In this document: positions 1 to 37,721 of the stretch, piece by piece | Layout of the letters: each line of letters begins with the position of its first letter | Numbering within the stretch: position 1 is the stretch's first letter | IMG/VR virus record: IMGVR_UViG_2778261460_000005 | Span: 1 to 37,721 of that record | Reading direction: 5' to 3' (one strand) | Origin: a virus | Taxonomy: Duplodnaviria; Heunggongvirae; Uroviricota; Caudoviricetes | Length of the DNA: 37,721 nt | Position numbers and translations under genes: made by a program | Notes under the pieces: model-generated | The model's input: the letters and a program-made list of their open reading frames with translations, nothing else | Told to the model about the DNA's origin: nothing | Databases searched by the model: none

Positions 1-1254
1 ATGCTGGAACAAATGGGCATTGCCGCGAAGCAAGCCTCGTATAAATTAGCGCAACTCTCCAGCCGCGAAAAAAATCGCGTGCTGGAAAAAATCGCCGATG
101 AACTGGAAGCACAAAGCGAAATCATCCTCAACGCTAACGCCCAGGATGTTGCTGACGCGCGTGCCAATGGCCTTGGCGAAGCGATGCTTGACCGTCTGGC
201 ACTGACGCCCGCACGGCTGAAAGGCATTGCCGATGATGTGCGCCAGGTGTGTAACCTCGCCGATCCGGTGGGGCAGGTAATCGATGGCAGCGTACTGGAC
301 AGCGGCCTGCGTCTTGAGCGTCGTCGCGTACCGCTGGGGGTTATTGGCGTGATTTATGAAGCGCGCCCGAACGTGACGGTTGATGTCGCTTCGCTGTGCC
401 TGAAAACCGGTAATGCGGTGATCCTGCGCGGTGGCAAAGAAACGTGTCGCACTAACGCTGCAACGGTGGCGGTGATTCAGGACGCCCTGAAATCCTGCGG
501 CTTACCGGCGGGTGCCGTGCAGGCGATTGATAATCCTGACCGTGCGCTGGTCAGTGAAATGCTGCGTATGGATAAATACATCGACATGCTGATCCCGCGT
601 GGTGGCGCTGGTTTGCATAAACTGTGCCGTGAACAGTCGACAATCCCGGTGATCACAGGTGGTATAGGCGTATGCCATATTTACGTTGATGAAAGTGTAG
701 AGATCGCTGAAGCATTAAAAGTGATCGTCAACGCGAAAACTCAGCGTCCGAGCACATGTAATACGGTTGAAACGTTGCTGGTGAATAAAAACATCGCCGA
801 TAGCTTCCTGCCCGCATTAAGCAAACAAATGGCGGAAAGCGGCGTGACATTACACGCAGATGCAGCTGCACTGGCGCAGTTGCAGGCAGGCCCTGCGAAG
901 GTGGTTGCTGTTAAAGCCGAAGAGTATGACGATGAGTTTCTGTCATTAGATTTGAACGTCAAAATCGTCAGCGATCTTGACGATGCCATCGCCCATATTC
1001 GTGAACACGGCACACAACACTCCGATGCGATCCTGACCCGCGATATGCGCAACGCCCAGCGTTTTGTTAACGAAGTGGATTCGTCCGCTGTTTACGTTAA
1101 CGCCTCTACGCGTTTTACCGACGGCGGCCAGTTTGGTCTGGGTGCGGAAGTGGCGGTAAGCACACAAAAACTCCACGCGCGTGGCCCAATGGGGCTGGAA
1201 GCACTGACCACTTACAAGTGGATCGGCATTGGTGATTACACCATTCGTGCGTAA
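1..1254 (+). CDS. proA: Gamma-glutamyl phosphate reductase (glutamate-5-semialdehyde dehydrogenase), complete 417 aa
   Basis: Full-length ORF whose translation I recognise as E. coli ProA (aldehyde dehydrogenase fold); host gene flanking thrW. Confidence 0.95.
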
Positions 1255-1368
1255 ATAAAACCGGGTGATGCAAAAGTAGCCATTTGATTCACAAGGCCAT
1301 TGACGCATCGCCCGGTTAGTTTTAACCTTGTCCACCGTGATTCACGTTCGTGAACATGTCCTTTCAGG

Positions 1369-1444
1369 GCCGATATAGCTCAGTTGGTAGAGCAGCGCAT
1401 TCGTAATGCGAAGGTCGTAGGTTCGACTCCTATTATCGGCACCA
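1369..1444 (+). tRNA. thrW: tRNA-Thr (anticodon CGU), prophage integration target
   Basis: 76-nt cloverleaf GCCGATATAGCTCAGTTGGTAGAGC...GGTTCGACTCC...CGGCACCA, anticodon loop TTCGTAA; an integrase gene starts 15 bp downstream. Confidence 0.9.
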
Positions 1445-1458
1445 TTTAAATCAATAAG

Positions 1459-2622
1459 TTACACATCATTAGTACCTTCCTTATTTTTTGACTGGGACAA
1501 ATTTGGGACCGATGGGTTCAGGATCGAGTCTATTTGCCGTGCGTGTTCGGTAAGGTGATTAGGTGCAAGGTGAGCATATCGACGAACCATTTCGATAGAC
1601 TCCCACCCTCCCATTTCCTGTAACACTGACAACGGGACTCCGGCTTGAACCAGCCAACTTGCCCAGGTGTGTCTCAAGTCGTGAAATCTGAAATCATCAA
1701 TACCAGCCCGTCTCAGCGCCGCTTTCCAGGCTGTGTTTGCGTCATACCGCATCTTCCTTACTGTTGGCGCTTTCGTTCCGTCTGGTTTGGTACAGCTTTC
1801 CTTGTACACAAATACCCAACGGTGATGATTACCGATTTGTTTTTTCAATACGCGACATGCAGTATCATTCAGCGCAACGCCAATTGCGCGGTTTGATTTA
1901 CTCTCTTCCGGGTTTATCCATGCCACCCGGCGCTGCATATCTATTTGTTGCCATTCAAGGTTGATGATGTTCGAGCGTCTTAAGCCTGTTGCCAGTGCAA
2001 ATTCAACAACAGACTTTAATGGCTCCGGACATTCATCAATCAGCCTTTGTGCTTCATGGGGCTCCAGCCAGCGGATCCGTTTATTCTTTGGTTGAGGCAC
2101 TTTAATAATTGGTGCCTTATCGAGCATTTTCCATTCACGCTCTGCGGCTCTTAGCAGGGCCTTTATAAATGAAAGATGCGTAGCCTTCGTTGCAACGGAC
2201 GCTGGTTTTGGCGTGTATTCTGGAACAGGTTTCCCTTTTTTTCTGCATGCTTCTGCCCTGAGTTTCCAGTTTTCCTCATGACGCCGGTTCGTCATTTTCT
2301 GCATTGCTGAATAAATTTTTGATTCAGTAATGTCTCTTAGTTGCATTCCTGCGAAATGTTGAAGCCAGAATCCGATCCGGCTTTTGTCATCGTCCAGTGA
2401 TTTTTTATGTGCTTTCTCTTCAAGCCACCTGACACACGCTTCCTCGAACGTTATATCAGGTATTTCACCAAGTTTGCTGACCCGCCATGCTTCAGCCTTT
2501 AGCTTGTCATGGAGTTCTGTCGCCTGCCTTTTGTCCTTTGTTCCAAGAGACTGTTTAAATCTTTTACCGTTCGGCAATGTGAAACTGGCGTACCATATTT
2601 CACCTCTGCGGAAGAGTGACAT
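1459..2622 (-). CDS. int: Tyrosine site-specific integrase (387 aa)
   Basis: C-terminal catalytic motifs HDLRHTWAS and RYAHL; adjacent to tRNA 3' end. Confidence 0.9.
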
Positions 2623-2849
2623 TTTCTTTCCTCTGTTATGCCATCACCCGCGCTCACCTTGATAGTATGCAGCGGAGACTGAAGCGCCGCAATGCAGGCT
2701 TGTCGCGTTGTGAGGTAAGGAGATTTTGGTTTAGTGGGGTCTTTGCGTGTTGCCTGTAGGCGGCCTGTTCGTATCCAGTTGGTAGCGGTAGGTCTGGATA
2801 TCTTGAGAAACTGACAGGCCTCATCGAGTGTGAGGCTGTATGATTCCAT
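2499..2849 (-). CDS. xis: Excisionase / AlpA-like DNA-binding protein
   Basis: Start taken at internal Met [31 protein letters not shown] (helix-turn-helix typical of Xis); overlaps int 5' end; exact start uncertain. Confidence 0.55.
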
Positions 2850-3099
2850 GGTTACCTCTGCTTTTTGAACGCATGTCACGTAACTTCTTAATGTGTTCTG
2901 CCGTTTCGATCTCTTCTGCTATCCGATCTGCATCAGCTTTATTCACAGGTTCAAAGTCATGATTAAAGCGGAACATGCTGGCGATACATGTTCTGCCTTT
3001 TCGGATGTAGTGAACTTTGTTGTGGGTAGAACGCAGGATTTTGCAGGGAGTGCCGTGGTGGTCGACGTACCAGGTGTTAGGAAAAATGATTCTGAACAT
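2821..3099 (-). CDS. Hypothetical early-left protein (92 aa)
   Basis: ORF in the leftward operon between xis and exo; no motif recognised. Confidence 0.35.
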   Translation of the reverse strand: MFRIIFPNTWYVDHHGTPCKILRSTHNKVHYIRKGRTCIASMFRFNHDFEPVNKADADRIAEEIETAEHIKKLRDMRSKSRGNHGIIQPHTR

Positions 3100-3146
3100 T
3101 TTTACACCTCAGTTGGACGATGTTGAAATTTGCTGCTTTGAGGCCA

Positions 3147-3365
3147 TCACAATCCCCATTGTTTGTTCTTAAGTTCGATCTCCTCCTGGCAACTTGCACA
3201 AGTCCGACAACCCTGAACGACCAGGCGTCTTCGTTCATCTATGGGATCGCCACACTCACAACAATGAGTGGCAGATATAGCCTGGTGGTTCAGACGACGC
3301 ATTTTTATTGCTGTATTGCGCTGTAATTCTTCGATTTCTGATGCTGAATCAATGATGTCTGCCAT
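3147..3365 (-). CDS. TraR/DksA-family C4 zinc-finger protein (72 aa), lambda Orf73-like
   Basis: CxxC...CxxC pattern (CCECGDPIDERRRLVVQGCRTCASC) at C-terminus and size typical of phage TraR homologs. Confidence 0.7.
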   Translation of the reverse strand: MADIIDSASEIEELQRNTAIKMRRLNHQAISATHCCECGDPIDERRRLVVQGCRTCASCQEEIELKNKQWGL

Positions 3366-3414
3366 CTTCCATTAATCCCTGAATTGTTGGTTAATACGCT
3401 TGAGGGTGAATGCG

Positions 3415-3441
3415 AATAATAAAAAAGGAGCCTGTAGCTCC
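3415..3441 (-). terminator. Putative intrinsic terminator in leftward operon
   Basis: Minus strand GGAGC-TACAG-GCTCC hairpin followed by TTTTTTATTATT. Confidence 0.4.
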
Positions 3442-3463
3442 CTGATGATTTTGCTTTTCATGT

Positions 3464-3679
3464 TCACCGTTCCTTAAAGACGCCGTTTAACATGCCGATT
3501 GCCAGACTTAAGTGAGTCGGTGTGAATCCCATCAGCGTTACCGTTTCGCGGTGCTTCTTCAGTACGCTACGGCAAATGTCATCGACGTTTTTATCCGGAA
3601 ACTGCTGTCTGGCTTTTTTGATTTCAGAATTAGCCTGACGGGCAATACTGCGAAGGGCGTTTTCTTGCTGAGGTGTCAT
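3464..3679 (-). CDS. Hypothetical early-left protein (71 aa from internal Met MTPQQ)
   Basis: ORF in leftward operon; start chosen at MTPQQENAL, the longer ORF begins with an implausible Cys/His-rich leader. Confidence 0.4.
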   Translation of the reverse strand: MTPQQENALRSIARQANSEIKKARQQFPDKNVDDICRSVLKKHRETVTLMGFTPTHLSLAIGMLNGVFKER

Positions 3680-3755
3680 TGAACAAGTCCCATGTCGGCA
3701 AGCATAAGCACACAGAATATGAAGCCCGCTGCCAGAAAAATGCATTCAGTGGTTG

Positions 3756-3947
3756 TCATACCTGGTCTCTCTCATCTGCTTCTGCTTTCGCCACCATCAT
3801 TTCCAGCTTTTGTGAAAGGGATGTGGTTAACGTATGAAATTCTTCGTCTGTTTCTGCTGGTATTGGCACAAACCTGACTCCAATTTGAGCAAGGCTATGT
3901 GCCATCTCAATGCTCATTCTTAACTCAACAGGAGATGCTTTGTGCAT
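3756..3947 (-). CDS. Hypothetical protein (63 aa), position and size of lambda orf63
   Basis: ORF in leftward operon upstream of exo; size matches lambda orf63, sequence identity not verified. Confidence 0.45.
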   Translation of the reverse strand: MHKASPVELRMSIEMAHSLAQIGVRFVPIPAETDEEFHTLTTSLSQKLEMMVAKAEADERDQV

Positions 3948-4102
3948 ACAGCCCCTCGTTTATTATTTATCTCCTCAGCCAGCCGCTGGGCTTTCAGTGG
4001 ATTTTGGATAACAGAAAGGCCGGGAAATACCCAGCCTCGCTTTGTAACGGAGTAGACGAAAGTGATCGCACCTACCCGGATATTATCGTGAGGATGCTTC
4101 AT
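3920..4102 (-). CDS. Hypothetical protein (about 60 aa), position of lambda orf60a
   Basis: ORF abutting exo stop; start ambiguous (MAM...). Confidence 0.35.
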
Positions 4103-4779
4103 CGCCATTGCTCCCCAAATACAAAACCAATTTCAGCCAGTGCCTCGTCCATTTTTTCGATGAACTCCGGCACCATCTCGTCAAAACTCGCCATGTAATT
4201 TTCATCCCGCTCAACCACGACATAATGCAGGCCTTCACGCTTCATTCGTGGGTCATAGTTGGCAAAGTACCAGGCATCTTTTCGCGTCACCCACATGCTG
4301 TACTGCACCTGGGCCATGTAAGCCGACTTTATGGCCTCGAAACCACCGAGCCGGAATTTCATGAAATCCCGGGAGGTAAACGGGCATTTCAGTTCAAGGC
4401 CGTTGCCGTCACTGCATAAACCATCGGGAGAGCAGGCGGTGCGCATACTTTCGTCGCGATAGATGAGCGGGGATTCAGTAACATTCACGCCGGAAGTGAA
4501 CTCAAAGAGGGCTCTGGCGTCGTTCTCGTACTGTTTTCCCCAGGCCAGCGCCTTAGCGTTAACTTCCGGAGCCACACCGGTGCAAACCTCGGCAAGCAGG
4601 GTGTGGAAGTAGGACATTTTCATGTCAGGCCATTTCTTTCCGGAGCGGGGTTTTGCTATCACATTGTGAACTTCTGAAGCGGTGATGACGCCGAGCCGTA
4701 ATTTGTGCCACGCATCATCCCCCTGTTCGACAGCTCTCACGTCGATCCCGGTACGCTGCAGGATAATGTCCGGTGTCAT
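4099..4779 (-). CDS. exo: Lambda exonuclease (Red alpha), 226 aa
   Basis: Translation recognised as near-identical to lambda Exo ([43 protein letters not shown]...). Confidence 0.95.
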
Positions 4780-5561
4780 GCAGCCACCTTCTGTTCAGAG
4801 GCTTTCTGTTTCAGGAATCCAAGAGCTTTCACTGCTTCGGCCTGTGTCAGTTCTGACGATGCGCGAATGTCGCGGCGAAATATCTGGGAACAGAGCGGCA
4901 ATAAGTCGTCATCCCATGTTTTGTCCAGGGCAATCAGCAGAGTGTTAATCTCCTGCATGGTTTCATCGTTAACCGGAGTGATGTCGCGTTCCGGCTGACG
5001 TTCTGCAGTGTATGCGGTATTTTCGACAATGCGCTCGGCTTCATCCTTGTCATAGATACCAGCAAATCCGAAGGCCAGACGGGCACACTGAATCATGGCT
5101 TTATGCCGTAACATCCGTTTGGGATGCGACTGCCACGGCCCCGTGATTTCTCTGCCTTCGCGAGTTTTGAATGGTTCGCGGCGGCATTCATCCATCCATT
5201 CGGTAACGCAGATCGGATGATTACGGTCCTTGCGGTAAATCCGGCATGTACAGGATTCATTGTCCTGCTCAAAGTCCATGCCATCAAACTGCTGGTTTTC
5301 ATTGATGATGCGGGACCAGCCATCAACGCCCACCACCGGAACGATGCCGTTCTGCTTATCAGGGAAGGCGTAAATTTCTTTCGTCCACGGATTAAGGCCG
5401 TACTGGTTGGCGACGATCAACAATGCGATGAACTGCGCATCGCTGGCATCGCCTTTAAATGCTGTCTGGCGAAGAGTGGTGATCAGTTCCTGTGGGTCGA
5501 CAGAATCCATGCCGACACGTTCAGCCAGCTTCCCAGCCAGCGTTGCGAGTGCTGTACTCAT
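4776..5561 (-). CDS. bet: Recombination protein Bet (Red beta), 261 aa
   Basis: Translation recognised as lambda Bet ([48 protein letters not shown]...). Confidence 0.95.
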
Positions 5562-5566
5562 CCGTT

Positions 5567-5863
5567 TTATACCTCTGAATCAATATCAACCTGGTGGTGA
5601 GCAATGGTTTCAACCATGTACCGGATGTGTTCTGCCATGCGCTCCTGAAACTCAACATCGTCATCAAACGCACGGGTAATGGCTTTTTTGCTGGCCCCGT
5701 GACGTTGCAAATGATCGATGCAGAGTGATTCAAACAGGTGCTGGGGCAGACCTTTTTCCATGTCGTCTGCCAGTTCTGCCTCTTTCTCTTCACGGGCGAT
5801 CTGCTGGTAGTGACGCGCCCAGCTCTGAGCCTCAAGACGATCCTGAATGTAATAAGCGTTCAT
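5567..5863 (-). CDS. gam: Gam, RecBCD inhibitor (short form, 98 aa)
   Basis: Translation recognised as lambda GamS ([21 protein letters not shown]...). Confidence 0.9.
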
Positions 5864-5938
5864 GGCTGAACTCCTGAAAATGGCTGTGAAAATATCGCCC
5901 GCGAAATGCCAGGCTGATTAGGAAAACAGGAAAGGGGG

Positions 5939-6082
5939 TTAGTGAATGCTTTTGCTTGATCTCAGTTTCAGTATTAATATCCATTTTTTATAAGCGTCGA
6001 CGGCCTCACGAAACATCTTTTCATCGCCAATAAAAGTGGCGATAGTGAATTTAGTCTGGATAGCCATAAGTGTTTGATCCAT
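5939..6082 (-). CDS. kil: Kil, host cell-division inhibitor (47 aa)
   Basis: C-terminal 47 aa of the listed ORF ([47 protein letters not shown]) matches remembered lambda Kil; start at internal ATG 6082. Confidence 0.8.
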
Positions 6083-6215
6083 TTTTTGGGACTCCTGGCT
6101 GATTAAGTATGTCGATAAGGCGTTTCCATCCGTCACGTAATTTACGGGTGATTCGTTCAAGTAAAGATTCGGAAGGGCAGCCAGCAACAGGCCACCCTGC
6201 AATGGCATATTGCAT
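6051..6215 (-). CDS. cIII: cIII, FtsH inhibitor stabilising cII (54 aa)
   Basis: Hand-translated minus-strand ORF MQYAIAGWPVAGCPSESLLE... from ATG at 6215, not in the ORF track (<60 aa); RBS AAGGAG upstream. Confidence 0.8.
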   Translation of the reverse strand: MQYAIAGWPVAGCPSESLLERITRKLRDGWKRLIDILNQPGVPKNGSNTYGYPD

Positions 6216-6287
6216 GGTGTGCTCCTTATTTATACATAACGAAAAACGCCTCGAGAGAAGCGTTATTGGTATGCGGTAACGCCGCGC

Positions 6288-6656
6288 TCAGGCGGCTTTG
6301 ATAGTCATATCATCTGAATCAAATATTCCTGATGTATCGATATCGGTAATTCTTATTCCTTCGCTACCATCCATTGGAGGCCATCCTTCCTGACCATTTC
6401 CATCATTCCAGTCGAACTCACACATAACACCATATGTATTTAAGTCGCTTGAAATTGCTATAAGCAGAGCATGTTGCGCCAGCATGGTTAATACAGCATT
6501 TAATACAGAGCCGTGTTTATTGAGTCGGTATTCAGAGTCTGACCAGAAATTATTAATCTGGTGAAGTTTTTCCTCTGTCATTACGTCATGGTCGATTTCA
6601 ATTTCTATTGATGCTTTCCAGTCGTAATCAATGATGTATTTTTTGATGTTTGACAT
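6288..6656 (-). CDS. Hypothetical early protein (122 aa), lambda Ea10-like position
   Basis: ORF between cIII and sieB in the pL operon; size matches lambda Ea10, identity not verified. Confidence 0.5.
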   Translation of the reverse strand: MSNIKKYIIDYDWKASIEIEIDHDVMTEEKLHQINNFWSDSEYRLNKHGSVLNAVLTMLAQHALLIAISSDLNTYGVMCEFDWNDGNGQEGWPPMDGSEGIRITDIDTSGIFDSDDMTIKAA

Positions 6657-6675
6657 CTGTTCATATCCTCACAGA

Positions 6676-6702
6676 TAAAAAATCGCCCTCACATTAGAGG
6701 GC
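6676..6702 (-). terminator. Putative intrinsic terminator (tL-like) upstream of the 122-aa gene
   Basis: Minus strand GCCCTC-TAATGT-GAGGGC hairpin followed by GATTTTTTATCT. Confidence 0.45.
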
Positions 6703-6900
6703 AAAGAAGATTTCCAATAATCAGAACAAGTCGGTTCCTGTTTAGTTACGAGCGACATTGCTCCGTGTATTCACTCGTTGGAATGAATACACAGTGCAGT
6801 GTTTATTAGTATGCCTGTCTTTTAACCACATCAGGCTCGGTGGTTCTCGTGTACCCCTACAGCGAGAAATCGGATAAACTATTACAACCCCTACAGTTTG

Positions 6901-7452
6901 ATGAGTATAGAAATGGATCTACTCGTTATTCTCGGACGAGTGTTCAGTAATGAACCTCTGGAGAGAACCATGTATATGATCGTTATCTGGGTTGGACTTC
7001 TGCTTTTAAGCCCAGATAACTGGCCTGAATATGTTAATGAGAGAATCGGTATTCCTCATGTGTGGCATGTTTTCGTCTTTGCTCTTGCATTTTCGCTAGC
7101 AATTAATGTGCATCGATTATCAGCTATTGCCAGCGCCAGATATAAGCGATTTAAGCTAAGAAAACGCATGAAGATGCAAAACGATAAAGTGCGATCAGTA
7201 ATTCAAAACCTTACAGAAGAGCAATCTATGGTTTTGTGCGCAGCCCTTAATGAAGGCAGGAAGTATGTGGTTACATCAAAACAATTCCCATACATTAGTG
7301 AGTTGATTGAGCTTGGTGTGTTGAACAAAACTTTTTCCCGATGGAACGGGAAGCATATATTATTCCCTATTGAGGATATTTACTGGACTGAATTAGTTGC
7401 CAGCTATGATCCATATAATATTGAGATAAAGCCAAGGCCAATATCTAAGTAA
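6901..7452 (+). CDS. sieB: Superinfection exclusion protein B
   Basis: Membrane-type protein on the opposite strand inside the pL operon between ea10-like gene and N, as in lambda; first ATG at 6901 (the track ORF starts at TTG 6898). Confidence 0.75.
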   Translation: MSIEMDLLVILGRVFSNEPLERTMYMIVIWVGLLLLSPDNWPEYVNERIGIPHVWHVFVFALAFSLAINVHRLSAIASARYKRFKLRKRMKMQNDKVRSVIQNLTEEQSMVLCAALNEGRKYVVTSKQFPYISELIELGVLNKTFSRWNGKHILFPIEDIYWTELVASYDPYNIEIKPRPISK

Positions 7453-7776
7453 CTAGGTAAGAGGAATCGATTTTCCCTTAATTTTCTGGCGTCCACTGCA
7501 TGTTATGCCGCGTTCGCCAGGCTTGCTGTACCATGTGCGCTGATTCTTGCGCTCAATACGTTGCAGGTTGCTTTCAATCTGTTCGTGGTATTCAGCCAGC
7601 ACTGTAAGGTCTATCGGATTTAGTGCGCTTTCTACTCGTGATTTCGGTTTGCGATTCAGCGAGAGAATAGGGCGGTTAACTGGTTTTGCGCTTACCCCAA
7701 CCAACAGGGGATTTGCTGCTTTCCATTGAGCCTGTTTCTCTGCGCGACGTTCGCGGCGGCGTGTTTGTGCATCCAT
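7453..7776 (-). CDS. N: Antitermination protein N (107 aa)
   Basis: MDAQTRRRERRAEKQAQWKAANPLLVGVSAKPVNRPILSLNRKPKSRVES... arginine-rich motif; start at internal ATG 7776. Confidence 0.9.
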   Translation of the reverse strand: MDAQTRRRERRAEKQAQWKAANPLLVGVSAKPVNRPILSLNRKPKSRVESALNPIDLTVLAEYHEQIESNLQRIERKNQRTWYSKPGERGITCSGRQKIKGKSIPLT

Positions 7777-7933
7777 CTGGATTCTCCTGTTAGTTAGCTT
7801 TGGTTGTGTGTGGGAGTCGTAGTCCTGAACGAAAACACCCCGCAATGGCACATTGGCTGCTAATCCGGATTCGCACTTCCGGCCAATGCTTCGTTTCGTA
7901 TCACACACACCAAAGCCTTCTGCTTTGAATGCT

Positions 7934-7964
7934 GCCCTTCTTCAGGGCTTAATTTTTAAGAGCA
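7934..7964 (-). promoter_or_regulatory. nutL (boxA TGCTCTTA, boxB GCCCTGAAGAAGGGC)
   Basis: Minus-strand boxB hairpin at 7934-7948 and boxA at 7957-7964, upstream of N. Confidence 0.7.
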
Positions 7965-8003
7965 TCACCTTCATGGTGGTTAGTGCGTCCTGCTGATGTG
8001 CTT

Positions 8004-8066
8004 AGTATCACCGCTAGTGGTATTTGTGTCAACACCGCCAGAGATAATTTATCACCGCAGATGGTT
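8004..8066 (-). promoter_or_regulatory. pL promoter with operators OL1, OL2, OL3
   Basis: Three 17-bp operators TATCACCGCTAGTGGTA, CAACACCGCCAGAGATA, TATCACCGCAGATGGTT; minus-strand -35 TTGACA (8027-8032) and -10 GATACT (8004-8009). Confidence 0.85.
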
Positions 8067-8225
8067 ATCTGTATGTTTTTTATATAGATTTATTTTTTGC
8101 AGGGTTGTGTGGCTTGGGAGGTGATCGAGAGATCAGAATTGCGTTGTTTAGTGAGTTGCACCTATTAATTTTAAAATAAATACAATTGGTTATGTGTTTT
8201 TAGGTGGGGCGATCGAGAGGCAAAG

Positions 8226-8249
8226 AAAACCCGGCTCGGTGGCCGGGTT
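8226..8249 (-). terminator. Intrinsic terminator downstream of the cargo gene (lambda-conserved hairpin)
   Basis: Minus strand AACCCGGC-CACCGA-GCCGGGTT hairpin followed by U-rich TTTCTTTG; a similar hairpin sits left of rexB in lambda as I recall. Confidence 0.55.
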
Positions 8250-8256
8250 GATGGGA

Positions 8257-9114
8257 TTATCGTTTATTTCTTTGATGTTTCTTTGCAGACTCAGCTTGAG
8301 TGTTTCCATACCTGCGTTTACCGCTATTGTTTTTTCCTCTAGGCTTGCCTTTTTTTCGATCTTCCCACCAGTCAGGTGCCGGGTCTGGCTCAACATGTAA
8401 AGCATCGGCAAGTCCTGATATCAAGCTGTATGACTGAACTCCATCAATGTGCTCTGACAGTGATGGGGTAACATTCTGTCTTAGTGGATCAAGAATAAAA
8501 TCAATACCTTTAATTCTGGCGTGTTTGGCGGCAGGCACAAAGTCTGAGTCCCCAGCAACAAGGACAATTACATCAACAAGTTTTTCATAAGCTAAAGTCG
8601 TGATATCCATCCCTAGCTTGATATCAACTTGTTTTTGTTTGATGTCATAGTAAAAATCATCATTTGTCAGTTCATCCCATTTTTTCGTTCCTTTCATCAG
8701 AGCATCAAGGGAGAATGTAGTTAGTTGCCATCGCTTATTATCAACAAGATTCCCTAATCTTAAGGCTGTTTTTCGAGTTTTTCTTAACTCTTCATGCAGC
8801 TCCGTTCTCAGAATATATGATTTTTCGAGTTTGAAATTCTTGCGACCAGGCGTCTTATTGCCAGGCTCAGGAAGTGGAAGGCGTGTTTGAATGTCGAGTG
8901 GTGGACAGTCATAGAAGTAAATTCTATAAAGCTCAAGCGGTTCCCTACGTTCTTGTGATTGACGTTTTCCATTAAGATGGGAAAGAACCATTGACCATAT
9001 TACTTTCATTATGCATTGCGCAGTCAGTTCATGCTCGGCGAAGTGTTTACGATGCGTAGCATGAACACGCTGCATGAAAAAACCCGCATCAATTAAAATT
9101 GCTGCTTTCTTCAT
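8257..9114 (-). CDS. Predicted NYN/LabA-like (PIN-fold) nuclease with basic C-terminal tail, 285 aa; occupies the rexAB position
   Basis: Motifs AAILIDAGFF (N-terminal Asp) and VIVLVAGDSDFVPAAKHARIKGIDFIL typical of LabA/NYN domains; C-terminus RKKGKPRGKNNSGKRRYG...KKHQRNKR; located between cI and OL. Confidence 0.75.
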   Translation of the reverse strand: MKKAAILIDAGFFMQRVHATHRKHFAEHELTAQCIMKVIWSMVLSHLNGKRQSQERREPLELYRIYFYDCPPLDIQTRLPLPEPGNKTPGRKNFKLEKSYILRTELHEELRKTRKTALRLGNLVDNKRWQLTTFSLDALMKGTKKWDELTNDDFYYDIKQKQVDIKLGMDITTLAYEKLVDVIVLVAGDSDFVPAAKHARIKGIDFILDPLRQNVTPSLSEHIDGVQSYSLISGLADALHVEPDPAPDWWEDRKKGKPRGKNNSGKRRYGNTQAESAKKHQRNKR

Positions 9115-9120
9115 AAGAGT

Positions 9121-9183
9121 CCCAAAAAAATAGCCCAGAGCCGTTATGCAGATATTAACAATTGTCTGCGAACGGGGCTGGGC
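9121..9183 (-). other. Leader stem-loop plus U-tract between promoter-like element and cargo gene start (terminator or attenuator-like)
   Basis: Minus strand GCCCAGCCCCGTT...AACGGCTCTGGGC imperfect hairpin with nested GCAGA/TCTGC stem, followed by TATTTTTTT ending 9 nt before the ATG. Confidence 0.4.
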
Positions 9184-9194
9184 TTGGTTTAATT

Positions 9195-9223
9195 AATCTA
9201 TGCCAAGTTGACTGTGCCGTCAA
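9195..9223 (-). promoter_or_regulatory. Putative sigma70 promoter TTGACG-N17-TAGATT overlapping a 5-bp inverted repeat
   Basis: Minus-strand -35 at 9218-9223 and -10 at 9195-9200; inverted repeat TTGAC-N6-GTCAA at 9208-9223. Confidence 0.35.
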
Positions 9224-9241
9224 CATAAAACTTACTTCCTA

Positions 9242-9958
<717 letters not shown>

Positions 9959-9965
9959 TTAAATC

Positions 9966-10031
9966 TATCACCGCAAGGGATAAATATCTAACACCGTGCG
10001 TGTTGACTACTTTACCTCTGGCGGTGATAAT
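9966..10031. promoter_or_regulatory. OR3-OR2-OR1 operators with divergent pRM/pR
   Basis: TATCACCGCAAGGGATA, TAACACCGTGCGTGTTG, TACCTCTGGCGGTGATA; pR -35 TTGACT (10003-10008) and -10 GATAAT (10026-10031). Confidence 0.85.
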
Positions 10032-10046
10032 GGTTGCATGTACTAA

Positions 10047-10256
<210 letters not shown>

Positions 10257-10263
10257 ATAACCC

Positions 10264-10295
10264 CGCTCTTACACATTCCAGCCCTGAAAAAGGGC
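10264..10295 (+). promoter_or_regulatory. nutR (boxA CGCTCTTA, boxB GCCCTGAAAAAGGGC)
   Basis: boxA at 10264-10271 and boxB hairpin at 10281-10295, immediately after cro. Confidence 0.7.
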
Positions 10296-10374
10296 ATCCA
10301 ATTAAACCACACCTATGGTGTATGCATTTATTTGCATACATTCAATCAATTGTTATCTAAGGAAATACTTACAT

Positions 10375-10668
10375 ATGGTTCGTGCAAACAAACGCAACGA
10401 GGCTCTACGAATCGAGAGTGCGTTGCTTAACAAAATCGCAATGCTTGGAACTGAGAAGACAGCGGAAGCTGTGGGAGTTGATAAGTCGCAGATCAGCAGG
10501 TGGAAGAGAGACTGGATTCCAAAGTTCTCAATGCTGCTTGCTGTTCTTGAATGGGGGGTCGTTGACGACGACATGGCTCGATTGGCGCGACAAGTTGCTG
10601 CGATTCTCACCAATAAAAAACGCCCGGCGGCAACCGAGCGTTCTGAACAAATCCAGATGGAGTTCTGA
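10375..10668 (+). CDS. cII: cII transcriptional activator (97 aa)
   Basis: MVRANKRNEALRIESALLNKIAMLGTEKTAEAVGVDKSQISRWKRDWIPKF...; start at ATG 10375 rather than the extended track ORF. Confidence 0.9.
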   Translation: MVRANKRNEALRIESALLNKIAMLGTEKTAEAVGVDKSQISRWKRDWIPKFSMLLAVLEWGVVDDDMARLARQVAAILTNKKRPAATERSEQIQMEF

Positions 10669-10700
10669 GGTCATTACTGGATCTATCAACAGGAGTCATT

Positions 10701-11600
10701 ATGACAAATACAGCAAAAATACTCAACTTCGGCAGAGGTAACTTTGCCGGACAGGAGCGTAATGTGGCAGATCTCGATGATGGTTACGCCAGACTATCAA
10801 ATATGCTGCTTGAGGCTTATTCGGGCGCAGATCTGACCAAGCGACAGTTTAAAGTGCTGCTTGCCATTCTGCGTAAAACCTATGGGTGGAATAAACCAAT
10901 GGACAGAATCACCGATTCTCAACTTAGCGAGATTACAAAGTTACCTGTCAAACGGTGCAATGAAGCCAAGTTAGAACTCGTCAGAATGAATATTATCAAG
11001 CAGCAAGGCGGCATGTTTGGACCAAATAAAAACATCTCAGAATGGTGTATCCCTCAAAACGAGGGAAAATCCCCTAAAACGAGGGATAAAACATCCCTCA
11101 AATTGGGGGATTGCTATCCCTCAAAACAGGGGGACACAAAAGACACTATTACAAAAGAAAAAAGAAAAGATTATTCGTCCGAGAATTCTGGCGAATCCTC
11201 TGACCAGCCAGAAAACGATCTTTCTGTGGTTAAACCGGATGCTGCAATTCAGAGCGGCAGCAAGTGGGGAACAGCAGAAGACCTGACCGCCGCAGAGTGG
11301 ATGTTTGACATGGTGAAGACCATCGCGCCATCAGCCAGAAAACCGAATTTTGCTGGGTGGGCTAACGATATCCGCCTGATGCGTGAACGTGACGGACGTA
11401 ACCACCGCGATATGTGTGTGCTTTTCCGCTGGGCCTGCCAGGACAACTTCTGGTCCGGTAACGTGCTGAGTCCGGCCAAACTCCGCGACAAGTGGACCCA
11501 GCTCGAAATCAACCGTAACAAGCAACAGGCAGGCGTGACAGCCAGCAAACCAAAACTCGACCTGACAAACACTGACTGGATTTACGGGGTGGATTTATGA
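10701..11600 (+). CDS. O: Replication initiator O (299 aa)
   Basis: Translation recognised as lambda O; contains the origin iterons within the coding sequence. Confidence 0.95.
   Translation: MTNTAKILNFGRGNFAGQERNVADLDDGYARLSNMLLEAYSGADLTKRQFKVLLAILRKTYGWNKPMDRITDSQLSEITKLPVKRCNEAKLELVRMNIIKQQGGMFGPNKNISEWCIPQNEGKSPKTRDKTSLKLGDCYPSKQGDTKDTITKEKRKDYSSENSGESSDQPENDLSVVKPDAAIQSGSKWGTAEDLTAAEWMFDMVKTIAPSARKPNFAGWANDIRLMRERDGRNHRDMCVLFRWACQDNFWSGNVLSPAKLRDKWTQLEINRNKQQAGVTASKPKLDLTNTDWIYGVDL
11050..11133 (+). repeat. ori-lambda iterons (four about 18-bp O-binding repeats) followed by AT-rich region
   Basis: TCCCTCAAAACGAGGGA, TCCCCTAAAACGAGGGA, ATCCCTCAAATTGGGGGA, ATCCCTCAAAACAGGGGGA, then A-rich stretch 11134-11175. 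Confidence 0.85.
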
Positions 11601-12298
11601 AAAACATCGCCGCACAGATGGTTAACTTTGACCGTGAGCAGATGCGCCGGATCGCCAACAACATGCCGGAACAGTACGACGAAAAGCCGCAGGTACAACA
11701 GGTAGCGCAGATCATCAATGGTGTGTTCAGCCAGTTACTGGCAACTTTCCCGGCGAGCCTGGCTAACCGTGACCAGAATGAACTGAACGAAATCCGCCGC
11801 CAGTGGGTTCTGGCTTTCCGGGAAAATGGGATCACCACGATGGAACAGGTTAACGCTGGAATGCGCGTAGCCCGTCGGCAGAATCGACCATTCCTGCCAT
11901 CACCCGGGCAGTTTGTTGCCTGGTGCCGGGAAGAAGCATCCGTTACCGCCGGGCTGCCAAACGCCAGCGAGCTGGTTGATATGGTTTACGAGTATTGCCG
12001 GAAGCGAGGCCTGTATCCGGATGCGGAGTCTTATCCGTGGAAATCAAACGCGCACTACTGGCTGGTTACCAACCTGTATCAGAACATGCGGGCCAATGCG
12101 CTTACTGATGCGGAATTACGCCGTAAGGCCGCAGATGAGCTTGTCCATATGACTGCGAGAATTAACCGTGGTGAGGCGATCCCTGAACCAGTAAAACAAC
12201 TTCCTGTCATGGGCGGTAGACCTCTAAATCGTGCACAGGCTCTGGCGAAGATCGCAGAAATCAAAGCTAAGTTCGGACTGAAAGGAGCAAGTGTATGA
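11597..12298 (+). CDS. P: Replication protein P (DnaB helicase loader), 233 aa
   Basis: Translation recognised as lambda P; ATGA overlap with O stop. Confidence 0.95.
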   Translation: MKNIAAQMVNFDREQMRRIANNMPEQYDEKPQVQQVAQIINGVFSQLLATFPASLANRDQNELNEIRRQWVLAFRENGITTMEQVNAGMRVARRQNRPFLPSPGQFVAWCREEASVTAGLPNASELVDMVYEYCRKRGLYPDAESYPWKSNAHYWLVTNLYQNMRANALTDAELRRKAADELVHMTARINRGEAIPEPVKQLPVMGGRPLNRAQALAKIAEIKAKFGLKGASV

Positions 12299-12585
12299 CG
12301 GGCAAAGAGGCAATTATTCATTACCTGGGGACGCATAATAGCTTCTGTGCGCCGGACGTTGCCGCGCTAACAGGCGCAACAGTAACCAGCATAAATCAGG
12401 CCGCGGCTAAAATGGCACGGGCAGGTCTTCTGGTTATCGAAGGTAAGGTCTGGCGAACGGTGTATTACCGGTTTGCTACCAGGGAAGAACGGGAAGGAAA
12501 GATGAGCACGAACCTGATTTTTAAGGAGTGTCGCCAGAGTGCCGCGATGAAACGGGTATTGGCGGTATATGGAGTTAAAAGATGA
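12295..12585 (+). CDS. ren: Ren protein (96 aa)
   Basis: MTGKEAIIHYLGTHNSFCAPDVAALTGATVTSINQAAAKMARAGLLVIEGKVWRTVYYRF... recognised as lambda Ren. Confidence 0.9.
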   Translation: MTGKEAIIHYLGTHNSFCAPDVAALTGATVTSINQAAAKMARAGLLVIEGKVWRTVYYRFATREEREGKMSTNLIFKECRQSAAMKRVLAVYGVKR

Positions 12586-12610
12586 CCATCTACATCACTG
12601 AGCTAATAAC

Positions 12611-12642
12611 AGGCCTGCTGGTAATCGCAGGCCTTTTTATTT
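12611..12642 (+). terminator. Intrinsic terminator (tR2-like) between ren and ninB
   Basis: AGGCCTGC-TGGTAATC-GCAGGCCT hairpin followed by TTTTTATTT. Confidence 0.7.
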
Positions 12643-12658
12643 GGGGGAGAGGGAAGTC

Positions 12659-13099
12659 ATGAAAAAACTAACCTTTGAAATTCGATCTCCAGCACATCAG
12701 CAAAACGCTATTCACGCGGTACAGCAAATTCTTCCAGACCCAACCAAACCAATCGTAGTAACCATTCAGGAACGCAACCGCAGCTTAGACCAGAATCGAA
12801 AGCTTTGGGCTTGCCTTGGTGACGTCTCTCGTCAGGTTGAATGGCATGGTCGCTGGCTGGATGCAGAAAGCTGGAAGTGTGTGTTTACCGCAGCATTAAA
12901 GCAGCAGGATGTTGTTCCTAACCTTGCCGGGAATGGCTTTGTGGTAATAGGCCAGTCAACCAGCAGGATGCGTGTAAGCGAATTTGCGGAGCTATTAGAG
13001 CTTATACAGGCATTCGGTACAGAGCGTGGCGTTAAGTGGTCGGACGAAGCGCGACTGGCTCTCGAATGGAAAGCGCGATGGGGAGACAGGGCGGCATGA
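12659..13099 (+). CDS. ninB: NinB (Orf) recombination mediator (146 aa)
   Basis: [73 protein letters not shown]... recognised as lambda NinB. Confidence 0.9.
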
Positions 13100-13278
13100 G
13101 ACGACAGCGACGAAGTATCACCGACATCATCTGCGAAAACTGCAAATACCTTCCAACGAAACGCTCCAGAAATAAACGCAAGCCAATCCCAAAAGAATCT
13201 GACGTAAAAACCTTCAACTACACGGCTCACCTGTGGGATATCCGGTGGCTAAGACATCGTGCGAGGAATACAAGGTGA
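13096..13278 (+). CDS. ninE: Nin-region small protein (60 aa), NinE-like
   Basis: ATGA overlap with ninB stop; [23 protein letters not shown]...; size matches lambda NinE, assignment from memory and not verified. Confidence 0.55.
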
Positions 13279-13445
13279 TTGACCCAAATCGAAGTTACGA
13301 ACAAGAAAGCGTCGAGCGGGCTTTAACGTGCGCTAATTGCGGTCAGAAGCTGCATGTGCTGGAAGTTCACGTGTGTGAGTACTGCTGTGCAGAGCTGATG
13401 AGCGATTCGAATAGCTCGATGCACGAGGAAGAAGATGATGGCTAA
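13275..13445 (+). CDS. ninF: Nin-region small Cys-rich protein (56 aa), NinF-like
   Basis: GTGA overlap with upstream stop; no ATG in the ORF so GTG start inferred; four Cys (CANC...CEYCC). Confidence 0.5.
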
Positions 13446-14049
13446 ACCAGCGCGAAGACGATGTAAAAACGATGAATGTCGGGAATGGTTTCACCCTGCA
13501 TTCGCTAATCAGTGGTGGTGCTCTCCAGAGTGTGGAACCAAGATAGCACTCGAACGACGAAGTAAAGAACGCGAAAAAGCGGAAAAAGCAGCAGAGAAGA
13601 AACGACGACGAGAGGAGCAGAAACAGAAAGATAAACTTAAGATTAGAAAACTCGCCTTAAAGCCCCGCAGTTACTGGATTAAACAAGCCCAACAAGCCGT
13701 AAACGCCTTCATCAGAGAAAGAGACCGCGACTTACCATGTATCTCTTGCGGAACGCTCACGTCTGCTCAGTGGGATGCCGGACATTACCGGACAACTGCT
13801 GCGGCACCTCAACTCCGATTTGATGAACGCAATATTCACAAGCAATGCGTGGTGTGCAACCAGCACAAAAGCGGAAATCTCGTTCCGTATCGCGTCGAAC
13901 TGATTAGCCGCATCGGGCAGGAAGCAGTAGACGAAATCGAATCAAACCATAACCGCCATCGCTGGACTGTCGAAGAGTGCAGGGCCATCAAGGCGGAGTA
14001 TCAGCAGAAACTCAAAGACCTGCGAAACAGCAGAAGTGAGGCCGCATGA
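13435..14049 (+). CDS. ninG: NinG (Rap) recombination endonuclease, 204 aa
   Basis: [45 protein letters not shown]... recognised as lambda NinG/Rap. Confidence 0.9.
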
Positions 14050-14092
14050 CGTTCTCAGTAAAAACCATTCCAGATCACAAGGGAGAAGGCGC

Positions 14093-14581
14093 ATGGGCAT
14101 AAGAGAACTAAACCTCACCAAAGAACAGCACGAGTGGCTGAATGGCTGGCTTGAACTGTGGGGCGCATGGGTTTATTCAGGTCGTCTGGAAAAGCGCATG
14201 AGCAGCGTAATAGCTAAGTTCATGGAGAGCGTAGAGCCGGGAAGAGTTATGACAAGGCCAATGTGTAATGATGATGATGGAATGTTGATTTCTCAGGTCG
14301 TCGATTCCGTCATGTACATTGACAAGAAAGCCTTTGGCATCCTCCTCAGCTACTACGCCCACGGCTCTTCCAAGCACGCCATTGCATCTTACTATCATCG
14401 CGTCGCAAGACCTCGCAAGATGTTATGCCGGGGCGGCGGGCGCATTCAAAAACCATCGCTCGCAACCTGTCGACGGGAAGTTGACGAAATCCTCAATGCC
14501 TCGTTGTTTATGATTTACCCGGTTCTGGATGGTGCGTTTAAAAACCGGAAACGTGTAGAGAAAATTAAACATGTAGCATAG
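14093..14581 (+). CDS. Q: Late antiterminator Q, phage 82/QuuD-type (about 162 aa)
   Basis: Motifs LELWGAW and CNDDDGM resemble QuuD/phage-82 Q (LERWGAW, CCDDDAM); start at ATG 14093 with RBS AGGGAGAAGG; not lambda-type Q. Confidence 0.7.
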   Translation: MGIRELNLTKEQHEWLNGWLELWGAWVYSGRLEKRMSSVIAKFMESVEPGRVMTRPMCNDDDGMLISQVVDSVMYIDKKAFGILLSYYAHGSSKHAIASYYHRVARPRKMLCRGGGRIQKPSLATCRREVDEILNASLFMIYPVLDGAFKNRKRVEKIKHVA

Positions 14582-14587
14582 AACGTG

Positions 14588-14627
14588 TTGACATCATTGA
14601 GCAAATGAGCAACACTATTCGCATAAG
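14588..14627 (+). promoter_or_regulatory. Candidate late promoter pR'/qut region
   Basis: TTGACA at 14588-14593 directly after Q stop; -10 element not confidently assigned. Confidence 0.35.
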
Positions 14628-14672
14628 CTGCCGTTAGTGACTCTTAAGTTGCAACGGTGGCTTTTTTTATTT
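14628..14672 (+). terminator. Candidate tR' terminator (Q-antiterminated)
   Basis: CUGCCGUU/AACGGUGG 8-bp stem (two G-U pairs), 17-nt loop, followed by CTTTTTTTATTT. Confidence 0.45.
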
Positions 14673-14747
14673 GGGTCAGTCGTATAAAGGTCATTACGGA
14701 AGGCTGTTAACCTTCTTATCGTGGTTCGAGTCCACGCTGTCCCGCCA
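14673..14747 (+). tRNA. Phage-encoded tRNA, anticodon GUU (Asn-like)
   Basis: Hand-folded 75-nt cloverleaf: acceptor GGGTCAG/CTGTCCC with one T-T mismatch, anticodon stem GAAGG/CCTTC, loop CTGTTAA, T-arm CGTGG-TTCGAGT-CCACG, 3' GCCA. Confidence 0.45.
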
Positions 14748-14752
14748 AATAT

Positions 14753-14828
14753 GCTGGTTTAGCTCCAATGGTAGAGCGGTCGCCTTGTAAGCGAATGGGT
14801 AGCGGTTCAAGTCCGTTAACCAGCACCA
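14753..14828 (+). tRNA. Phage-encoded tRNA, anticodon UGU (Thr-like)
   Basis: Hand-folded 76-nt cloverleaf: 7-bp acceptor GCTGGTT/AACCAGC, D-arm GCTC-CAATGGTA-GAGC, anticodon loop CTTGTAA, T-arm AGCGG-TTCAAGT-CCGTT, 3' ACCA. Confidence 0.65.
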
Positions 14829-14946
14829 TAACTGAGCCGTAGCCACTGGATGTCCTGAATTCATCAGTGATAGTTATGCTGCGGTCTTCTTTTTCTCCCT
14901 TCCCAATATAAGAACTACGCAATCCGTTACTGGCGGAGGCGTTGCT

Positions 14947-15162
14947 ATGAAATCAATGGACAAAATCTCAACTGGCATTGCCTACGGAACATCCGCTGGT
15001 AGTGCGGGATACTGGTTTTTGCAGTGGTTGGATCAGGTCAGTCCATCACAGTGGGCTGCGATTGGGGTGCTTGGAAGCCTTGTGTTGGGCTTTCTCACCT
15101 ATCTGACAAATCTGTACTTCAAAATCAGAGAAGACAGAAGAAAGGCTGCGAGAGGTGAATAA
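14947..15162 (+). CDS. S: Class II holin (pinholin), phage 21 S-like, 71 aa
   Basis: [45 protein letters not shown]... with dual-start Met1/Met4 and two TM segments. Confidence 0.9.
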
Positions 15163-15659
15163 TGCCTCCATCATTACGAAAAGCCGTTGCTGCGGCTATT
15201 GGTGGCGGGGCTATTGCTATAGCATCTGTGTTAATCACTGGCCCAAGTGGTAACGATGGTCTGGAAGGCGTCAGCTACATACCATATAAAGATATCGTTG
15301 GTGTATGGACTGTATGTTACGGGCATACCGGAAAAGACATTATGCTCGGTAAAACGTATACCGAAGCAGAATGCAAAGCCCTCCTGAATAAAGACCTTGC
15401 CACTGTCGCCAGACAAATTAACCCGTACATCAAAGTCGATATACCGGAAACAACGCGCGGCGCTCTTTACTCGTTCGTTTACAACGTTGGTGCTGGAAAT
15501 TTCAGAACATCGACGCTTCTTCGCAAAATAAACCAGGGCGATATCAAAGGCGCATGTGATCAGCTACGGCGCTGGACATACGCTGGCGGTAAGCAATGGA
15601 AAGGGCTGATGACTCGCCGTGAGATTGAGCGTGAAGTCTGTTTGTGGGGGCAACAATGA
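15162..15659 (+). CDS. R: SAR endolysin (T4-lysozyme-like muramidase), 165 aa
   Basis: N-terminal Gly/Ala-rich SAR segment [20 protein letters not shown] followed by catalytic region [22 protein letters not shown]; start overlaps holin stop. Confidence 0.9.
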
Positions 15660-16093
15660 GTAGAGTAACCGCGATTATCTCCGCTCTGGTTATCTGCATC
15701 ATCGTCTGCCTGTCATGGGCTGTTAATCATTACCGTGATAACGCCATGACCTACAAAGAACAGCGCGATAAAGCCACATCCATCATCGCTGATATGCAGA
15801 AGCGTCAACGTGATGTAGCAGAACTCGACGCAAGATATACAAAGGAACTTGCTGATGCTAACGCGACTATCGAAAGTCTCCGTGCTGATGTTTCTGCTGG
15901 GCGTAAGCGCCTGCAAGTCGCCGCCACCTGTGCAAAGTCAACGACCGGAGCCAGCAGCATGGGCGATGGAGAAAGCCCAAGACTTACAGCAGATGCTGAA
16001 CTCAATTATTACCGTCTCCGAAGTGGAATCGACAGGATAACCGCGCAGGTTAACTACTTGCAGGAATACATCAGGACGCAATGCCTTCGATGA
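15656..16093 (+). CDS. Rz: Rz-like i-spanin
   Basis: ATGA overlap with endolysin stop; N-terminal TM segment then coiled-coil region. Confidence 0.8.
15855..16040 (+). CDS. Rz1: Rz1-like o-spanin lipoprotein, embedded in +1 frame of Rz
   Basis: [20 protein letters not shown] lipobox then Pro-rich [15 protein letters not shown]; entirely nested within Rz. Confidence 0.7.
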
Positions 16094-16393
16094 TAGCGAT
16101 AATTTTACTCATCATCCTTCACATCTGGCTCTGTAGACAGGGTGGTGATCACTTCTGGAGTGAATCCAGATTAAACATCTCATTGCTGATGCTTGAAGTT
16201 GAGCATCTGGCGCGCGGTAAGGGGCTGCGTTGAGATAAGAGCCAGTTCATTACAAAGCCTATCTACGGGTGGGCTTGATAATGAAACCGGAATTTATTCT
16301 GGGCAACCAGTTACGGCAGTACAGCGAAACAACCCAAGCCAGTAAGTGGGGAAATAACACTGGCAGCCACTGAAAGATGAACCTCCAGCCTTA

Positions 16394-16831
<438 letters not shown>

Positions 16832-16867
16832 TACGGGCTAATTGATGTATTGAATATTTCGAGCGTA

Positions 16868-16888
16868 AATTGATGTGACACATCAATT
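16868..16888. promoter_or_regulatory. Perfect 21-bp palindrome AATTGATGTG-A-CACATCAATT (operator-like) upstream of the protease gene
   Basis: 10-bp arms around a single centre base; an additional half-site AATTGATGTA at 16840-16849. Confidence 0.35.
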
Positions 16889-16944
16889 ATTCTGGTGGAT
16901 GAATTCATTATGATTTTTTCACACACCGGTATCGGAGCAAATCG

Positions 16945-17685
16945 ATGCATCAAACTCTAGCCAACGCAACTTTTCAGGTCATTGCAGGGGATTCTCGTGG
17001 TAGTGGGTTCAGCTTTATGCGAGAAGATCTGGTCGTAACCAATTTTCATGTTGTCGCCGCCTGCTGTAACTTGCAGAATCTGCGTCAAATTAATCATGTT
17101 AACCTTCAGACTGAATCTAATGAGCATATAGAAGCTCAAATATTGTACATTGATGGTGACAACGACTTTGCGATTATGCGGTTGCAATCACCGCTTCCTG
17201 CCGGGAGAACAGTACTTCAACCATCCGTAGGATTTACTCCAACTCGAGGCAAAAAGTTAATCTTTGCCGGGTATCCGCATGGGCTGCCTCAATTGCTTAC
17301 GAATGAAGGGATTATTTCCGCCCCTCTGGAAAGTGGGCGTTTTGCTCTTGATGGAATGGTTAATGGTGGAAATTCAGGCGGTCCAATTATTGACCGGGAA
17401 ACGGGAGAAGCTGTAGGCATTGTTACTCAACGTCGATACATTCTGCCGCCTGATGCGCAGCAGCTCTCTAATGAAGTTGCTCAGCTTCGCGGCTATTTGG
17501 CGCAGGCAGCACAGCAAATGTCAGTGGAAGTCATGGGGGTTAACTTTGGACGAATGGCAGATATGTTCAGTCGCTCACTGCAAATGGTTAATGAAATGTT
17601 GAATCTTAATGCCAATCCTGGCATTGGGACTGGTTTCTCGTTAGAACCAATCGTAAATGCAGTTAATTCACTTCCTCAACATTGA
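16945..17685 (+). CDS. Trypsin-like (S1/chymotrypsin-fold) serine protease, cytoplasmic, 246 aa
   Basis: Catalytic triad context TNFHVV (His), DNDFAIMRL (Asp), GNSGGPII (Ser); no signal peptide. Confidence 0.8.
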   Translation: MHQTLANATFQVIAGDSRGSGFSFMREDLVVTNFHVVAACCNLQNLRQINHVNLQTESNEHIEAQILYIDGDNDFAIMRLQSPLPAGRTVLQPSVGFTPTRGKKLIFAGYPHGLPQLLTNEGIISAPLESGRFALDGMVNGGNSGGPIIDRETGEAVGIVTQRRYILPPDAQQLSNEVAQLRGYLAQAAQQMSVEVMGVNFGRMADMFSRSLQMVNEMLNLNANPGIGTGFSLEPIVNAVNSLPQH

Positions 17686-17712
17686 TCAAGCTGCGATTTA
17701 GTAAAAGACATA

Positions 17713-17742
17713 GGGCCACTGGCAAGTGCGAGTGGCTTTTCT
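17713..17742 (+). terminator. Intrinsic terminator after protease gene
   Basis: GCCACT-GGCAAGTGCG-AGTGGC hairpin followed by TTTTCT. Confidence 0.5.
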
Positions 17743-17866
17743 ATTGCCGTCAAATGGGTAGCATCATTGTAATGGCTTTAACTTTAGGTGCAGAATTATG
17801 GTAAAACCGGACTTGGATTCCGTTGAATAAGAATGGTGACCATAACACAGAGTCACCACAGATTAT

Positions 17867-18232
17867 TTATCCGCGCGCTTCGCGACCAGGCTCATCTTCA
17901 TTAACGCGATAACGCCAATATCGCTCAGGCTTAACCCAAACCACTTTATCACCGCTTACTTTGCGGAATTGGGTAATGACAGGTGTAGATAAAACAAGAT
18001 TACCATCAGCATTTTCTTTCAGAAACTGCTCATTATCGAGTTTGACTAAATAATCAACTACGTCTTCCTGATACAGGCAACCGTCATATTCTAACTGAGC
18101 CATCATCCACTTCATCACGTCTGTAAGAGACAACTTGAGTGCGTTTGGGTTTACGGCTTTGGGTTGGTAGCAGTCAGTGATTCTTCTGGAAATCTGGCTC
18201 TTTCTTGCTTTCTTCCTGAAAACCACTGACAC
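17867..18232 (-). CDS. Hypothetical protein (121 aa, or 83 aa from internal Met MKWMMAQ)
   Basis: Minus-strand ORF convergent with the protease gene; basic N-terminus; start uncertain. Confidence 0.45.
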   Translation of the reverse strand: MSVVFRKKARKSQISRRITDCYQPKAVNPNALKLSLTDVMKWMMAQLEYDGCLYQEDVVDYLVKLDNEQFLKENADGNLVLSTPVITQFRKVSGDKVVWVKPERYWRYRVNEDEPGREARG

Positions 18233-18360
18233 CAGTAATCACCAACAAAAACATCAAAGCTGTTTATGATTGGCTCCTGAATAGCCATCGCCGGGCCGCC
18301 TGAAACCAAATAAACAATGTCGCCGATTTTAAATTTAGGGGTACGTGGATTTTTTGACAT
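18151..18360 (-). CDS. Small protein with YodC/DUF2158-like motif (69 aa)
   Basis: KIGDIVYLVSGGPAMAI and CQWF signature as I recall for DUF2158; RBS AAGGAAG 5 nt upstream of ATG. Confidence 0.5.
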   Translation of the reverse strand: MSKNPRTPKFKIGDIVYLVSGGPAMAIQEPIINSFDVFVGDYWCQWFSGRKQERARFPEESLTATNPKP

Positions 18361-18387
18361 AAAGCTTCCTTTTTAAGAGAGAGATAC

Positions 18388-18939
18388 ATGGCACTCACCG
18401 ACAAACAAGAAATGTTCTGTCGCGAGTACCTCATCGATTTAAACGCCACGCAAGCGGCTATTCGGGCGGGGTACAGCGCTAAGACAGCTAACCGTACCGC
18501 ATCCGAAAACCTGTCAAAACCTGACATCAAGTTAAGAATCGCCGAACTGAAAGCGCAACGCAATGATCTTGTTGGTATTAATGCAGAATATGTGCTTAAT
18601 CGCCTTATTGAAATCGACCAGATGGATGTGCTTGACATTCTCCTGCAAAACGGTGAGCTAAAACCCATTAAAGACTGGCCTAAGGTATGGCGCACAACGC
18701 TATCAGGAATGGATGTCATGGAGATGGTATCCGCAGATAGCGCCGCACTTCTGAAGAAAATCAAATGGCCTGATAAGGTTAAAAACCTTGAGTTGCTTGG
18801 GCGTCATGTTTCTGTTCAGGCGTTTAAAGACAACGTCAAAAATGAAGTGACTGGCGCTGATGGAGGACCAGTCAGAACAGAAATTACCAACTTAACGCCG
18901 GAGCAGGCTGCAGAGGCGTATAGAAAAATGATGGGCTAA
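18388..18939 (+). CDS. Terminase small subunit
   Basis: [34 protein letters not shown]... typical small-terminase N-terminal DNA-binding region. Confidence 0.85.
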
Positions 18940-18941
18940 GT

Positions 18942-20564
18942 ATGCCGTTACCATTCCCCTTCGATTTTAAAAATCCTGATTACCAGATGGTTTTTGAATG
19001 GCGGATGGAACGCTTACAGCGCATTCGCCAGAACCCTGAAATATTGCCAGCACTAAAACAGTTTTACCGAACCAACCCGGCTCAGTTCATCATCGACTGG
19101 GGCATGACAACGGACCCGCGTAATATTGATTATGGCCTGCCGGTGACCATTCCGTTTTTACTCTTCCCTAAGCAGGAGGAGTGGATCCACTGGATTATGG
19201 AACGCTGGGGCAATAGGGAGAATGGTATTACCGAAAAATCCCGTGAAATGGGGCTCAGTTGGACCGCGATCGGACTGGCCTGCTCGCTTTGTCTCTTCAA
19301 CAAAGAAATGGTTATCGGTTTCGGCTCCCGTAAAGAGGAATACGTCGACAGCACCGGTGACCCGAAAGCATTGTTCTGGAAGGCGCGCAAGTTCGTGGAA
19401 ACACTACCTGTAGAGTTTCGCGGTTCGTGGAGCGAGAAGAAGCACGCGCCATATATGCGTGTTGAGTTTCCTGAAACTGGTGCCGTTATCAAAGGCGAGG
19501 CTGGCGATAATATTGGTCGTGGTGACCGTACCACGCTTTATCTGGTTGATGAGGCTGCATTCCTTCAGCGTCCTCTGCTGATTGATGCGGCGTTGTCACA
19601 AACGACGCGTTGCCGTATCGACCTGAGTTCAGTTAACGGCATGGCTAACCCGTTCGCTCAGAAGCGTCATGGTGGGAAGATACCGGTATTCACATTCCAC
19701 TGGCGGGATGATCCTCGCAAGGATGAAGAGTGGTATCGCAGGGAATGCGAGAAAATCGATAATCCGGTGGTGGTGGCACAGGAACTTGATCTGAACTACA
19801 GCGCATCAGCGGAAGGCGTCCTGATTCCATCCGAATGGGTACAGGCTGCCGTTGATGCGCATATCAGACTGGGTATCCAGCCAACAGGCAAACGACTTGG
19901 CGCGATGGATGTCGCTGATGAAGGCAGGGACAAAAATGCCTTTTCCACCCGTCATGGCTTCCTCCTGGAAAATGTGCGGGAATGGTCCGGTGTGGGCAGC
20001 GACATTTATCAGTCCGTCGAGAAGGTTTTCGGCTTTTGCGAACAGGACAACCTCGAAGAGTTTCGCTTTGACGAGGACGGGCTGGGCGCTGGCGTTCGCG
20101 GCGATGCACGCGCTATCAACGAACTGCGTAACGCTGCGCGTCGACCGTCAATACTTGCCACACCGTTTCGAGGTAGTGGCGCGGTATTTGATCCGGATGA
20201 TGAAGCTGTTCGCGGGGACAACGGGCAAGCCGCACGTCTGAACAAGGACTTCTTCGCTAACGCCAAAGCCCAGAGCTGGTGGCGGTTACGTAAACTTTTT
20301 CAGAATACCTGGCGCGCCGTGGTTGAAGGTATGGCTTACAACCCGGACGAAATCATCTCAATCAGCAGTAGCATGGCACTCAAAGATAAACTCATCATCG
20401 AGCTTTCGCAGCCGACCTATTCCATTAATGGTGTGGGAAAAATAGTTATTGATAAACAGCCTGATGGAACCCGATCGCCAAACCTTGCCGACTCGGTGAT
20501 GATCAACTATGCCCCAATGAATTCAGCCCTGAACATCTGGGAGCTGCTAGGGAGACAGGCCTGA
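18942..20564 (+). CDS. Terminase large subunit (540 aa)
   Basis: Size, position after terS and overlapping stop/start with the portal gene. Confidence 0.8.
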
Positions 20565-22030
20565 TGGCACGAAACAAACAAGCCCTGCGGCGAACTGCGC
20601 AGGCCACAGCTGATGGTTATGAGAATTTTATTGCCCGCGTAGGGATGCAGACAACTAACCAGCACTCAGCATCCACCTACCGGGCTAATTTCACCAGTCG
20701 TAACCGCATGCTGGTGGAATGGTCCTATCGTTCGTCCTGGATCATCGGCGAAGCGGTCGATGCTATCCCGGATGATATGACCCGCAAAGGCATTCGCATC
20801 ACTTCGGAAATTGATGCAAAAGATCGCGGCATTCTCGAATCACAACTGGATGAGTTGCAAATCTGGGATGCGCTGAATGACGTGCTGAAATGGTCGCGCC
20901 TCTACGGCGGCGCGGTGGGTTTCATCATGATTGAGGGGCAGGCACCAATGACCCCGCTGCGACCCGAAACCATCGGTAAGGGCAAGTTTAAGGGGATTCT
21001 CCCGCTCGACCGCTGGATGATTGACCCGGTACTGACCCGCCGCATTAAAGATATGGGGCCGGACCTGGGTAAACCTGAGTTTTACGATGTGGTGACCACA
21101 GCAACGGGAATTCCTGCCTGGCGCATTCATCACAGTCGACTGATTCGCTTTGATGGCGTCACGCTGCCATTTCAGCAGAAGATGACCGAGAACGAATGGG
21201 GAATGTCGGTTGTAGAGCGTATCTGGGATCGTCTTACCGCGTTCGACAGCGCTACTGTCGGCGCGGCGCAGCTGGTCTACAAAGCGCATTTGCGTACCTA
21301 CAGCGTGGAGAAGCTACGCGAGCTTATCGCACTTGGTGGTCCTGCGTATGAAGCGTTGCTGAAGAATATTGACCTGATTCGACAGTTCCAGAGCAATGAA
21401 GGCATGACTCTCATGGACTCGCGGGATAAGTTTGAAACCCATCAGTACAGCTTCAGTGGTCTGGATGACATCCTTTCACAGTTTGCAGAACAGATTAGTG
21501 GCGCTGTTGGTATCCCACTGGTGCGGTTGTTCGGACAGTCCCCGAAGGGATTTTCTACCGGCGATGCAGACCTTGCCAACTATTACGACCGGGTAAGCTC
21601 GTTGCAGGAGAGGCGTTTACGTCTTCCGGTGCGGCGGATACTGGACATCATGCATCGTTCGGAGCTTGGCAAGCCGCTGCCGGACGATTTCACGTTTGAG
21701 TTTAACCCGCTCTGGCAAATGTCTGATGTCGATCGCTCAACGGTGGCGTTAAACACTACCAACGCAATCAGTACAGCGCTGGGTGATGGTCTGATGACAC
21801 TGAAAGCCGCTATGACTGATTTGCGAGAAAATTCTGACGTAACCGGCATCGGGGCATCCATTACCGACGAGGACATCGAGAATGCCGAAGATGAAGCGCC
21901 GCCCGGCATCGGCGAACCTGATGACGAACCGCAGGAACCGTCAGGCGGAAATCCGGTATCGAACCAGCCTACGCAGGATAGCGCGGGCGGTAGGGGACAT
22001 CGTAAATGGTCACTACGATGGTTCAAATGA
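20564..22030 (+). CDS. Portal protein (488 aa)
   Basis: Position after terminase, size, acidic C-terminal region. Confidence 0.8.
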   Translation: MARNKQALRRTAQATADGYENFIARVGMQTTNQHSASTYRANFTSRNRMLVEWSYRSSWIIGEAVDAIPDDMTRKGIRITSEIDAKDRGILESQLDELQIWDALNDVLKWSRLYGGAVGFIMIEGQAPMTPLRPETIGKGKFKGILPLDRWMIDPVLTRRIKDMGPDLGKPEFYDVVTTATGIPAWRIHHSRLIRFDGVTLPFQQKMTENEWGMSVVERIWDRLTAFDSATVGAAQLVYKAHLRTYSVEKLRELIALGGPAYEALLKNIDLIRQFQSNEGMTLMDSRDKFETHQYSFSGLDDILSQFAEQISGAVGIPLVRLFGQSPKGFSTGDADLANYYDRVSSLQERRLRLPVRRILDIMHRSELGKPLPDDFTFEFNPLWQMSDVDRSTVALNTTNAISTALGDGLMTLKAAMTDLRENSDVTGIGASITDEDIENAEDEAPPGIGEPDDEPQEPSGGNPVSNQPTQDSAGGRGHRKWSLRWFK

Positions 22031-22655
22031 CAGTATCACGGAAATTATTGAGGCGCTGGAACGCTACAGTGAAATCATCACCCCCTGGGCGACAAAGGTC
22101 GCGGAAAACTTTACCGCCGATATTGTGCGCAAGAATGATGAGCAGTGGCGTAAACACAGCAAAACCATCAGCCGTGAGCTACGCAATCTGGTAAACAGTG
22201 CCCCGCCAGGGCAGGTGATGAAATCCATCGTTGCTGAACAGGTTAAGTACATTAAATCGCTACCCCTCGAGGCGGCTGACAGGGTGTACGACATCCAGAA
22301 TCGGGCGATTGAAGCTGTTGTGACCGGTGGGAGAGCGGAACATTTTGCTAAAGAAATAGCCGCATCGGGTGATATAGCAAAGTCCAGAGCTGACCTGATT
22401 GCCCGTACTGAACTTGGACGTGCAACCGGCGCGCTGGATCAGGCGCGTGCGCTGGCAATTGGTTCGAATGGTTATATCTGGCGTACAGCCGAAGATGGTG
22501 ACGTCAGGCATTCTCATCGGGAAATGGAAGGTAAATTTGTCGAATGGGGCAAACCTCCAACGCTTGATGGCATGACCGGTCACGCTGGCGAGCTCCCGAA
22601 TTGTCGCTGTTATAAAGAAATCGTTTTTCCCACCTCCCATTCTTATCCCGCCTGA
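21882..22655 (+). CDS. Head morphogenesis protein (Mu F / SPP1 gp7 family)
   Basis: C-terminal signature GSNGYIWRTAEDGDVRHSHREMEGK; RBS GAGGA upstream of ATG 21882; overlaps portal 3' end by about 149 nt. Confidence 0.7.
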   Translation: MPKMKRRPASANLMTNRRNRQAEIRYRTSLRRIARAVGDIVNGHYDGSNDSITEIIEALERYSEIITPWATKVAENFTADIVRKNDEQWRKHSKTISRELRNLVNSAPPGQVMKSIVAEQVKYIKSLPLEAADRVYDIQNRAIEAVVTGGRAEHFAKEIAASGDIAKSRADLIARTELGRATGALDQARALAIGSNGYIWRTAEDGDVRHSHREMEGKFVEWGKPPTLDGMTGHAGELPNCRCYKEIVFPTSHSYPA

Positions 22656-22669
22656 ATCGCAGGTAACAC

Positions 22670-23890
22670 ATGAAATATTTTTTCAATACCCGGCTGGGGG
22701 AAACCCGCTATCAGCTGGCTGACGGCTCGTTGCTGTGCAAAGACGTGCCGATAGGACGAACAGGTAAGCAGCTCTATGGTGCTGATGACCTGCCAAAACT
22801 GAAACCCGATAAGTTCGGTGAAATAGTCGTCACGCGTTCTCCTGAGCAGGTATTCCATCCCGCCACGCTTGCCTCATTCGAAGGAATGAGTATCACGGTG
22901 TTGCATCCCGAGGATGAAAACGGGGATGTGCGGCTGGTGAATCCAGAGAACTGGAAAGAGCTCGCGGTCGGGCATCTTCAGAATGTCCGGCGCGGGACGG
23001 GTGTGCAGTCTGATTTGATGCTGGCTGACCTTATCGTCAAAGACGAAAACGCCATTCAGCTGATCGAAGATGGCCTGCGCGAAGTGTCGTGTGGCTATGA
23101 CGCGGAATATAAGCAGACTGAGCCGGGTAAGGCTGAGCAGGTTGATATTACCGGAAACCATGTGGCTCTTGTCCCTAAAGGCAGAGCCGGAAATCGTTGT
23201 GCAATTGGAGACAGAGACACAATGGCAAATCAAAAGAAAAGCTGGTGGACCCGCATGCGCACGGCCATCAAAACGGGTGACGCTGACACCATGAACGAAC
23301 TGGTGGAGTCGGCTCCCGCATCGGTTACAGGAGATGAGGGGGATTTGCCGCAGGGCGTTAATCTCAACATCAACCTGTCCCCGCAGCAACCGCTACCGGA
23401 CAAAGCACCAGAGATGGGCGGAGGTCCAACGGGCGACAGTGATGATGACCTCAAAACATTACTGAAAGCCCTGCTGGCTAAGCTGGAAGGAAATGCGACG
23501 GGCGATAACGACAATAAGCCTGACGATAATCCGACCGGTGACGGCGAGGACGATGAAGAGGAAACCACGATTACTGGTGACTCAGCCTGGCGTGCCGAAG
23601 TTATCGTTCCGGGTATTGATCTGAGCCGTAAGATGAAACCGACCGCGTTCAAACGTGAGGTTCTGGCTTCTGCTGACAAAACGCTGGTTCGCCAGATAGT
23701 CGGTGATGCGGATATCCGCAAATTGCCGAAACAATCAGTCGACATGGCGTTTAATGCCGTGTCTGAGATTGCCAAAGGGCGAAACACCCGCGCCACCACC
23801 GGCGATGCACAGCGCCCAAATATGGGCATGACCAGTATCGCTTCCCTGAACAAACAAAACGCTGAATTCTGGGCAAACCGTAAAGGGTAA
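22670..23890 (+). CDS. Putative scaffolding / prohead protease-like protein (DUF2213-like), 406 aa
   Basis: Position between head morphogenesis and capsid genes; acidic low-complexity linker GDNDNKPDDNPTGDGEDDEEE. Confidence 0.55.
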   Translation: MKYFFNTRLGETRYQLADGSLLCKDVPIGRTGKQLYGADDLPKLKPDKFGEIVVTRSPEQVFHPATLASFEGMSITVLHPEDENGDVRLVNPENWKELAVGHLQNVRRGTGVQSDLMLADLIVKDENAIQLIEDGLREVSCGYDAEYKQTEPGKAEQVDITGNHVALVPKGRAGNRCAIGDRDTMANQKKSWWTRMRTAIKTGDADTMNELVESAPASVTGDEGDLPQGVNLNINLSPQQPLPDKAPEMGGGPTGDSDDDLKTLLKALLAKLEGNATGDNDNKPDDNPTGDGEDDEEETTITGDSAWRAEVIVPGIDLSRKMKPTAFKREVLASADKTLVRQIVGDADIRKLPKQSVDMAFNAVSEIAKGRNTRATTGDAQRPNMGMTSIASLNKQNAEFWANRKG

Positions 23891-23893
23891 AAA

Positions 23894-24400
23894 ATGAATA
23901 ATGTATTTCTGTACCGGATGCCTGTTGGCATTGCCGGGGCTGTCTCTCGCCCGCAGGACTTAACCGTCGAACCGGTGGTCCTTAAATCCGATAACGCCTT
24001 TGCTGCCTATGGGCTGGCTGGTAAATACGATGATGACGGTTTTTTCGTGCCGCTGGCAGATGGTGATACCGCAGACAAGGTGAAGGGGATCTATGTGCGC
24101 CCTTATCCGACCACTTCGCAGCCGGACATGGTTCGCCAGGTGGGGAGTGGCAAGAACTTCCCGGGCGACGCAATGAAGCGTGGCTACGTGACCGTTAATC
24201 TCGGTTCTGATTTTGATGCCAGCACCATCAAAAAAGGCGACCCGGTATACGTTGTCGTCTCCACTGATGAATCCATCAAAGTGCCGCTGGGTGGATTCAT
24301 GGCCACGTCAGTCAGTGGCAAAAACGTGGTGCTGACCAACGCTGAATTCACAGGTGCCGGTGATGCTGACGGCAATGCAGAAATTTCCTGGAAGATTTAA
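23894..24400 (+). CDS. Head structural protein (possible decoration protein), 168 aa
   Basis: Position immediately upstream of major capsid gene. Confidence 0.45.
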   Translation: MNNVFLYRMPVGIAGAVSRPQDLTVEPVVLKSDNAFAAYGLAGKYDDDGFFVPLADGDTADKVKGIYVRPYPTTSQPDMVRQVGSGKNFPGDAMKRGYVTVNLGSDFDASTIKKGDPVYVVVSTDESIKVPLGGFMATSVSGKNVVLTNAEFTGAGDADGNAEISWKI

Positions 24401-24411
24401 GGAACAGACGA

Positions 24412-25353
24412 ATGATTACTTTTGATCAGGCAACCGTTGACAGCTCTGGTGCCTTTCTCATCGGGGAGCTGGAGCGACTCGACCAGACGCTGAACCTGCC
24501 ACTGGTGGGGTACACCTGGACCCGCGATATCCAACTGCGTGAAGATGTCTCCATCGCAGATGACATTTCCAGCTGGACGAATACCAGCTTCGCTGCTGCG
24601 GGTACTGGTGCAAATCCGAATGGCAAAAACTGGGTAGGCAAAGACTCAACCGCTATTGCTGGCGTAAACGTGGATATCGGCAAATCCGGTAACCCGCTGA
24701 ACCTGTGGGGGATGGAACTTGGCTGGACGGTCATAGAATTGCAGGCTGCTCAGCAGGTCGGACGCCCGATCGATACGCAGAAGTATGACGGGATGCAACT
24801 GAAATGGCAGATGGATAACGATGAACAGGTGTATGTTGGCGATTCCGCATTAAACCTGAAAGGTCTTGTTACCCTGGACGGTGTGCCTGTCAACAACGCT
24901 GCCAAAACGTGGGCAACCTCAACACCGGACGAAATCCGCGCAAGCATTAACCAGGTGCTGTCTGATGCGTGGGCCGCTTCCGGTTACTCTGTGGTTCCGC
25001 GTGATTTGCTGATCCCGCCTGAGCAGTTTGCTCTGTTGTCCAGCATCATCGTTTCATCTGCGGGTAACCAGTCCCTGTTGACGTACCTTCAGACCAACAC
25101 CATCAGCTATCACCAGAACGGTATTCCGCTGAATATCCGCGCGGTTAAATGGCTGAAAGGCCGTGGTGTGGGGAATAAGGATCGCATGGTTGCGTACACC
25201 AACGATAAAAAATACGTCCGCTACCCGCTGGTTCCGCTTCAGAGCGTGCCGGTGCAGTATCGCGGTCTGTATCAGATCGTCACTTACTACGGCAAGCTGG
25301 GTGCAGTCGAGCCAGTGTACAAAGAAACCATTTCGTACGTTGATGGCATTTAA
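24412..25353 (+). CDS. Major capsid protein (DUF2184-like), 313 aa
   Basis: Size and position in head module; family assignment from memory. Confidence 0.7.
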   Translation: MITFDQATVDSSGAFLIGELERLDQTLNLPLVGYTWTRDIQLREDVSIADDISSWTNTSFAAAGTGANPNGKNWVGKDSTAIAGVNVDIGKSGNPLNLWGMELGWTVIELQAAQQVGRPIDTQKYDGMQLKWQMDNDEQVYVGDSALNLKGLVTLDGVPVNNAAKTWATSTPDEIRASINQVLSDAWAASGYSVVPRDLLIPPEQFALLSSIIVSSAGNQSLLTYLQTNTISYHQNGIPLNIRAVKWLKGRGVGNKDRMVAYTNDKKYVRYPLVPLQSVPVQYRGLYQIVTYYGKLGAVEPVYKETISYVDGI

Positions 25354-25394
25354 CAGCCACATGGCCCCCTGGCGGGGCCATTAAGGATGACCCG

Positions 25395-25616
25395 ATGGCA
25401 AAAAATAATGCAGTAATACACGTACATACCCCGTTTGTGCTCACGCTTCCCGACGGTTCACGGCGCGAGTTTGTTAAAGGCCGTCATGCTGTGGAGGAAG
25501 ACGTTGCCACGCACTGGTTCACTCGTGCGCACGCGGAAGTATCCGTTGGCAAAGCCACAGACGCGCGTAACGAGGTAAAAAATGCCAAAGAATCAAAGTC
25601 TGCCAGCGGTAAGTGA
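25395..25616 (+). CDS. Hypothetical head-module protein (73 aa)
   Basis: ORF with RBS in late operon. Confidence 0.45.
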
Positions 25617-25989
25617 TTTTCGCCGCGACTTCCCGCAGTTTGCTGACCCTGCCAAATATCCCGAAGCGCAAATCCAGTTTCGTCTGAATCTGGCCGATGA
25701 ACTGCTGAGCGAAAACGTCACCGGCAAAAAGTTGTTTCCGTACTTTGCCGGGTTGTTCGTTGCGCACTACATGACGCTCTGGGCGGCAGACAGCCGGGCG
25801 ATGCTGGCTGGTGGTTCGGGCGGTTCAACCAATGGTGTTCAGTCCTCAAAGTCCGTGGATAAGGTAAGCGTCAGTTATGACACCAGCGCGACGCTGAATC
25901 CTGATGCAGGTTTCTGGAATAACACCCGATATGGCGCTGAATTTTATCAGTTGATCACGATGTTCGGTGCAGGCGGTCGCCAGCTATGA
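25582..25989 (+). CDS. Putative head-tail connector protein (135 aa)
   Basis: Position between capsid and tail sheath genes. Confidence 0.5.
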
Positions 25990-26540
25990 GTTTCAAAAGC
26001 GGTGTAACAACGAGGGTGGATAACGCTAAGGCCATTCTGGATGCGCTCAGGTCGTTAACCAAAAAAGATGTGCTGGTCGGCATCCCTTCGGAAGACAGCG
26101 AGCGGGATGATGTTCCGTTTGGTAATGCGGGCATCGGTTACCTCAACGAATACGGCTCACCAGAGCAGAACATCCCGCCACGACCTCACCTGGCCCCCGG
26201 CGTTAAATCGGCAGAAGAGCAGACGGTGCCGCAGCTCAAAGCCGCGGCGCAGGCTGCACTGGATGGTAATGCTGCGGGAGCAGAAGGCGCACTCAACCGT
26301 GCCGGAACGCTGGCCGTTAATGGTGTCAGGCGTTACATGACCATTACCGGCTTTACGCCGCTTGCTGACAGTACTGTTGAAGCCCGGGCTCGTCGGGGGC
26401 GCAAGGGGGCAACACTGGAACTTGCCCGGCGTGCTGCTGGCGAATCTCCCGGAACCGATCTGGCGAAACCATTAATTGACACCGGGCAATATCGCAGAGC
26501 TATTACCCATGTAGTGAGGGATAAAGATGCCGACTCTTGA
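25986..26540 (+). CDS. Putative head-tail joining protein (184 aa)
   Basis: ATGA overlap with upstream gene; late operon. Confidence 0.5.
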
Positions 26541-26916
26541 TGTAACAGATGTGCTTTTTGACCCCGATTTTTGCGACTTCAATTTGTGGGTAACACGCCG
26601 AGTGCAAACGGTGGATGAGGACGGGATCGGCAGCGACAGCGAAGTTAAAAAGCAGTTTGCCGGAGTCGTAACTGTTGATCGCTCTCTGGAAAACCGCCGT
26701 ATGCAGGCAGGGCAGGTAATCAGCGGTGCAATTCTGATTGTGACGACTGAGCGACTGACGCAGGGACAGACTGGCCGTGATGCCGATATCGTGACGTATC
26801 AGGGCCGTGATTATCGTGTGACCTTCGTCGACCCGTATACAGCTTATGGTGCCGGATTCGTTCAGGCGCATTGTGAGTTGCTGCCGTTTGATGGGGGAAT
26901 TCCGGTTGAGCAATAA
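26527..26916 (+). CDS. Putative head completion / neck protein (129 aa)
   Basis: Overlapping start with upstream gene; late operon. Confidence 0.5.
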   Translation: MPTLDVTDVLFDPDFCDFNLWVTRRVQTVDEDGIGSDSEVKKQFAGVVTVDRSLENRRMQAGQVISGAILIVTTERLTQGQTGRDADIVTYQGRDYRVTFVDPYTAYGAGFVQAHCELLPFDGGIPVEQ

Positions 26917-27454
26917 CACCAGTACAGAGCGCGGATGGCTGATACCAACCAGTGGCGATCCGGATTATGACGAAGCGCTCGACAGGCTGTTAAGCCAGTG
27001 GATGCGTAACGTTTCCGGTCTGTCTGCCGGGATGGTTCGCCCGCGCTGGCAGAAAGAGCAGCCGCCACTGCTACCGGCTGAAACGAACTGGTGTGCGTTT
27101 GGGGTTATCGGATGGTCAGGTGATGACAGTCCGGCATTCACCAGACAGACCGATGATGGCTCTAAGCTCTGGCGGCATGAAACGATTGAGTGTATGGCTT
27201 CGTTTTATGGTCCGGCGGGGATGGTGTATGCGTCCCGGTTTCGTGACGGTATATCTGTACCGCAGAACAATGCAGCACTGAATGCGCTGGGGCTGTCTCT
27301 TGGCGATTACACAGGTCTGACCCCCTTCCCTGAACTTATTAATCAGCAATGGGTCCGCCGCTACGATATGACGGTGCGCCTGCGCCGGAAGGTTGTGCGC
27401 GAGTACGGTATTAAATCGCTGGTGGAAGCACCAGTCATCTTTTTCGGAGATTAA
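26891..27454 (+). CDS. Putative tail completion protein (about 187 aa)
   Basis: ATG at 26891 overlapping upstream stop; immediately upstream of the sheath gene. Confidence 0.45.
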   Translation: MGEFRLSNNTSTERGWLIPTSGDPDYDEALDRLLSQWMRNVSGLSAGMVRPRWQKEQPPLLPAETNWCAFGVIGWSGDDSPAFTRQTDDGSKLWRHETIECMASFYGPAGMVYASRFRDGISVPQNNAALNALGLSLGDYTGLTPFPELINQQWVRRYDMTVRLRRKVVREYGIKSLVEAPVIFFGD

Positions 27455-27457
27455 GCT

Positions 27458-28603
27458 ATGGCACAGGGCTTGCCTGTATCAAACGTTGTTAATGTTGATG
27501 TGATCATGTCGCCGCGTGCAGCATCAGGGCGAAATTTTGGTGCATTACTCATTCTCGGCCCGTCCACAATCATTCCGGTAAGTGAGCGCATTCGCCGTTA
27601 TTCTGCCGCGGAAGATATTGGAAAAGATTTTGGCGTGGAATCACCAGAATATAAGGCTGCGCAGGTGTTTTTCTCACAATCACCGAAACCTCAGGAGGTT
27701 TTTGTTGGTCGTTGGGTGAAAACGAAGGGTGACAGCGAACAGGCCACGCCTGAGACGCTGGAGCAGGCTGTGAATGCCATGCTCGATTATACTTCATGGT
27801 ATGGGCTGGGGATTGCAGACGATGAAGATATTCCGGATGCAGACTGGCTGAAAGTGGCTGCGGCGATCGAATCCTCTTCTGTAAGCCGTATTCTGGCGAT
27901 TACGACAAGCGATGATAAATGCCTGCAGACTGCATCCAGCGATGATTTGGCATCAAAACTGAAAACCGCCGGATATTCACGCAGTTTTATTCAGTATTCA
28001 TCGGGTAATAAATACGCTGCGTTATCTGCATTTGGCCGGGTATTCACGGTTAATTTCAATGGCAGTAATACCGCGATTACGCTCAAGTTTAAGCAGGAGC
28101 CGGGTGTCGGGTATGAAACACTGACAGTCAGCCAGGCATCGGCACTTGATGCAAAAAACTGCAATGTATTCGTGTACTACCAGAATGATACGGCTATCCT
28201 CCAGCAGGGAGTGATGGCTAACGGCGATTTCTTTGATGAACGCCACGGCCTGGACTGGTTACAGAATTATGTGCAGACCAACCTCTATAACCTGCTTTAT
28301 ACCAGCACCACGAAAGTTCCCCAGACTGAAGCCGGTATTACCCGACTGTTATCAAATGTTGAAAAATCACTGGATCAGGCCGTTCAGAATGGACTGATTG
28401 CTCCGGGCGTATGGAACGGGGGCGACCTTGGTCAGTTGTCATCAGGTGACACACTGCCCAAAGGTTATTACGTATACGCCCAGCCGCTGGATGAACAGGC
28501 ACAATCAGAACGTGAAGCCCGTAAGGCTCCGGTGATTCAGGCTGCAATAAAACTTGCAGGCGCGGTTCATTACGCTGACGTACAGATTAACGTTGTTCGC
28601 TAA
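27458..28603 (+). CDS. Contractile tail sheath protein (DUF3383-like), 381 aa
   Basis: Size and position preceding tube and chaperone genes; family assignment from memory. Confidence 0.75.
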
Positions 28604-28613
28604 GGGGAAGTGA

Positions 28614-29054
28614 ATGTCTACCTATTCTTTTATGGATGTCACTGCGACGCTGACCGGCCCGACCGGTTCGATTGACCTCGGGTACGGTTCTGCAAGTTCT
28701 GAAGAGGGGATTGTGGTTGCGATGGGCGGTCCTAAAAACACCATGACCATCGGTGCTGATGGCGAAGTGATGCACAGTCTCCATGCAGATAAAAGCGGGA
28801 CGATTACCGTTAACCTTCTGAAGACATCACCGACAAATAAAAAATTGTCGCTGGCGTATAACGCACAGAGCCAGTCTTCGGCCACATGGGGGAATAACGT
28901 TATTGTGATCCGAAACAAGGTCAGCGGCGACATCATCACGGCACGTAGTGTTGCGTTCCAGAAACAACCGGATAATGCCAACGCTAAAACCGGTAATACG
29001 ATGCCGTGGGTGTTTGACTGCGGCAAGATTGACCAGGTTCTCGGGGAGTTTTAA
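28614..29054 (+). CDS. Tail tube protein (146 aa)
   Basis: Position between sheath and chaperone genes. Confidence 0.65.
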   Translation: MSTYSFMDVTATLTGPTGSIDLGYGSASSEEGIVVAMGGPKNTMTIGADGEVMHSLHADKSGTITVNLLKTSPTNKKLSLAYNAQSQSSATWGNNVIVIRNKVSGDIITARSVAFQKQPDNANAKTGNTMPWVFDCGKIDQVLGEF

Positions 29055-29057
29055 TAC

Positions 29058-29510
29058 ATGGAATTCGAAATCAAAGGCGTGAAATATCGCGCGGCAAAAC
29101 TCAGCGTTTTTGATCAGCTGAAAGTGATCCGCAAACTTCTGCCGGTGCTGGCAGGAATGATGTCAGATTTCGGGAGCATTCGCTCCCGTTTGCCTGCTGA
29201 TGGCAAAATCGACACCGTGAAATTCGAGCAGTTAAAACCGGTGTTTGAAACCATGCTCCCGCGTATCGCTGAGGAACTGTCTTCCCTGACCGAAGATGAC
29301 ACCAGTGCGATTATTCATCCCTGTCTTGCGGTGGTATCGCGGCGTCATATGGACGGATGGGTTCCGGTATTTACCCAGGGCGAACTGATGTTTGATGATA
29401 TTGACTTGCTGGTCATGCTGCATCTGGTGGCGCGGGTGGTCGCCGATTCGCTGGGAAATTTTTTGCCTACACCCCTTACCAGCACGACGCAGAGCCTGCA
29501 ACAGGGCTGA
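29058..29510 (+). CDS. Tail assembly chaperone (150 aa)
   Basis: Position directly upstream of tape measure gene; slippery heptamer near 3' end. Confidence 0.65.
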   Translation: MEFEIKGVKYRAAKLSVFDQLKVIRKLLPVLAGMMSDFGSIRSRLPADGKIDTVKFEQLKPVFETMLPRIAEELSSLTEDDTSAIIHPCLAVVSRRHMDGWVPVFTQGELMFDDIDLLVMLHLVARVVADSLGNFLPTPLTSTTQSLQQG

Positions 29511-29698
29511 CGTTTAACAGCCTGCCGGACGGGCTGTCTTACCTTCTCAATCCGGTTGACGCTGGGTTAATTCCTTATACAGCACTTAAAGATGGCTCTG
29601 TCGATTTGTACGACATTGCTCTCTTGAATGACCATCTGGCGGTAAAAGCGGATAACCAGCGGCGCATTGAGAAATGGAGAGAGGATAATGAACGCTGA
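29058..29698 (+). CDS. Predicted -1 frameshift fusion product of tail assembly chaperone
   Basis: Slippery A_AAT_TTT at 29456-29462; the -1 frame stays open for about 79 codons to TGA at 29696-29698. Confidence 0.45.
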
Positions 29699-31676
29699 AA
29701 CTATTAAAGATTTCCTCGTCTCGCTTGGCTTCAGTGTGGATGATGCAGGAGCGAAAAAGTTCGGTTCTGTCCTCGCCGGTACAACTGCAAATGTCATCAA
29801 AATGGGACTGGCCGTTGAAGGAGCTGCGCTGTCCGTGGTGGCCTTCACGGCTAAGATCGCCTCCGGCCTGGATAATCTTTACTGGGCGTCACAGCGCACC
29901 GGCGCGACAGTCCAGGGAATTCAGTCTATTGGCTATGCGGTTTCGCAGGTTGGCGGCAGCGTGGACGCTGCGCGCGGGTCACTGGAGAGCCTTGCCCGTT
30001 TTATCCGTAATAACCCCGGGGCTGAGGGATTTCTGAATCGTCTGGGGGTACAGACACGGGATGCCAGCGGTAACATGCGTGACATGGCCGCTATTTTTAC
30101 AGGTGTAGGACAGAAGCTCAGCGGCATGCCGTATTACCGGGCTAACCAGTATGCGCAGATGCTGGGCATTGACGAAAATACCCTTATGGCGATGCGCCGG
30201 GGTGTGGGTGGTTTCTCCGGGCAGTACAGCGCAATGGCGAAAGCTATCGGCTTCAATGCTGACGAGGCGGCCAGAAGCTCCAACAAATTTATGACCTCCC
30301 TGCGTGAGTTTAGCGCGATGGCAGGCATGGCCCGTGACAAAATCGGCTCTAATCTTGCGGGTGGGCTTGCGGGTTCGCTGGACACCCTGCGCCGCCATAT
30401 CCTGGACAACTTCCCTCGTATCGAGCAGACCCTGACGAAAGCTATAAAAGGCATTCTGGCGCTCGGGGATATTATCGGGCGGCTGTTCTTCAGACTGATT
30501 GAAGGAACATCAGGCCTCATCACCTGGTGGCAATCGCTGGATAAGCAAACGCGGGAGTTGATCTCGCTGTTTGGTGCACTGACGATTGCGCTGCGCATTC
30601 TGAACAGTACGTTCTGGATGTCGCCGATTGGCCTCATTACCGCGCTGGCGGCGGGTATTGCCCTCCTGTGGGAGGACTATCAGACCTGGAAGGAAGGCGG
30701 CGACAGCCTGATTGACTGGGGCAAGTGGAAACCGGAGGTTGATGCCGCGCTGAAGATGGTTCGTGACCTTAAAACGACCGTTAACGACCTGGTGAAAGCG
30801 CTGGCGAAACTGCTCAATATTGACCCCAAATCATGGTCCCTGAAGTGGGATTTCAGCAACTTCATCGACCAGATGGGCGAATTCAGCAAAATGCTGAACA
30901 TGATCGCCGACCTGCTCAACGCTATCAAAGATGGCCGCTGGGCTGATGCCGTCAGCATCAGCAAACAGATACTTAATCAGGGCAGCGAAAATCCGTCAGC
31001 GATGCCGATGGTTACAGACAGCGCTAACAGTACTGCCGACTGGATTAAAGAGCACTGGGGATTCGATCCCCGCAGTGTGGGCCGGACGGTACGCGGCTGG
31101 TTTGGTGATGATGAGCCGGAACAATATGCACAGGCTACGAAACGAGGAGAACGGAATAACAATCCGGGAAACCTTAATTTTGCTGGTCAGGCAGGGGCTT
31201 CTCTTGAACGCCCGGGCGGGCGATTTGCCAGATTTGAAACTGCTTTTGATGGATTACGGGCTCTTGCTCGTCAGTTAATGCTGTACGCCGGACGGGGAAT
31301 AAACAGTGTGGAGAAAATTATCTCTACCTGGGCACCTGCGTCTGATAATAACAACACAACTGCGTATATCAGGGCTGTATCGCAACGACTGGGAGTGGAT
31401 CCCCGGGCTGCCCTGAATATGAGCGATCCGCAAACCATGTCAGCATTGATGAGCAGCATTATCCAGCATGAAAATGGAAGAAATATCTATTCTCGAGAGC
31501 TGATTAATAAGGCTGCCGTGGCGGGAATTAGTGGCAAAATGACAGAGGTTAACCAGCAAAATACTTACCACATTTACGGTGGCGGAGATCCGCACGCTGT
31601 CGGTAATGAGGTTGCACGTCGGCAACAGTCTGCAAATGCTCAGGTCATGCGAAGTAATCAGGTGAGGGTGGGTTAG
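29688..31676 (+). CDS. Tail tape measure protein (about 662 aa)
   Basis: Long helical/Gly-Ala-rich ORF after chaperone; ATG at 29688 (the track ORF starts at upstream TTG). Confidence 0.85.
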   Translation: MNAETIKDFLVSLGFSVDDAGAKKFGSVLAGTTANVIKMGLAVEGAALSVVAFTAKIASGLDNLYWASQRTGATVQGIQSIGYAVSQVGGSVDAARGSLESLARFIRNNPGAEGFLNRLGVQTRDASGNMRDMAAIFTGVGQKLSGMPYYRANQYAQMLGIDENTLMAMRRGVGGFSGQYSAMAKAIGFNADEAARSSNKFMTSLREFSAMAGMARDKIGSNLAGGLAGSLDTLRRHILDNFPRIEQTLTKAIKGILALGDIIGRLFFRLIEGTSGLITWWQSLDKQTRELISLFGALTIALRILNSTFWMSPIGLITALAAGIALLWEDYQTWKEGGDSLIDWGKWKPEVDAALKMVRDLKTTVNDLVKALAKLLNIDPKSWSLKWDFSNFIDQMGEFSKMLNMIADLLNAIKDGRWADAVSISKQILNQGSENPSAMPMVTDSANSTADWIKEHWGFDPRSVGRTVRGWFGDDEPEQYAQATKRGERNNNPGNLNFAGQAGASLERPGGRFARFETAFDGLRALARQLMLYAGRGINSVEKIISTWAPASDNNNTTAYIRAVSQRLGVDPRAALNMSDPQTMSALMSSIIQHENGRNIYSRELINKAAVAGISGKMTEVNQQNTYHIYGGGDPHAVGNEVARRQQSANAQVMRSNQVRVG

Positions 31677-32263
31677 TGGATATTCTCTCTACACTTTTTC
31701 ATCAGCAGAGCAGAAAAATAGGAATGATTGTTCCCAGTGTTGTTATTTCAGAGAAGCATACAGATATGCTTGAAATAACAGAGCATCCGGTAGAGGTCGG
31801 GGCCGCTGTCGCTGATCATGCCTATAAAAAACCGTCAGAAGTGGTGATGGAGGTTGGTTTCGCCGGTGGCGGCGCATTGCTGGCTTTTGCCAGTAATCTG
31901 ACGGCTACCAGCCTGCTCGGCCTGAGTCCTCAGCAGACGTATCAGGAGCTACTGGATCTGCAGGAAAGCCGTATCCCCTTCGATGTGGTAACCGGTAAAC
32001 GACTGTACAGCAACATGTTGATCCGGGCGCTGGAAGTGACGACGGACAAGACAACCGAAAACGTCCTGTCCGCCGTCCTCACCCTGAGGGAGGTCCTTAT
32101 CTCCCGGACGCAGCAGATTACCGTCGCGGATAAAACCAACATGAAGGAAGGGGCCAGCACGTCGGCGGTACAGAATAGCGGCAACAAAACCACAAAGCCT
32201 CCAGATACTTCACTGCTGAAAAGCATCACGGGTAACGTGGCGTCATTACTGGGAGGCGGCTAA
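31676..32263 (+). CDS. Putative tail/baseplate protein (195 aa)
   Basis: GTG start overlapping tape measure stop; position in tail module. Confidence 0.45.
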   Translation: MDILSTLFHQQSRKIGMIVPSVVISEKHTDMLEITEHPVEVGAAVADHAYKKPSEVVMEVGFAGGGALLAFASNLTATSLLGLSPQQTYQELLDLQESRIPFDVVTGKRLYSNMLIRALEVTTDKTTENVLSAVLTLREVLISRTQQITVADKTNMKEGASTSAVQNSGNKTTKPPDTSLLKSITGNVASLLGGG

Positions 32264-32565
32264 TGACAATTCAGGAAATTCCGCTGACAGCGGACAACCA
32301 GCAGTTCAGCATCGTCTTGGGTGGTGTCACTTGGCAGATTAGCATCATATGGCGCGATCCTTACTGGATTATGGACCTGCAGAACGACAGAGGGGAGCCG
32401 GTAATCTCCGGTATTCCTCTCGTCACTGGCGCTGATCTGCTGGCGCAGTACGACTGTATGGGACTTGGTTTTAAGCTGGTGGTGGTCTGCGATGACAACA
32501 CACAGGATTATCCCACGAAAACTGATCTGGGCGGCCTCAGTCATTTACTGGTATCAACGGAGTAA
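32263..32565 (+). CDS. Putative tail protein (100 aa)
   Basis: ATGA-coupled ORF in tail module. Confidence 0.45.
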   Translation: MTIQEIPLTADNQQFSIVLGGVTWQISIIWRDPYWIMDLQNDRGEPVISGIPLVTGADLLAQYDCMGLGFKLVVVCDDNTQDYPTKTDLGGLSHLLVSTE

Positions 32566-32567
32566 GC

Positions 32568-33629
32568 ATGTCACAGAACTGGATGAGACATTTCGAGCTG
32601 CAGCTTGTGGACGGGAACGGTCAGGGAATTGAGCTAAGTGATTTCAAAGTCACCTTTACGATCGACTGGTTCAACATCAGCAGCGCGTCCCGGGTAGGGA
32701 CTATCAAAATTTATAACCTCTCGGCAGATACTGTGAACCGAATCACCGGGCAGGAATTTTCGAAAGTGCGTCTGATTGCCGGTTACGACGGTGTCGCGCC
32801 AGAGGTGTCAGCAAGCGACGTAGGGACCGTGCGGGAAGTTGACGCGGCGGACGTGGGCCAGAGAGATGGCCGCAACTACGGACTGATTTTCAGCGGTGAA
32901 ATTCGCTACTCGGTCACAGGAAAAGACAGTCCGGTTGATACCTACGTCCTGATTCAGGCAGCAGATACTGATCTGGCTTTTGCCACCAGTATAACCTCAC
33001 AGACGCTGGCTGCCGGTTACACGGTCGCTGATGTGAACCGTGCGCTGATGAAAGACTTCGAAGCCAAAGGCGCGACCGAAGGCCTGACGCCTGAAATGCC
33101 TGCTACTGTATTCCCCCGGGGGCGGGTACTCTTTGGCATGACGCGGCATCTTATGGATAACGTAGCCGGTCAATGTGGCGCAACATGGCAATTCGTGGAC
33201 GGTCAACGCCAGATGGTGGCGAATAACGAATATGTTCATGAAGCGATTGTGCTCAACAGCGCTACCGGGCTTATTGGCATGCCGCAGCAGACTATCGGTA
33301 ACGGCGTAAACGTCCGCGCGCTTATTAATCCGAACATCCGGGTTAACGGACTCATTCAGCTGGATCAGGCTTCCGTGTATCGTACCGCCTTGTCGAACAA
33401 CGATATTGCGATGGCTGGTGGGCAGATCACTGACCAGAACACGGACGGAAATATCACGCTTAGCGGCACCACGGCGCAGCCTGCCAGCATCGCAACGGAT
33501 GGCGTTTATATTGTGCGCGGGATTATGTACAGTGGCGATACAAGGGGCCAGGCGTGGTACATGGATATGATGTGCGAAGCGCGTGGCGCGGCGGATCTGT
33601 ATACGCAATCGGCTTTGCAAAGGGGATGA
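32568..33629 (+). CDS. Putative baseplate hub protein (353 aa)
   Basis: Size and position after tape measure block. Confidence 0.5.
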   Translation: MSQNWMRHFELQLVDGNGQGIELSDFKVTFTIDWFNISSASRVGTIKIYNLSADTVNRITGQEFSKVRLIAGYDGVAPEVSASDVGTVREVDAADVGQRDGRNYGLIFSGEIRYSVTGKDSPVDTYVLIQAADTDLAFATSITSQTLAAGYTVADVNRALMKDFEAKGATEGLTPEMPATVFPRGRVLFGMTRHLMDNVAGQCGATWQFVDGQRQMVANNEYVHEAIVLNSATGLIGMPQQTIGNGVNVRALINPNIRVNGLIQLDQASVYRTALSNNDIAMAGGQITDQNTDGNITLSGTTAQPASIATDGVYIVRGIMYSGDTRGQAWYMDMMCEARGAADLYTQSALQRG

Positions 33630-33632
33630 GCA

Positions 33633-33974
33633 ATGAGGGGTATTATTTTTCTGTTAGCTGTCTTTTCTGCGTGCAGCGCGTGGGCGGATGGCTTCACGGT
33701 TAAATGCGGTGGCTACACTATGGTTGCAAACCAGGGCGAGTTATCGACAATCAACGGTGAAAGAGTTACCTCTCAAAAAATCACCGAACTGGGTACCAAT
33801 GGTTTGAAAGTAGACATGGGGCTTATGCCTGCCAAAGACGGTAACAACTACGGCTTTGAATACATTCGTCGCCCTGGTACCGAAACGCGATTCCTGAATG
33901 TCCAACTGCTGCAGAACAGCATGGATGCGCCGAAAATCATCGGTTCCTTTCCATGCAAAAAGATTGTTGATTAA
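33633..33974 (+). CDS. Small secreted protein (113 aa) with N-terminal signal peptide
   Basis: MRGIIFLLAVFSACSAWA-DG: hydrophobic core plus AWA cleavage motif (or lipobox-like FSAC); two Cys in mature part. Confidence 0.6.
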   Translation: MRGIIFLLAVFSACSAWADGFTVKCGGYTMVANQGELSTINGERVTSQKITELGTNGLKVDMGLMPAKDGNNYGFEYIRRPGTETRFLNVQLLQNSMDAPKIIGSFPCKKIVD

Positions 33975-33991
33975 TCACTCGTAATTATAAT
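33964..33991 (+). promoter_or_regulatory. Putative sigma70 promoter (TTGTTG-N16-TATAAT) for the small membrane protein gene
   Basis: Perfect -10 TATAAT at 33986-33991, weak -35 at 33964-33969; RBS AAGGAA before ATG 34028. Confidence 0.45.
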
Positions 33992-34027
33992 GTGGTACTT
34001 CTACTTTCACGATAAGGAATTTGTCGC

Positions 34028-34267
34028 ATGTTCGGATTTGATAAATTAATAACTCCAAAAATCATCAACGTTCTGTATGGCATCACAATGTTACTTCTGG
34101 TTGTTGCCGCCATTATAACGTTTGTTAATGGGAAGGCTGCTGGCGCTTTAGTGCTTTTGTTATGTGCTGTATTTTGCCGAATATTCTTTGAGTGCATCAT
34201 GGTGTCATTTAAAAACAATGAGTATCTTCGCCGAATAGCTGAAGCGTTAGAAGCAAACAAGCAGTAA
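34028..34267 (+). CDS. Small inner-membrane protein (79 aa, two predicted TM helices)
   Basis: Hydrophobic segments INVLYGITMLLLVVAAIITFV and AGALVLLLCAVFCRIFFECIMV; own promoter and terminator. Confidence 0.65.
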   Translation: MFGFDKLITPKIINVLYGITMLLLVVAAIITFVNGKAAGALVLLLCAVFCRIFFECIMVSFKNNEYLRRIAEALEANKQ

Positions 34268-34283
34268 TGAAACTTCAATAATG

Positions 34284-34308
34284 AACCCGCCACCCGCGGG
34301 TTTTTTGC
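34284..34308 (+). terminator. Intrinsic terminator
   Basis: AACCCGC-CACCC-GCGGGTT hairpin followed by TTTTGCTTT. Confidence 0.75.
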
Positions 34309-34325
34309 TTTCTGGAGCCTACTAA

Positions 34326-35078
34326 ATGGCAGTATCTGACCAGACCCGCAGCGGCGACCTTGCCGAAACATTCAAATCTGAACGGGAAACAACAAAGAAC
34401 CAGATCCGTGTCGCCTTGCCTGGCATTGTTCAGTCATTCGATCCCGACGCGGTGACGGCGGTTGTGCAGCCAGCTATCCGTTCGGTTGAAAAGGATAACG
34501 ACGGTAACCGCATTACCAAAAATTACCCGTTGCTGGTGGATGTGCCAGTGGTATTTCCGCGCGGCGGAGGCTGTACGTTGACTTTTCCGGTTAAAGCCGG
34601 GGATGAGTGTCTTGTCGTTTTTGCCGATCGTTGTATTGATTTCTGGTGGCAGAGCGGTGGGATACAGGAGCCGGTCGATGACAGAATGCATGATTTATCG
34701 GATGCGTTTTGTATTGCCGGTCCCCAGTCGCAGGCGAGGAAGATTAGCGGTATTAATACCAGTGCCACACAGTTGCGTAGTGACGACGGCAGCACCTATT
34801 TTGAGCTTAATCCTGATACCCGGAAAATTAAAATTGTCGCCCCGGGTGGTCTTGATGTGGTTGCCCCTCTGGCTGATTTTTCTGAGAAAGTAACCATTCA
34901 TGGCCTGTTAACCTGGATGGGGGGCATGGTGGGGTCTGTTGTTTCTGGTGTGGCTTCAAAAATCACTGGTGCTGTTGAGTTCTTGGGGAGCGTTAAGGCT
35001 AACGGCAAGCCAATCGATGATACGCACACTCATGGCGGTGTTCAGCGCGGTGGAAGCAATACCGATGGGGTAAACTGA
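34326..35078 (+). CDS. Putative baseplate spike protein (gpV-like), 250 aa
   Basis: Position before W/J/I-like baseplate genes; Gly-rich C-terminus. Confidence 0.55.
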   Translation: MAVSDQTRSGDLAETFKSERETTKNQIRVALPGIVQSFDPDAVTAVVQPAIRSVEKDNDGNRITKNYPLLVDVPVVFPRGGGCTLTFPVKAGDECLVVFADRCIDFWWQSGGIQEPVDDRMHDLSDAFCIAGPQSQARKISGINTSATQLRSDDGSTYFELNPDTRKIKIVAPGGLDVVAPLADFSEKVTIHGLLTWMGGMVGSVVSGVASKITGAVEFLGSVKANGKPIDDTHTHGGVQRGGSNTDGVN

Positions 35079-35431
35079 TGCGATACAGACGTGAAGACGC
35101 CGATGGCGATTACACCTTTGGCAGCGGTGATGACACCTGGCTGATTAACTCACCGGAGGCCGTGGCGCAGGCGGTAAAAACGCGATTCGAATTGTGGTAT
35201 GGGCAGTGGTTTCTCGACACCACAGAGGGGACACCGTGGATTCAGTCCGTACTCGGTAAGCAGAAGCCGGAAACCTACAACTTGGCGATCCGTAAGCGCA
35301 TCCTCGAAACGCGGGGCGTTAAATCCATTCTCTCTTTCAATACGACAGTGAACACGACGACGCGCCGCGTCCAGTTCTTCGCTGAGATCGACACTATCTA
35401 CGGAACAACGACAGTAACCAGCGAGGCATAA
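35078..35431 (+). CDS. Putative baseplate wedge protein (gpW/gp25-like), 117 aa
   Basis: Size and position immediately upstream of the J-like gene; ATGA coupling. Confidence 0.5.
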   Translation: MRYRREDADGDYTFGSGDDTWLINSPEAVAQAVKTRFELWYGQWFLDTTEGTPWIQSVLGKQKPETYNLAIRKRILETRGVKSILSFNTTVNTTTRRVQFFAEIDTIYGTTTVTSEA

Positions 35432-36631
35432 ATGGCCCTCAATTTGGATACACTCGGCTTATCGGCAACGGTAACCGCTGAGGGGATCAGCGCGCCTGAT
35501 TACCAGACGATACTCGATACCCTGACAAGCTATTTCCAGCAGATTTACGGCAGTGACGCTTATCTGGAACCGGACAGCAAAGACGGCCAGATGGTGGCTC
35601 TGATGGCGCTGGCGATTCATGATGCCAATAATATGGCGATAACTGTCTACAACTGTTTTTCACCGGCAACCGGCTATGGGGCTGCACTGACCAGTAACGT
35701 GAAAATAAATGGTATTTCACGTAAAGGCGCGACGAATTCTACGGTTGATTTGCTTCTTACAGGAACTGCCGGAACAACCATCATTAATGGCAGCGTGAAA
35801 GACAGTAATAATGTGATATGGCGTTTGCCTGCTTCAGTGGTGGTCGGCGTGGATGGTACAGTGATGGTGACCGCAAAATGTTCTGTCAGTGGTGCAGTGG
35901 CGGCGCTGGCTGGAACTATCACTGAAATTAATACGCCAACCCGTGGCTGGGTTTCGGTAACCAATCCTGCTGCAGCTACTGTAGGCACTCCAGCAGAAAC
36001 TGATGCGGAGTTACGTATCCGCCAGTCGCAAAGTGTTGCGTTGCCATCAATAACCCCATTTGAAGCACTGGATGGTGCTGTTTCTAATGTTACCGGTGTA
36101 ACCCGCCACAAACTCTATGAAAACGATACTGGTTCGGAGGACGGTAACGGGTTACCGCCACACTCTGTTGCTGTAATTGTGGATGGCGGTGATGTGACGG
36201 ATATTGCTCAGGCTATCAGAGGAAATAAAGGCCAGGGGACAGCCACTCACGGTACAACATCCGTTACGGTTCCGGATAAATACGGCAATCCCCATGTAAT
36301 CAAATTCTCGCGTTCCAGTGATGTGCCTGTTTACGCCCGGATTAAATTAAAAGTTTTTACGGGTTATACCTCACAGATAGGGCAGCAGATCCAGCAGGCT
36401 ATTTCCGACTATATCAATAGTCTGATGATTGGTGATTCGGTCCTTTTAAGTCGCATTTACTCACCGGCGAATCTTGGCGTGGTGAGTGGCGGGAATGCAC
36501 GCTATTACGATATTCAGGAACTGACGATTGGGAAATCCCCGGGGGCTTTGTCGTCATCAAACATTGATATCAGATACAACGAATCTACGTCCTGTACCCC
36601 GGAAAATATCGTTATAACGGTGGAGTCATGA
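35432..36631 (+). CDS. Baseplate J-like protein (399 aa)
   Basis: Size and position typical of gpJ/gp47-family baseplate proteins. Confidence 0.7.
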   Translation: MALNLDTLGLSATVTAEGISAPDYQTILDTLTSYFQQIYGSDAYLEPDSKDGQMVALMALAIHDANNMAITVYNCFSPATGYGAALTSNVKINGISRKGATNSTVDLLLTGTAGTTIINGSVKDSNNVIWRLPASVVVGVDGTVMVTAKCSVSGAVAALAGTITEINTPTRGWVSVTNPAAATVGTPAETDAELRIRQSQSVALPSITPFEALDGAVSNVTGVTRHKLYENDTGSEDGNGLPPHSVAVIVDGGDVTDIAQAIRGNKGQGTATHGTTSVTVPDKYGNPHVIKFSRSSDVPVYARIKLKVFTGYTSQIGQQIQQAISDYINSLMIGDSVLLSRIYSPANLGVVSGGNARYYDIQELTIGKSPGALSSSNIDIRYNESTSCTPENIVITVES

Positions 36632-37308
36632 GCAAATACACCGAACTAATCACGAACTACCACGCCACCAAACCTAAATTTCTTGCGCATGTTGATCTGA
36701 TGACCCGGCCACTTATTGATGTTGCGGCTGCCACCAGAGGGCTGATTACTGCATTTGATATTGACTCTGCGGTTGGTGTGCAACTTGACATTCTTGGATT
36801 GTGGATCGGACGTAGCCGTGTTGTCAGCCAGCCTATCTCAGGTGTCTATTTCAGCTGGGATACCGACGGGCTTGGATATGATCAGGGGGTATGGCAGGGA
36901 CCATACGATCCTGATTCAGGATACATGTATCTCAGCGATGAAACTTATCGTGTCATTCTTAAAGCGAAGATTGCGATTAATAACTGGGACGGACGGAATG
37001 ATTCGCTTCCGGCAATTCTTGACGCGGCAACAGCAGGATCCGGGCTGCGAATGCAGATAGTCGATAACCAGGACATGACGATATCGGTCTGGGTCTTTCC
37101 TGATACTGATATTTCAGATGTATCGCGTGAGTTAATTGCGGCAATTAAACAGGGGTATCTAACAGTAAAAGCCGCCGGGGTATGGGCGGGGGGCATTGAA
37201 ACACCTTCGGTGGAAACTCCATCGGAAGGCTCTAAATTTTTTGGTTTTGATATGGATAACGAATTCATCAGTGGTTTTGATGTAGGGGCATGGGGAGTAT
37301 TACTCTGA
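36628..37308 (+). CDS. Putative baseplate/tail protein (gpI-like), 226 aa
   Basis: ATGA-coupled to J-like gene, precedes tail fiber. Confidence 0.55.
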
Positions 37309-37721
37309 TGGCGAAAAATGACTTTAAAGCGTTTGCAACTGATCGAAATGCCAATGTTATGTCGCAGGAGGAATGGGAAGCGTTGCCTGCGCTTATATCC
37401 GGATTTACAGCAGGGAAAGCATCCAGTGCGCAAGTCAATAAGGTTATTCGGCAGGCCAGCTTTATTGCTGCAGCTCTGGCCCAGTTTGTAAGTGATAAAA
37501 CGCAACGGGATGTGCTTGATAATGGTGATCTGCCCGGTTTTGTTGAATTGCTGGGATCGGGGTTTGCTGTTGAATACCTGAGCCGCAAGAATCCGTTTGG
37601 CGATATCAAATCGGATGGCACTGTGCAAACGGCTCTCGAAAACCTTGGTTTAAGAGCAAGCGGGCAGTACACCGATAATTTGTTATTTACAGGTCCTGAT
37701 GGTCTTAAGATTCAGGTGTTT
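37308..37721 (+). CDS. Tail fiber protein, N-terminal part (3' truncated by window end)
   Basis: [61 protein letters not shown]... conserved tail-fiber N-terminus; runs off the window. Confidence 0.6.

What the first reader, a model, noticed from the sequence alone, without database searches (positions are those of the whole stretch)
9115..9241. Promoter-like element with inverted repeat, then a long stem-loop plus U7, all packed into the 127-bp leader of the NYN gene
On the minus strand, directly after the cI stop, there is TTGACG-N17-TAGATT whose -35 overlaps a perfect TTGAC-N6-GTCAA inverted repeat (9208-9223). It is followed by an extended imperfect hairpin (9133-9183, with a nested GCAGA/TCTGC stem) and TATTTTTTT that ends only 9 nt before the start codon. 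A promoter followed by a terminator-like structure ahead of the ORF suggests conditional expression (attenuation or antitermination), or insulation from cI read-through. This leader is unlike the lambda cI-rexA junction as I remember it.
Basis: partly seen in the sequence, partly recalled or inferred. Interest (0 to 1): 0.5.

Follow-up and report, generated by a model that had tools for sequence, protein, structure and literature searches.

The report
Conserved hairpin RNA gene preceding NYN nuclease
The 127-base spacer between the prophage repressor gene and an NYN nuclease gene is a small promoter-plus-hairpin RNA unit that accompanies NYN nuclease genes in at least seven bacterial phyla, is in no RNA database, and has been copied on its own by lytic phages, which suggests an undescribed RNA-protein pair, possibly a toxin-antitoxin-like phage defence.

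Summary
In detail: TTGACG-N17-TAGATT (9223-9195), TTGAC-N6-GTCAA (9223-9208), a three-part hairpin (9184-9132, -25 kcal/mol, z = -5.6), U7 (9130-9124), then ATG 9 nt later.

The hexamers alone are no better than chance. The evidence is conservation.
- The unit precedes NYN homologues from E. coli to Pseudomonas, Acidobacteriota, Bacteroidota and Verrucomicrobiota.
- 41 of 44 distinct upstream regions have TTGAC[A/G/T]. The -10 mostly ends 8-13 nt before the stem.
- 14 of 17 pairs show compensatory changes. 95% of cells pair, against 24-44% in slid controls.
- Loop bases AU..UUA are 96-100% conserved.
- Two covariance models hit 56 of 80 genome loci, always sense-strand and just upstream of the gene.
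- Rfam and the searchable literature have nothing.

The module (9241 to about 8250) replaces lambda rexAB up to tIMM. No promoter fits after the U-tract, so NYN mRNA must come from read-through.

Two virulent Chaseviridae phages carry only the stretch from about +1 to the U-tract, where sister phages have a tRNA-like gene.

Best reading (0.55): a ~63-nt RNA that is its own terminator and the specific partner, probably inhibitor, of the NYN RNase. This resembles type III toxin-antitoxin logic, but two defining features are not met.

The function is inferred. No transcript or phenotype data were available.

The parts
9242..9955 (-). Lambda-type cI repressor gene. This is context only. Its stop codon (9244-9242) is the left edge of the inserted module.
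   Evidence: ORF list. Pfam HTH_3 plus Peptidase_S24. Homology to lambda and to other cargo-bearing prophages ends at the stop codon.
9218..9223 (-). -35 hexamer TTGACG of the module's own sigma-70-type promoter.
   Evidence: TTGAC[A/G/T] is present at the equivalent place in 41 of 44 distinct upstream regions of NYN homologues.
9208..9223 (.). Perfect inverted repeat TTGAC-N6-GTCAA overlapping the -35 and the spacer. It is a candidate operator, and the binding factor is unknown.
   Evidence: The same repeat with unrelated spacers is in Tatumella L008, Yersinia L009, Pseudomonas-type L150/L152 and P. wadenswilerensis L087. An N9 version is in L120/L121/L124/L126.
9195..9200 (-). -10 hexamer TAGATT, 17-nt spacer from the -35.
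   Evidence: Across lineages the -10-like hexamer mostly ends 8-13 nt before the stem.
9186..9189 (-). Predicted transcription start (about 9188). This is inferred, not mapped.
   Evidence: It lies 6-9 nt after the -10. Covariance model R1 matches 9188-9123. The copy in Chaseviridae phages begins here (query 58 = 9188).
9132..9184 (-). Three-part RNA hairpin: stems of 7, 5 and 5 bp, a 2x2 internal loop, a bulged C, and a 12-nt loop CAAUUGUUAAUA. It is both the body of the predicted ~63-nt RNA and the terminator stem.
   Evidence: Fold -25 kcal/mol, z = -5.6. 95.4% of cells paired, and 14 of 17 pairs with compensatory change. RNAalifold gives the same structure. Loop AU..UUA is 96-100% conserved.
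9124..9130 (-). U7 tract, completing an intrinsic-terminator-like signal. It is the predicted 3' end of the small RNA.
   Evidence: A run of 4-9 T follows the hairpin in 55 of 56 distinct upstream sequences.
9115..9123 (-). GGGACTCTT, holding a weak Shine-Dalgarno-like GGGA. It is the only sequence between the U-tract and the ATG, too short to hold a promoter.
   Evidence: In other lineages the distance from T-run to start is about 8-30 nt.
8257..9114 (-). NYN-domain (LabA/MARF1-like) nuclease gene, 285 aa. It is the protein partner of the RNA.
   Evidence: Pfam PF01936, 36.8 bits against a cut-off of 24.2. phrog_5783, unknown function. AF2 model pLDDT 85. Best PDB match is the MARF1 NYN domain 5yaa, target TM 0.69. 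More than 7000 homologues.
8228..8249 (-). Terminator hairpin homologous to lambda tIMM. It is phage backbone and marks the right edge of the insert (about 8250).
   Evidence: Terminator scan. Alignment with the lambda rexB-to-PL interval shows homology resuming at AACCCGGCC.

Best explanation
The leader is a small-RNA gene that forms a two-part mobile module with the NYN gene. The module was inserted in place of rexAB between cI and tIMM.

Shown by sequence and comparison:
- A conserved sigma-70-type promoter places +1 about 4 nt before a covarying three-part hairpin.
- The hairpin is followed by a U-tract, so the hairpin is also the terminator.
- The NYN ribosome-binding site and ATG follow within 9 nt and no promoter fits there. 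NYN can therefore be translated only from transcripts that read through the hairpin.

Inferred:
- Most initiations end at U7 and release a ~63-nt RNA in excess over NYN mRNA.
- NYN recognises this RNA sequence-specifically through the conserved loop and bulge bases.
- Most likely the RNA holds the nuclease inactive, like an antitoxin. When transcription is shut off or RNA is degraded during phage infection, the nuclease would be freed to cleave RNA and abort the infection. This is the logic of type III toxin-antitoxin/abortive-infection systems.
- The inverted repeat on the -35 would be an operator for feedback control.
- The hairpin also stops cI read-through.
- Lytic phages that copied only the RNA would use it as a decoy.
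For: - Module boundaries. Lambda and other cargoes diverge exactly at the cI stop. Lambda homology resumes at tIMM. Stx2a phages carry the whole unit behind a different gene.
- Promoter. TTGAC[A/G/T], a 16-18 nt spacer and a -10 occur in 41 of 44 distinct upstream regions. The -10 mostly ends 8-13 nt before the stem.
- Structure. 95.4% of cells are paired, against 24-44% when the partners are slid. 14 of 17 pairs have compensatory changes. RNAalifold independently gives the same structure. G-U pairs and the much weaker reverse-strand scores (81 vs 25 bits) fix the strand.
- Not a generic terminator. Unpaired positions are about as conserved as paired ones (1.21 vs 1.33 bits). Loop A28, U29, U33, U34 and A35 are 96-100% conserved and bulge C20 is 91% conserved.
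- Linkage. Model R1 hits upstream of every NYN gene in the genome loci with at least ~47% protein identity. Model R2 hits 44 distant loci. All hits are sense-strand and just upstream of the start, with none elsewhere in 0.5 Mb. Together that is 56 of 80 genome loci. 55 of 56 IMG/VR pattern hits and 12 of 12 metagenome hits are NYN-linked.
- No other conserved neighbour gene.
- Only 8-30 nt lie between the U-tract and the start.
- Evidence for action in trans. Chaseviridae BSBP01 and 2KOFFS carry only the stretch from about +1 to the U-tract at 98% identity, in the slot where sister phages have a tRNA-like gene. Lambdoid contig L216 has it at the tR' position next to tRNA-Arg.
- The architecture matches the published type III layout of promoter, RNA, terminator and nuclease (PMC5086642). 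Phage capture of antitoxin RNA is a documented escape route (PMC3475682, PMC5086642).
- The NYN fold has conserved Asp residues D9, D69, D164, D170, D189 and D191.
Against: - There are no experimental data. No transcription start, 3' end or small RNA has been mapped.
- The O157:H7 copy is not among the 63 Hfq-bound orphan RNAs of strain Sakai. Term-seq supplements were not available.
- NYN toxicity, RNA binding and anti-phage activity are untested. PADLOC gives only weak NYN-domain hits. A different NYN protein, HEC-09, gave no defence in published tests.
- Classical type III antitoxins are tandem repeats processed by the toxin. This RNA has no repeats and one copy per locus.
- Orphans are rare: 2 phage genomes, 1 viral contig and 1 doubtful scaffold. 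In both clear contexts the hairpin could simply be serving as a terminator.
- Related sequences inflate shuffle-based covariation statistics. The slid controls and the number of independent pair types mitigate this but are not a phylogeny-aware test.
Confidence: 0.55

Rival explanations
1. The element acts only in cis, as a throttle and insulator. The hairpin/U7 is a strong constitutive terminator. It stops cI read-through and lets only a trickle of transcripts from the module's own promoter reach a potentially harmful nuclease gene. As a 5'-terminal stem-loop it may also protect the read-through mRNA from decay. The released short RNA would have no function.
For: - The stem plus U7 looks like a terminator.
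- There is no room for another promoter.
- In L216 the hairpin occupies the tR' terminator position. In Chaseviridae it lies between gene blocks.
- No RNA-protein binding has been shown.
Against: - If insulation were the aim, the terminator would sit upstream of the promoter. The conserved order is promoter then terminator.
- Generic terminators do not keep loop and bulge bases at 91-100% identity between genera whose NYN proteins share only about 50% identity.
- The diverged class keeps an invariant internal loop, GUA..G on one side and CCGA on the other.
- Lytic phages copied exactly the stretch from +1 to the U-tract into a slot for a stable-RNA gene.
Confidence: 0.25
2. The leader is an autoregulatory site. 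The NYN protein binds or cleaves the hairpin at the 5' end of its own read-through mRNA, or stabilises the terminator. It may also bind the TTGAC-N6-GTCAA repeat on the DNA. Either way it limits its own synthesis, and the RNA has no role as an inhibitor of enzyme activity.
For: - Conserved loop and bulge bases imply protein recognition.
- The inverted repeat over the -35 recurs in independent lineages with different spacers.
- The module travels with no other protein that could supply a regulator.
Against: - It does not explain the stand-alone copies in phages that lack NYN.
- The inverted repeat is absent from many lineages that keep the hairpin, for example the Pasteurellaceae type.
- The protein shows no recognisable DNA-binding domain.
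Confidence: 0.12
3. The terminator is a conditional sensor. It is read through only when an infecting phage modifies RNA polymerase (antitermination) or perturbs termination factors. That switches on the nuclease as a suicide response.
For: - The gene lies strictly behind a terminator.
- The module sits in a prophage slot used for exclusion genes, replacing rexAB next to sieB.
Against: - There is no nut- or qut-like element and no alternative structure. The transcript starts at the foot of the stem.
- The same design occurs in many non-phage chromosomal contexts and many phyla.
- It does not need, and so does not explain, the conserved loop sequence.
Confidence: 0.05
4. Nothing special is here: a chance promoter-like match plus the ordinary terminator of the cI transcript.
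For: - A 9/12 promoter match is expected by chance. The scan found 3 sites, and shuffles average 6.1.
Against: - The whole leader is foreign to lambda.
- It travels with the NYN gene behind unrelated upstream genes.
- The promoter position, the inverted repeat, the stems and the loop are conserved across genera and phyla.
Confidence: 0.03

Closest known systems
Type III toxin-antitoxin / abortive-infection systems (ToxIN, CptIN, TenpIN)
   Same: One promoter, then a non-coding RNA, then a Rho-independent terminator, then an endoribonuclease gene. The terminator sets an excess of RNA over protein. These systems are mobile, carried by phages and plasmids, and defend against phages. Phages escape by acquiring the RNA (PMC5086642, PMC3475682).
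   Different: The RNA here is a single non-repetitive hairpin that is itself the terminator, not a tandem array of 2-5.5 repeats followed by a separate terminator. The protein has an NYN/PIN-like fold, not the ToxN/CptN/TenpN families. Toxicity, processing and neutralisation are untested.
Lambda rexA-rexB with tIMM (the genes this module replaces)
   Same: The same slot between cI and tIMM/PL, where a prophage expresses exclusion functions during lysogeny.
   Different: There is no sequence or domain similarity. rexAB is co-transcribed with cI from PRM with no intervening terminator. Here a promoter and a terminator are placed between cI and the cargo.
Short RNAs made by a promoter-proximal terminator in lambdoid phages (PR'-tR' 6S RNA; StxS of Stx phages)
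   Same: A constitutive promoter followed closely by an intrinsic terminator yields an abundant short RNA. The downstream genes need read-through (PMC7547250, abstract seen). In contig L216 the NYN-type hairpin sits at exactly this position.
   Different: Read-through at tR' is driven by the Q antiterminator acting at the promoter. No such factor or site is evident here. StxS acts by base-pairing with Hfq, and the NYN hairpin was not among the Hfq-bound RNAs in Sakai.
Phage morons (autonomous promoter-gene-terminator cassettes in prophages)
   Same: A foreign unit with its own promoter, inserted between genes that are adjacent in related phages. Different cargoes occupy the same junction.
   Different: The terminator-like element lies between the promoter and the ORF, not after it. 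The downstream terminator is the backbone tIMM.
PADLOC candidate HEC-09 (NYN-domain protein embedded in Hma systems)
   Same: A bacterial NYN/MARF1-like putative RNase proposed as a defence gene. It is the best PADLOC hit, though weak: E = 2e-4 over 46 residues.
   Different: HEC-09 has an N-terminal helix-turn-helix-like region plus a C-terminal NYN domain. No RNA partner is reported for it, and it gave no protection in the published assay.

Membership tests
Type III toxin-antitoxin system | Single promoter, RNA gene, Rho-independent terminator, then a downstream nuclease ORF (PMC5086642) | tested here: met
   The order -35/-10 (9223-9195), hairpin plus U7 (9184-9124), ATG 9114. It is conserved across lineages. 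This is sequence-level evidence only.
Type III toxin-antitoxin system | The antitoxin RNA is a tandem array of direct repeats that the toxin processes into units | tested here: not met
   No direct-repeat families in 9100-9260. There is a single covariance-model hit per locus.
Type III toxin-antitoxin system | The toxin belongs to the ToxN/AbiQ, CptN or TenpN families | tested here: not met
   The only Pfam hit is NYN PF01936. PADLOC returns only weak NYN-domain hits. The fold matches the MARF1 NYN domain.
Type III toxin-antitoxin system | The protein is toxic and is neutralised by direct binding of the RNA | not testable with these tools
   This needs expression, binding and phage assays.
Intrinsic (Rho-independent) terminator | A stable G+C-containing stem-loop followed immediately by a U-run | tested here: met
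   -25 kcal/mol hairpin, one A, then U7. The consensus scanner missed it only because its loop limit is 8 nt.
Intrinsic (Rho-independent) terminator | Transcript 3' ends at the U-run in vivo | not testable with these tools
   No Term-seq data were reachable.
Sigma-70 promoter | -35 and -10 hexamers 17 +/- 1 nt apart | tested here: met
   TTGACG-N17-TAGATT scores 9/12. That is not above chance alone, but it is conserved in position in 41 of 44 distinct upstream regions.
Sigma-70 promoter | A mapped transcription start site | not testable with these tools
   No dRNA-seq or 5' RACE data were found.
Attenuator or riboswitch leader | Mutually exclusive terminator and antiterminator structures, or membership of a curated cis-regulatory RNA family | tested here: not met
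   Only about 4 nt precede the stem in the predicted transcript, and one hairpin dominates the fold. No Rfam match at E <= 1 in the window or E <= 0.1 in 12 loci.
Phage moron | A foreign ORF inserted between genes that are adjacent in related phages, with its own promoter | tested here: met
   Junctions lie at the cI stop and at tIMM. The promoter is as above.
Phage moron | Its own terminator downstream of the ORF | tested here: not met
   The downstream hairpin 8249-8228 is the lambda tIMM homologue, which is backbone.
NYN / LabA-like nuclease (the downstream gene) | Pfam NYN domain above the gathering score, and a PIN-like fold with conserved acidic residues | tested here: met
   PF01936 scores 36.8 bits against a cut-off of 24.2. 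D9, D69, D164, D170, D189 and D191 are invariant in 23 homologues. The model matches the MARF1 NYN domain 5yaa.
Lambda RexA/RexB exclusion system | Homology to rexA or rexB | tested here: not met
   There is no DNA similarity after the cI stop. The protein is NYN, not Rex.

The most novel reading that the evidence does not exclude
The hairpin RNA and the NYN nuclease form a new, very widespread class of RNA-protein toxin-antitoxin / abortive-infection module. A single non-repetitive hairpin is at once the antitoxin, the transcription terminator that sets its own excess over the toxin, and the 5' end of the toxin mRNA. The protein family has more than 7000 homologues in at least seven phyla. 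Prophages carry the module in the rexAB slot to exclude other phages. Lytic phages (Chaseviridae) and some lambdoid phages have stolen the RNA alone as an anti-defence decoy, swapping it into tRNA or tR' slots.
Probability: 0.35. Interest if true: 0.9.

Novelty: new variant of a known kind. Interest (0 to 1): 0.78.

Why it matters
If the RNA partners the nuclease, it defines an uncatalogued structured RNA family that is absent from Rfam 15. It would also give the large, uncharacterised bacterial NYN/LabA-like protein family its first functional handle.

It would extend RNA-antitoxin (type III-like) logic to a new nuclease fold and to a minimal single-hairpin antitoxin that doubles as its own terminator.

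It would explain what lambda-like and Stx-converting prophages of pathogenic E. coli carry in place of rexAB. The hairpin is in 275 of 5426 complete E. coli genomes, including O157:H7.

It would also provide a natural example of a lytic phage replacing a tRNA-like gene with a captured host-defence RNA.

All of this can be tested directly with a handful of clones and phages that already exist.

Tried and rejected
- **Rfam.** Permissive thresholds found nothing at the element in the window or in 12 related loci.
- **Literature.** Searches for NYN with phage defence, non-coding RNA, type III TA, small RNA, prophage and anti-phage found no description. One paper reading failed on a term that was too short.
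- **EHEC transcript evidence.**
  - The Sakai/EDL933 copy (301,818-301,890, minus strand) is not among the 63 Hfq-CRAC orphan sRNAs.
  - The Term-seq paper has no supplements held.
  - Locus-tag searches were uninformative.
- **A promoter inside the hairpin loop** (TGTTAATAT as an extended -10). I rejected this because the final T of the hexamer is a covarying stem position, which is C in Pseudomonas.
- **An integron attC-like or other DNA hairpin.** I rejected this. The T-run and the promoter are always on the NYN sense strand. G-U pairs occur only on that strand. Reverse-strand model scores are far lower.
- **A conserved second protein gene.** None was found. The only recurrent 'neighbour' is an antisense shadow ORF inside the NYN gene.
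- **Further orphan copies.**
  - The E. albertii-type variant found nothing in phages.
  - The Pseudomonas-type variant found only one unverified scaffold, cut by the contig end, and only NYN-linked viral contigs.
  - The metagenome scan returned 12 of 12 NYN-linked hits.
- **Defence libraries.** PADLOC and NCBIfam gave only sub-threshold NYN-domain hits.
Full report
**Setting.** The window is a lambda-immunity lambdoid prophage. On the minus strand it has, in order:
- N (7453-7776)
- PL (8032-8004; TTGACA-N17-GATACT)
- an NYN-domain gene (8257-9114)
- a lambda-type cI (9242-9955)

PR and cro are on the plus strand (10003-10031 and 10056-10256), and a sieB gene is at 6898-7452. The finding concerns the 127 nt between the cI stop and the NYN start.

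**Check of the observation.** Every element is present at the stated place:
- TTGACG (9223-9218), 17 nt, TAGATT (9200-9195)
- the perfect inverted repeat TTGAC-N6-GTCAA (9223-9208)
- a hairpin with three stacked stems (9184-9178/9138-9132, 9175-9171/9145-9141, 9169-9165/9152-9148) and a 12-nt loop
- A, then T7 (9130-9124)
- nine bases, then the ATG at 9114

On its own the promoter match (9/12) is not better than chance. The scan found 3 such sites in 3 kb, where shuffles give 6.1. The hairpin is clearly non-random: -25.0 kcal/mol, z = -5.6, and 0 of 200 shuffles as stable. The terminator scan missed it because it allows loops of at most 8 nt. Rfam has no match.

**The leader belongs to the NYN gene, not to the phage.** Lambda's cI-rexA spacer has a similar length but is unrelated from the first base after the stop codon. 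Another E. coli prophage with the same cI carries a different cargo that also starts right at the stop codon. Lambda homology resumes at the tIMM terminator hairpin (window 8249-8228). The inserted unit is therefore 9241 to about 8250, a precise replacement of rexA-rexB.

In about 48 Stx2a-converting phages the same unit lies behind an unrelated gene downstream of a 933W-type repressor. There it still carries the last 18 nt of lambda cI and the tIMM region, so it was moved recently as a block.

**The design is conserved far beyond E. coli.** The NYN protein has more than 7000 homologues. I fetched 80 genome loci and 79 viral loci and read the sequence upstream of the start codon.
- Of 56 distinct upstream sequences in the closer set (protein identity 45-100%), 55 have a hairpin of about 50 nt followed by 4-9 T, 8-30 nt before the start.
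- In 41 of 44 distinct promoter regions there is TTGAC[A/G/T], a 16-18 nt spacer and a -10-like hexamer. That hexamer mostly ends 8-13 nt before the first paired base. Two of the three exceptions contain TTGACG by eye.
- The flanking sequence is otherwise unrelated between lineages. The promoter is therefore under selection, and it places +1 about 4 nt before the stem.

**The hairpin is a real, strand-specific RNA structure.** I aligned 23 distinct elements from Enterobacterales, Pasteurellaceae, Pseudomonas and Acinetobacter.
- 95.4% of cells form standard pairs, against 24-44% when partners are slid by 1-3 columns.
- 14 of 17 pairs show changes on both sides. No shuffle reaches the observed values.
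- RNAalifold predicts the identical structure without being told it.
- G-U pairs are tolerated on the NYN sense strand. A covariance model built from the alignment scores 63-84 bits on that strand and at most 29 bits on the other.

**It does not behave like a generic terminator.** Unpaired positions are about as conserved as paired ones (1.21 vs 1.33 bits). Loop bases A28, U29, U33, U34 and A35 are 96-100% identical and a bulged C is 91% identical, while the stems change by compensation.

**Distant homologues keep a diverged version.** Homologues at 40-45% protein identity come from Alpha-, Beta- and Gammaproteobacteria, Acidobacteriota, Bacteroidota, Verrucomicrobiota, Elusimicrobiota, Rhodothermales and a Bacillota MAG. 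They have an 8-bp outer stem that covaries (7 of 10 pairs), a nearly invariant internal loop (GUA.G on the 5' side, CCGA on the 3' side), an inner stem-loop and a U-run.

A second model built from these hits 44 loci. Every hit is on the sense strand directly upstream of the NYN start, and there are no hits elsewhere in 0.5 Mb. The two models together detect the RNA in 56 of 80 genome loci. Most of the rest, mainly Bacteroidota, show a further variant by eye. None of these variants is in Rfam.

**The module is just RNA plus NYN.** All-against-all comparison of neighbouring ORFs in the 80 genome loci finds no second conserved gene. There is one copy of the RNA per locus and no direct repeats in the leader.

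The protein model is confident (pLDDT 85). Its best solved relative is the MARF1 NYN ribonuclease domain. Six aspartates are invariant in the family alignment. PHROGs lists the family as of unknown function. PADLOC and NCBIfam give only weak domain-level hits.

**Consequences for expression (inference from the anatomy).** Only 9 nt in the window, and 8-30 nt elsewhere, separate the U-tract from the start codon. No promoter can sit there, so NYN mRNA must arise by read-through of the hairpin terminator. The transcript starts at the foot of the stem, so nothing upstream can form an antiterminator. Classical attenuation is therefore not available.

If insulation from upstream transcription were the purpose, the terminator would be placed before the promoter, but the conserved order is the opposite. 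The simplest reading is that the promoter mainly produces a ~63-nt hairpin RNA and that a minority of transcripts continue into NYN. In this prophage the same hairpin should also end the cI transcript, which in lambda runs on through rexAB.

**Stand-alone copies.** A blastn search with the leader found the stretch 9188-9126 alone, at 98% identity, in two virulent Chaseviridae phages: Escherichia phage BSBP01 and Shigella phage vB_Shi_2KOFFS. The model scores them at 72 and 69 bits.

Alignment with the sister phages SA91KD, TH24 and phiEcoM-GJ1 shows what happened. The element (ACCAAGCCC...GGGCTATTTTT) matches the predicted transcript from about +1 to the U-tract. It came with no promoter and no NYN gene. 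It replaces a ~92-nt tRNA-like gene in an otherwise collinear region upstream of a small ORF and the Rz genes.

A pattern scan of IMG/VR gave 56 hits. 55 are followed by an NYN ORF. The exception, L216, is a lambdoid late region where the hairpin sits about 200 nt after a Q-like gene and immediately before tRNA-Arg, which is the tR' position. Twelve metagenome hits were all NYN-linked.

An unverified Pseudomonas-like scaffold (MT838212) has the promoter and hairpin in front of a non-NYN ORF, but the contig ends after 18 codons.

Two independent captures with ends that coincide with the predicted RNA ends argue that the RNA is a discrete functional unit. They also argue that it can be useful without the nuclease gene.

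**Most likely mechanism.** I favour a two-component RNA-protein module (confidence 0.55). The hairpin RNA is made in excess because it is its own terminator, and it is the specific partner of the NYN RNase. It most likely keeps the nuclease inactive until infection shuts off its synthesis. The inverted repeat would provide transcriptional feedback.

This matches the published logic of type III toxin-antitoxin/abortive-infection loci: promoter, RNA, Rho-independent terminator, endoribonuclease. There the terminator sets the stoichiometry, and phages escape by acquiring the antitoxin RNA (PMC5086642 and PMC3475682).

It is not a member of that family. The RNA is not a tandem repeat array, and the protein is not ToxN, CptN or TenpN.

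What is shown: the conserved promoter geometry, the covarying structure, the conserved loop, the obligatory read-through, the exclusive linkage to NYN genes, and the orphan copies.

What is inferred: that the promoter fires, that termination is efficient, that NYN binds the RNA, that NYN is toxic or protective, and that the phage copies act as decoys.

**Rivals.**
- A purely cis-acting throttle and insulator, possibly also a 5' stabiliser, remains reasonable (0.25). It accounts for the orphan copies as borrowed terminators. It does not explain the conserved loop and internal-loop bases or the order of promoter before terminator.
- Autoregulation through the leader or the operator (0.12) is compatible with the main model and could coexist with it.
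- A terminator that senses phage antitermination (0.05) lacks any supporting sequence feature.
- The null reading of a chance promoter plus an ordinary cI terminator (0.03) is contradicted by the comparative data.

**What is missing.** I found no experimental record. The identical copy in O157:H7 Sakai/EDL933 lies in Sp1/CP-933H at 301,818-301,890, next to a truncated NYN gene, ECs_0273. It is not among the 63 Hfq-bound orphan RNAs of Tree et al.. Term-seq tables were not available. Full-text searches returned no paper linking NYN genes to an upstream RNA or to prophage defence. The only tested NYN defence candidate, HEC-09, has a different architecture and was inactive.

**Verdict.** The explanation is different and larger: the leader is one instance of an uncatalogued structured RNA that accompanies NYN nuclease genes across bacteria. 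I rate it a new variant of a known kind (type III-like RNA-protein modules), with interest 0.78.

Noticed in passing
L005 3001-3065 (Escherichia phage BSBP01), L007 3-67 (Shigella phage vB_Shi_2KOFFS), compared with L168 845-939, L169 664-755 and L170: In the sister Chaseviridae phages, the slot taken by the hairpin holds a ~92-nt tRNA-like gene. It is annotated tRNA-Arg 'may contain an intron'. ARAGORN calls it Leu(cag) in GJ1 and Ser(gct) in SA91KD, and does not call it at all in TH24. It is an odd tRNA-like gene of unclear identity.
   Followed up: partly
L216 3563-3699 (IMGVR_UViG_3300011920_000033): A lambdoid late region with the NYN-type hairpin at the tR' position, about 200 nt after a Q-like gene and abutting tRNA-Arg(tct). 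The contig is only 5.3 kb, so I could not tell whether the phage also carries an NYN gene.
   Followed up: partly
L228 1-300 (MT838212, unverified 'Bacteriophage sp.' scaffold): A Pseudomonas-type promoter and hairpin (98.6% identical to the P. lactis element) are followed by an ORF starting MNPGLNPAGPSYGIIPQV, which is not NYN-like. It is cut by the contig end. The protein partner may have been swapped here.
   Followed up: partly
L227 / L167 (O157:H7 Sakai and EDL933, record 301,423-301,890, minus strand): The degenerate prophage Sp1/CP-933H keeps the promoter and hairpin 100% identical, but its NYN gene is truncated to 129 aa (ECs_0273). The hairpin is in 275 of 5426 complete E. coli genomes, while the near-full query is in only about 74. 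Most carriers therefore have the RNA with a broken nuclease gene.
   Followed up: partly
L002 2500-3585 and 4455-6021 (Stx2a phage Stx2_EH0505): The module in Stx2a-converting phages carries 18 nt of the lambda cI 3' end and the lambda tIMM region, showing it came from a lambda-immunity phage. Nearby are an IS3-family insertion and a duplicated repressor fragment, and a second hairpin copy lies elsewhere in the record (H212).
   Followed up: no
window 9178-9207: A second palindrome, CTTGG-N15-CCAAG, brackets the -10 hexamer and the predicted +1. It is kept in the close E. coli-type relatives (L094, L095, L102, L106) but not in more distant lineages.
   Followed up: partly
L095, L102, L104-L107, L109, L138, L009 (about 31 nt upstream of the main -35): Several lineages have a second TTGAC[A/T] about 31 nt upstream of the promoter's -35. 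It might be a tandem promoter or a further binding site. It is absent from the window, where the cI stop lies only 18 nt from the -35.
   Followed up: no
A4 columns 10-16 and 54-58 (distant NYN loci L026-L087): The invariant internal loop of the diverged class (AGUA.G opposite CCGA) resembles a bulged-G (sarcin-ricin / loop E) module. This comparison is from memory only and I did not test it.
   Followed up: no
window 8228-8249 compared with L001 (lambda tIMM): The tIMM hairpin differs from lambda's only in the loop and the loop-closing positions (CCACCGAGCC against CCTCAGCGCC). The stem and the T-rich tail are identical.
   Followed up: no
L014-L087, about 2950-3250, minus strand: A long antisense open frame inside the NYN gene recurs in 41 loci. 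It is most likely a shadow ORF of the conserved G+C-rich coding sequence rather than a gene.
   Followed up: no

What the first reader, a model, noticed from the sequence alone, without database searches (positions are those of the whole stretch)
16832..17742. Stand-alone cytoplasmic trypsin-like serine protease cassette between the lysis genes and terminase
A 246-aa ORF has an intact His/Asp/Ser triad in chymotrypsin-fold context (TNFHVV, DNDFAIMRL, GNSGGPII), lacks a signal peptide and has a helical C-terminal extension. It is preceded by a perfect 21-bp palindrome (16868-16888) with an extra half-site, and followed by an intrinsic terminator (17713-17742). It is not in the position of a prohead protease (which would sit between portal and capsid), so it looks like a cargo gene: candidate defense or abortive-infection effector, anti-defense factor, or regulator-cleaving protease.
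Basis: partly seen in the sequence, partly recalled or inferred. Interest (0 to 1): 0.6.

Follow-up and report, generated by a model that had tools for sequence, protein, structure and literature searches.

The report
Prophage cargo cassette: PDZ-less cytoplasmic HtrA-like protease
An E. coli lambdoid prophage carries a small mobile accessory cassette encoding a soluble HtrA-type serine protease of unknown function; it always sits between the lysis and DNA-packaging genes of unrelated prophages, is not a virion protease, and is most plausibly an untested phage-conflict (defence) gene.

Summary
ORF 16945-17685 encodes a 246-aa Trypsin_2/S1C protease with an invariant His35/Asp74/Ser144 triad and no signal peptide or membrane segment. 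It is preceded by a perfect 10+1+10 palindrome with a third half-site and followed by a strong intrinsic terminator.

Two corrections:
- The "C-terminal helical extension" is a variable ~55-aa helical hairpin inserted into the protease fold. The last strand and helix return to the barrel.
- In enterobacterial prophages a conserved 59-aa ORF (16652-16831) travels with the gene.

Comparative genomics supports cargo status:
- The cassette occupies the same slot, after lysis and before terminase, in prophages with at least five terminase types.
- These prophages have their own ClpP or S49 head proteases.
- A sibling prophage lacks the cassette (window 16284-17796).

Distant full-length relatives are single genes with no conserved partner. 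They lie inside a type I R-M operon, next to TIR or KAP-NTPase genes, in P2-like prophages, or on integrase islands.

It belongs to no known defence family, no paper found characterises it, and no sigma-70 promoter was found. Function is inferred; anti-phage proteolysis is my best guess (~0.4).

The parts
16284..17796 (+). Extent of the accessory cassette, as an insertion/deletion relative to a sibling prophage
   Evidence: In E. coli Ecol_AZ147 (L092), homology to the window stops at 16283, just after rha, and resumes at 17797. Only 18 bp lie between. That prophage has the same DUF6953, YodC and terS genes but no ORF59 or protease. GC content is 0.41-0.47 here, against 0.49-0.56 in the flanking lysis and terL genes.
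16284..16651 (+). Conserved non-coding leader of the cassette; function unknown
   Evidence: It is 98-99% identical between the window and a P22-like prophage. No ORF, Rfam family or consensus promoter was found.
16652..16831 (+). ORF59: a 59-aa acidic (pI 5.2) small protein linked to the protease in enterobacterial prophages
   Evidence: It is intact in 15 of 16 distinct IMG/VR loci that share the upstream region, disrupted in L103 and truncated in L012. Only 6 clusters exist in 5.8 billion proteins, all from E. coli or unnamed. There is no Pfam, PHROG, NCBIfam or PADLOC hit. The AlphaFold model is low-confidence and all-beta.
16832..16944 (+). Conserved 113-bp intergenic control region
   Evidence: Column conservation is 0.85-0.91 across 18 loci, as high as the best-conserved coding parts. 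There is no conserved RNA structure: consensus energy -7.8 kcal/mol, covariation term -0.4. The minus-strand ORF across it shows no codon-position bias.
16840..16848 (.). Third half-site, AATTGATGT
   Evidence: Exact direct copy of the left arm, 28 bp upstream. The three exact copies in the window all lie within 16840-16888.
16868..16888 (.). 21-bp palindrome AATTGATGTG-A-CACATCAATT; candidate protein-binding site
   Evidence: The left arm GAATTGATGT is invariant. The centre and right arm vary; 10 of 18 loci keep TTGATG-N5-CATCAA. That pattern fits a DNA site rather than an RNA hairpin. No similar site exists elsewhere in the prophage.
16897..16913 (.). Second near-invariant block, GGATGAATTCATTATGA, containing the 10-bp palindrome ATGAATTCAT and -10-like hexamers
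   Evidence: Per-column entropy is close to zero in 18 loci. No matching -35 element was found.
16945..17685 (+). 246-aa soluble S1C (HtrA-type) serine protease without a PDZ domain. Catalytic codons: His35 at 17047-17049, Asp74 at 17164-17166, Ser144 at 17374-17376
17440..17607 (+). Residues 166-221: variable helical hairpin inserted between the strand after Ser144 and the last strand of the barrel
   Evidence: The AlphaFold model has helices 168-191 and 201-222 (pLDDT 57-72), flanked by high-confidence barrel. This is the least conserved part of the family (0.40 against 0.59 for the core). Its dN is about 4 times that of the core, and alleles are recombinant at this boundary.
17608..17640 (+). 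Residues 222-232, NANPGIGTGFS: the most conserved motif of the family, forming the last beta-strand
   Evidence: N222, A223, N224, G226 and G230 are invariant. Regional conservation is 0.84. Strand 227-231 has pLDDT about 95.
17712..17745 (+). Intrinsic terminator
   Evidence: Fold energy is -20.8 kcal/mol, z = -3.3, followed by a U-tract. Equivalent GC hairpins with a T-run follow the gene in 8 other loci, with different stem sequences.

Best explanation
The region is a mobile accessory ("moron"-type) cassette of temperate enterobacterial phages. It consists of a leader, ORF59, a conserved control region, the protease gene and a terminator.

Shown:
- The product is a soluble, cytoplasmic, PDZ-less HtrA-fold serine endopeptidase with an intact triad.
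- Its one distinctive structural feature is a variable ~55-residue helical hairpin inserted next to the active-site loops.
- It is not needed for virion assembly.
- It moves between unrelated phages and islands as a single gene.

Inferred mechanism:
- It acts in conflicts between the host or prophage and other phages.
- The protease is held latent, probably by the hairpin, which takes the regulatory place that PDZ domains occupy in HtrA proteases.
- A protein made during infection by another phage engages the hairpin, or otherwise opens the active site.
- The activated enzyme then cleaves phage or essential host proteins, blocking that infection. This would work like the e14 prophage protease Lit, but with an unrelated fold.
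- The terminator and the conserved palindromic control region suggest transcription that is independent of the phage late operon and controlled by an unidentified DNA-binding protein.
For: - Fold and active site.
- Cytoplasmic location.
- Same slot in different backbones: the gene lies between lysis and terminase in prophages with five or more terminase types and three endolysin types, even at 44% protein identity.
- Presence/absence polymorphism with defined breakpoints.
- Separate head proteases in the same prophages.
- No conserved partner gene in 23 loci.
- Small, patchily distributed family: 64 clusters at E <= 1e-30 among 1.84 billion representatives. It is found in Proteobacteria, Bacteroidota, Firmicutes, Actinobacteria, Planctomycetes, Chloroflexi and a haloarchaeal plasmid.
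- Distant members in defence or mobile contexts:
  - embedded as hsdM-protease-hsdS-x-hsdR with overlapping gene ends (L025);
  - directly after hsdR and hsdMS (L021);
  - two genes downstream of a TIR_2 gene, with a 247-aa protein of no family between (L007);
  - next to a KAP NTPase (L004-L006);
  - in the cargo end of a P2-like prophage (L008);
  - in another myovirus-type prophage (L027);
  - on integrase islands at smpB (L003, L009).
- Selection: the core is under purifying selection (dN/dS 0.08-0.19), while the hairpin evolves about 4 times faster and is exchanged by intragenic recombination.
- A terminator is present in every related locus examined.
- The protease domain's best PADLOC matches are defence-associated proteases: retron type XI RT-protease at 2e-13, Avs1b, and LmuA for relatives. 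Mestre et al. [quoted passage not shown]
Against: - No functional data exist, and no paper on this family was found.
- The PADLOC hits are domain-level only. They score no better than housekeeping MarP and DegP models, which are all far below their cut-offs.
- No sigma-70-like promoter was found in 16000-18500 at 9 of 12 matches, and only 8-of-12 matches in the cassette. Expression in the lysogen is therefore unproven.
- The gene is co-oriented with the late operon in every phage locus, which fits a late lytic function equally well.
- The defence-neighbour evidence comes from about 20 loci, without a genome-wide background.
- Several loci have housekeeping neighbours.
- The autoinhibition or sensor role of the hairpin rests on a medium-confidence model (pLDDT 57-72). 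I could not inspect the coordinates.
Confidence: 0.4

Rival explanations
1. Phage-benefit late function. The protease is simply another late-operon gene, made together with the lysis and packaging proteins. It would help the carrying phage by degrading host proteins late in infection, tuning lysis, destroying receptors or defence proteins, or being released at lysis.
For: - Strict positional conservation immediately after the spanin genes, co-oriented with the late operon, down to 44% identity.
- No recognisable independent promoter.
- The same slot in one related viral contig holds a protein with a Tad2-like (anti-defence) domain.
Against: - Full-length relatives occur as single genes outside phages: inside a type I R-M operon, next to TIR or KAP NTPase genes, and on integrase islands.
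- Sibling phages do without it.
- None of 50,697 isolated phage genomes carries it.
- A conserved terminator right after the gene has no obvious role inside a Q-antiterminated operon.
Confidence: 0.25
2. Lysogenic-conversion factor unrelated to phages. The protease would be a cytoplasmic protein-quality-control or stress protease, or one acting on a host regulator, that changes host physiology.
For: - HtrA-family fold, with best NCBIfam similarity to MarP and DegP-type stress proteases.
- Moron-like architecture with its own terminator.
- Some distant relatives carry Tat-like signal peptides (P0118, P0139) or sit among housekeeping genes.
Against: - The gene is rare: about 0.5% of complete E. 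coli genomes.
- Its distribution is patchy and typical of horizontal transfer.
- The hairpin is fast-evolving and recombining.
- Neighbours in distant loci include defence genes and mobile-element genes. These features are more typical of conflict systems than of physiology genes.
Confidence: 0.15
3. Toxin-antitoxin-like addiction pair. ORF59 would be a small labile inhibitor of a toxic protease, and the pair would be controlled through the palindrome. It would stabilise the prophage or fire when host translation is shut off.
For: - The small acidic ORF59 lies directly upstream, is co-oriented, and is intact in 15 of 16 loci that share the palindromic control region.
- One precedent for a protease toxin exists: IetAS, as described in PMC13069673.
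Against: - The genes are 113 bp apart, and the palindrome lies between them rather than upstream of the first gene.
- The protease is intact where ORF59 is disrupted (L103) or truncated (L012, a protease 88% identical to the window's).
- Relatives at 44% identity, and all non-enterobacterial relatives, lack any ORF59 homologue or conserved small neighbour.
- ORF59 has no DNA-binding or antitoxin family match.
Confidence: 0.1
4. Virion morphogenesis (prohead or scaffold) protease.
For: It is a protease gene in the late region of a prophage.
Against: - It lies upstream of terS, not between portal and capsid.
- It is present with at least five unrelated packaging and head modules.
- It is absent from a sibling phage with the same module.
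- The prophages carry dedicated ClpP or S49 proteases.
Confidence: 0.02

Closest known systems
HtrA/DegP/DegS/DegQ serine proteases (MEROPS S1C), including MarP (Rv3671c) and the plant Deg proteases
   Same: - Same chymotrypsin-type two-barrel fold and His-Asp-Ser triad.
- GNSGGP active-site loop, and a GIG-x-GF last strand followed by a C-terminal helix.
- Best sequence matches in the PDB.
   Different: - No signal peptide or membrane anchor, and no PDZ domain.
- A ~55-residue helical hairpin is inserted between the strand after the catalytic Ser and the last strand. No solved structure aligns over it.
- All NCBIfam HtrA-type models score far below their cut-offs.
- The gene is phage or island cargo rather than a core envelope-stress gene.
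Trypsin-like protease domains of known anti-phage systems: retron type XI RT-protease, Avs1/Avs2, Lamassu LmuA-protease and the trypsin-MBL modules
   Same: - Cytoplasmic Trypsin_2-type domains carried on mobile defence loci.
- Best PADLOC hits of the window protein and its relatives.
- Literature: PMC7736814 and the bioRxiv preprints 10.1101/2025.09.03.673762 and 10.1101/2025.11.14.688446.
   Different: - In those systems the protease is fused or adjacent to a sensor (reverse transcriptase, STAND NTPase, SMC-like or Hachiman helicase). It often also has a substrate effector such as an MBL-fold hydrolase.
- Here there is no fused domain and no conserved neighbour in 23 loci.
- The matches cover only the protease domain.
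Lit protease of the e14 prophage (from my own knowledge: a zinc metalloprotease that cleaves EF-Tu when the T4 Gol peptide appears)
   Same: A working analogy only: a single protease gene carried by an E. coli prophage that could both sense an infecting phage and abort the infection by proteolysis.
   Different: Unrelated fold and catalytic type. Neither the trigger nor the substrate is known for the window protein. Nothing here tests the analogy.
Lambdoid phage morons (from my own knowledge: genes such as bor or lom, as defined by Hendrix and co-workers)
   Same: - Inserted between genes that are adjacent in a sibling phage.
- Has its own terminator.
- Slightly lower GC than its flanks.
   Different: - No recognisable promoter of its own was found.
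- It is co-oriented with the late operon.
- The slot is conserved over deep divergence of the gene itself.

Membership tests
Pfam Trypsin_2 (PF13365) / peptidase family S1 | Profile match above the gathering score | tested here: met
   74.9 bits against a cut-off of 27.6, E = 1.4e-20, residues 19-159, covering the full profile 1-144.
Pfam Trypsin_2 (PF13365) / peptidase family S1 | His-Asp-Ser catalytic triad in order, in the conserved motifs | tested here: met
   H35, D74 and S144 are invariant in 30 sequences. Catalytic activity itself was not tested.
HtrA/DegP family (S1C) | HtrA-type protease-domain fold | tested here: met
HtrA/DegP family (S1C) | One or two C-terminal PDZ domains | tested here: not met
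   No PDZ hit in Pfam at E <= 0.1. The protein ends 14 residues after the last barrel strand.
HtrA/DegP family (S1C) | Extracytoplasmic location (signal peptide or membrane anchor) | tested here: not met
   No hydrophobic segment; best 19-residue hydropathy window 0.96.
HtrA/DegP family (S1C) | Trimer-based oligomer | not testable with these tools
   Only single-chain prediction was available.
NCBIfam equivalogs (MarP, DegP/Q/S, HhoA, MamE, Avs1b) | Score above the curated cut-off | tested here: not met
   The best is MarP at 52.7 bits against 250. All others are also far below their cut-offs.
Phage prohead maturation protease | Encoded within the head module (portal - protease/scaffold - capsid) and co-inherited with it | tested here: not met
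   It lies upstream of terS, is combined with at least five terminase and head types, and is absent from a sibling phage. Separate ClpP or S49 genes lie next to the portal gene.
Moron (autonomous accessory transcription unit of a temperate phage) | Inserted between genes that are adjacent in related phages | tested here: met
   L092 lacks window 16284-17796.
Moron (autonomous accessory transcription unit of a temperate phage) | Own terminator | tested here: met
Moron (autonomous accessory transcription unit of a temperate phage) | Own promoter, with expression from the repressed prophage | tested here: inconclusive
   There is no sigma-70 consensus match, only 8-of-12 matches. The conserved control region suggests regulated transcription. 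No expression data are available.
Known protease-containing defence systems in PADLOC (retron XI, Avs1/2, Lamassu-protease, PDC-M35) | Full-length match to the system's protein model | tested here: not met
   Matches are confined to the protease part of models of 216 to 1924 positions, with E from 2e-13 to 8e-5.
Known protease-containing defence systems in PADLOC (retron XI, Avs1/2, Lamassu-protease, PDC-M35) | Sensor and/or effector partner fused or encoded alongside | tested here: not met
   No fused domain, and no gene family recurs next to the protease in 23 loci.
Type II toxin-antitoxin pair (ORF59 + protease) | Obligate co-occurrence of the two genes | tested here: not met
   The protease is intact with ORF59 disrupted (L103) or truncated (L012). 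ORF59 is absent from relatives at 44% identity and from all distant relatives.
Anti-phage defence gene (functional class) | Reduces phage infection when expressed | not testable with these tools
   Needs a plaque or efficiency-of-plating assay.
Anti-phage defence gene (functional class) | Enrichment next to known defence genes | tested here: inconclusive
   About 4 of 18 non-enterobacterial loci lie within two genes of R-M, TIR or KAP NTPase genes, and several more are in prophages or islands. No genome-wide background was computed.

The most novel reading that the evidence does not exclude
A one-protein immune system. In this reading the PDZ-less cytoplasmic HtrA-fold protease uses its hypervariable helical hairpin, inserted beside the active site, as both lock and sensor. 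A protein of an infecting phage would bind the hairpin directly and unleash proteolysis. That would make it the first sensor-plus-effector anti-phage protease with no NTPase, reverse-transcriptase or nuclease partner. It would be spread by temperate phages through a dedicated lysis-terminase cargo slot.
Probability: 0.3. Interest if true: 0.7.

Novelty: new variant of a known kind. Interest (0 to 1): 0.45.

Why it matters
- **A possible new architecture for protease-based immunity.** If the protease is a defence or conflict factor, it would be a minimal single-gene system. In the protease-based systems I compared it with, the protease is fused or adjacent to a sensor or effector partner.
- **A new way to regulate HtrA-type enzymes.** The regulator would be a loop-inserted helical hairpin instead of PDZ domains.
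- **A usable cargo slot.** The gene marks a conserved slot between lysis and packaging genes, across many lambdoid backbones, that could be mined for further accessory genes.
- **If it is only a late-expressed helper or a stress protease,** it remains an uncharacterised but ordinary prophage accessory gene, found in about 0.5% of complete E. coli genomes.

Tried and rejected
- **Conserved partner gene.** All-against-all BLASTP of ORFs within 4 kb in 23 loci found only the protease itself and antisense shadow ORFs. Small upstream ORFs in distant loci are unrelated to ORF59.
- **Membership in a known defence family.** PADLOC gave domain-level hits only.
- **RNA element in the intergenic region.** RNAalifold on 18 loci gave -7.8 kcal/mol with almost no covariation. 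Rfam found only the two tRNAs in 14500-18500. As an RNA hairpin the palindrome is weak (-8.7 kcal/mol, z = -2.1) and its centre does not covary.
- **Minus-strand 43-aa ORF (16822-16953) spanning the intergenic region.** It is open in most loci, but shows no codon-position bias (0.56, 0.47, 0.47) and carries stop codons in 3 of 18 loci, so it is not coding.
- **Sigma-70 promoter.** None at 9 of 12 matches. Only weak 8-of-12 matches in my own scan. I also checked sigma-E, sigma-54, FNR, CRP, PdhR and UxuR-like sites by eye, from memory, and none fits the spacing.
- **Palindrome as the prophage's immunity operator.** No similar site exists elsewhere in the window.
- **Palindrome as a general feature of the family.** It is absent upstream of relatives at 44% identity and of distant relatives.
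- **Isolated phage genomes.** No nucleotide or full-length protein match in INPHARED.
- **Plasmids.** Only one match, on a haloarchaeal plasmid.
- **The afdb50 fold library** was unavailable.
- **HMM alignment to HtrA beyond residue 163** misaligns the first inserted helix onto the HtrA C-terminal helix. I therefore relied on the AlphaFold topology instead.
- **Literature.** Four full-text searches and four papers gave no report on this family.
Full report
**1. Setting**

The window is a lambdoid prophage of E. coli. Region 15600-18450 is 99.3% identical to a prophage integrated beside torS in strain SCU-171. The gene order around the finding is:
- Q antiterminator (ends at 14581);
- two tRNA genes (14673-14825);
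- holin (14947), lysozyme (15162) and Rz (15644-16093);
- a 50-aa ORF;
- about 420 bp with no annotated gene;
- a 59-aa ORF (16652-16831);
- 113 bp of intergenic DNA;
- the protease ORF (16945-17685);
- two minus-strand genes, DUF6953 and DUF2158/YodC (17867-18360);
- terS (18388), terL (18942) and portal (20564).

**2.

- The 246-aa ORF matches Pfam Trypsin_2 over the whole profile, E = 1.4e-20.
They are invariant in a 30-sequence alignment reaching 34% identity.
- There is no hydrophobic N-terminus or membrane segment.
- The palindrome AATTGATGTG-A-CACATCAATT (16868-16888) and the extra AATTGATGT (16840-16848) are exact.
- It is the only perfect palindrome of that size in the window. About 0.37 would be expected by chance, so on its own it is only suggestive.
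- The terminator is a -20.8 kcal/mol hairpin followed by a U-tract (z = -3.3).

**3. What the protein is**

- Sequence searches of the PDB find only HtrA-family protease domains: Deg1, HTRA1-3, DegQ, DegS.
- An AlphaFold model built on the family alignment has mean pLDDT 84.6. The chymotrypsin-type barrels exceed 90.
- The unaligned part is a pair of long helices (168-191 and 201-222, pLDDT 57-72).
- After those helices the chain returns as strand 227-231 (pLDDT about 95) and a short terminal helix (234-242).
- That last segment reads GIGTGFSLEPIVNAVNSL. From my own knowledge it resembles the HtrA "GIGFAIP + helix" ending. The preceding NAN-x-GIG motif is the most conserved stretch of the family.
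- The helices are therefore an insertion, not a C-terminal extension. By my recollection of DegP loop nomenclature, the insertion occupies the loop that follows the active-site strand (L2 in HtrA terms).
- There is no PDZ domain.
- All curated NCBIfam HtrA, MarP and Avs1b models score far below their cut-offs.

**4. The family**

- A word-indexed search found 104 relatives, nearly all 235-255 aa.
- An exhaustive profile search of 1.84 billion representatives found only 64 clusters at E <= 1e-30. These are again almost all stand-alone proteins of that length.
- Beyond them lies a second tier of ~260-aa proteins that keep the same insertion and an "SAN-x-GIG" motif.
- A few relatives carry extras: a C-terminal SEC-C zinc motif (P0084, P0087, P0105), Tat-like signal peptides (P0118, P0139), or MORN repeats (P0143).
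- Hosts span Enterobacteriaceae, other Proteobacteria, Bacteroidota, Firmicutes, Actinobacteria, Planctomycetes and Chloroflexi, plus one haloarchaeal plasmid.
- This is a small family with a patchy distribution that points to horizontal transfer.

**5. It is cargo, not a virion component**

- In E. coli the gene is in 29-30 of 5,426 complete genomes, always chromosomal.
- It lies after the lysis cassette (with or without rha) and before terS in four kinds of prophage:
  - the window's type;
  - P22-like (L002);
  - lambda Nu1/A-type (L094);
  - a decayed lambda-like element (L093).
- Relatives at 44-60% identity occupy the same slot in Enterobacter, Cronobacter and Citrobacter prophages. Those phages have their own ClpP or S49 head proteases beside the portal gene.
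- In Buttiauxella (L012) an 88%-identical allele lies between the endolysin and terS.
- 31 IMG/VR viral contigs carry a family member. Among 25 distinct contigs, I looked at the first large downstream ORF:
  - it is a terminase large subunit of the Terminase_6, GpA or TerL_ATPase type in at least 16, with Terminase_3 in 3 more that may overlap these;
  - 4 have the window's own TerL type, which has no Pfam hit but is named TerL in RefSeq.
- The upstream ORFs in those contigs are GH108, GH19 or T4-type lysozymes, Rz proteins and holins.
- A sibling prophage with 98% identical DUF6953, YodC and terS genes lacks window 16284-17796 altogether. That defines a ~1.5-kb insertion/deletion.
- No isolated phage genome in INPHARED has the gene.

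**6. Linked elements in enterobacteria**

- ORF59 is real. It is intact and conservatively substituted in 15 of 16 distinct viral loci. It is 99% identical at the DNA level between prophages whose protease genes are only 70% identical.
- ORF59 is not obligatory. It is disrupted in L103 and truncated in L012, both with intact proteases. It is absent from relatives at 44% identity and from all distant relatives.
- The ORF59 family is tiny (6 clusters) and has no domain match. Its model is low-confidence and all-beta.
- The 113-bp intergenic region is as conserved as the best coding segments, at 0.85-0.91.
- Within it, the left half-site GAATTGATGT and a second block GGATGAATTCATTATGA are nearly invariant.
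- The palindrome's centre and right arm drift; 10 of 18 loci keep TTGATG-N5-CATCAA.
- That pattern, the lack of RNA covariation and the lack of coding signal on the minus strand all point to DNA-level control.
- The binding protein is unknown. The site is unique within the prophage.
- I found no canonical sigma-70 promoter.
- A terminator follows the gene in every related locus, with differing stem sequences.
- My inference is that a terminator inside a Q-antiterminated late operon only makes sense for transcripts that start locally. Local transcription is not shown.

**7. Evolutionary pattern**

- The protease core is under purifying selection (pairwise dN/dS 0.08-0.19).
- The hairpin accumulates about four times more amino-acid change (dN 0.45-1.0). 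dS is saturated there, so positive selection cannot be claimed.
- The L093 allele resembles the window's allele in its N-terminal core (87%) but is 98-100% identical to L002 from the hairpin onward. Alleles therefore recombine at this boundary.
- Copies disrupted by IS elements exist in E. coli PSS-11 and in a Pseudomonas genome.

**8. Context of distant relatives**

No gene family recurs beside the protease. The neighbourhoods are nevertheless telling.

| Locus | Source | Context |
|---|---|---|
| L025 | deltaproteobacterial MAG | hsdM-protease-hsdS-x-hsdR, with overlapping gene ends |
| L021 | Bacteroides MAG | 16 nt downstream of hsdR plus a fused hsdM/S gene |
| L007 | Pseudohongiella | two genes downstream of a TIR_2 gene |
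| L004-L006 | Limibacterium | beside a KAP-family NTPase, inside a polysaccharide locus |
| L008 | not named | after the tail-fibre genes of a P2-like prophage |
| L027 | not named | inside another myovirus-type prophage |
| L003, L009 | Lysinibacillus and others | integrase islands next to smpB |
| L013 | Salinisphaera | next to an IS110 transposase |

Other loci have ordinary housekeeping neighbours. From my own knowledge, genes embedded in type I R-M operons and next to TIR or NTPase genes are often anti-phage. This is guilt by association from about 20 loci, not a statistical test.

**9. Best explanation and its limits**

- I think the cassette is a phage-borne conflict gene: a latent cytoplasmic protease whose variable hairpin replaces the PDZ regulatory module. 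It would be activated during infection by another phage and block that infection by proteolysis.
- Shown: fold, triad, cytoplasmic location, cargo status, single-gene mobility, variable and recombining hairpin, terminator, conserved control DNA.
- Inferred: latency, hairpin gating, trigger, substrates, expression in the lysogen, and any defence phenotype.
- The strongest rival is a late-expressed function that benefits the carrying phage. It fits the strict co-orientation with the late operon and the missing promoter. It fits poorly with the non-phage contexts and the conserved terminator.
- A toxin-antitoxin reading with ORF59 is weakened by the protease-only loci.
- A morphogenetic role is excluded.

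**10. Comparison and novelty**

- The protein is a member of Pfam Trypsin_2 and has the HtrA-type fold. It fails two defining features of HtrA proteases: PDZ domains and extracytoplasmic location.
- It resembles the protease domains of retron type XI, Avs1/2 and Lamassu-protease systems only at domain level. It lacks their fused or adjacent sensors and effectors.
- The closest functional analogy is the e14 Lit protease, recalled from memory and untested here.
- RefSeq already annotates the gene as "S1 family peptidase". No paper in the searchable library addresses it.
- I rate it a new variant of a known kind. Interest is moderate: a well-defined and easily testable candidate, but with no functional evidence yet.

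Noticed in passing
window 17867-18360 (minus strand): Two convergent small genes, DUF6953 (PF22266, E = 3e-23) and DUF2158/YodC (PF09926, E = 6e-13), lie between the protease terminator and terS. They occur without the protease in a sibling prophage (L092), so they are a separate cargo unit of unknown function.
   Followed up: partly
window 16257-16305: The rha regulator gene that precedes the cassette in most related prophages is missing here. It spans about 718 bp in L002 (6988-7705). In the window, 49 bp take its place.
   Followed up: partly
window 16284-16651: A 368-bp stretch upstream of ORF59 is 98-99% identical between prophages of different types. It has no ORF, Rfam match or promoter match, so its conservation is unexplained.
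   Followed up: partly
window 14673-14825: Two tRNA genes lie between the Q antiterminator and the holin gene. RefSeq annotates them as Asn and Thr in the near-identical prophage.
   Followed up: no
window 16081-16233: A 50-aa ORF overlapping the end of Rz is annotated as a hypothetical protein. It is conserved (98%) at the same place in a P22-like prophage (L002 6813-6965).
   Followed up: no
L025 116-6474: In a deltaproteobacterial MAG the protease homologue is embedded in a type I R-M operon, in the order hsdM, protease, hsdS, a 217-aa ORF, hsdR. Start and stop codons overlap on both sides of the protease gene.
   Followed up: partly
L093 5345-6085 compared with window and L002: The protease allele is mosaic. 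Its N-terminal core resembles the window's allele (87%), while the hairpin and C-terminus are 98-100% identical to L002. This indicates intragenic recombination at the core/hairpin boundary.
   Followed up: partly
P0084, P0087, P0105; P0118, P0139; P0143: Some distant family members carry a C-terminal SEC-C zinc motif, Tat-like signal peptides or N-terminal MORN repeats. Localisation or tethering therefore differs between lineages.
   Followed up: no
IMG/VR loci L100-L128, ORFs upstream of the protease (alignment A5): One ORF in the same lysis-to-protease stretch of a related viral contig has a Tad2-like (Thoeris anti-defence) domain. Another has a TerB domain. The slot therefore holds varied cargo.
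   Followed up: no
L093 1247-2242 (minus strand): A different accessory protease, annotated as an SDH family Clp-fold serine proteinase, sits between Q and the holin gene in one related prophage.
   Followed up: no
L142 2079-3899; L020 6001-10121: The protease gene is interrupted by an IS3 element in E. coli PSS-11, within a decayed prophage. It is interrupted by an ISL3 transposase in a Pseudomonas genome.
   Followed up: partly

What the first reader, a model, noticed from the sequence alone, without database searches (positions are those of the whole stretch)
33633..34308. Moron inside the baseplate module: secreted protein plus small two-TM membrane protein with its own promoter and terminator
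Between the baseplate hub-like gene and the spike (gpV-like) gene lie a 113-aa signal-peptide protein and a 79-aa two-helix membrane protein. The latter is preceded by a perfect TATAAT -10 (33986-33991) and RBS, and followed by a strong intrinsic terminator (34284-34308), the classic promoter-gene-terminator moron layout. Small envelope proteins of prophages often mediate superinfection exclusion or alter envelope properties (compare lambda lom/bor, Cor, Sie proteins).
Basis: partly seen in the sequence, partly recalled or inferred. Interest (0 to 1): 0.55.

Follow-up and report, generated by a model that had tools for sequence, protein, structure and literature searches.

The report
Swappable gene slot in prophage baseplate
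Between two tail-tip genes of an E. coli prophage lies a swap-in slot that here holds a small membrane-protein gene of unknown function, probably a block against other phages, next to a conserved exported-protein gene that is part of the phage's own operon.

Summary
The sequence features are real: two ORFs (113 aa with a signal peptide; 79 aa with two TM helices), a TATAAT, an RBS, a hairpin terminator and a GC dip. The reading as one two-gene moron is only half right.

Comparison with about 125 related loci shows the layout hub – exported protein – variable cargo – conserved terminator – spike.

The 113-aa protein is not sporadic. It follows the hub in 102 of 118 slots across many Enterobacterales genera. 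It is translationally coupled to the hub gene and has no promoter of its own. Where it is missing, other exported proteins usually take its place. Its function is unknown.

The terminator is a backbone element shared by all cargo types, not private to the 79-aa gene.

Only the roughly 320-bp AT-rich cassette carrying the 79-aa DUF4282 gene is a true moron. It is one of more than 30 alternative cargoes, which include PD-Lambda-1, PDC-S42, an Mrr nuclease and YafO. It occurs in 83 of 353 E. coli genomes that carry this module.

DUF4282 genes recur beside tape-measure or hub/spike genes in unrelated prophages. This suggests, but does not prove, HK97 gp15/T4 Imm-like superinfection exclusion.

Verdict: a new member of known kinds (moron, prophage hotspot), of moderate interest.

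The parts
32568..33629 (+). Baseplate hub gene, the conserved left flank of the slot. Sequence diversity among close relatives rises sharply from about 33594, the last ~12 codons.
   Evidence: PHROG 196 baseplate hub, E=3.8e-89; Pfam E217_GP41 below cutoff. Diversity profile.
33633..33974 (+). p113: exported 113-aa protein. It has a Sec-type signal peptide (aa 1-18, AWA|DG, plus a lipobox-like VFSAC14), two invariant cysteines (C25, C108) and a predicted eight-stranded beta-barrel. It is a conserved gene of the operon, translationally coupled to the hub gene, and not part of the moron. The 5' two-thirds is multi-allelic; the 3' third is conserved.
33960..34282 (+). The moron cassette proper, about 320 bp at GC 0.37. 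Its left edge lies in or just after the last codons of p113; the 'IVD' codons travel with it on two different p113 alleles. Its right edge is just before the terminator stem.
33964..33991 (+). Sigma-70-like promoter candidate: TTGTTG (33964-33969), 16-nt spacer, TATAAT (33986-33991).
   Evidence: Not listed by the consensus scan. Function not demonstrated.
34014..34018 (+). Ribosome-binding site AAGGA, 9 nt upstream of the p79 start codon.
   Evidence: Read from the sequence.
34028..34267 (+). p79: 79-aa DUF4282 protein. It is a two-helix inner-membrane hairpin, predicted N-in/C-in, with conserved R51 and E55 in TM2 and a conserved cytoplasmic tail FKNNEYLRRIAE.
   Evidence: Pfam PF14110, 42.2 bits against a 27-bit cutoff; PHROG 12129; alignment; AlphaFold2 model; hydropathy.
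34283..34309 (+). Intrinsic-terminator hairpin plus T-run. It is a conserved backbone element directly upstream of the spike RBS, shared by all cargo types and present even in empty slots.
34326..35078 (+). Central spike gene, the conserved right flank of the slot.
   Evidence: Pfam PF18352 E=5.6e-44 plus Apex motif.
14036..14581 (+). Q-type antiterminator gene. It is the inferred reason late transcription can read through the terminator inside the baseplate operon.
   Evidence: Pfam Phage_antitermQ, E=1.2e-24. The read-through itself is inferred from lambdoid biology.
29667..31676 (+). Tape-measure protein with a TM-like hydrophobic segment at aa 315-335. It is a candidate target class for an Imm/gp15-like excluder. 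This is inferred, not shown.

Best explanation
The window is a SEN34-like (Brunovirus-type) E. coli prophage: a contractile-tailed phage with a lambdoid early region.

Anatomy (shown by comparison). Its baseplate operon contains a cargo hotspot laid out as hub, then an exported protein at position 1, then variable cargo, then a conserved terminator, then the spike.
- Position 1 here is p113, a periplasmic beta-barrel protein. It belongs to the operon, is translated together with the hub, and is made with the late genes.
- The variable position here holds a single ~320-bp AT-rich cassette. This is the actual moron. It carries a sigma-70-like promoter and the gene for p79, a 79-aa two-helix DUF4282 inner-membrane protein.
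- The conserved terminator in front of the spike gene stops cargo transcripts in the lysogen, so they do not run into the baseplate genes. During lytic growth, Q-modified polymerase reads through it.
- Conserved sequence on both sides (the p113 3' end and the terminator) lets related prophages exchange cargo by recombination.

Function (inferred). p79 is most likely made from the repressed prophage. It would sit in the inner membrane with both ends in the cytoplasm and block genome entry of incoming phages at the step where the tape-measure/tail-tip complex opens a channel. HK97 gp15 and T4 Imm work this way. p113 is most likely an envelope-directed accessory factor of the phage, an Sp/Llp-style entry or receptor blocker made late. 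This last point is the weakest.
For: Anatomy:
- Slot catalogue of 118 related loci. The p113 family occupies 102. More than 30 unrelated cargo clusters lie downstream of it. Seven loci have p113 only, and three are empty.
- The terminator is conserved with every cargo type and in empty slots.
- The left boundary falls at the p113 stop codon.
- Diversity jumps at 33594 and falls again in the p113 3' end.
- Known defence genes occupy the same slot in relatives: PD-Lambda-1 (E=2.8e-82), PDC-S42 (E=1.7e-36), Mrr_cat and YafO.
- A Q antiterminator is present.
- The layout fits the published definition of prophage hotspots: small loci of about 1-5 kb with high turnover, between two conserved genes (PMC9122126).

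p79 as a moron:
- Gene GC is 0.38 against 0.52-0.55 in the flanking genes.
- TATAAT is rare in the window.
- Across 11 DUF4282 lineages, promoter-like scores exceed those of 103 control ORF starts (mean 8.7 against 6.9; Mann-Whitney p=9e-7). The -10 lies 35-44 nt upstream of the start codon in 8 of 11.
- A terminator follows the gene in every locus whose downstream flank was examined (nine DUF4282 lineages).
- The cassette occurs on two p113 alleles and two spike alleles.

p79 function:
- Of 11 lineages, 4 place the gene between hub and spike (E. coli, Pectobacterium, Erwinia, Hafnia).
- Another 4 place it directly after the tape-measure gene. These represent three unrelated tail modules (Klebsiella, Edwardsiella phage GF-2, Salmonella L146/L152).
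- HK97 gp15 is a small inner-membrane moron product next to the tape-measure gene, and its exclusion depends on the incoming phage's tail region (PMC3594210).
- T4 Imm, an 83-aa membrane protein, binds the tape-measure protein (preprint 10.64898/2026.03.06.709160).
- The window's tape measure has a TM-like segment.

p113:
- A signal peptide and two invariant cysteines occur in all alleles.
- The model is a confident beta-barrel.
- When p113 is absent it is replaced by non-homologous lipoproteins or secreted proteins, so position 1 is an exported protein in 112 of 118 slots.
- It has six allele clusters on a monomorphic baseplate background.
Against: - No experiment bears on expression or function.
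- The promoter has a weak -35 and is not significant on its own: 13% of shuffles score as well. The between-gene comparison is partly driven by AT-richness.
- p79 and p113 match no PADLOC defence model.
- p79 has no sequence similarity to HK97 gp15 and no Pfam match to the T4 Imm or YebO families.
- The predicted periplasmic loop of p79 is only about 4-6 residues, which leaves little surface to contact an incoming tail from outside.
- Two DUF4282 lineages are chromosomal with no phage context, so a housekeeping role is possible.
- Tail operons are large, so some adjacency to tail genes is expected by chance. Only about five independent prophage placements were sampled.
- For p113, no covariation with spike or fibre alleles was found, and the fold match is generic.
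Confidence: 0.6

Rival explanations
1. One reading: p113 and p79 together form one two-gene moron, a secreted protein plus a membrane partner, with a private promoter and terminator, acting as a unit on the envelope.
For: The two genes are adjacent and both are envelope-targeted. The same pair also occurs in Pectobacterium and Erwinia prophages. Both genes have lower GC than their flanks, though p113 only slightly (0.47).
Against: p113 is present in 102 of 118 slots, mostly without p79. p79 occurs with two p113 alleles, without p113 (Hafnia), and in unrelated contexts. The promoter lies between the two genes, so it serves p79 only. The terminator is a shared backbone element.
Confidence: 0.05
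2. p79 is not anti-phage. It is a small inner-membrane regulator or stress protein, in the manner of the small membrane proteins that modulate transporters or sensors. It would have been picked up from the host chromosome and would benefit the lysogen physiologically.
For: Close homologues (62-67% identity) sit at ordinary chromosomal sites with no phage genes within 5 kb (L144, L150). The most conserved parts are the cytoplasmic ends and the charged residues in TM2, which suits binding to a host membrane protein. HK97 gp15 likewise has chromosomal YebO relatives (PMC3594210). No defence-model match.
Against: 8 of 11 lineages are in prophage tail modules next to tape-measure or hub/spike genes. 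The slot otherwise carries defence and toxin cargo.
Confidence: 0.2
3. p79 is a membrane-disrupting effector: a class II holin/antiholin-like protein or an abortive-infection pore that depolarises the membrane on infection.
For: Two TM helices, predicted N-in/C-in topology and a charged C-terminal tail resemble class II holins. In Pantoea prophages the gene lies just downstream of the lysis cassette. In Salmonella L146 and in L152 it is three genes upstream of holin-lysozyme genes. Charged R51 and E55 lie inside TM2.
Against: There is no Pfam holin match. The phage has its own lysis region elsewhere (lysozyme at 15162-15659). Constitutive expression of a pore former from a sigma-70 promoter would be toxic. 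No partner sensor gene lies in the 320-bp cassette. No antisense RNA family was detected.
Confidence: 0.1
4. p113 is a virion assembly or structural component of the baseplate, and its hydrophobic N-terminus is not an export signal.
For: It keeps a strictly conserved position between hub and spike across genera, is translationally coupled to the hub gene, and has no promoter of its own.
Against: It has canonical n-h-c signal-peptide architecture with AxA in every allele, plus two invariant cysteines suited to a periplasmic disulfide. It is absent from some otherwise complete modules (L118, L124, L128, L143). Elsewhere it is replaced by non-homologous lipoproteins or secreted proteins. Six alleles sit on a monomorphic baseplate background, which is not expected of a tightly packed structural subunit. 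It has no structural match to viral proteins.
Confidence: 0.1

Closest known systems
HK97 gene 15 moron (gp15 superinfection exclusion protein; Juhala 2000, Cumby 2012, reviewed in PMC3594210)
   Same: A small gene plus terminator is inserted between conserved genes of a tail operon, close to the tape-measure gene. Its composition is atypical. The product is a small inner-membrane protein. Chromosomal homologues exist. Exclusion acts at DNA entry and depends on the incoming phage's tail region.
   Different: No sequence similarity. gp15 is 62 aa, described only as inserting into the inner membrane, and YebO-related, whereas p79 is 79 aa with two TM helices and belongs to DUF4282. p79 sits between hub and spike rather than between the chaperone and tape-measure genes. 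The function of p79 is untested.
T4 Imm (with Sp/Spackle)
   Same: Imm is a small (83-aa) phage-encoded inner-membrane protein that blocks genome translocation. It is now reported to bind the tape-measure protein (preprint 10.64898/2026.03.06.709160). The T4 pair of a membrane protein (Imm) and a protein that modulates the tail lysozyme (Sp; its periplasmic location is from my own knowledge, not a retrieved source) (PMC11436027) parallels p79 plus p113 in where the products go.
   Different: p79 has no Pfam match to the Imm family. Imm has a multi-helix core with its N-terminus in the periplasm, whereas p79 is a predicted two-helix N-in/C-in hairpin. T4 is virulent and makes Imm and Sp early. 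p113 is a beta-barrel, whereas Spackle is helical (from my own knowledge). The distribution data show p79 and p113 are not an obligate pair.
[quoted passage not shown] 2022, PMC9122126)
   Same: A small locus of high gene turnover lies between two conserved phage genes. It carries diverse known and candidate anti-phage systems and exchanges them among close relatives (here).
   Different: The phage family is different (SEN34-like lambdoid myophages). The location is also different: inside the late baseplate operon, between hub and spike, rather than near cos. This slot has a fixed exported-protein gene at its first position and a conserved terminator at its end.
T5 Llp and phi80/N15 Cor (receptor-blocking lipoproteins encoded beside tail genes)
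   Same: These are phage-encoded, envelope-exported small proteins encoded in or beside the tail module, and they protect against superinfection (Cor: PMC3594210, PMC11436027). 39 of 102 p113 alleles, and the alternative C7 proteins, carry lipobox-like motifs.
   Different: There is no sequence relationship. Most p113 alleles lack a lipobox. p113 alleles show no association with tail-fibre alleles (AMI 0.05). No receptor is known.
MliC/PliC periplasmic lysozyme inhibitors and other small periplasmic beta-barrel inhibitor or immunity proteins

Membership tests
Moron (as defined for HK97/HK022; PMC3594210) | Extra DNA between two genes that are adjacent in related phages | tested here: met
   For p79: relatives have p113 directly abutting the spike gene (L112, L115-117, L120, L121), p113 plus the terminator only (L126), or other cargo. 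For p113: only weakly met, since it is present in 102 of 118 slots and absent in a few.
Moron (as defined for HK97/HK022; PMC3594210) | Base composition different from the surrounding genes | tested here: met
   Cassette GC is 0.367 and p79 is 0.379, against hub 0.545, spike 0.519 and the whole window 0.497. p113 is 0.471.
Moron (as defined for HK97/HK022; PMC3594210) | Own promoter | tested here: inconclusive
   TTGTTG-16-TATAAT scores 9 of 12 and is not significant alone (13% of shuffles). It is supported by the rarity of TATAAT in the window and by a consistent -10 at -35 to -44 in 8 of 11 DUF4282 lineages. No promoter-like site was seen for p113.
Moron (as defined for HK97/HK022; PMC3594210) | Own terminator | tested here: inconclusive
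   A good intrinsic terminator follows p79, but it is a backbone element shared by all cargo types and by empty slots. DUF4282 genes in other contexts are each followed by a terminator.
Moron (as defined for HK97/HK022; PMC3594210) | Expressed from the repressed prophage | not testable with these tools
   Needs RNA-seq, 5'-RACE or a reporter in a lysogen.
Pfam DUF4282 (PF14110) | Score above the curated gathering threshold | tested here: met
   p79 scores 42.2 bits against a 27-bit cutoff, E=1.2e-10, covering residues 2-71. 86 of 87 homologues carry the same precomputed domain.
T4 Imm superinfection immunity family | Sequence membership (Pfam Imm family) | tested here: not met
   The Pfam scan at E<=0.1 returned only DUF4282 and a sub-threshold YbhQ hit.
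T4 Imm superinfection immunity family | Binds the tape-measure protein and blocks genome translocation | not testable with these tools
HK97 gp15 / YebO family | Sequence similarity to gp15/YebO | tested here: not met
   BLASTP found no alignment at E<=100, and there was no Pfam YebO hit.
Class II holins | Two TM domains, N-in/C-in, charged C-terminus, encoded in a lysis cassette | tested here: inconclusive
   The topology features are present. There is no holin Pfam hit, and in this window the gene is not in the lysis region.
Prophage defence hotspot (Rousset et al. 2022) | Small locus with high gene turnover between two conserved phage genes | tested here: met
   The gap ranges from 85 to 2160 bp. 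More than 30 cargo clusters lie between hub/p113 and spike on a background where hub is 96-99% identical.
Prophage defence hotspot (Rousset et al. 2022) | Carries known anti-phage systems in some members | tested here: met
   PD-Lambda-1 (L110), PDC-S42 (L109), an Mrr-type nuclease (L101), YafO toxin, and a weak HEPN hit.
Known defence proteins (PADLOC-DB v2) | p79 or p113 matches a defence-system model | tested here: not met
   No families at E<=0.01 for either protein.
Llp/Cor-type receptor-blocking lipoproteins (for p113) | Lipoprotein signal (lipobox) | tested here: inconclusive
   A lipobox-like motif occurs in 39 of 102 alleles, including the window's VFSAC14. The rest have only AxA signal-peptidase I sites. 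This is a crude motif test.
Llp/Cor-type receptor-blocking lipoproteins (for p113) | Co-variation with the receptor-binding protein | tested here: not met
   AMI between p113 and fibre alleles is 0.05 (n=40). Power is low because the fibre is hypervariable. There is also no tracking of spike alleles.
MliC/PliC lysozyme inhibitors (for p113) | Sequence family membership or a specific fold match | tested here: not met
Virion structural protein (for p113 and p79) | Always present in related modules and detected in particles | tested here: inconclusive
   p79 is clearly sporadic, so the feature is not met. p113 is nearly always present, but it is exported, absent from some modules and replaceable by other exported proteins. 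The SEN34 paper reports no virion proteomics.

The most novel reading that the evidence does not exclude
DUF4282 two-helix membrane proteins are a widespread, undescribed family of prophage superinfection-exclusion proteins that act on the tape-measure/tail-tip channel. They would be functional analogues of T4 Imm and HK97 gp15, repeatedly captured next to tape-measure or hub/spike genes. In addition, the first position of this hotspot (p113 or its lipoprotein or secreted substitutes) would be a second, periplasmic layer of entry blocking. That layer would be hard-wired into a myophage baseplate operon and diversify by allele replacement.
Probability: 0.3. Interest if true: 0.6.

Novelty: new member of a known kind. 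Interest (0 to 1): 0.42.

Why it matters
If the readings hold, three things follow.

1. SEN34-like prophages are present in about 6.5% of complete E. coli genomes (353 of 5,426) and in many other Enterobacterales. They offer a compact, easily recognised hotspot with conserved anchors on both sides. It could be mined for new anti-phage genes, as the P2/P4 hotspots were. The commonest cargo, the two-gene C1+C2 cassette, is uncharacterised.

2. DUF4282, a domain with no literature in the searched library, gains a testable function and a candidate target class (the tape measure).

3. A baseplate operon that keeps an exported, multi-allelic protein gene between hub and spike is an unexplained design. 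It may reveal how temperate myophages manage the envelope during or after infection.

None of this overturns current concepts. It extends them.

Tried and rejected
- The afdb50 fold library was unavailable.
- A BFVD fold search gave no significant match for p113.
- PDB sequence-profile searches of both families gave nothing below E=0.08.
- NCBIfam and PADLOC gave no hits for p113 or p79.
- A literature search for DUF4282 returned 0 papers. Searches on SEN34, Brunovirus and Wanchaivirus found no description of this slot.
- Rfam found no RNA family in the slot, so a type I toxin/antisense RNA system is not supported.
- The 128-aa antisense ORF (33985-34371, minus strand) has no family hit and was judged spurious. 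My greedy ORF picker had wrongly preferred it to p79 in the cargo clustering, as cluster C3.
- The test for p113 allele association with spike, wedge, tape-measure C-terminus or fibre alleles gave no signal beyond linkage to the adjacent cargo.
- The exhaustive profile search for p113 found a narrow family (72 representative clusters). It also gave weak multi-stretch hits to Listeria-Bacteroides repeat surface proteins, judged uninformative.
- The alternative position-1 proteins C7 and C10 have no Pfam or PHROG family.
- I looked for a promoter for p113 inside the hub 3' end. None was listed by the scan, and none was evident on reading the sequence.
Full report
**1. What is in the sequence**

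- The two ORFs exist as described: 33633-33974 (113 aa, here called p113) and 34028-34267 (79 aa, p79), both on the + strand. NCBI's pipeline calls the same two genes in E. coli chromosomes that are 100% identical over the region.
- The upstream gene (32568-33629) is a baseplate hub (PHROG 196, E=3.8e-89). The downstream gene (34326-35078) is a central spike with an N-terminal spike domain (E=5.6e-44) and an Apex motif.
- The perfect TATAAT is at 33986-33991, an AAGGA ribosome-binding site is at 34014-34018, and a hairpin plus T-run is at 34283-34309.
- GC drops to 0.37-0.38 in 33975-34282, against 0.52-0.55 in the flanking genes.
- p113 has a basic residue, a hydrophobic core and an AWA|DG cleavage motif. 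p79 has two hydrophobic helices and folds as a helical hairpin in AlphaFold2 (mean pLDDT 87.4).
The best -35 is only TTGTTG, and the site was not listed by the consensus scan; 13% of shuffles of the same AT-rich 100 nt score as well. And the terminator turns out not to belong to this gene.

**2. What the element is**

- The window is an E. coli prophage related to Salmonella phage SEN34 (Brunovirus), Yersinia phage YP3 and several vB_EcoM phages.
- It has an integrase next to a tRNA-Thr gene, an S24-type repressor, NinG, a Q antiterminator and a lysozyme. It also has a contractile-tail module of sheath, tube, chaperone, tape measure, Dit-like protein, plug, hub, spike and wedge genes. SEN34 was described as lambda-related in genome but a myovirus in shape (PMC5261728).

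**3. Comparison with relatives**

- I anchored on the hub protein and collected about 125 loci from IMG/VR, GTDB genomes and GenBank phages. I measured the hub-to-spike gap in each, then clustered the ORFs found in it.
- **Position 1.** A p113 homologue lies immediately after the hub in 102 of 118 usable slots.
  - This includes Serratia, Rahnella, Pantoea and Acerihabitans relatives with only 50-60% hub identity. There the gap is about 360 bp and p113 directly abuts the spike gene (L112, L115-117, L120, L121).
  - p113 homologues chosen without reference to the hub sit in the same place, with the start codon overlapping the hub stop codon. These were Klebsiella P0321, Yersinia P0288, and Klebsiella phages at 27% identity.
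- **Variable cargo.** Downstream of p113 the content varies freely. More than 30 unrelated gene clusters occur, and the gap ranges from 85 to 2160 bp.
- **Terminator.** The hairpin AACCCGCC-loop-GGCGGGTTTTTTGCTTTCTGGAGCC...ATG in front of the spike gene is conserved with every cargo type. It is present even in the three loci that carry neither p113 nor cargo (L118, L124, L128).
- **Boundaries.** Cargo identity changes right after the p113 stop codon. In E. coli genomes with other cargo, homology to the window resumes at 34277-34284, the foot of the terminator.
- **Diversity.** Among close relatives, pairwise difference is 0.01-0.09 in the hub. It jumps to 0.33-0.48 from 33594 through the first two-thirds of p113, then falls to 0.09-0.14 in the p113 3' end.

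**4. The slot is an accessory and defence hotspot**

- Cargo in relatives includes PD-Lambda-1 (E=2.8e-82), PDC-S42 (E=1.7e-36), an Mrr-type nuclease and a YafO toxin. There is also a DUF2335 membrane protein and a very common two-gene cassette, C1+C2, of unknown function (C2 has a weak HEPN hit).
- This matches the published description of prophage hotspots: small, high-turnover loci between two conserved genes (PMC9122126).
- I found no paper describing this particular slot.

**5. p79 is the moron**

- It is present in 16 of the loci, and in 83 of the 353 complete E. coli genomes that carry the module.
- It rides on two different p113 alleles (window versus L049/L058) and on two spike alleles.
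- The codons 'IVD' at the end of p113 overlap the -35 element. They travel with p79 on both p113 alleles, though L052 carries the same codons with a different cargo.
- p79 belongs to Pfam DUF4282 (42.2 bits against a 27-bit cutoff). The searched literature has no paper on this domain.
- Its 87 detected homologues are all enterobacterial. The conserved parts are the N-terminal FDKLITPKI motif, R51 and E55 in TM2, and the cytoplasmic tail FKNNEYLRRIAE.

**6. Where DUF4282 genes sit elsewhere** (11 lineages)

| Placement | Lineages |
|---|---|
| Between hub and spike | E. coli, Pectobacterium, Erwinia, Hafnia (Hafnia without p113) |
| Directly after the tape-measure gene | Klebsiella siphovirus-like prophages, Edwardsiella phage GF-2, Salmonella L146, L152 |
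| After a lysis cassette | Pantoea |
| Chromosomal, no phage context | L144, L150 |

- The four tape-measure placements represent three unrelated tail modules.
- In all five cases where GC was computed, the gene is AT-rich relative to its flanks. In every locus whose downstream flank was examined, a terminator follows it.
- Promoter-like scores upstream are higher than at 103 control ORF starts (Mann-Whitney p=9e-7). The -10 falls 35-44 nt before the start codon in 8 of 11 lineages. AT-richness contributes to this.

**7. Likely mechanism for p79** (inferred)

- HK97 gp15, the founding moron, is a small inner-membrane protein encoded beside the tape-measure gene. It excludes phages at DNA entry, and the effect depends on their tail region (PMC3594210).
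- T4 Imm, an 83-aa membrane protein, is reported to bind the tape-measure protein and prevent channel formation (preprint 10.64898/2026.03.06.709160).
- p79 has no sequence similarity to either. It does share their size class, membrane location and genomic neighbourhood. The window's tape measure has a TM-like segment at aa 315-335.
- I therefore favour superinfection exclusion at the inner-membrane step, with roughly 40% confidence for that specific function.
- The alternatives are a host-physiology role, supported by the chromosomal homologues, and a holin-like or abortive pore, supported only by topology.

**8. p113**

- It is exported. A signal peptide occurs in all 74 distinct sequences, and two cysteines are invariant.
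- It is predicted with confidence (pLDDT 86.8) to be an eight-stranded up-and-down beta-barrel.
- The family is narrow, with 72 representative clusters among 1.84 billion proteins.
- It forms six allele clusters on a background where Dit, plug, hub, spike, W and J are each monomorphic. Its alleles do not track spike or fibre alleles.
- When p113 is absent, the same position holds non-homologous lipoproteins (C7) or signal-peptide proteins (C10). Position 1 is therefore an exported protein in 112 of 118 slots.
- A few complete modules lack it, so it is probably not essential.
- These facts argue against a structural role. They favour an envelope-directed accessory function made with the late genes, but which function remains open.

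**9. How the terminator fits** (inferred)

- In the lysogen it would stop cargo transcripts before the spike and wedge genes.
- In lytic growth the Q-modified polymerase of this lambdoid phage would read through it.
- Together with the conserved p113 3' end, it provides homology arms for cargo exchange.

**10. Verdict**

- The region is a hotspot with a fixed exported-protein gene, one swappable moron (p79) and a shared terminator. It is a new member of known kinds.
- Two aspects are not previously described in the literature I could search: the recurrent placement of DUF4282 genes next to tape-measure and tail-tip genes, and the exported-protein 'position 1' inside a baseplate operon.

Noticed in passing
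L050, L076, L079, L084, L102, L103 (C7); L040, L056, L070, L075 (C10); position right after the hub gene: Where p113 is absent, the first gene after the hub is a non-homologous lipoprotein (C7, 241-379 aa) or a Sec-signal protein (C10, 153-180 aa). Position 1 of the slot is thus an exported protein in 112 of 118 loci. Neither C7 nor C10 has a Pfam or PHROG family.
   Followed up: partly
e.g. L011 5400-6720, L010 5443-6650; about 35 of the related loci: The commonest cargo in the slot is a two-gene cassette: C1 (243-266 aa, phrog_17809) plus C2 (123-142 aa, phrog_5176, weak HEPN_IX hit). It is an uncharacterised candidate defence system.
   Followed up: partly
window 34283-34309 and the equivalent site in nearly all related loci: The terminator hairpin before the spike gene is conserved even in loci with no cargo and no p113 (L118, L124, L128). 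The loop varies while the stem is kept. Why an empty slot keeps a terminator inside a late operon is unexplained.
   Followed up: partly
L132 6244-6288 compared with L125 5730-5776: In Klebsiella prophages whose tail genes are unrelated to the window's, the terminator-plus-RBS stretch after the DUF4282 gene is nearly identical to the pre-spike element of a Pantoea relative of this module. The stretch is AAACCCGCTCCGGCGGGTTTTTTATGCCCGGAGGAAAC. This suggests the cassette end moves with the gene.
   Followed up: partly
window 1369-1444 and 1459-2622: A tRNA-Thr(cgt) gene lies directly next to the integrase gene. It is the likely integration site at the prophage end.
   Followed up: no
window 14673-14828: Two phage-borne tRNA genes (Asn-gtt, Thr-tgt) lie immediately downstream of the Q antiterminator gene and upstream of the lysis genes.
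   Followed up: no
window 6170-6228 (- strand): There is a strong Rfam match to the lambda CIII thermoregulator element (88.5 bits), which confirms a lambdoid early region in a contractile-tailed phage.
   Followed up: no
whole window; 33984-34117: The hexamer TATAAT is depleted in the window (5 copies against about 13 expected from shuffles). Three of the five copies lie within the p79 cassette.
   Followed up: yes
window 33985-34371 (- strand): A 128-aa antisense ORF overlaps the whole p79 gene. It has no Pfam match and is conserved only because the DNA is identical, so it is most likely spurious.
   Followed up: yes
L146/L147 and L152: In Salmonella L146/L147 and the unassigned metagenome-derived contig L152, the tail cluster runs sheath - tube - chaperone - tape measure - DUF4282 - Dit - plug, then goes straight into holin - lysozyme - DUF2514. 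There are no hub, spike or wedge genes. This is a truncated or rearranged tail module.
   Followed up: no
L130 (Edwardsiella phage GF-2) 5001-7316: In GF-2 the DUF4282 gene after the tape-measure gene is followed by a reverse-strand pair and an Arc/Ant-type antirepressor region inserted in the tail module, resembling the P22 immI region.
   Followed up: no
window 33633-33686: The window's p113 allele carries a lipobox-like VFSAC14 as well as the AWA|DG signal-peptidase I site. For this allele it is unclear whether the protein is lipidated or soluble.
   Followed up: partly
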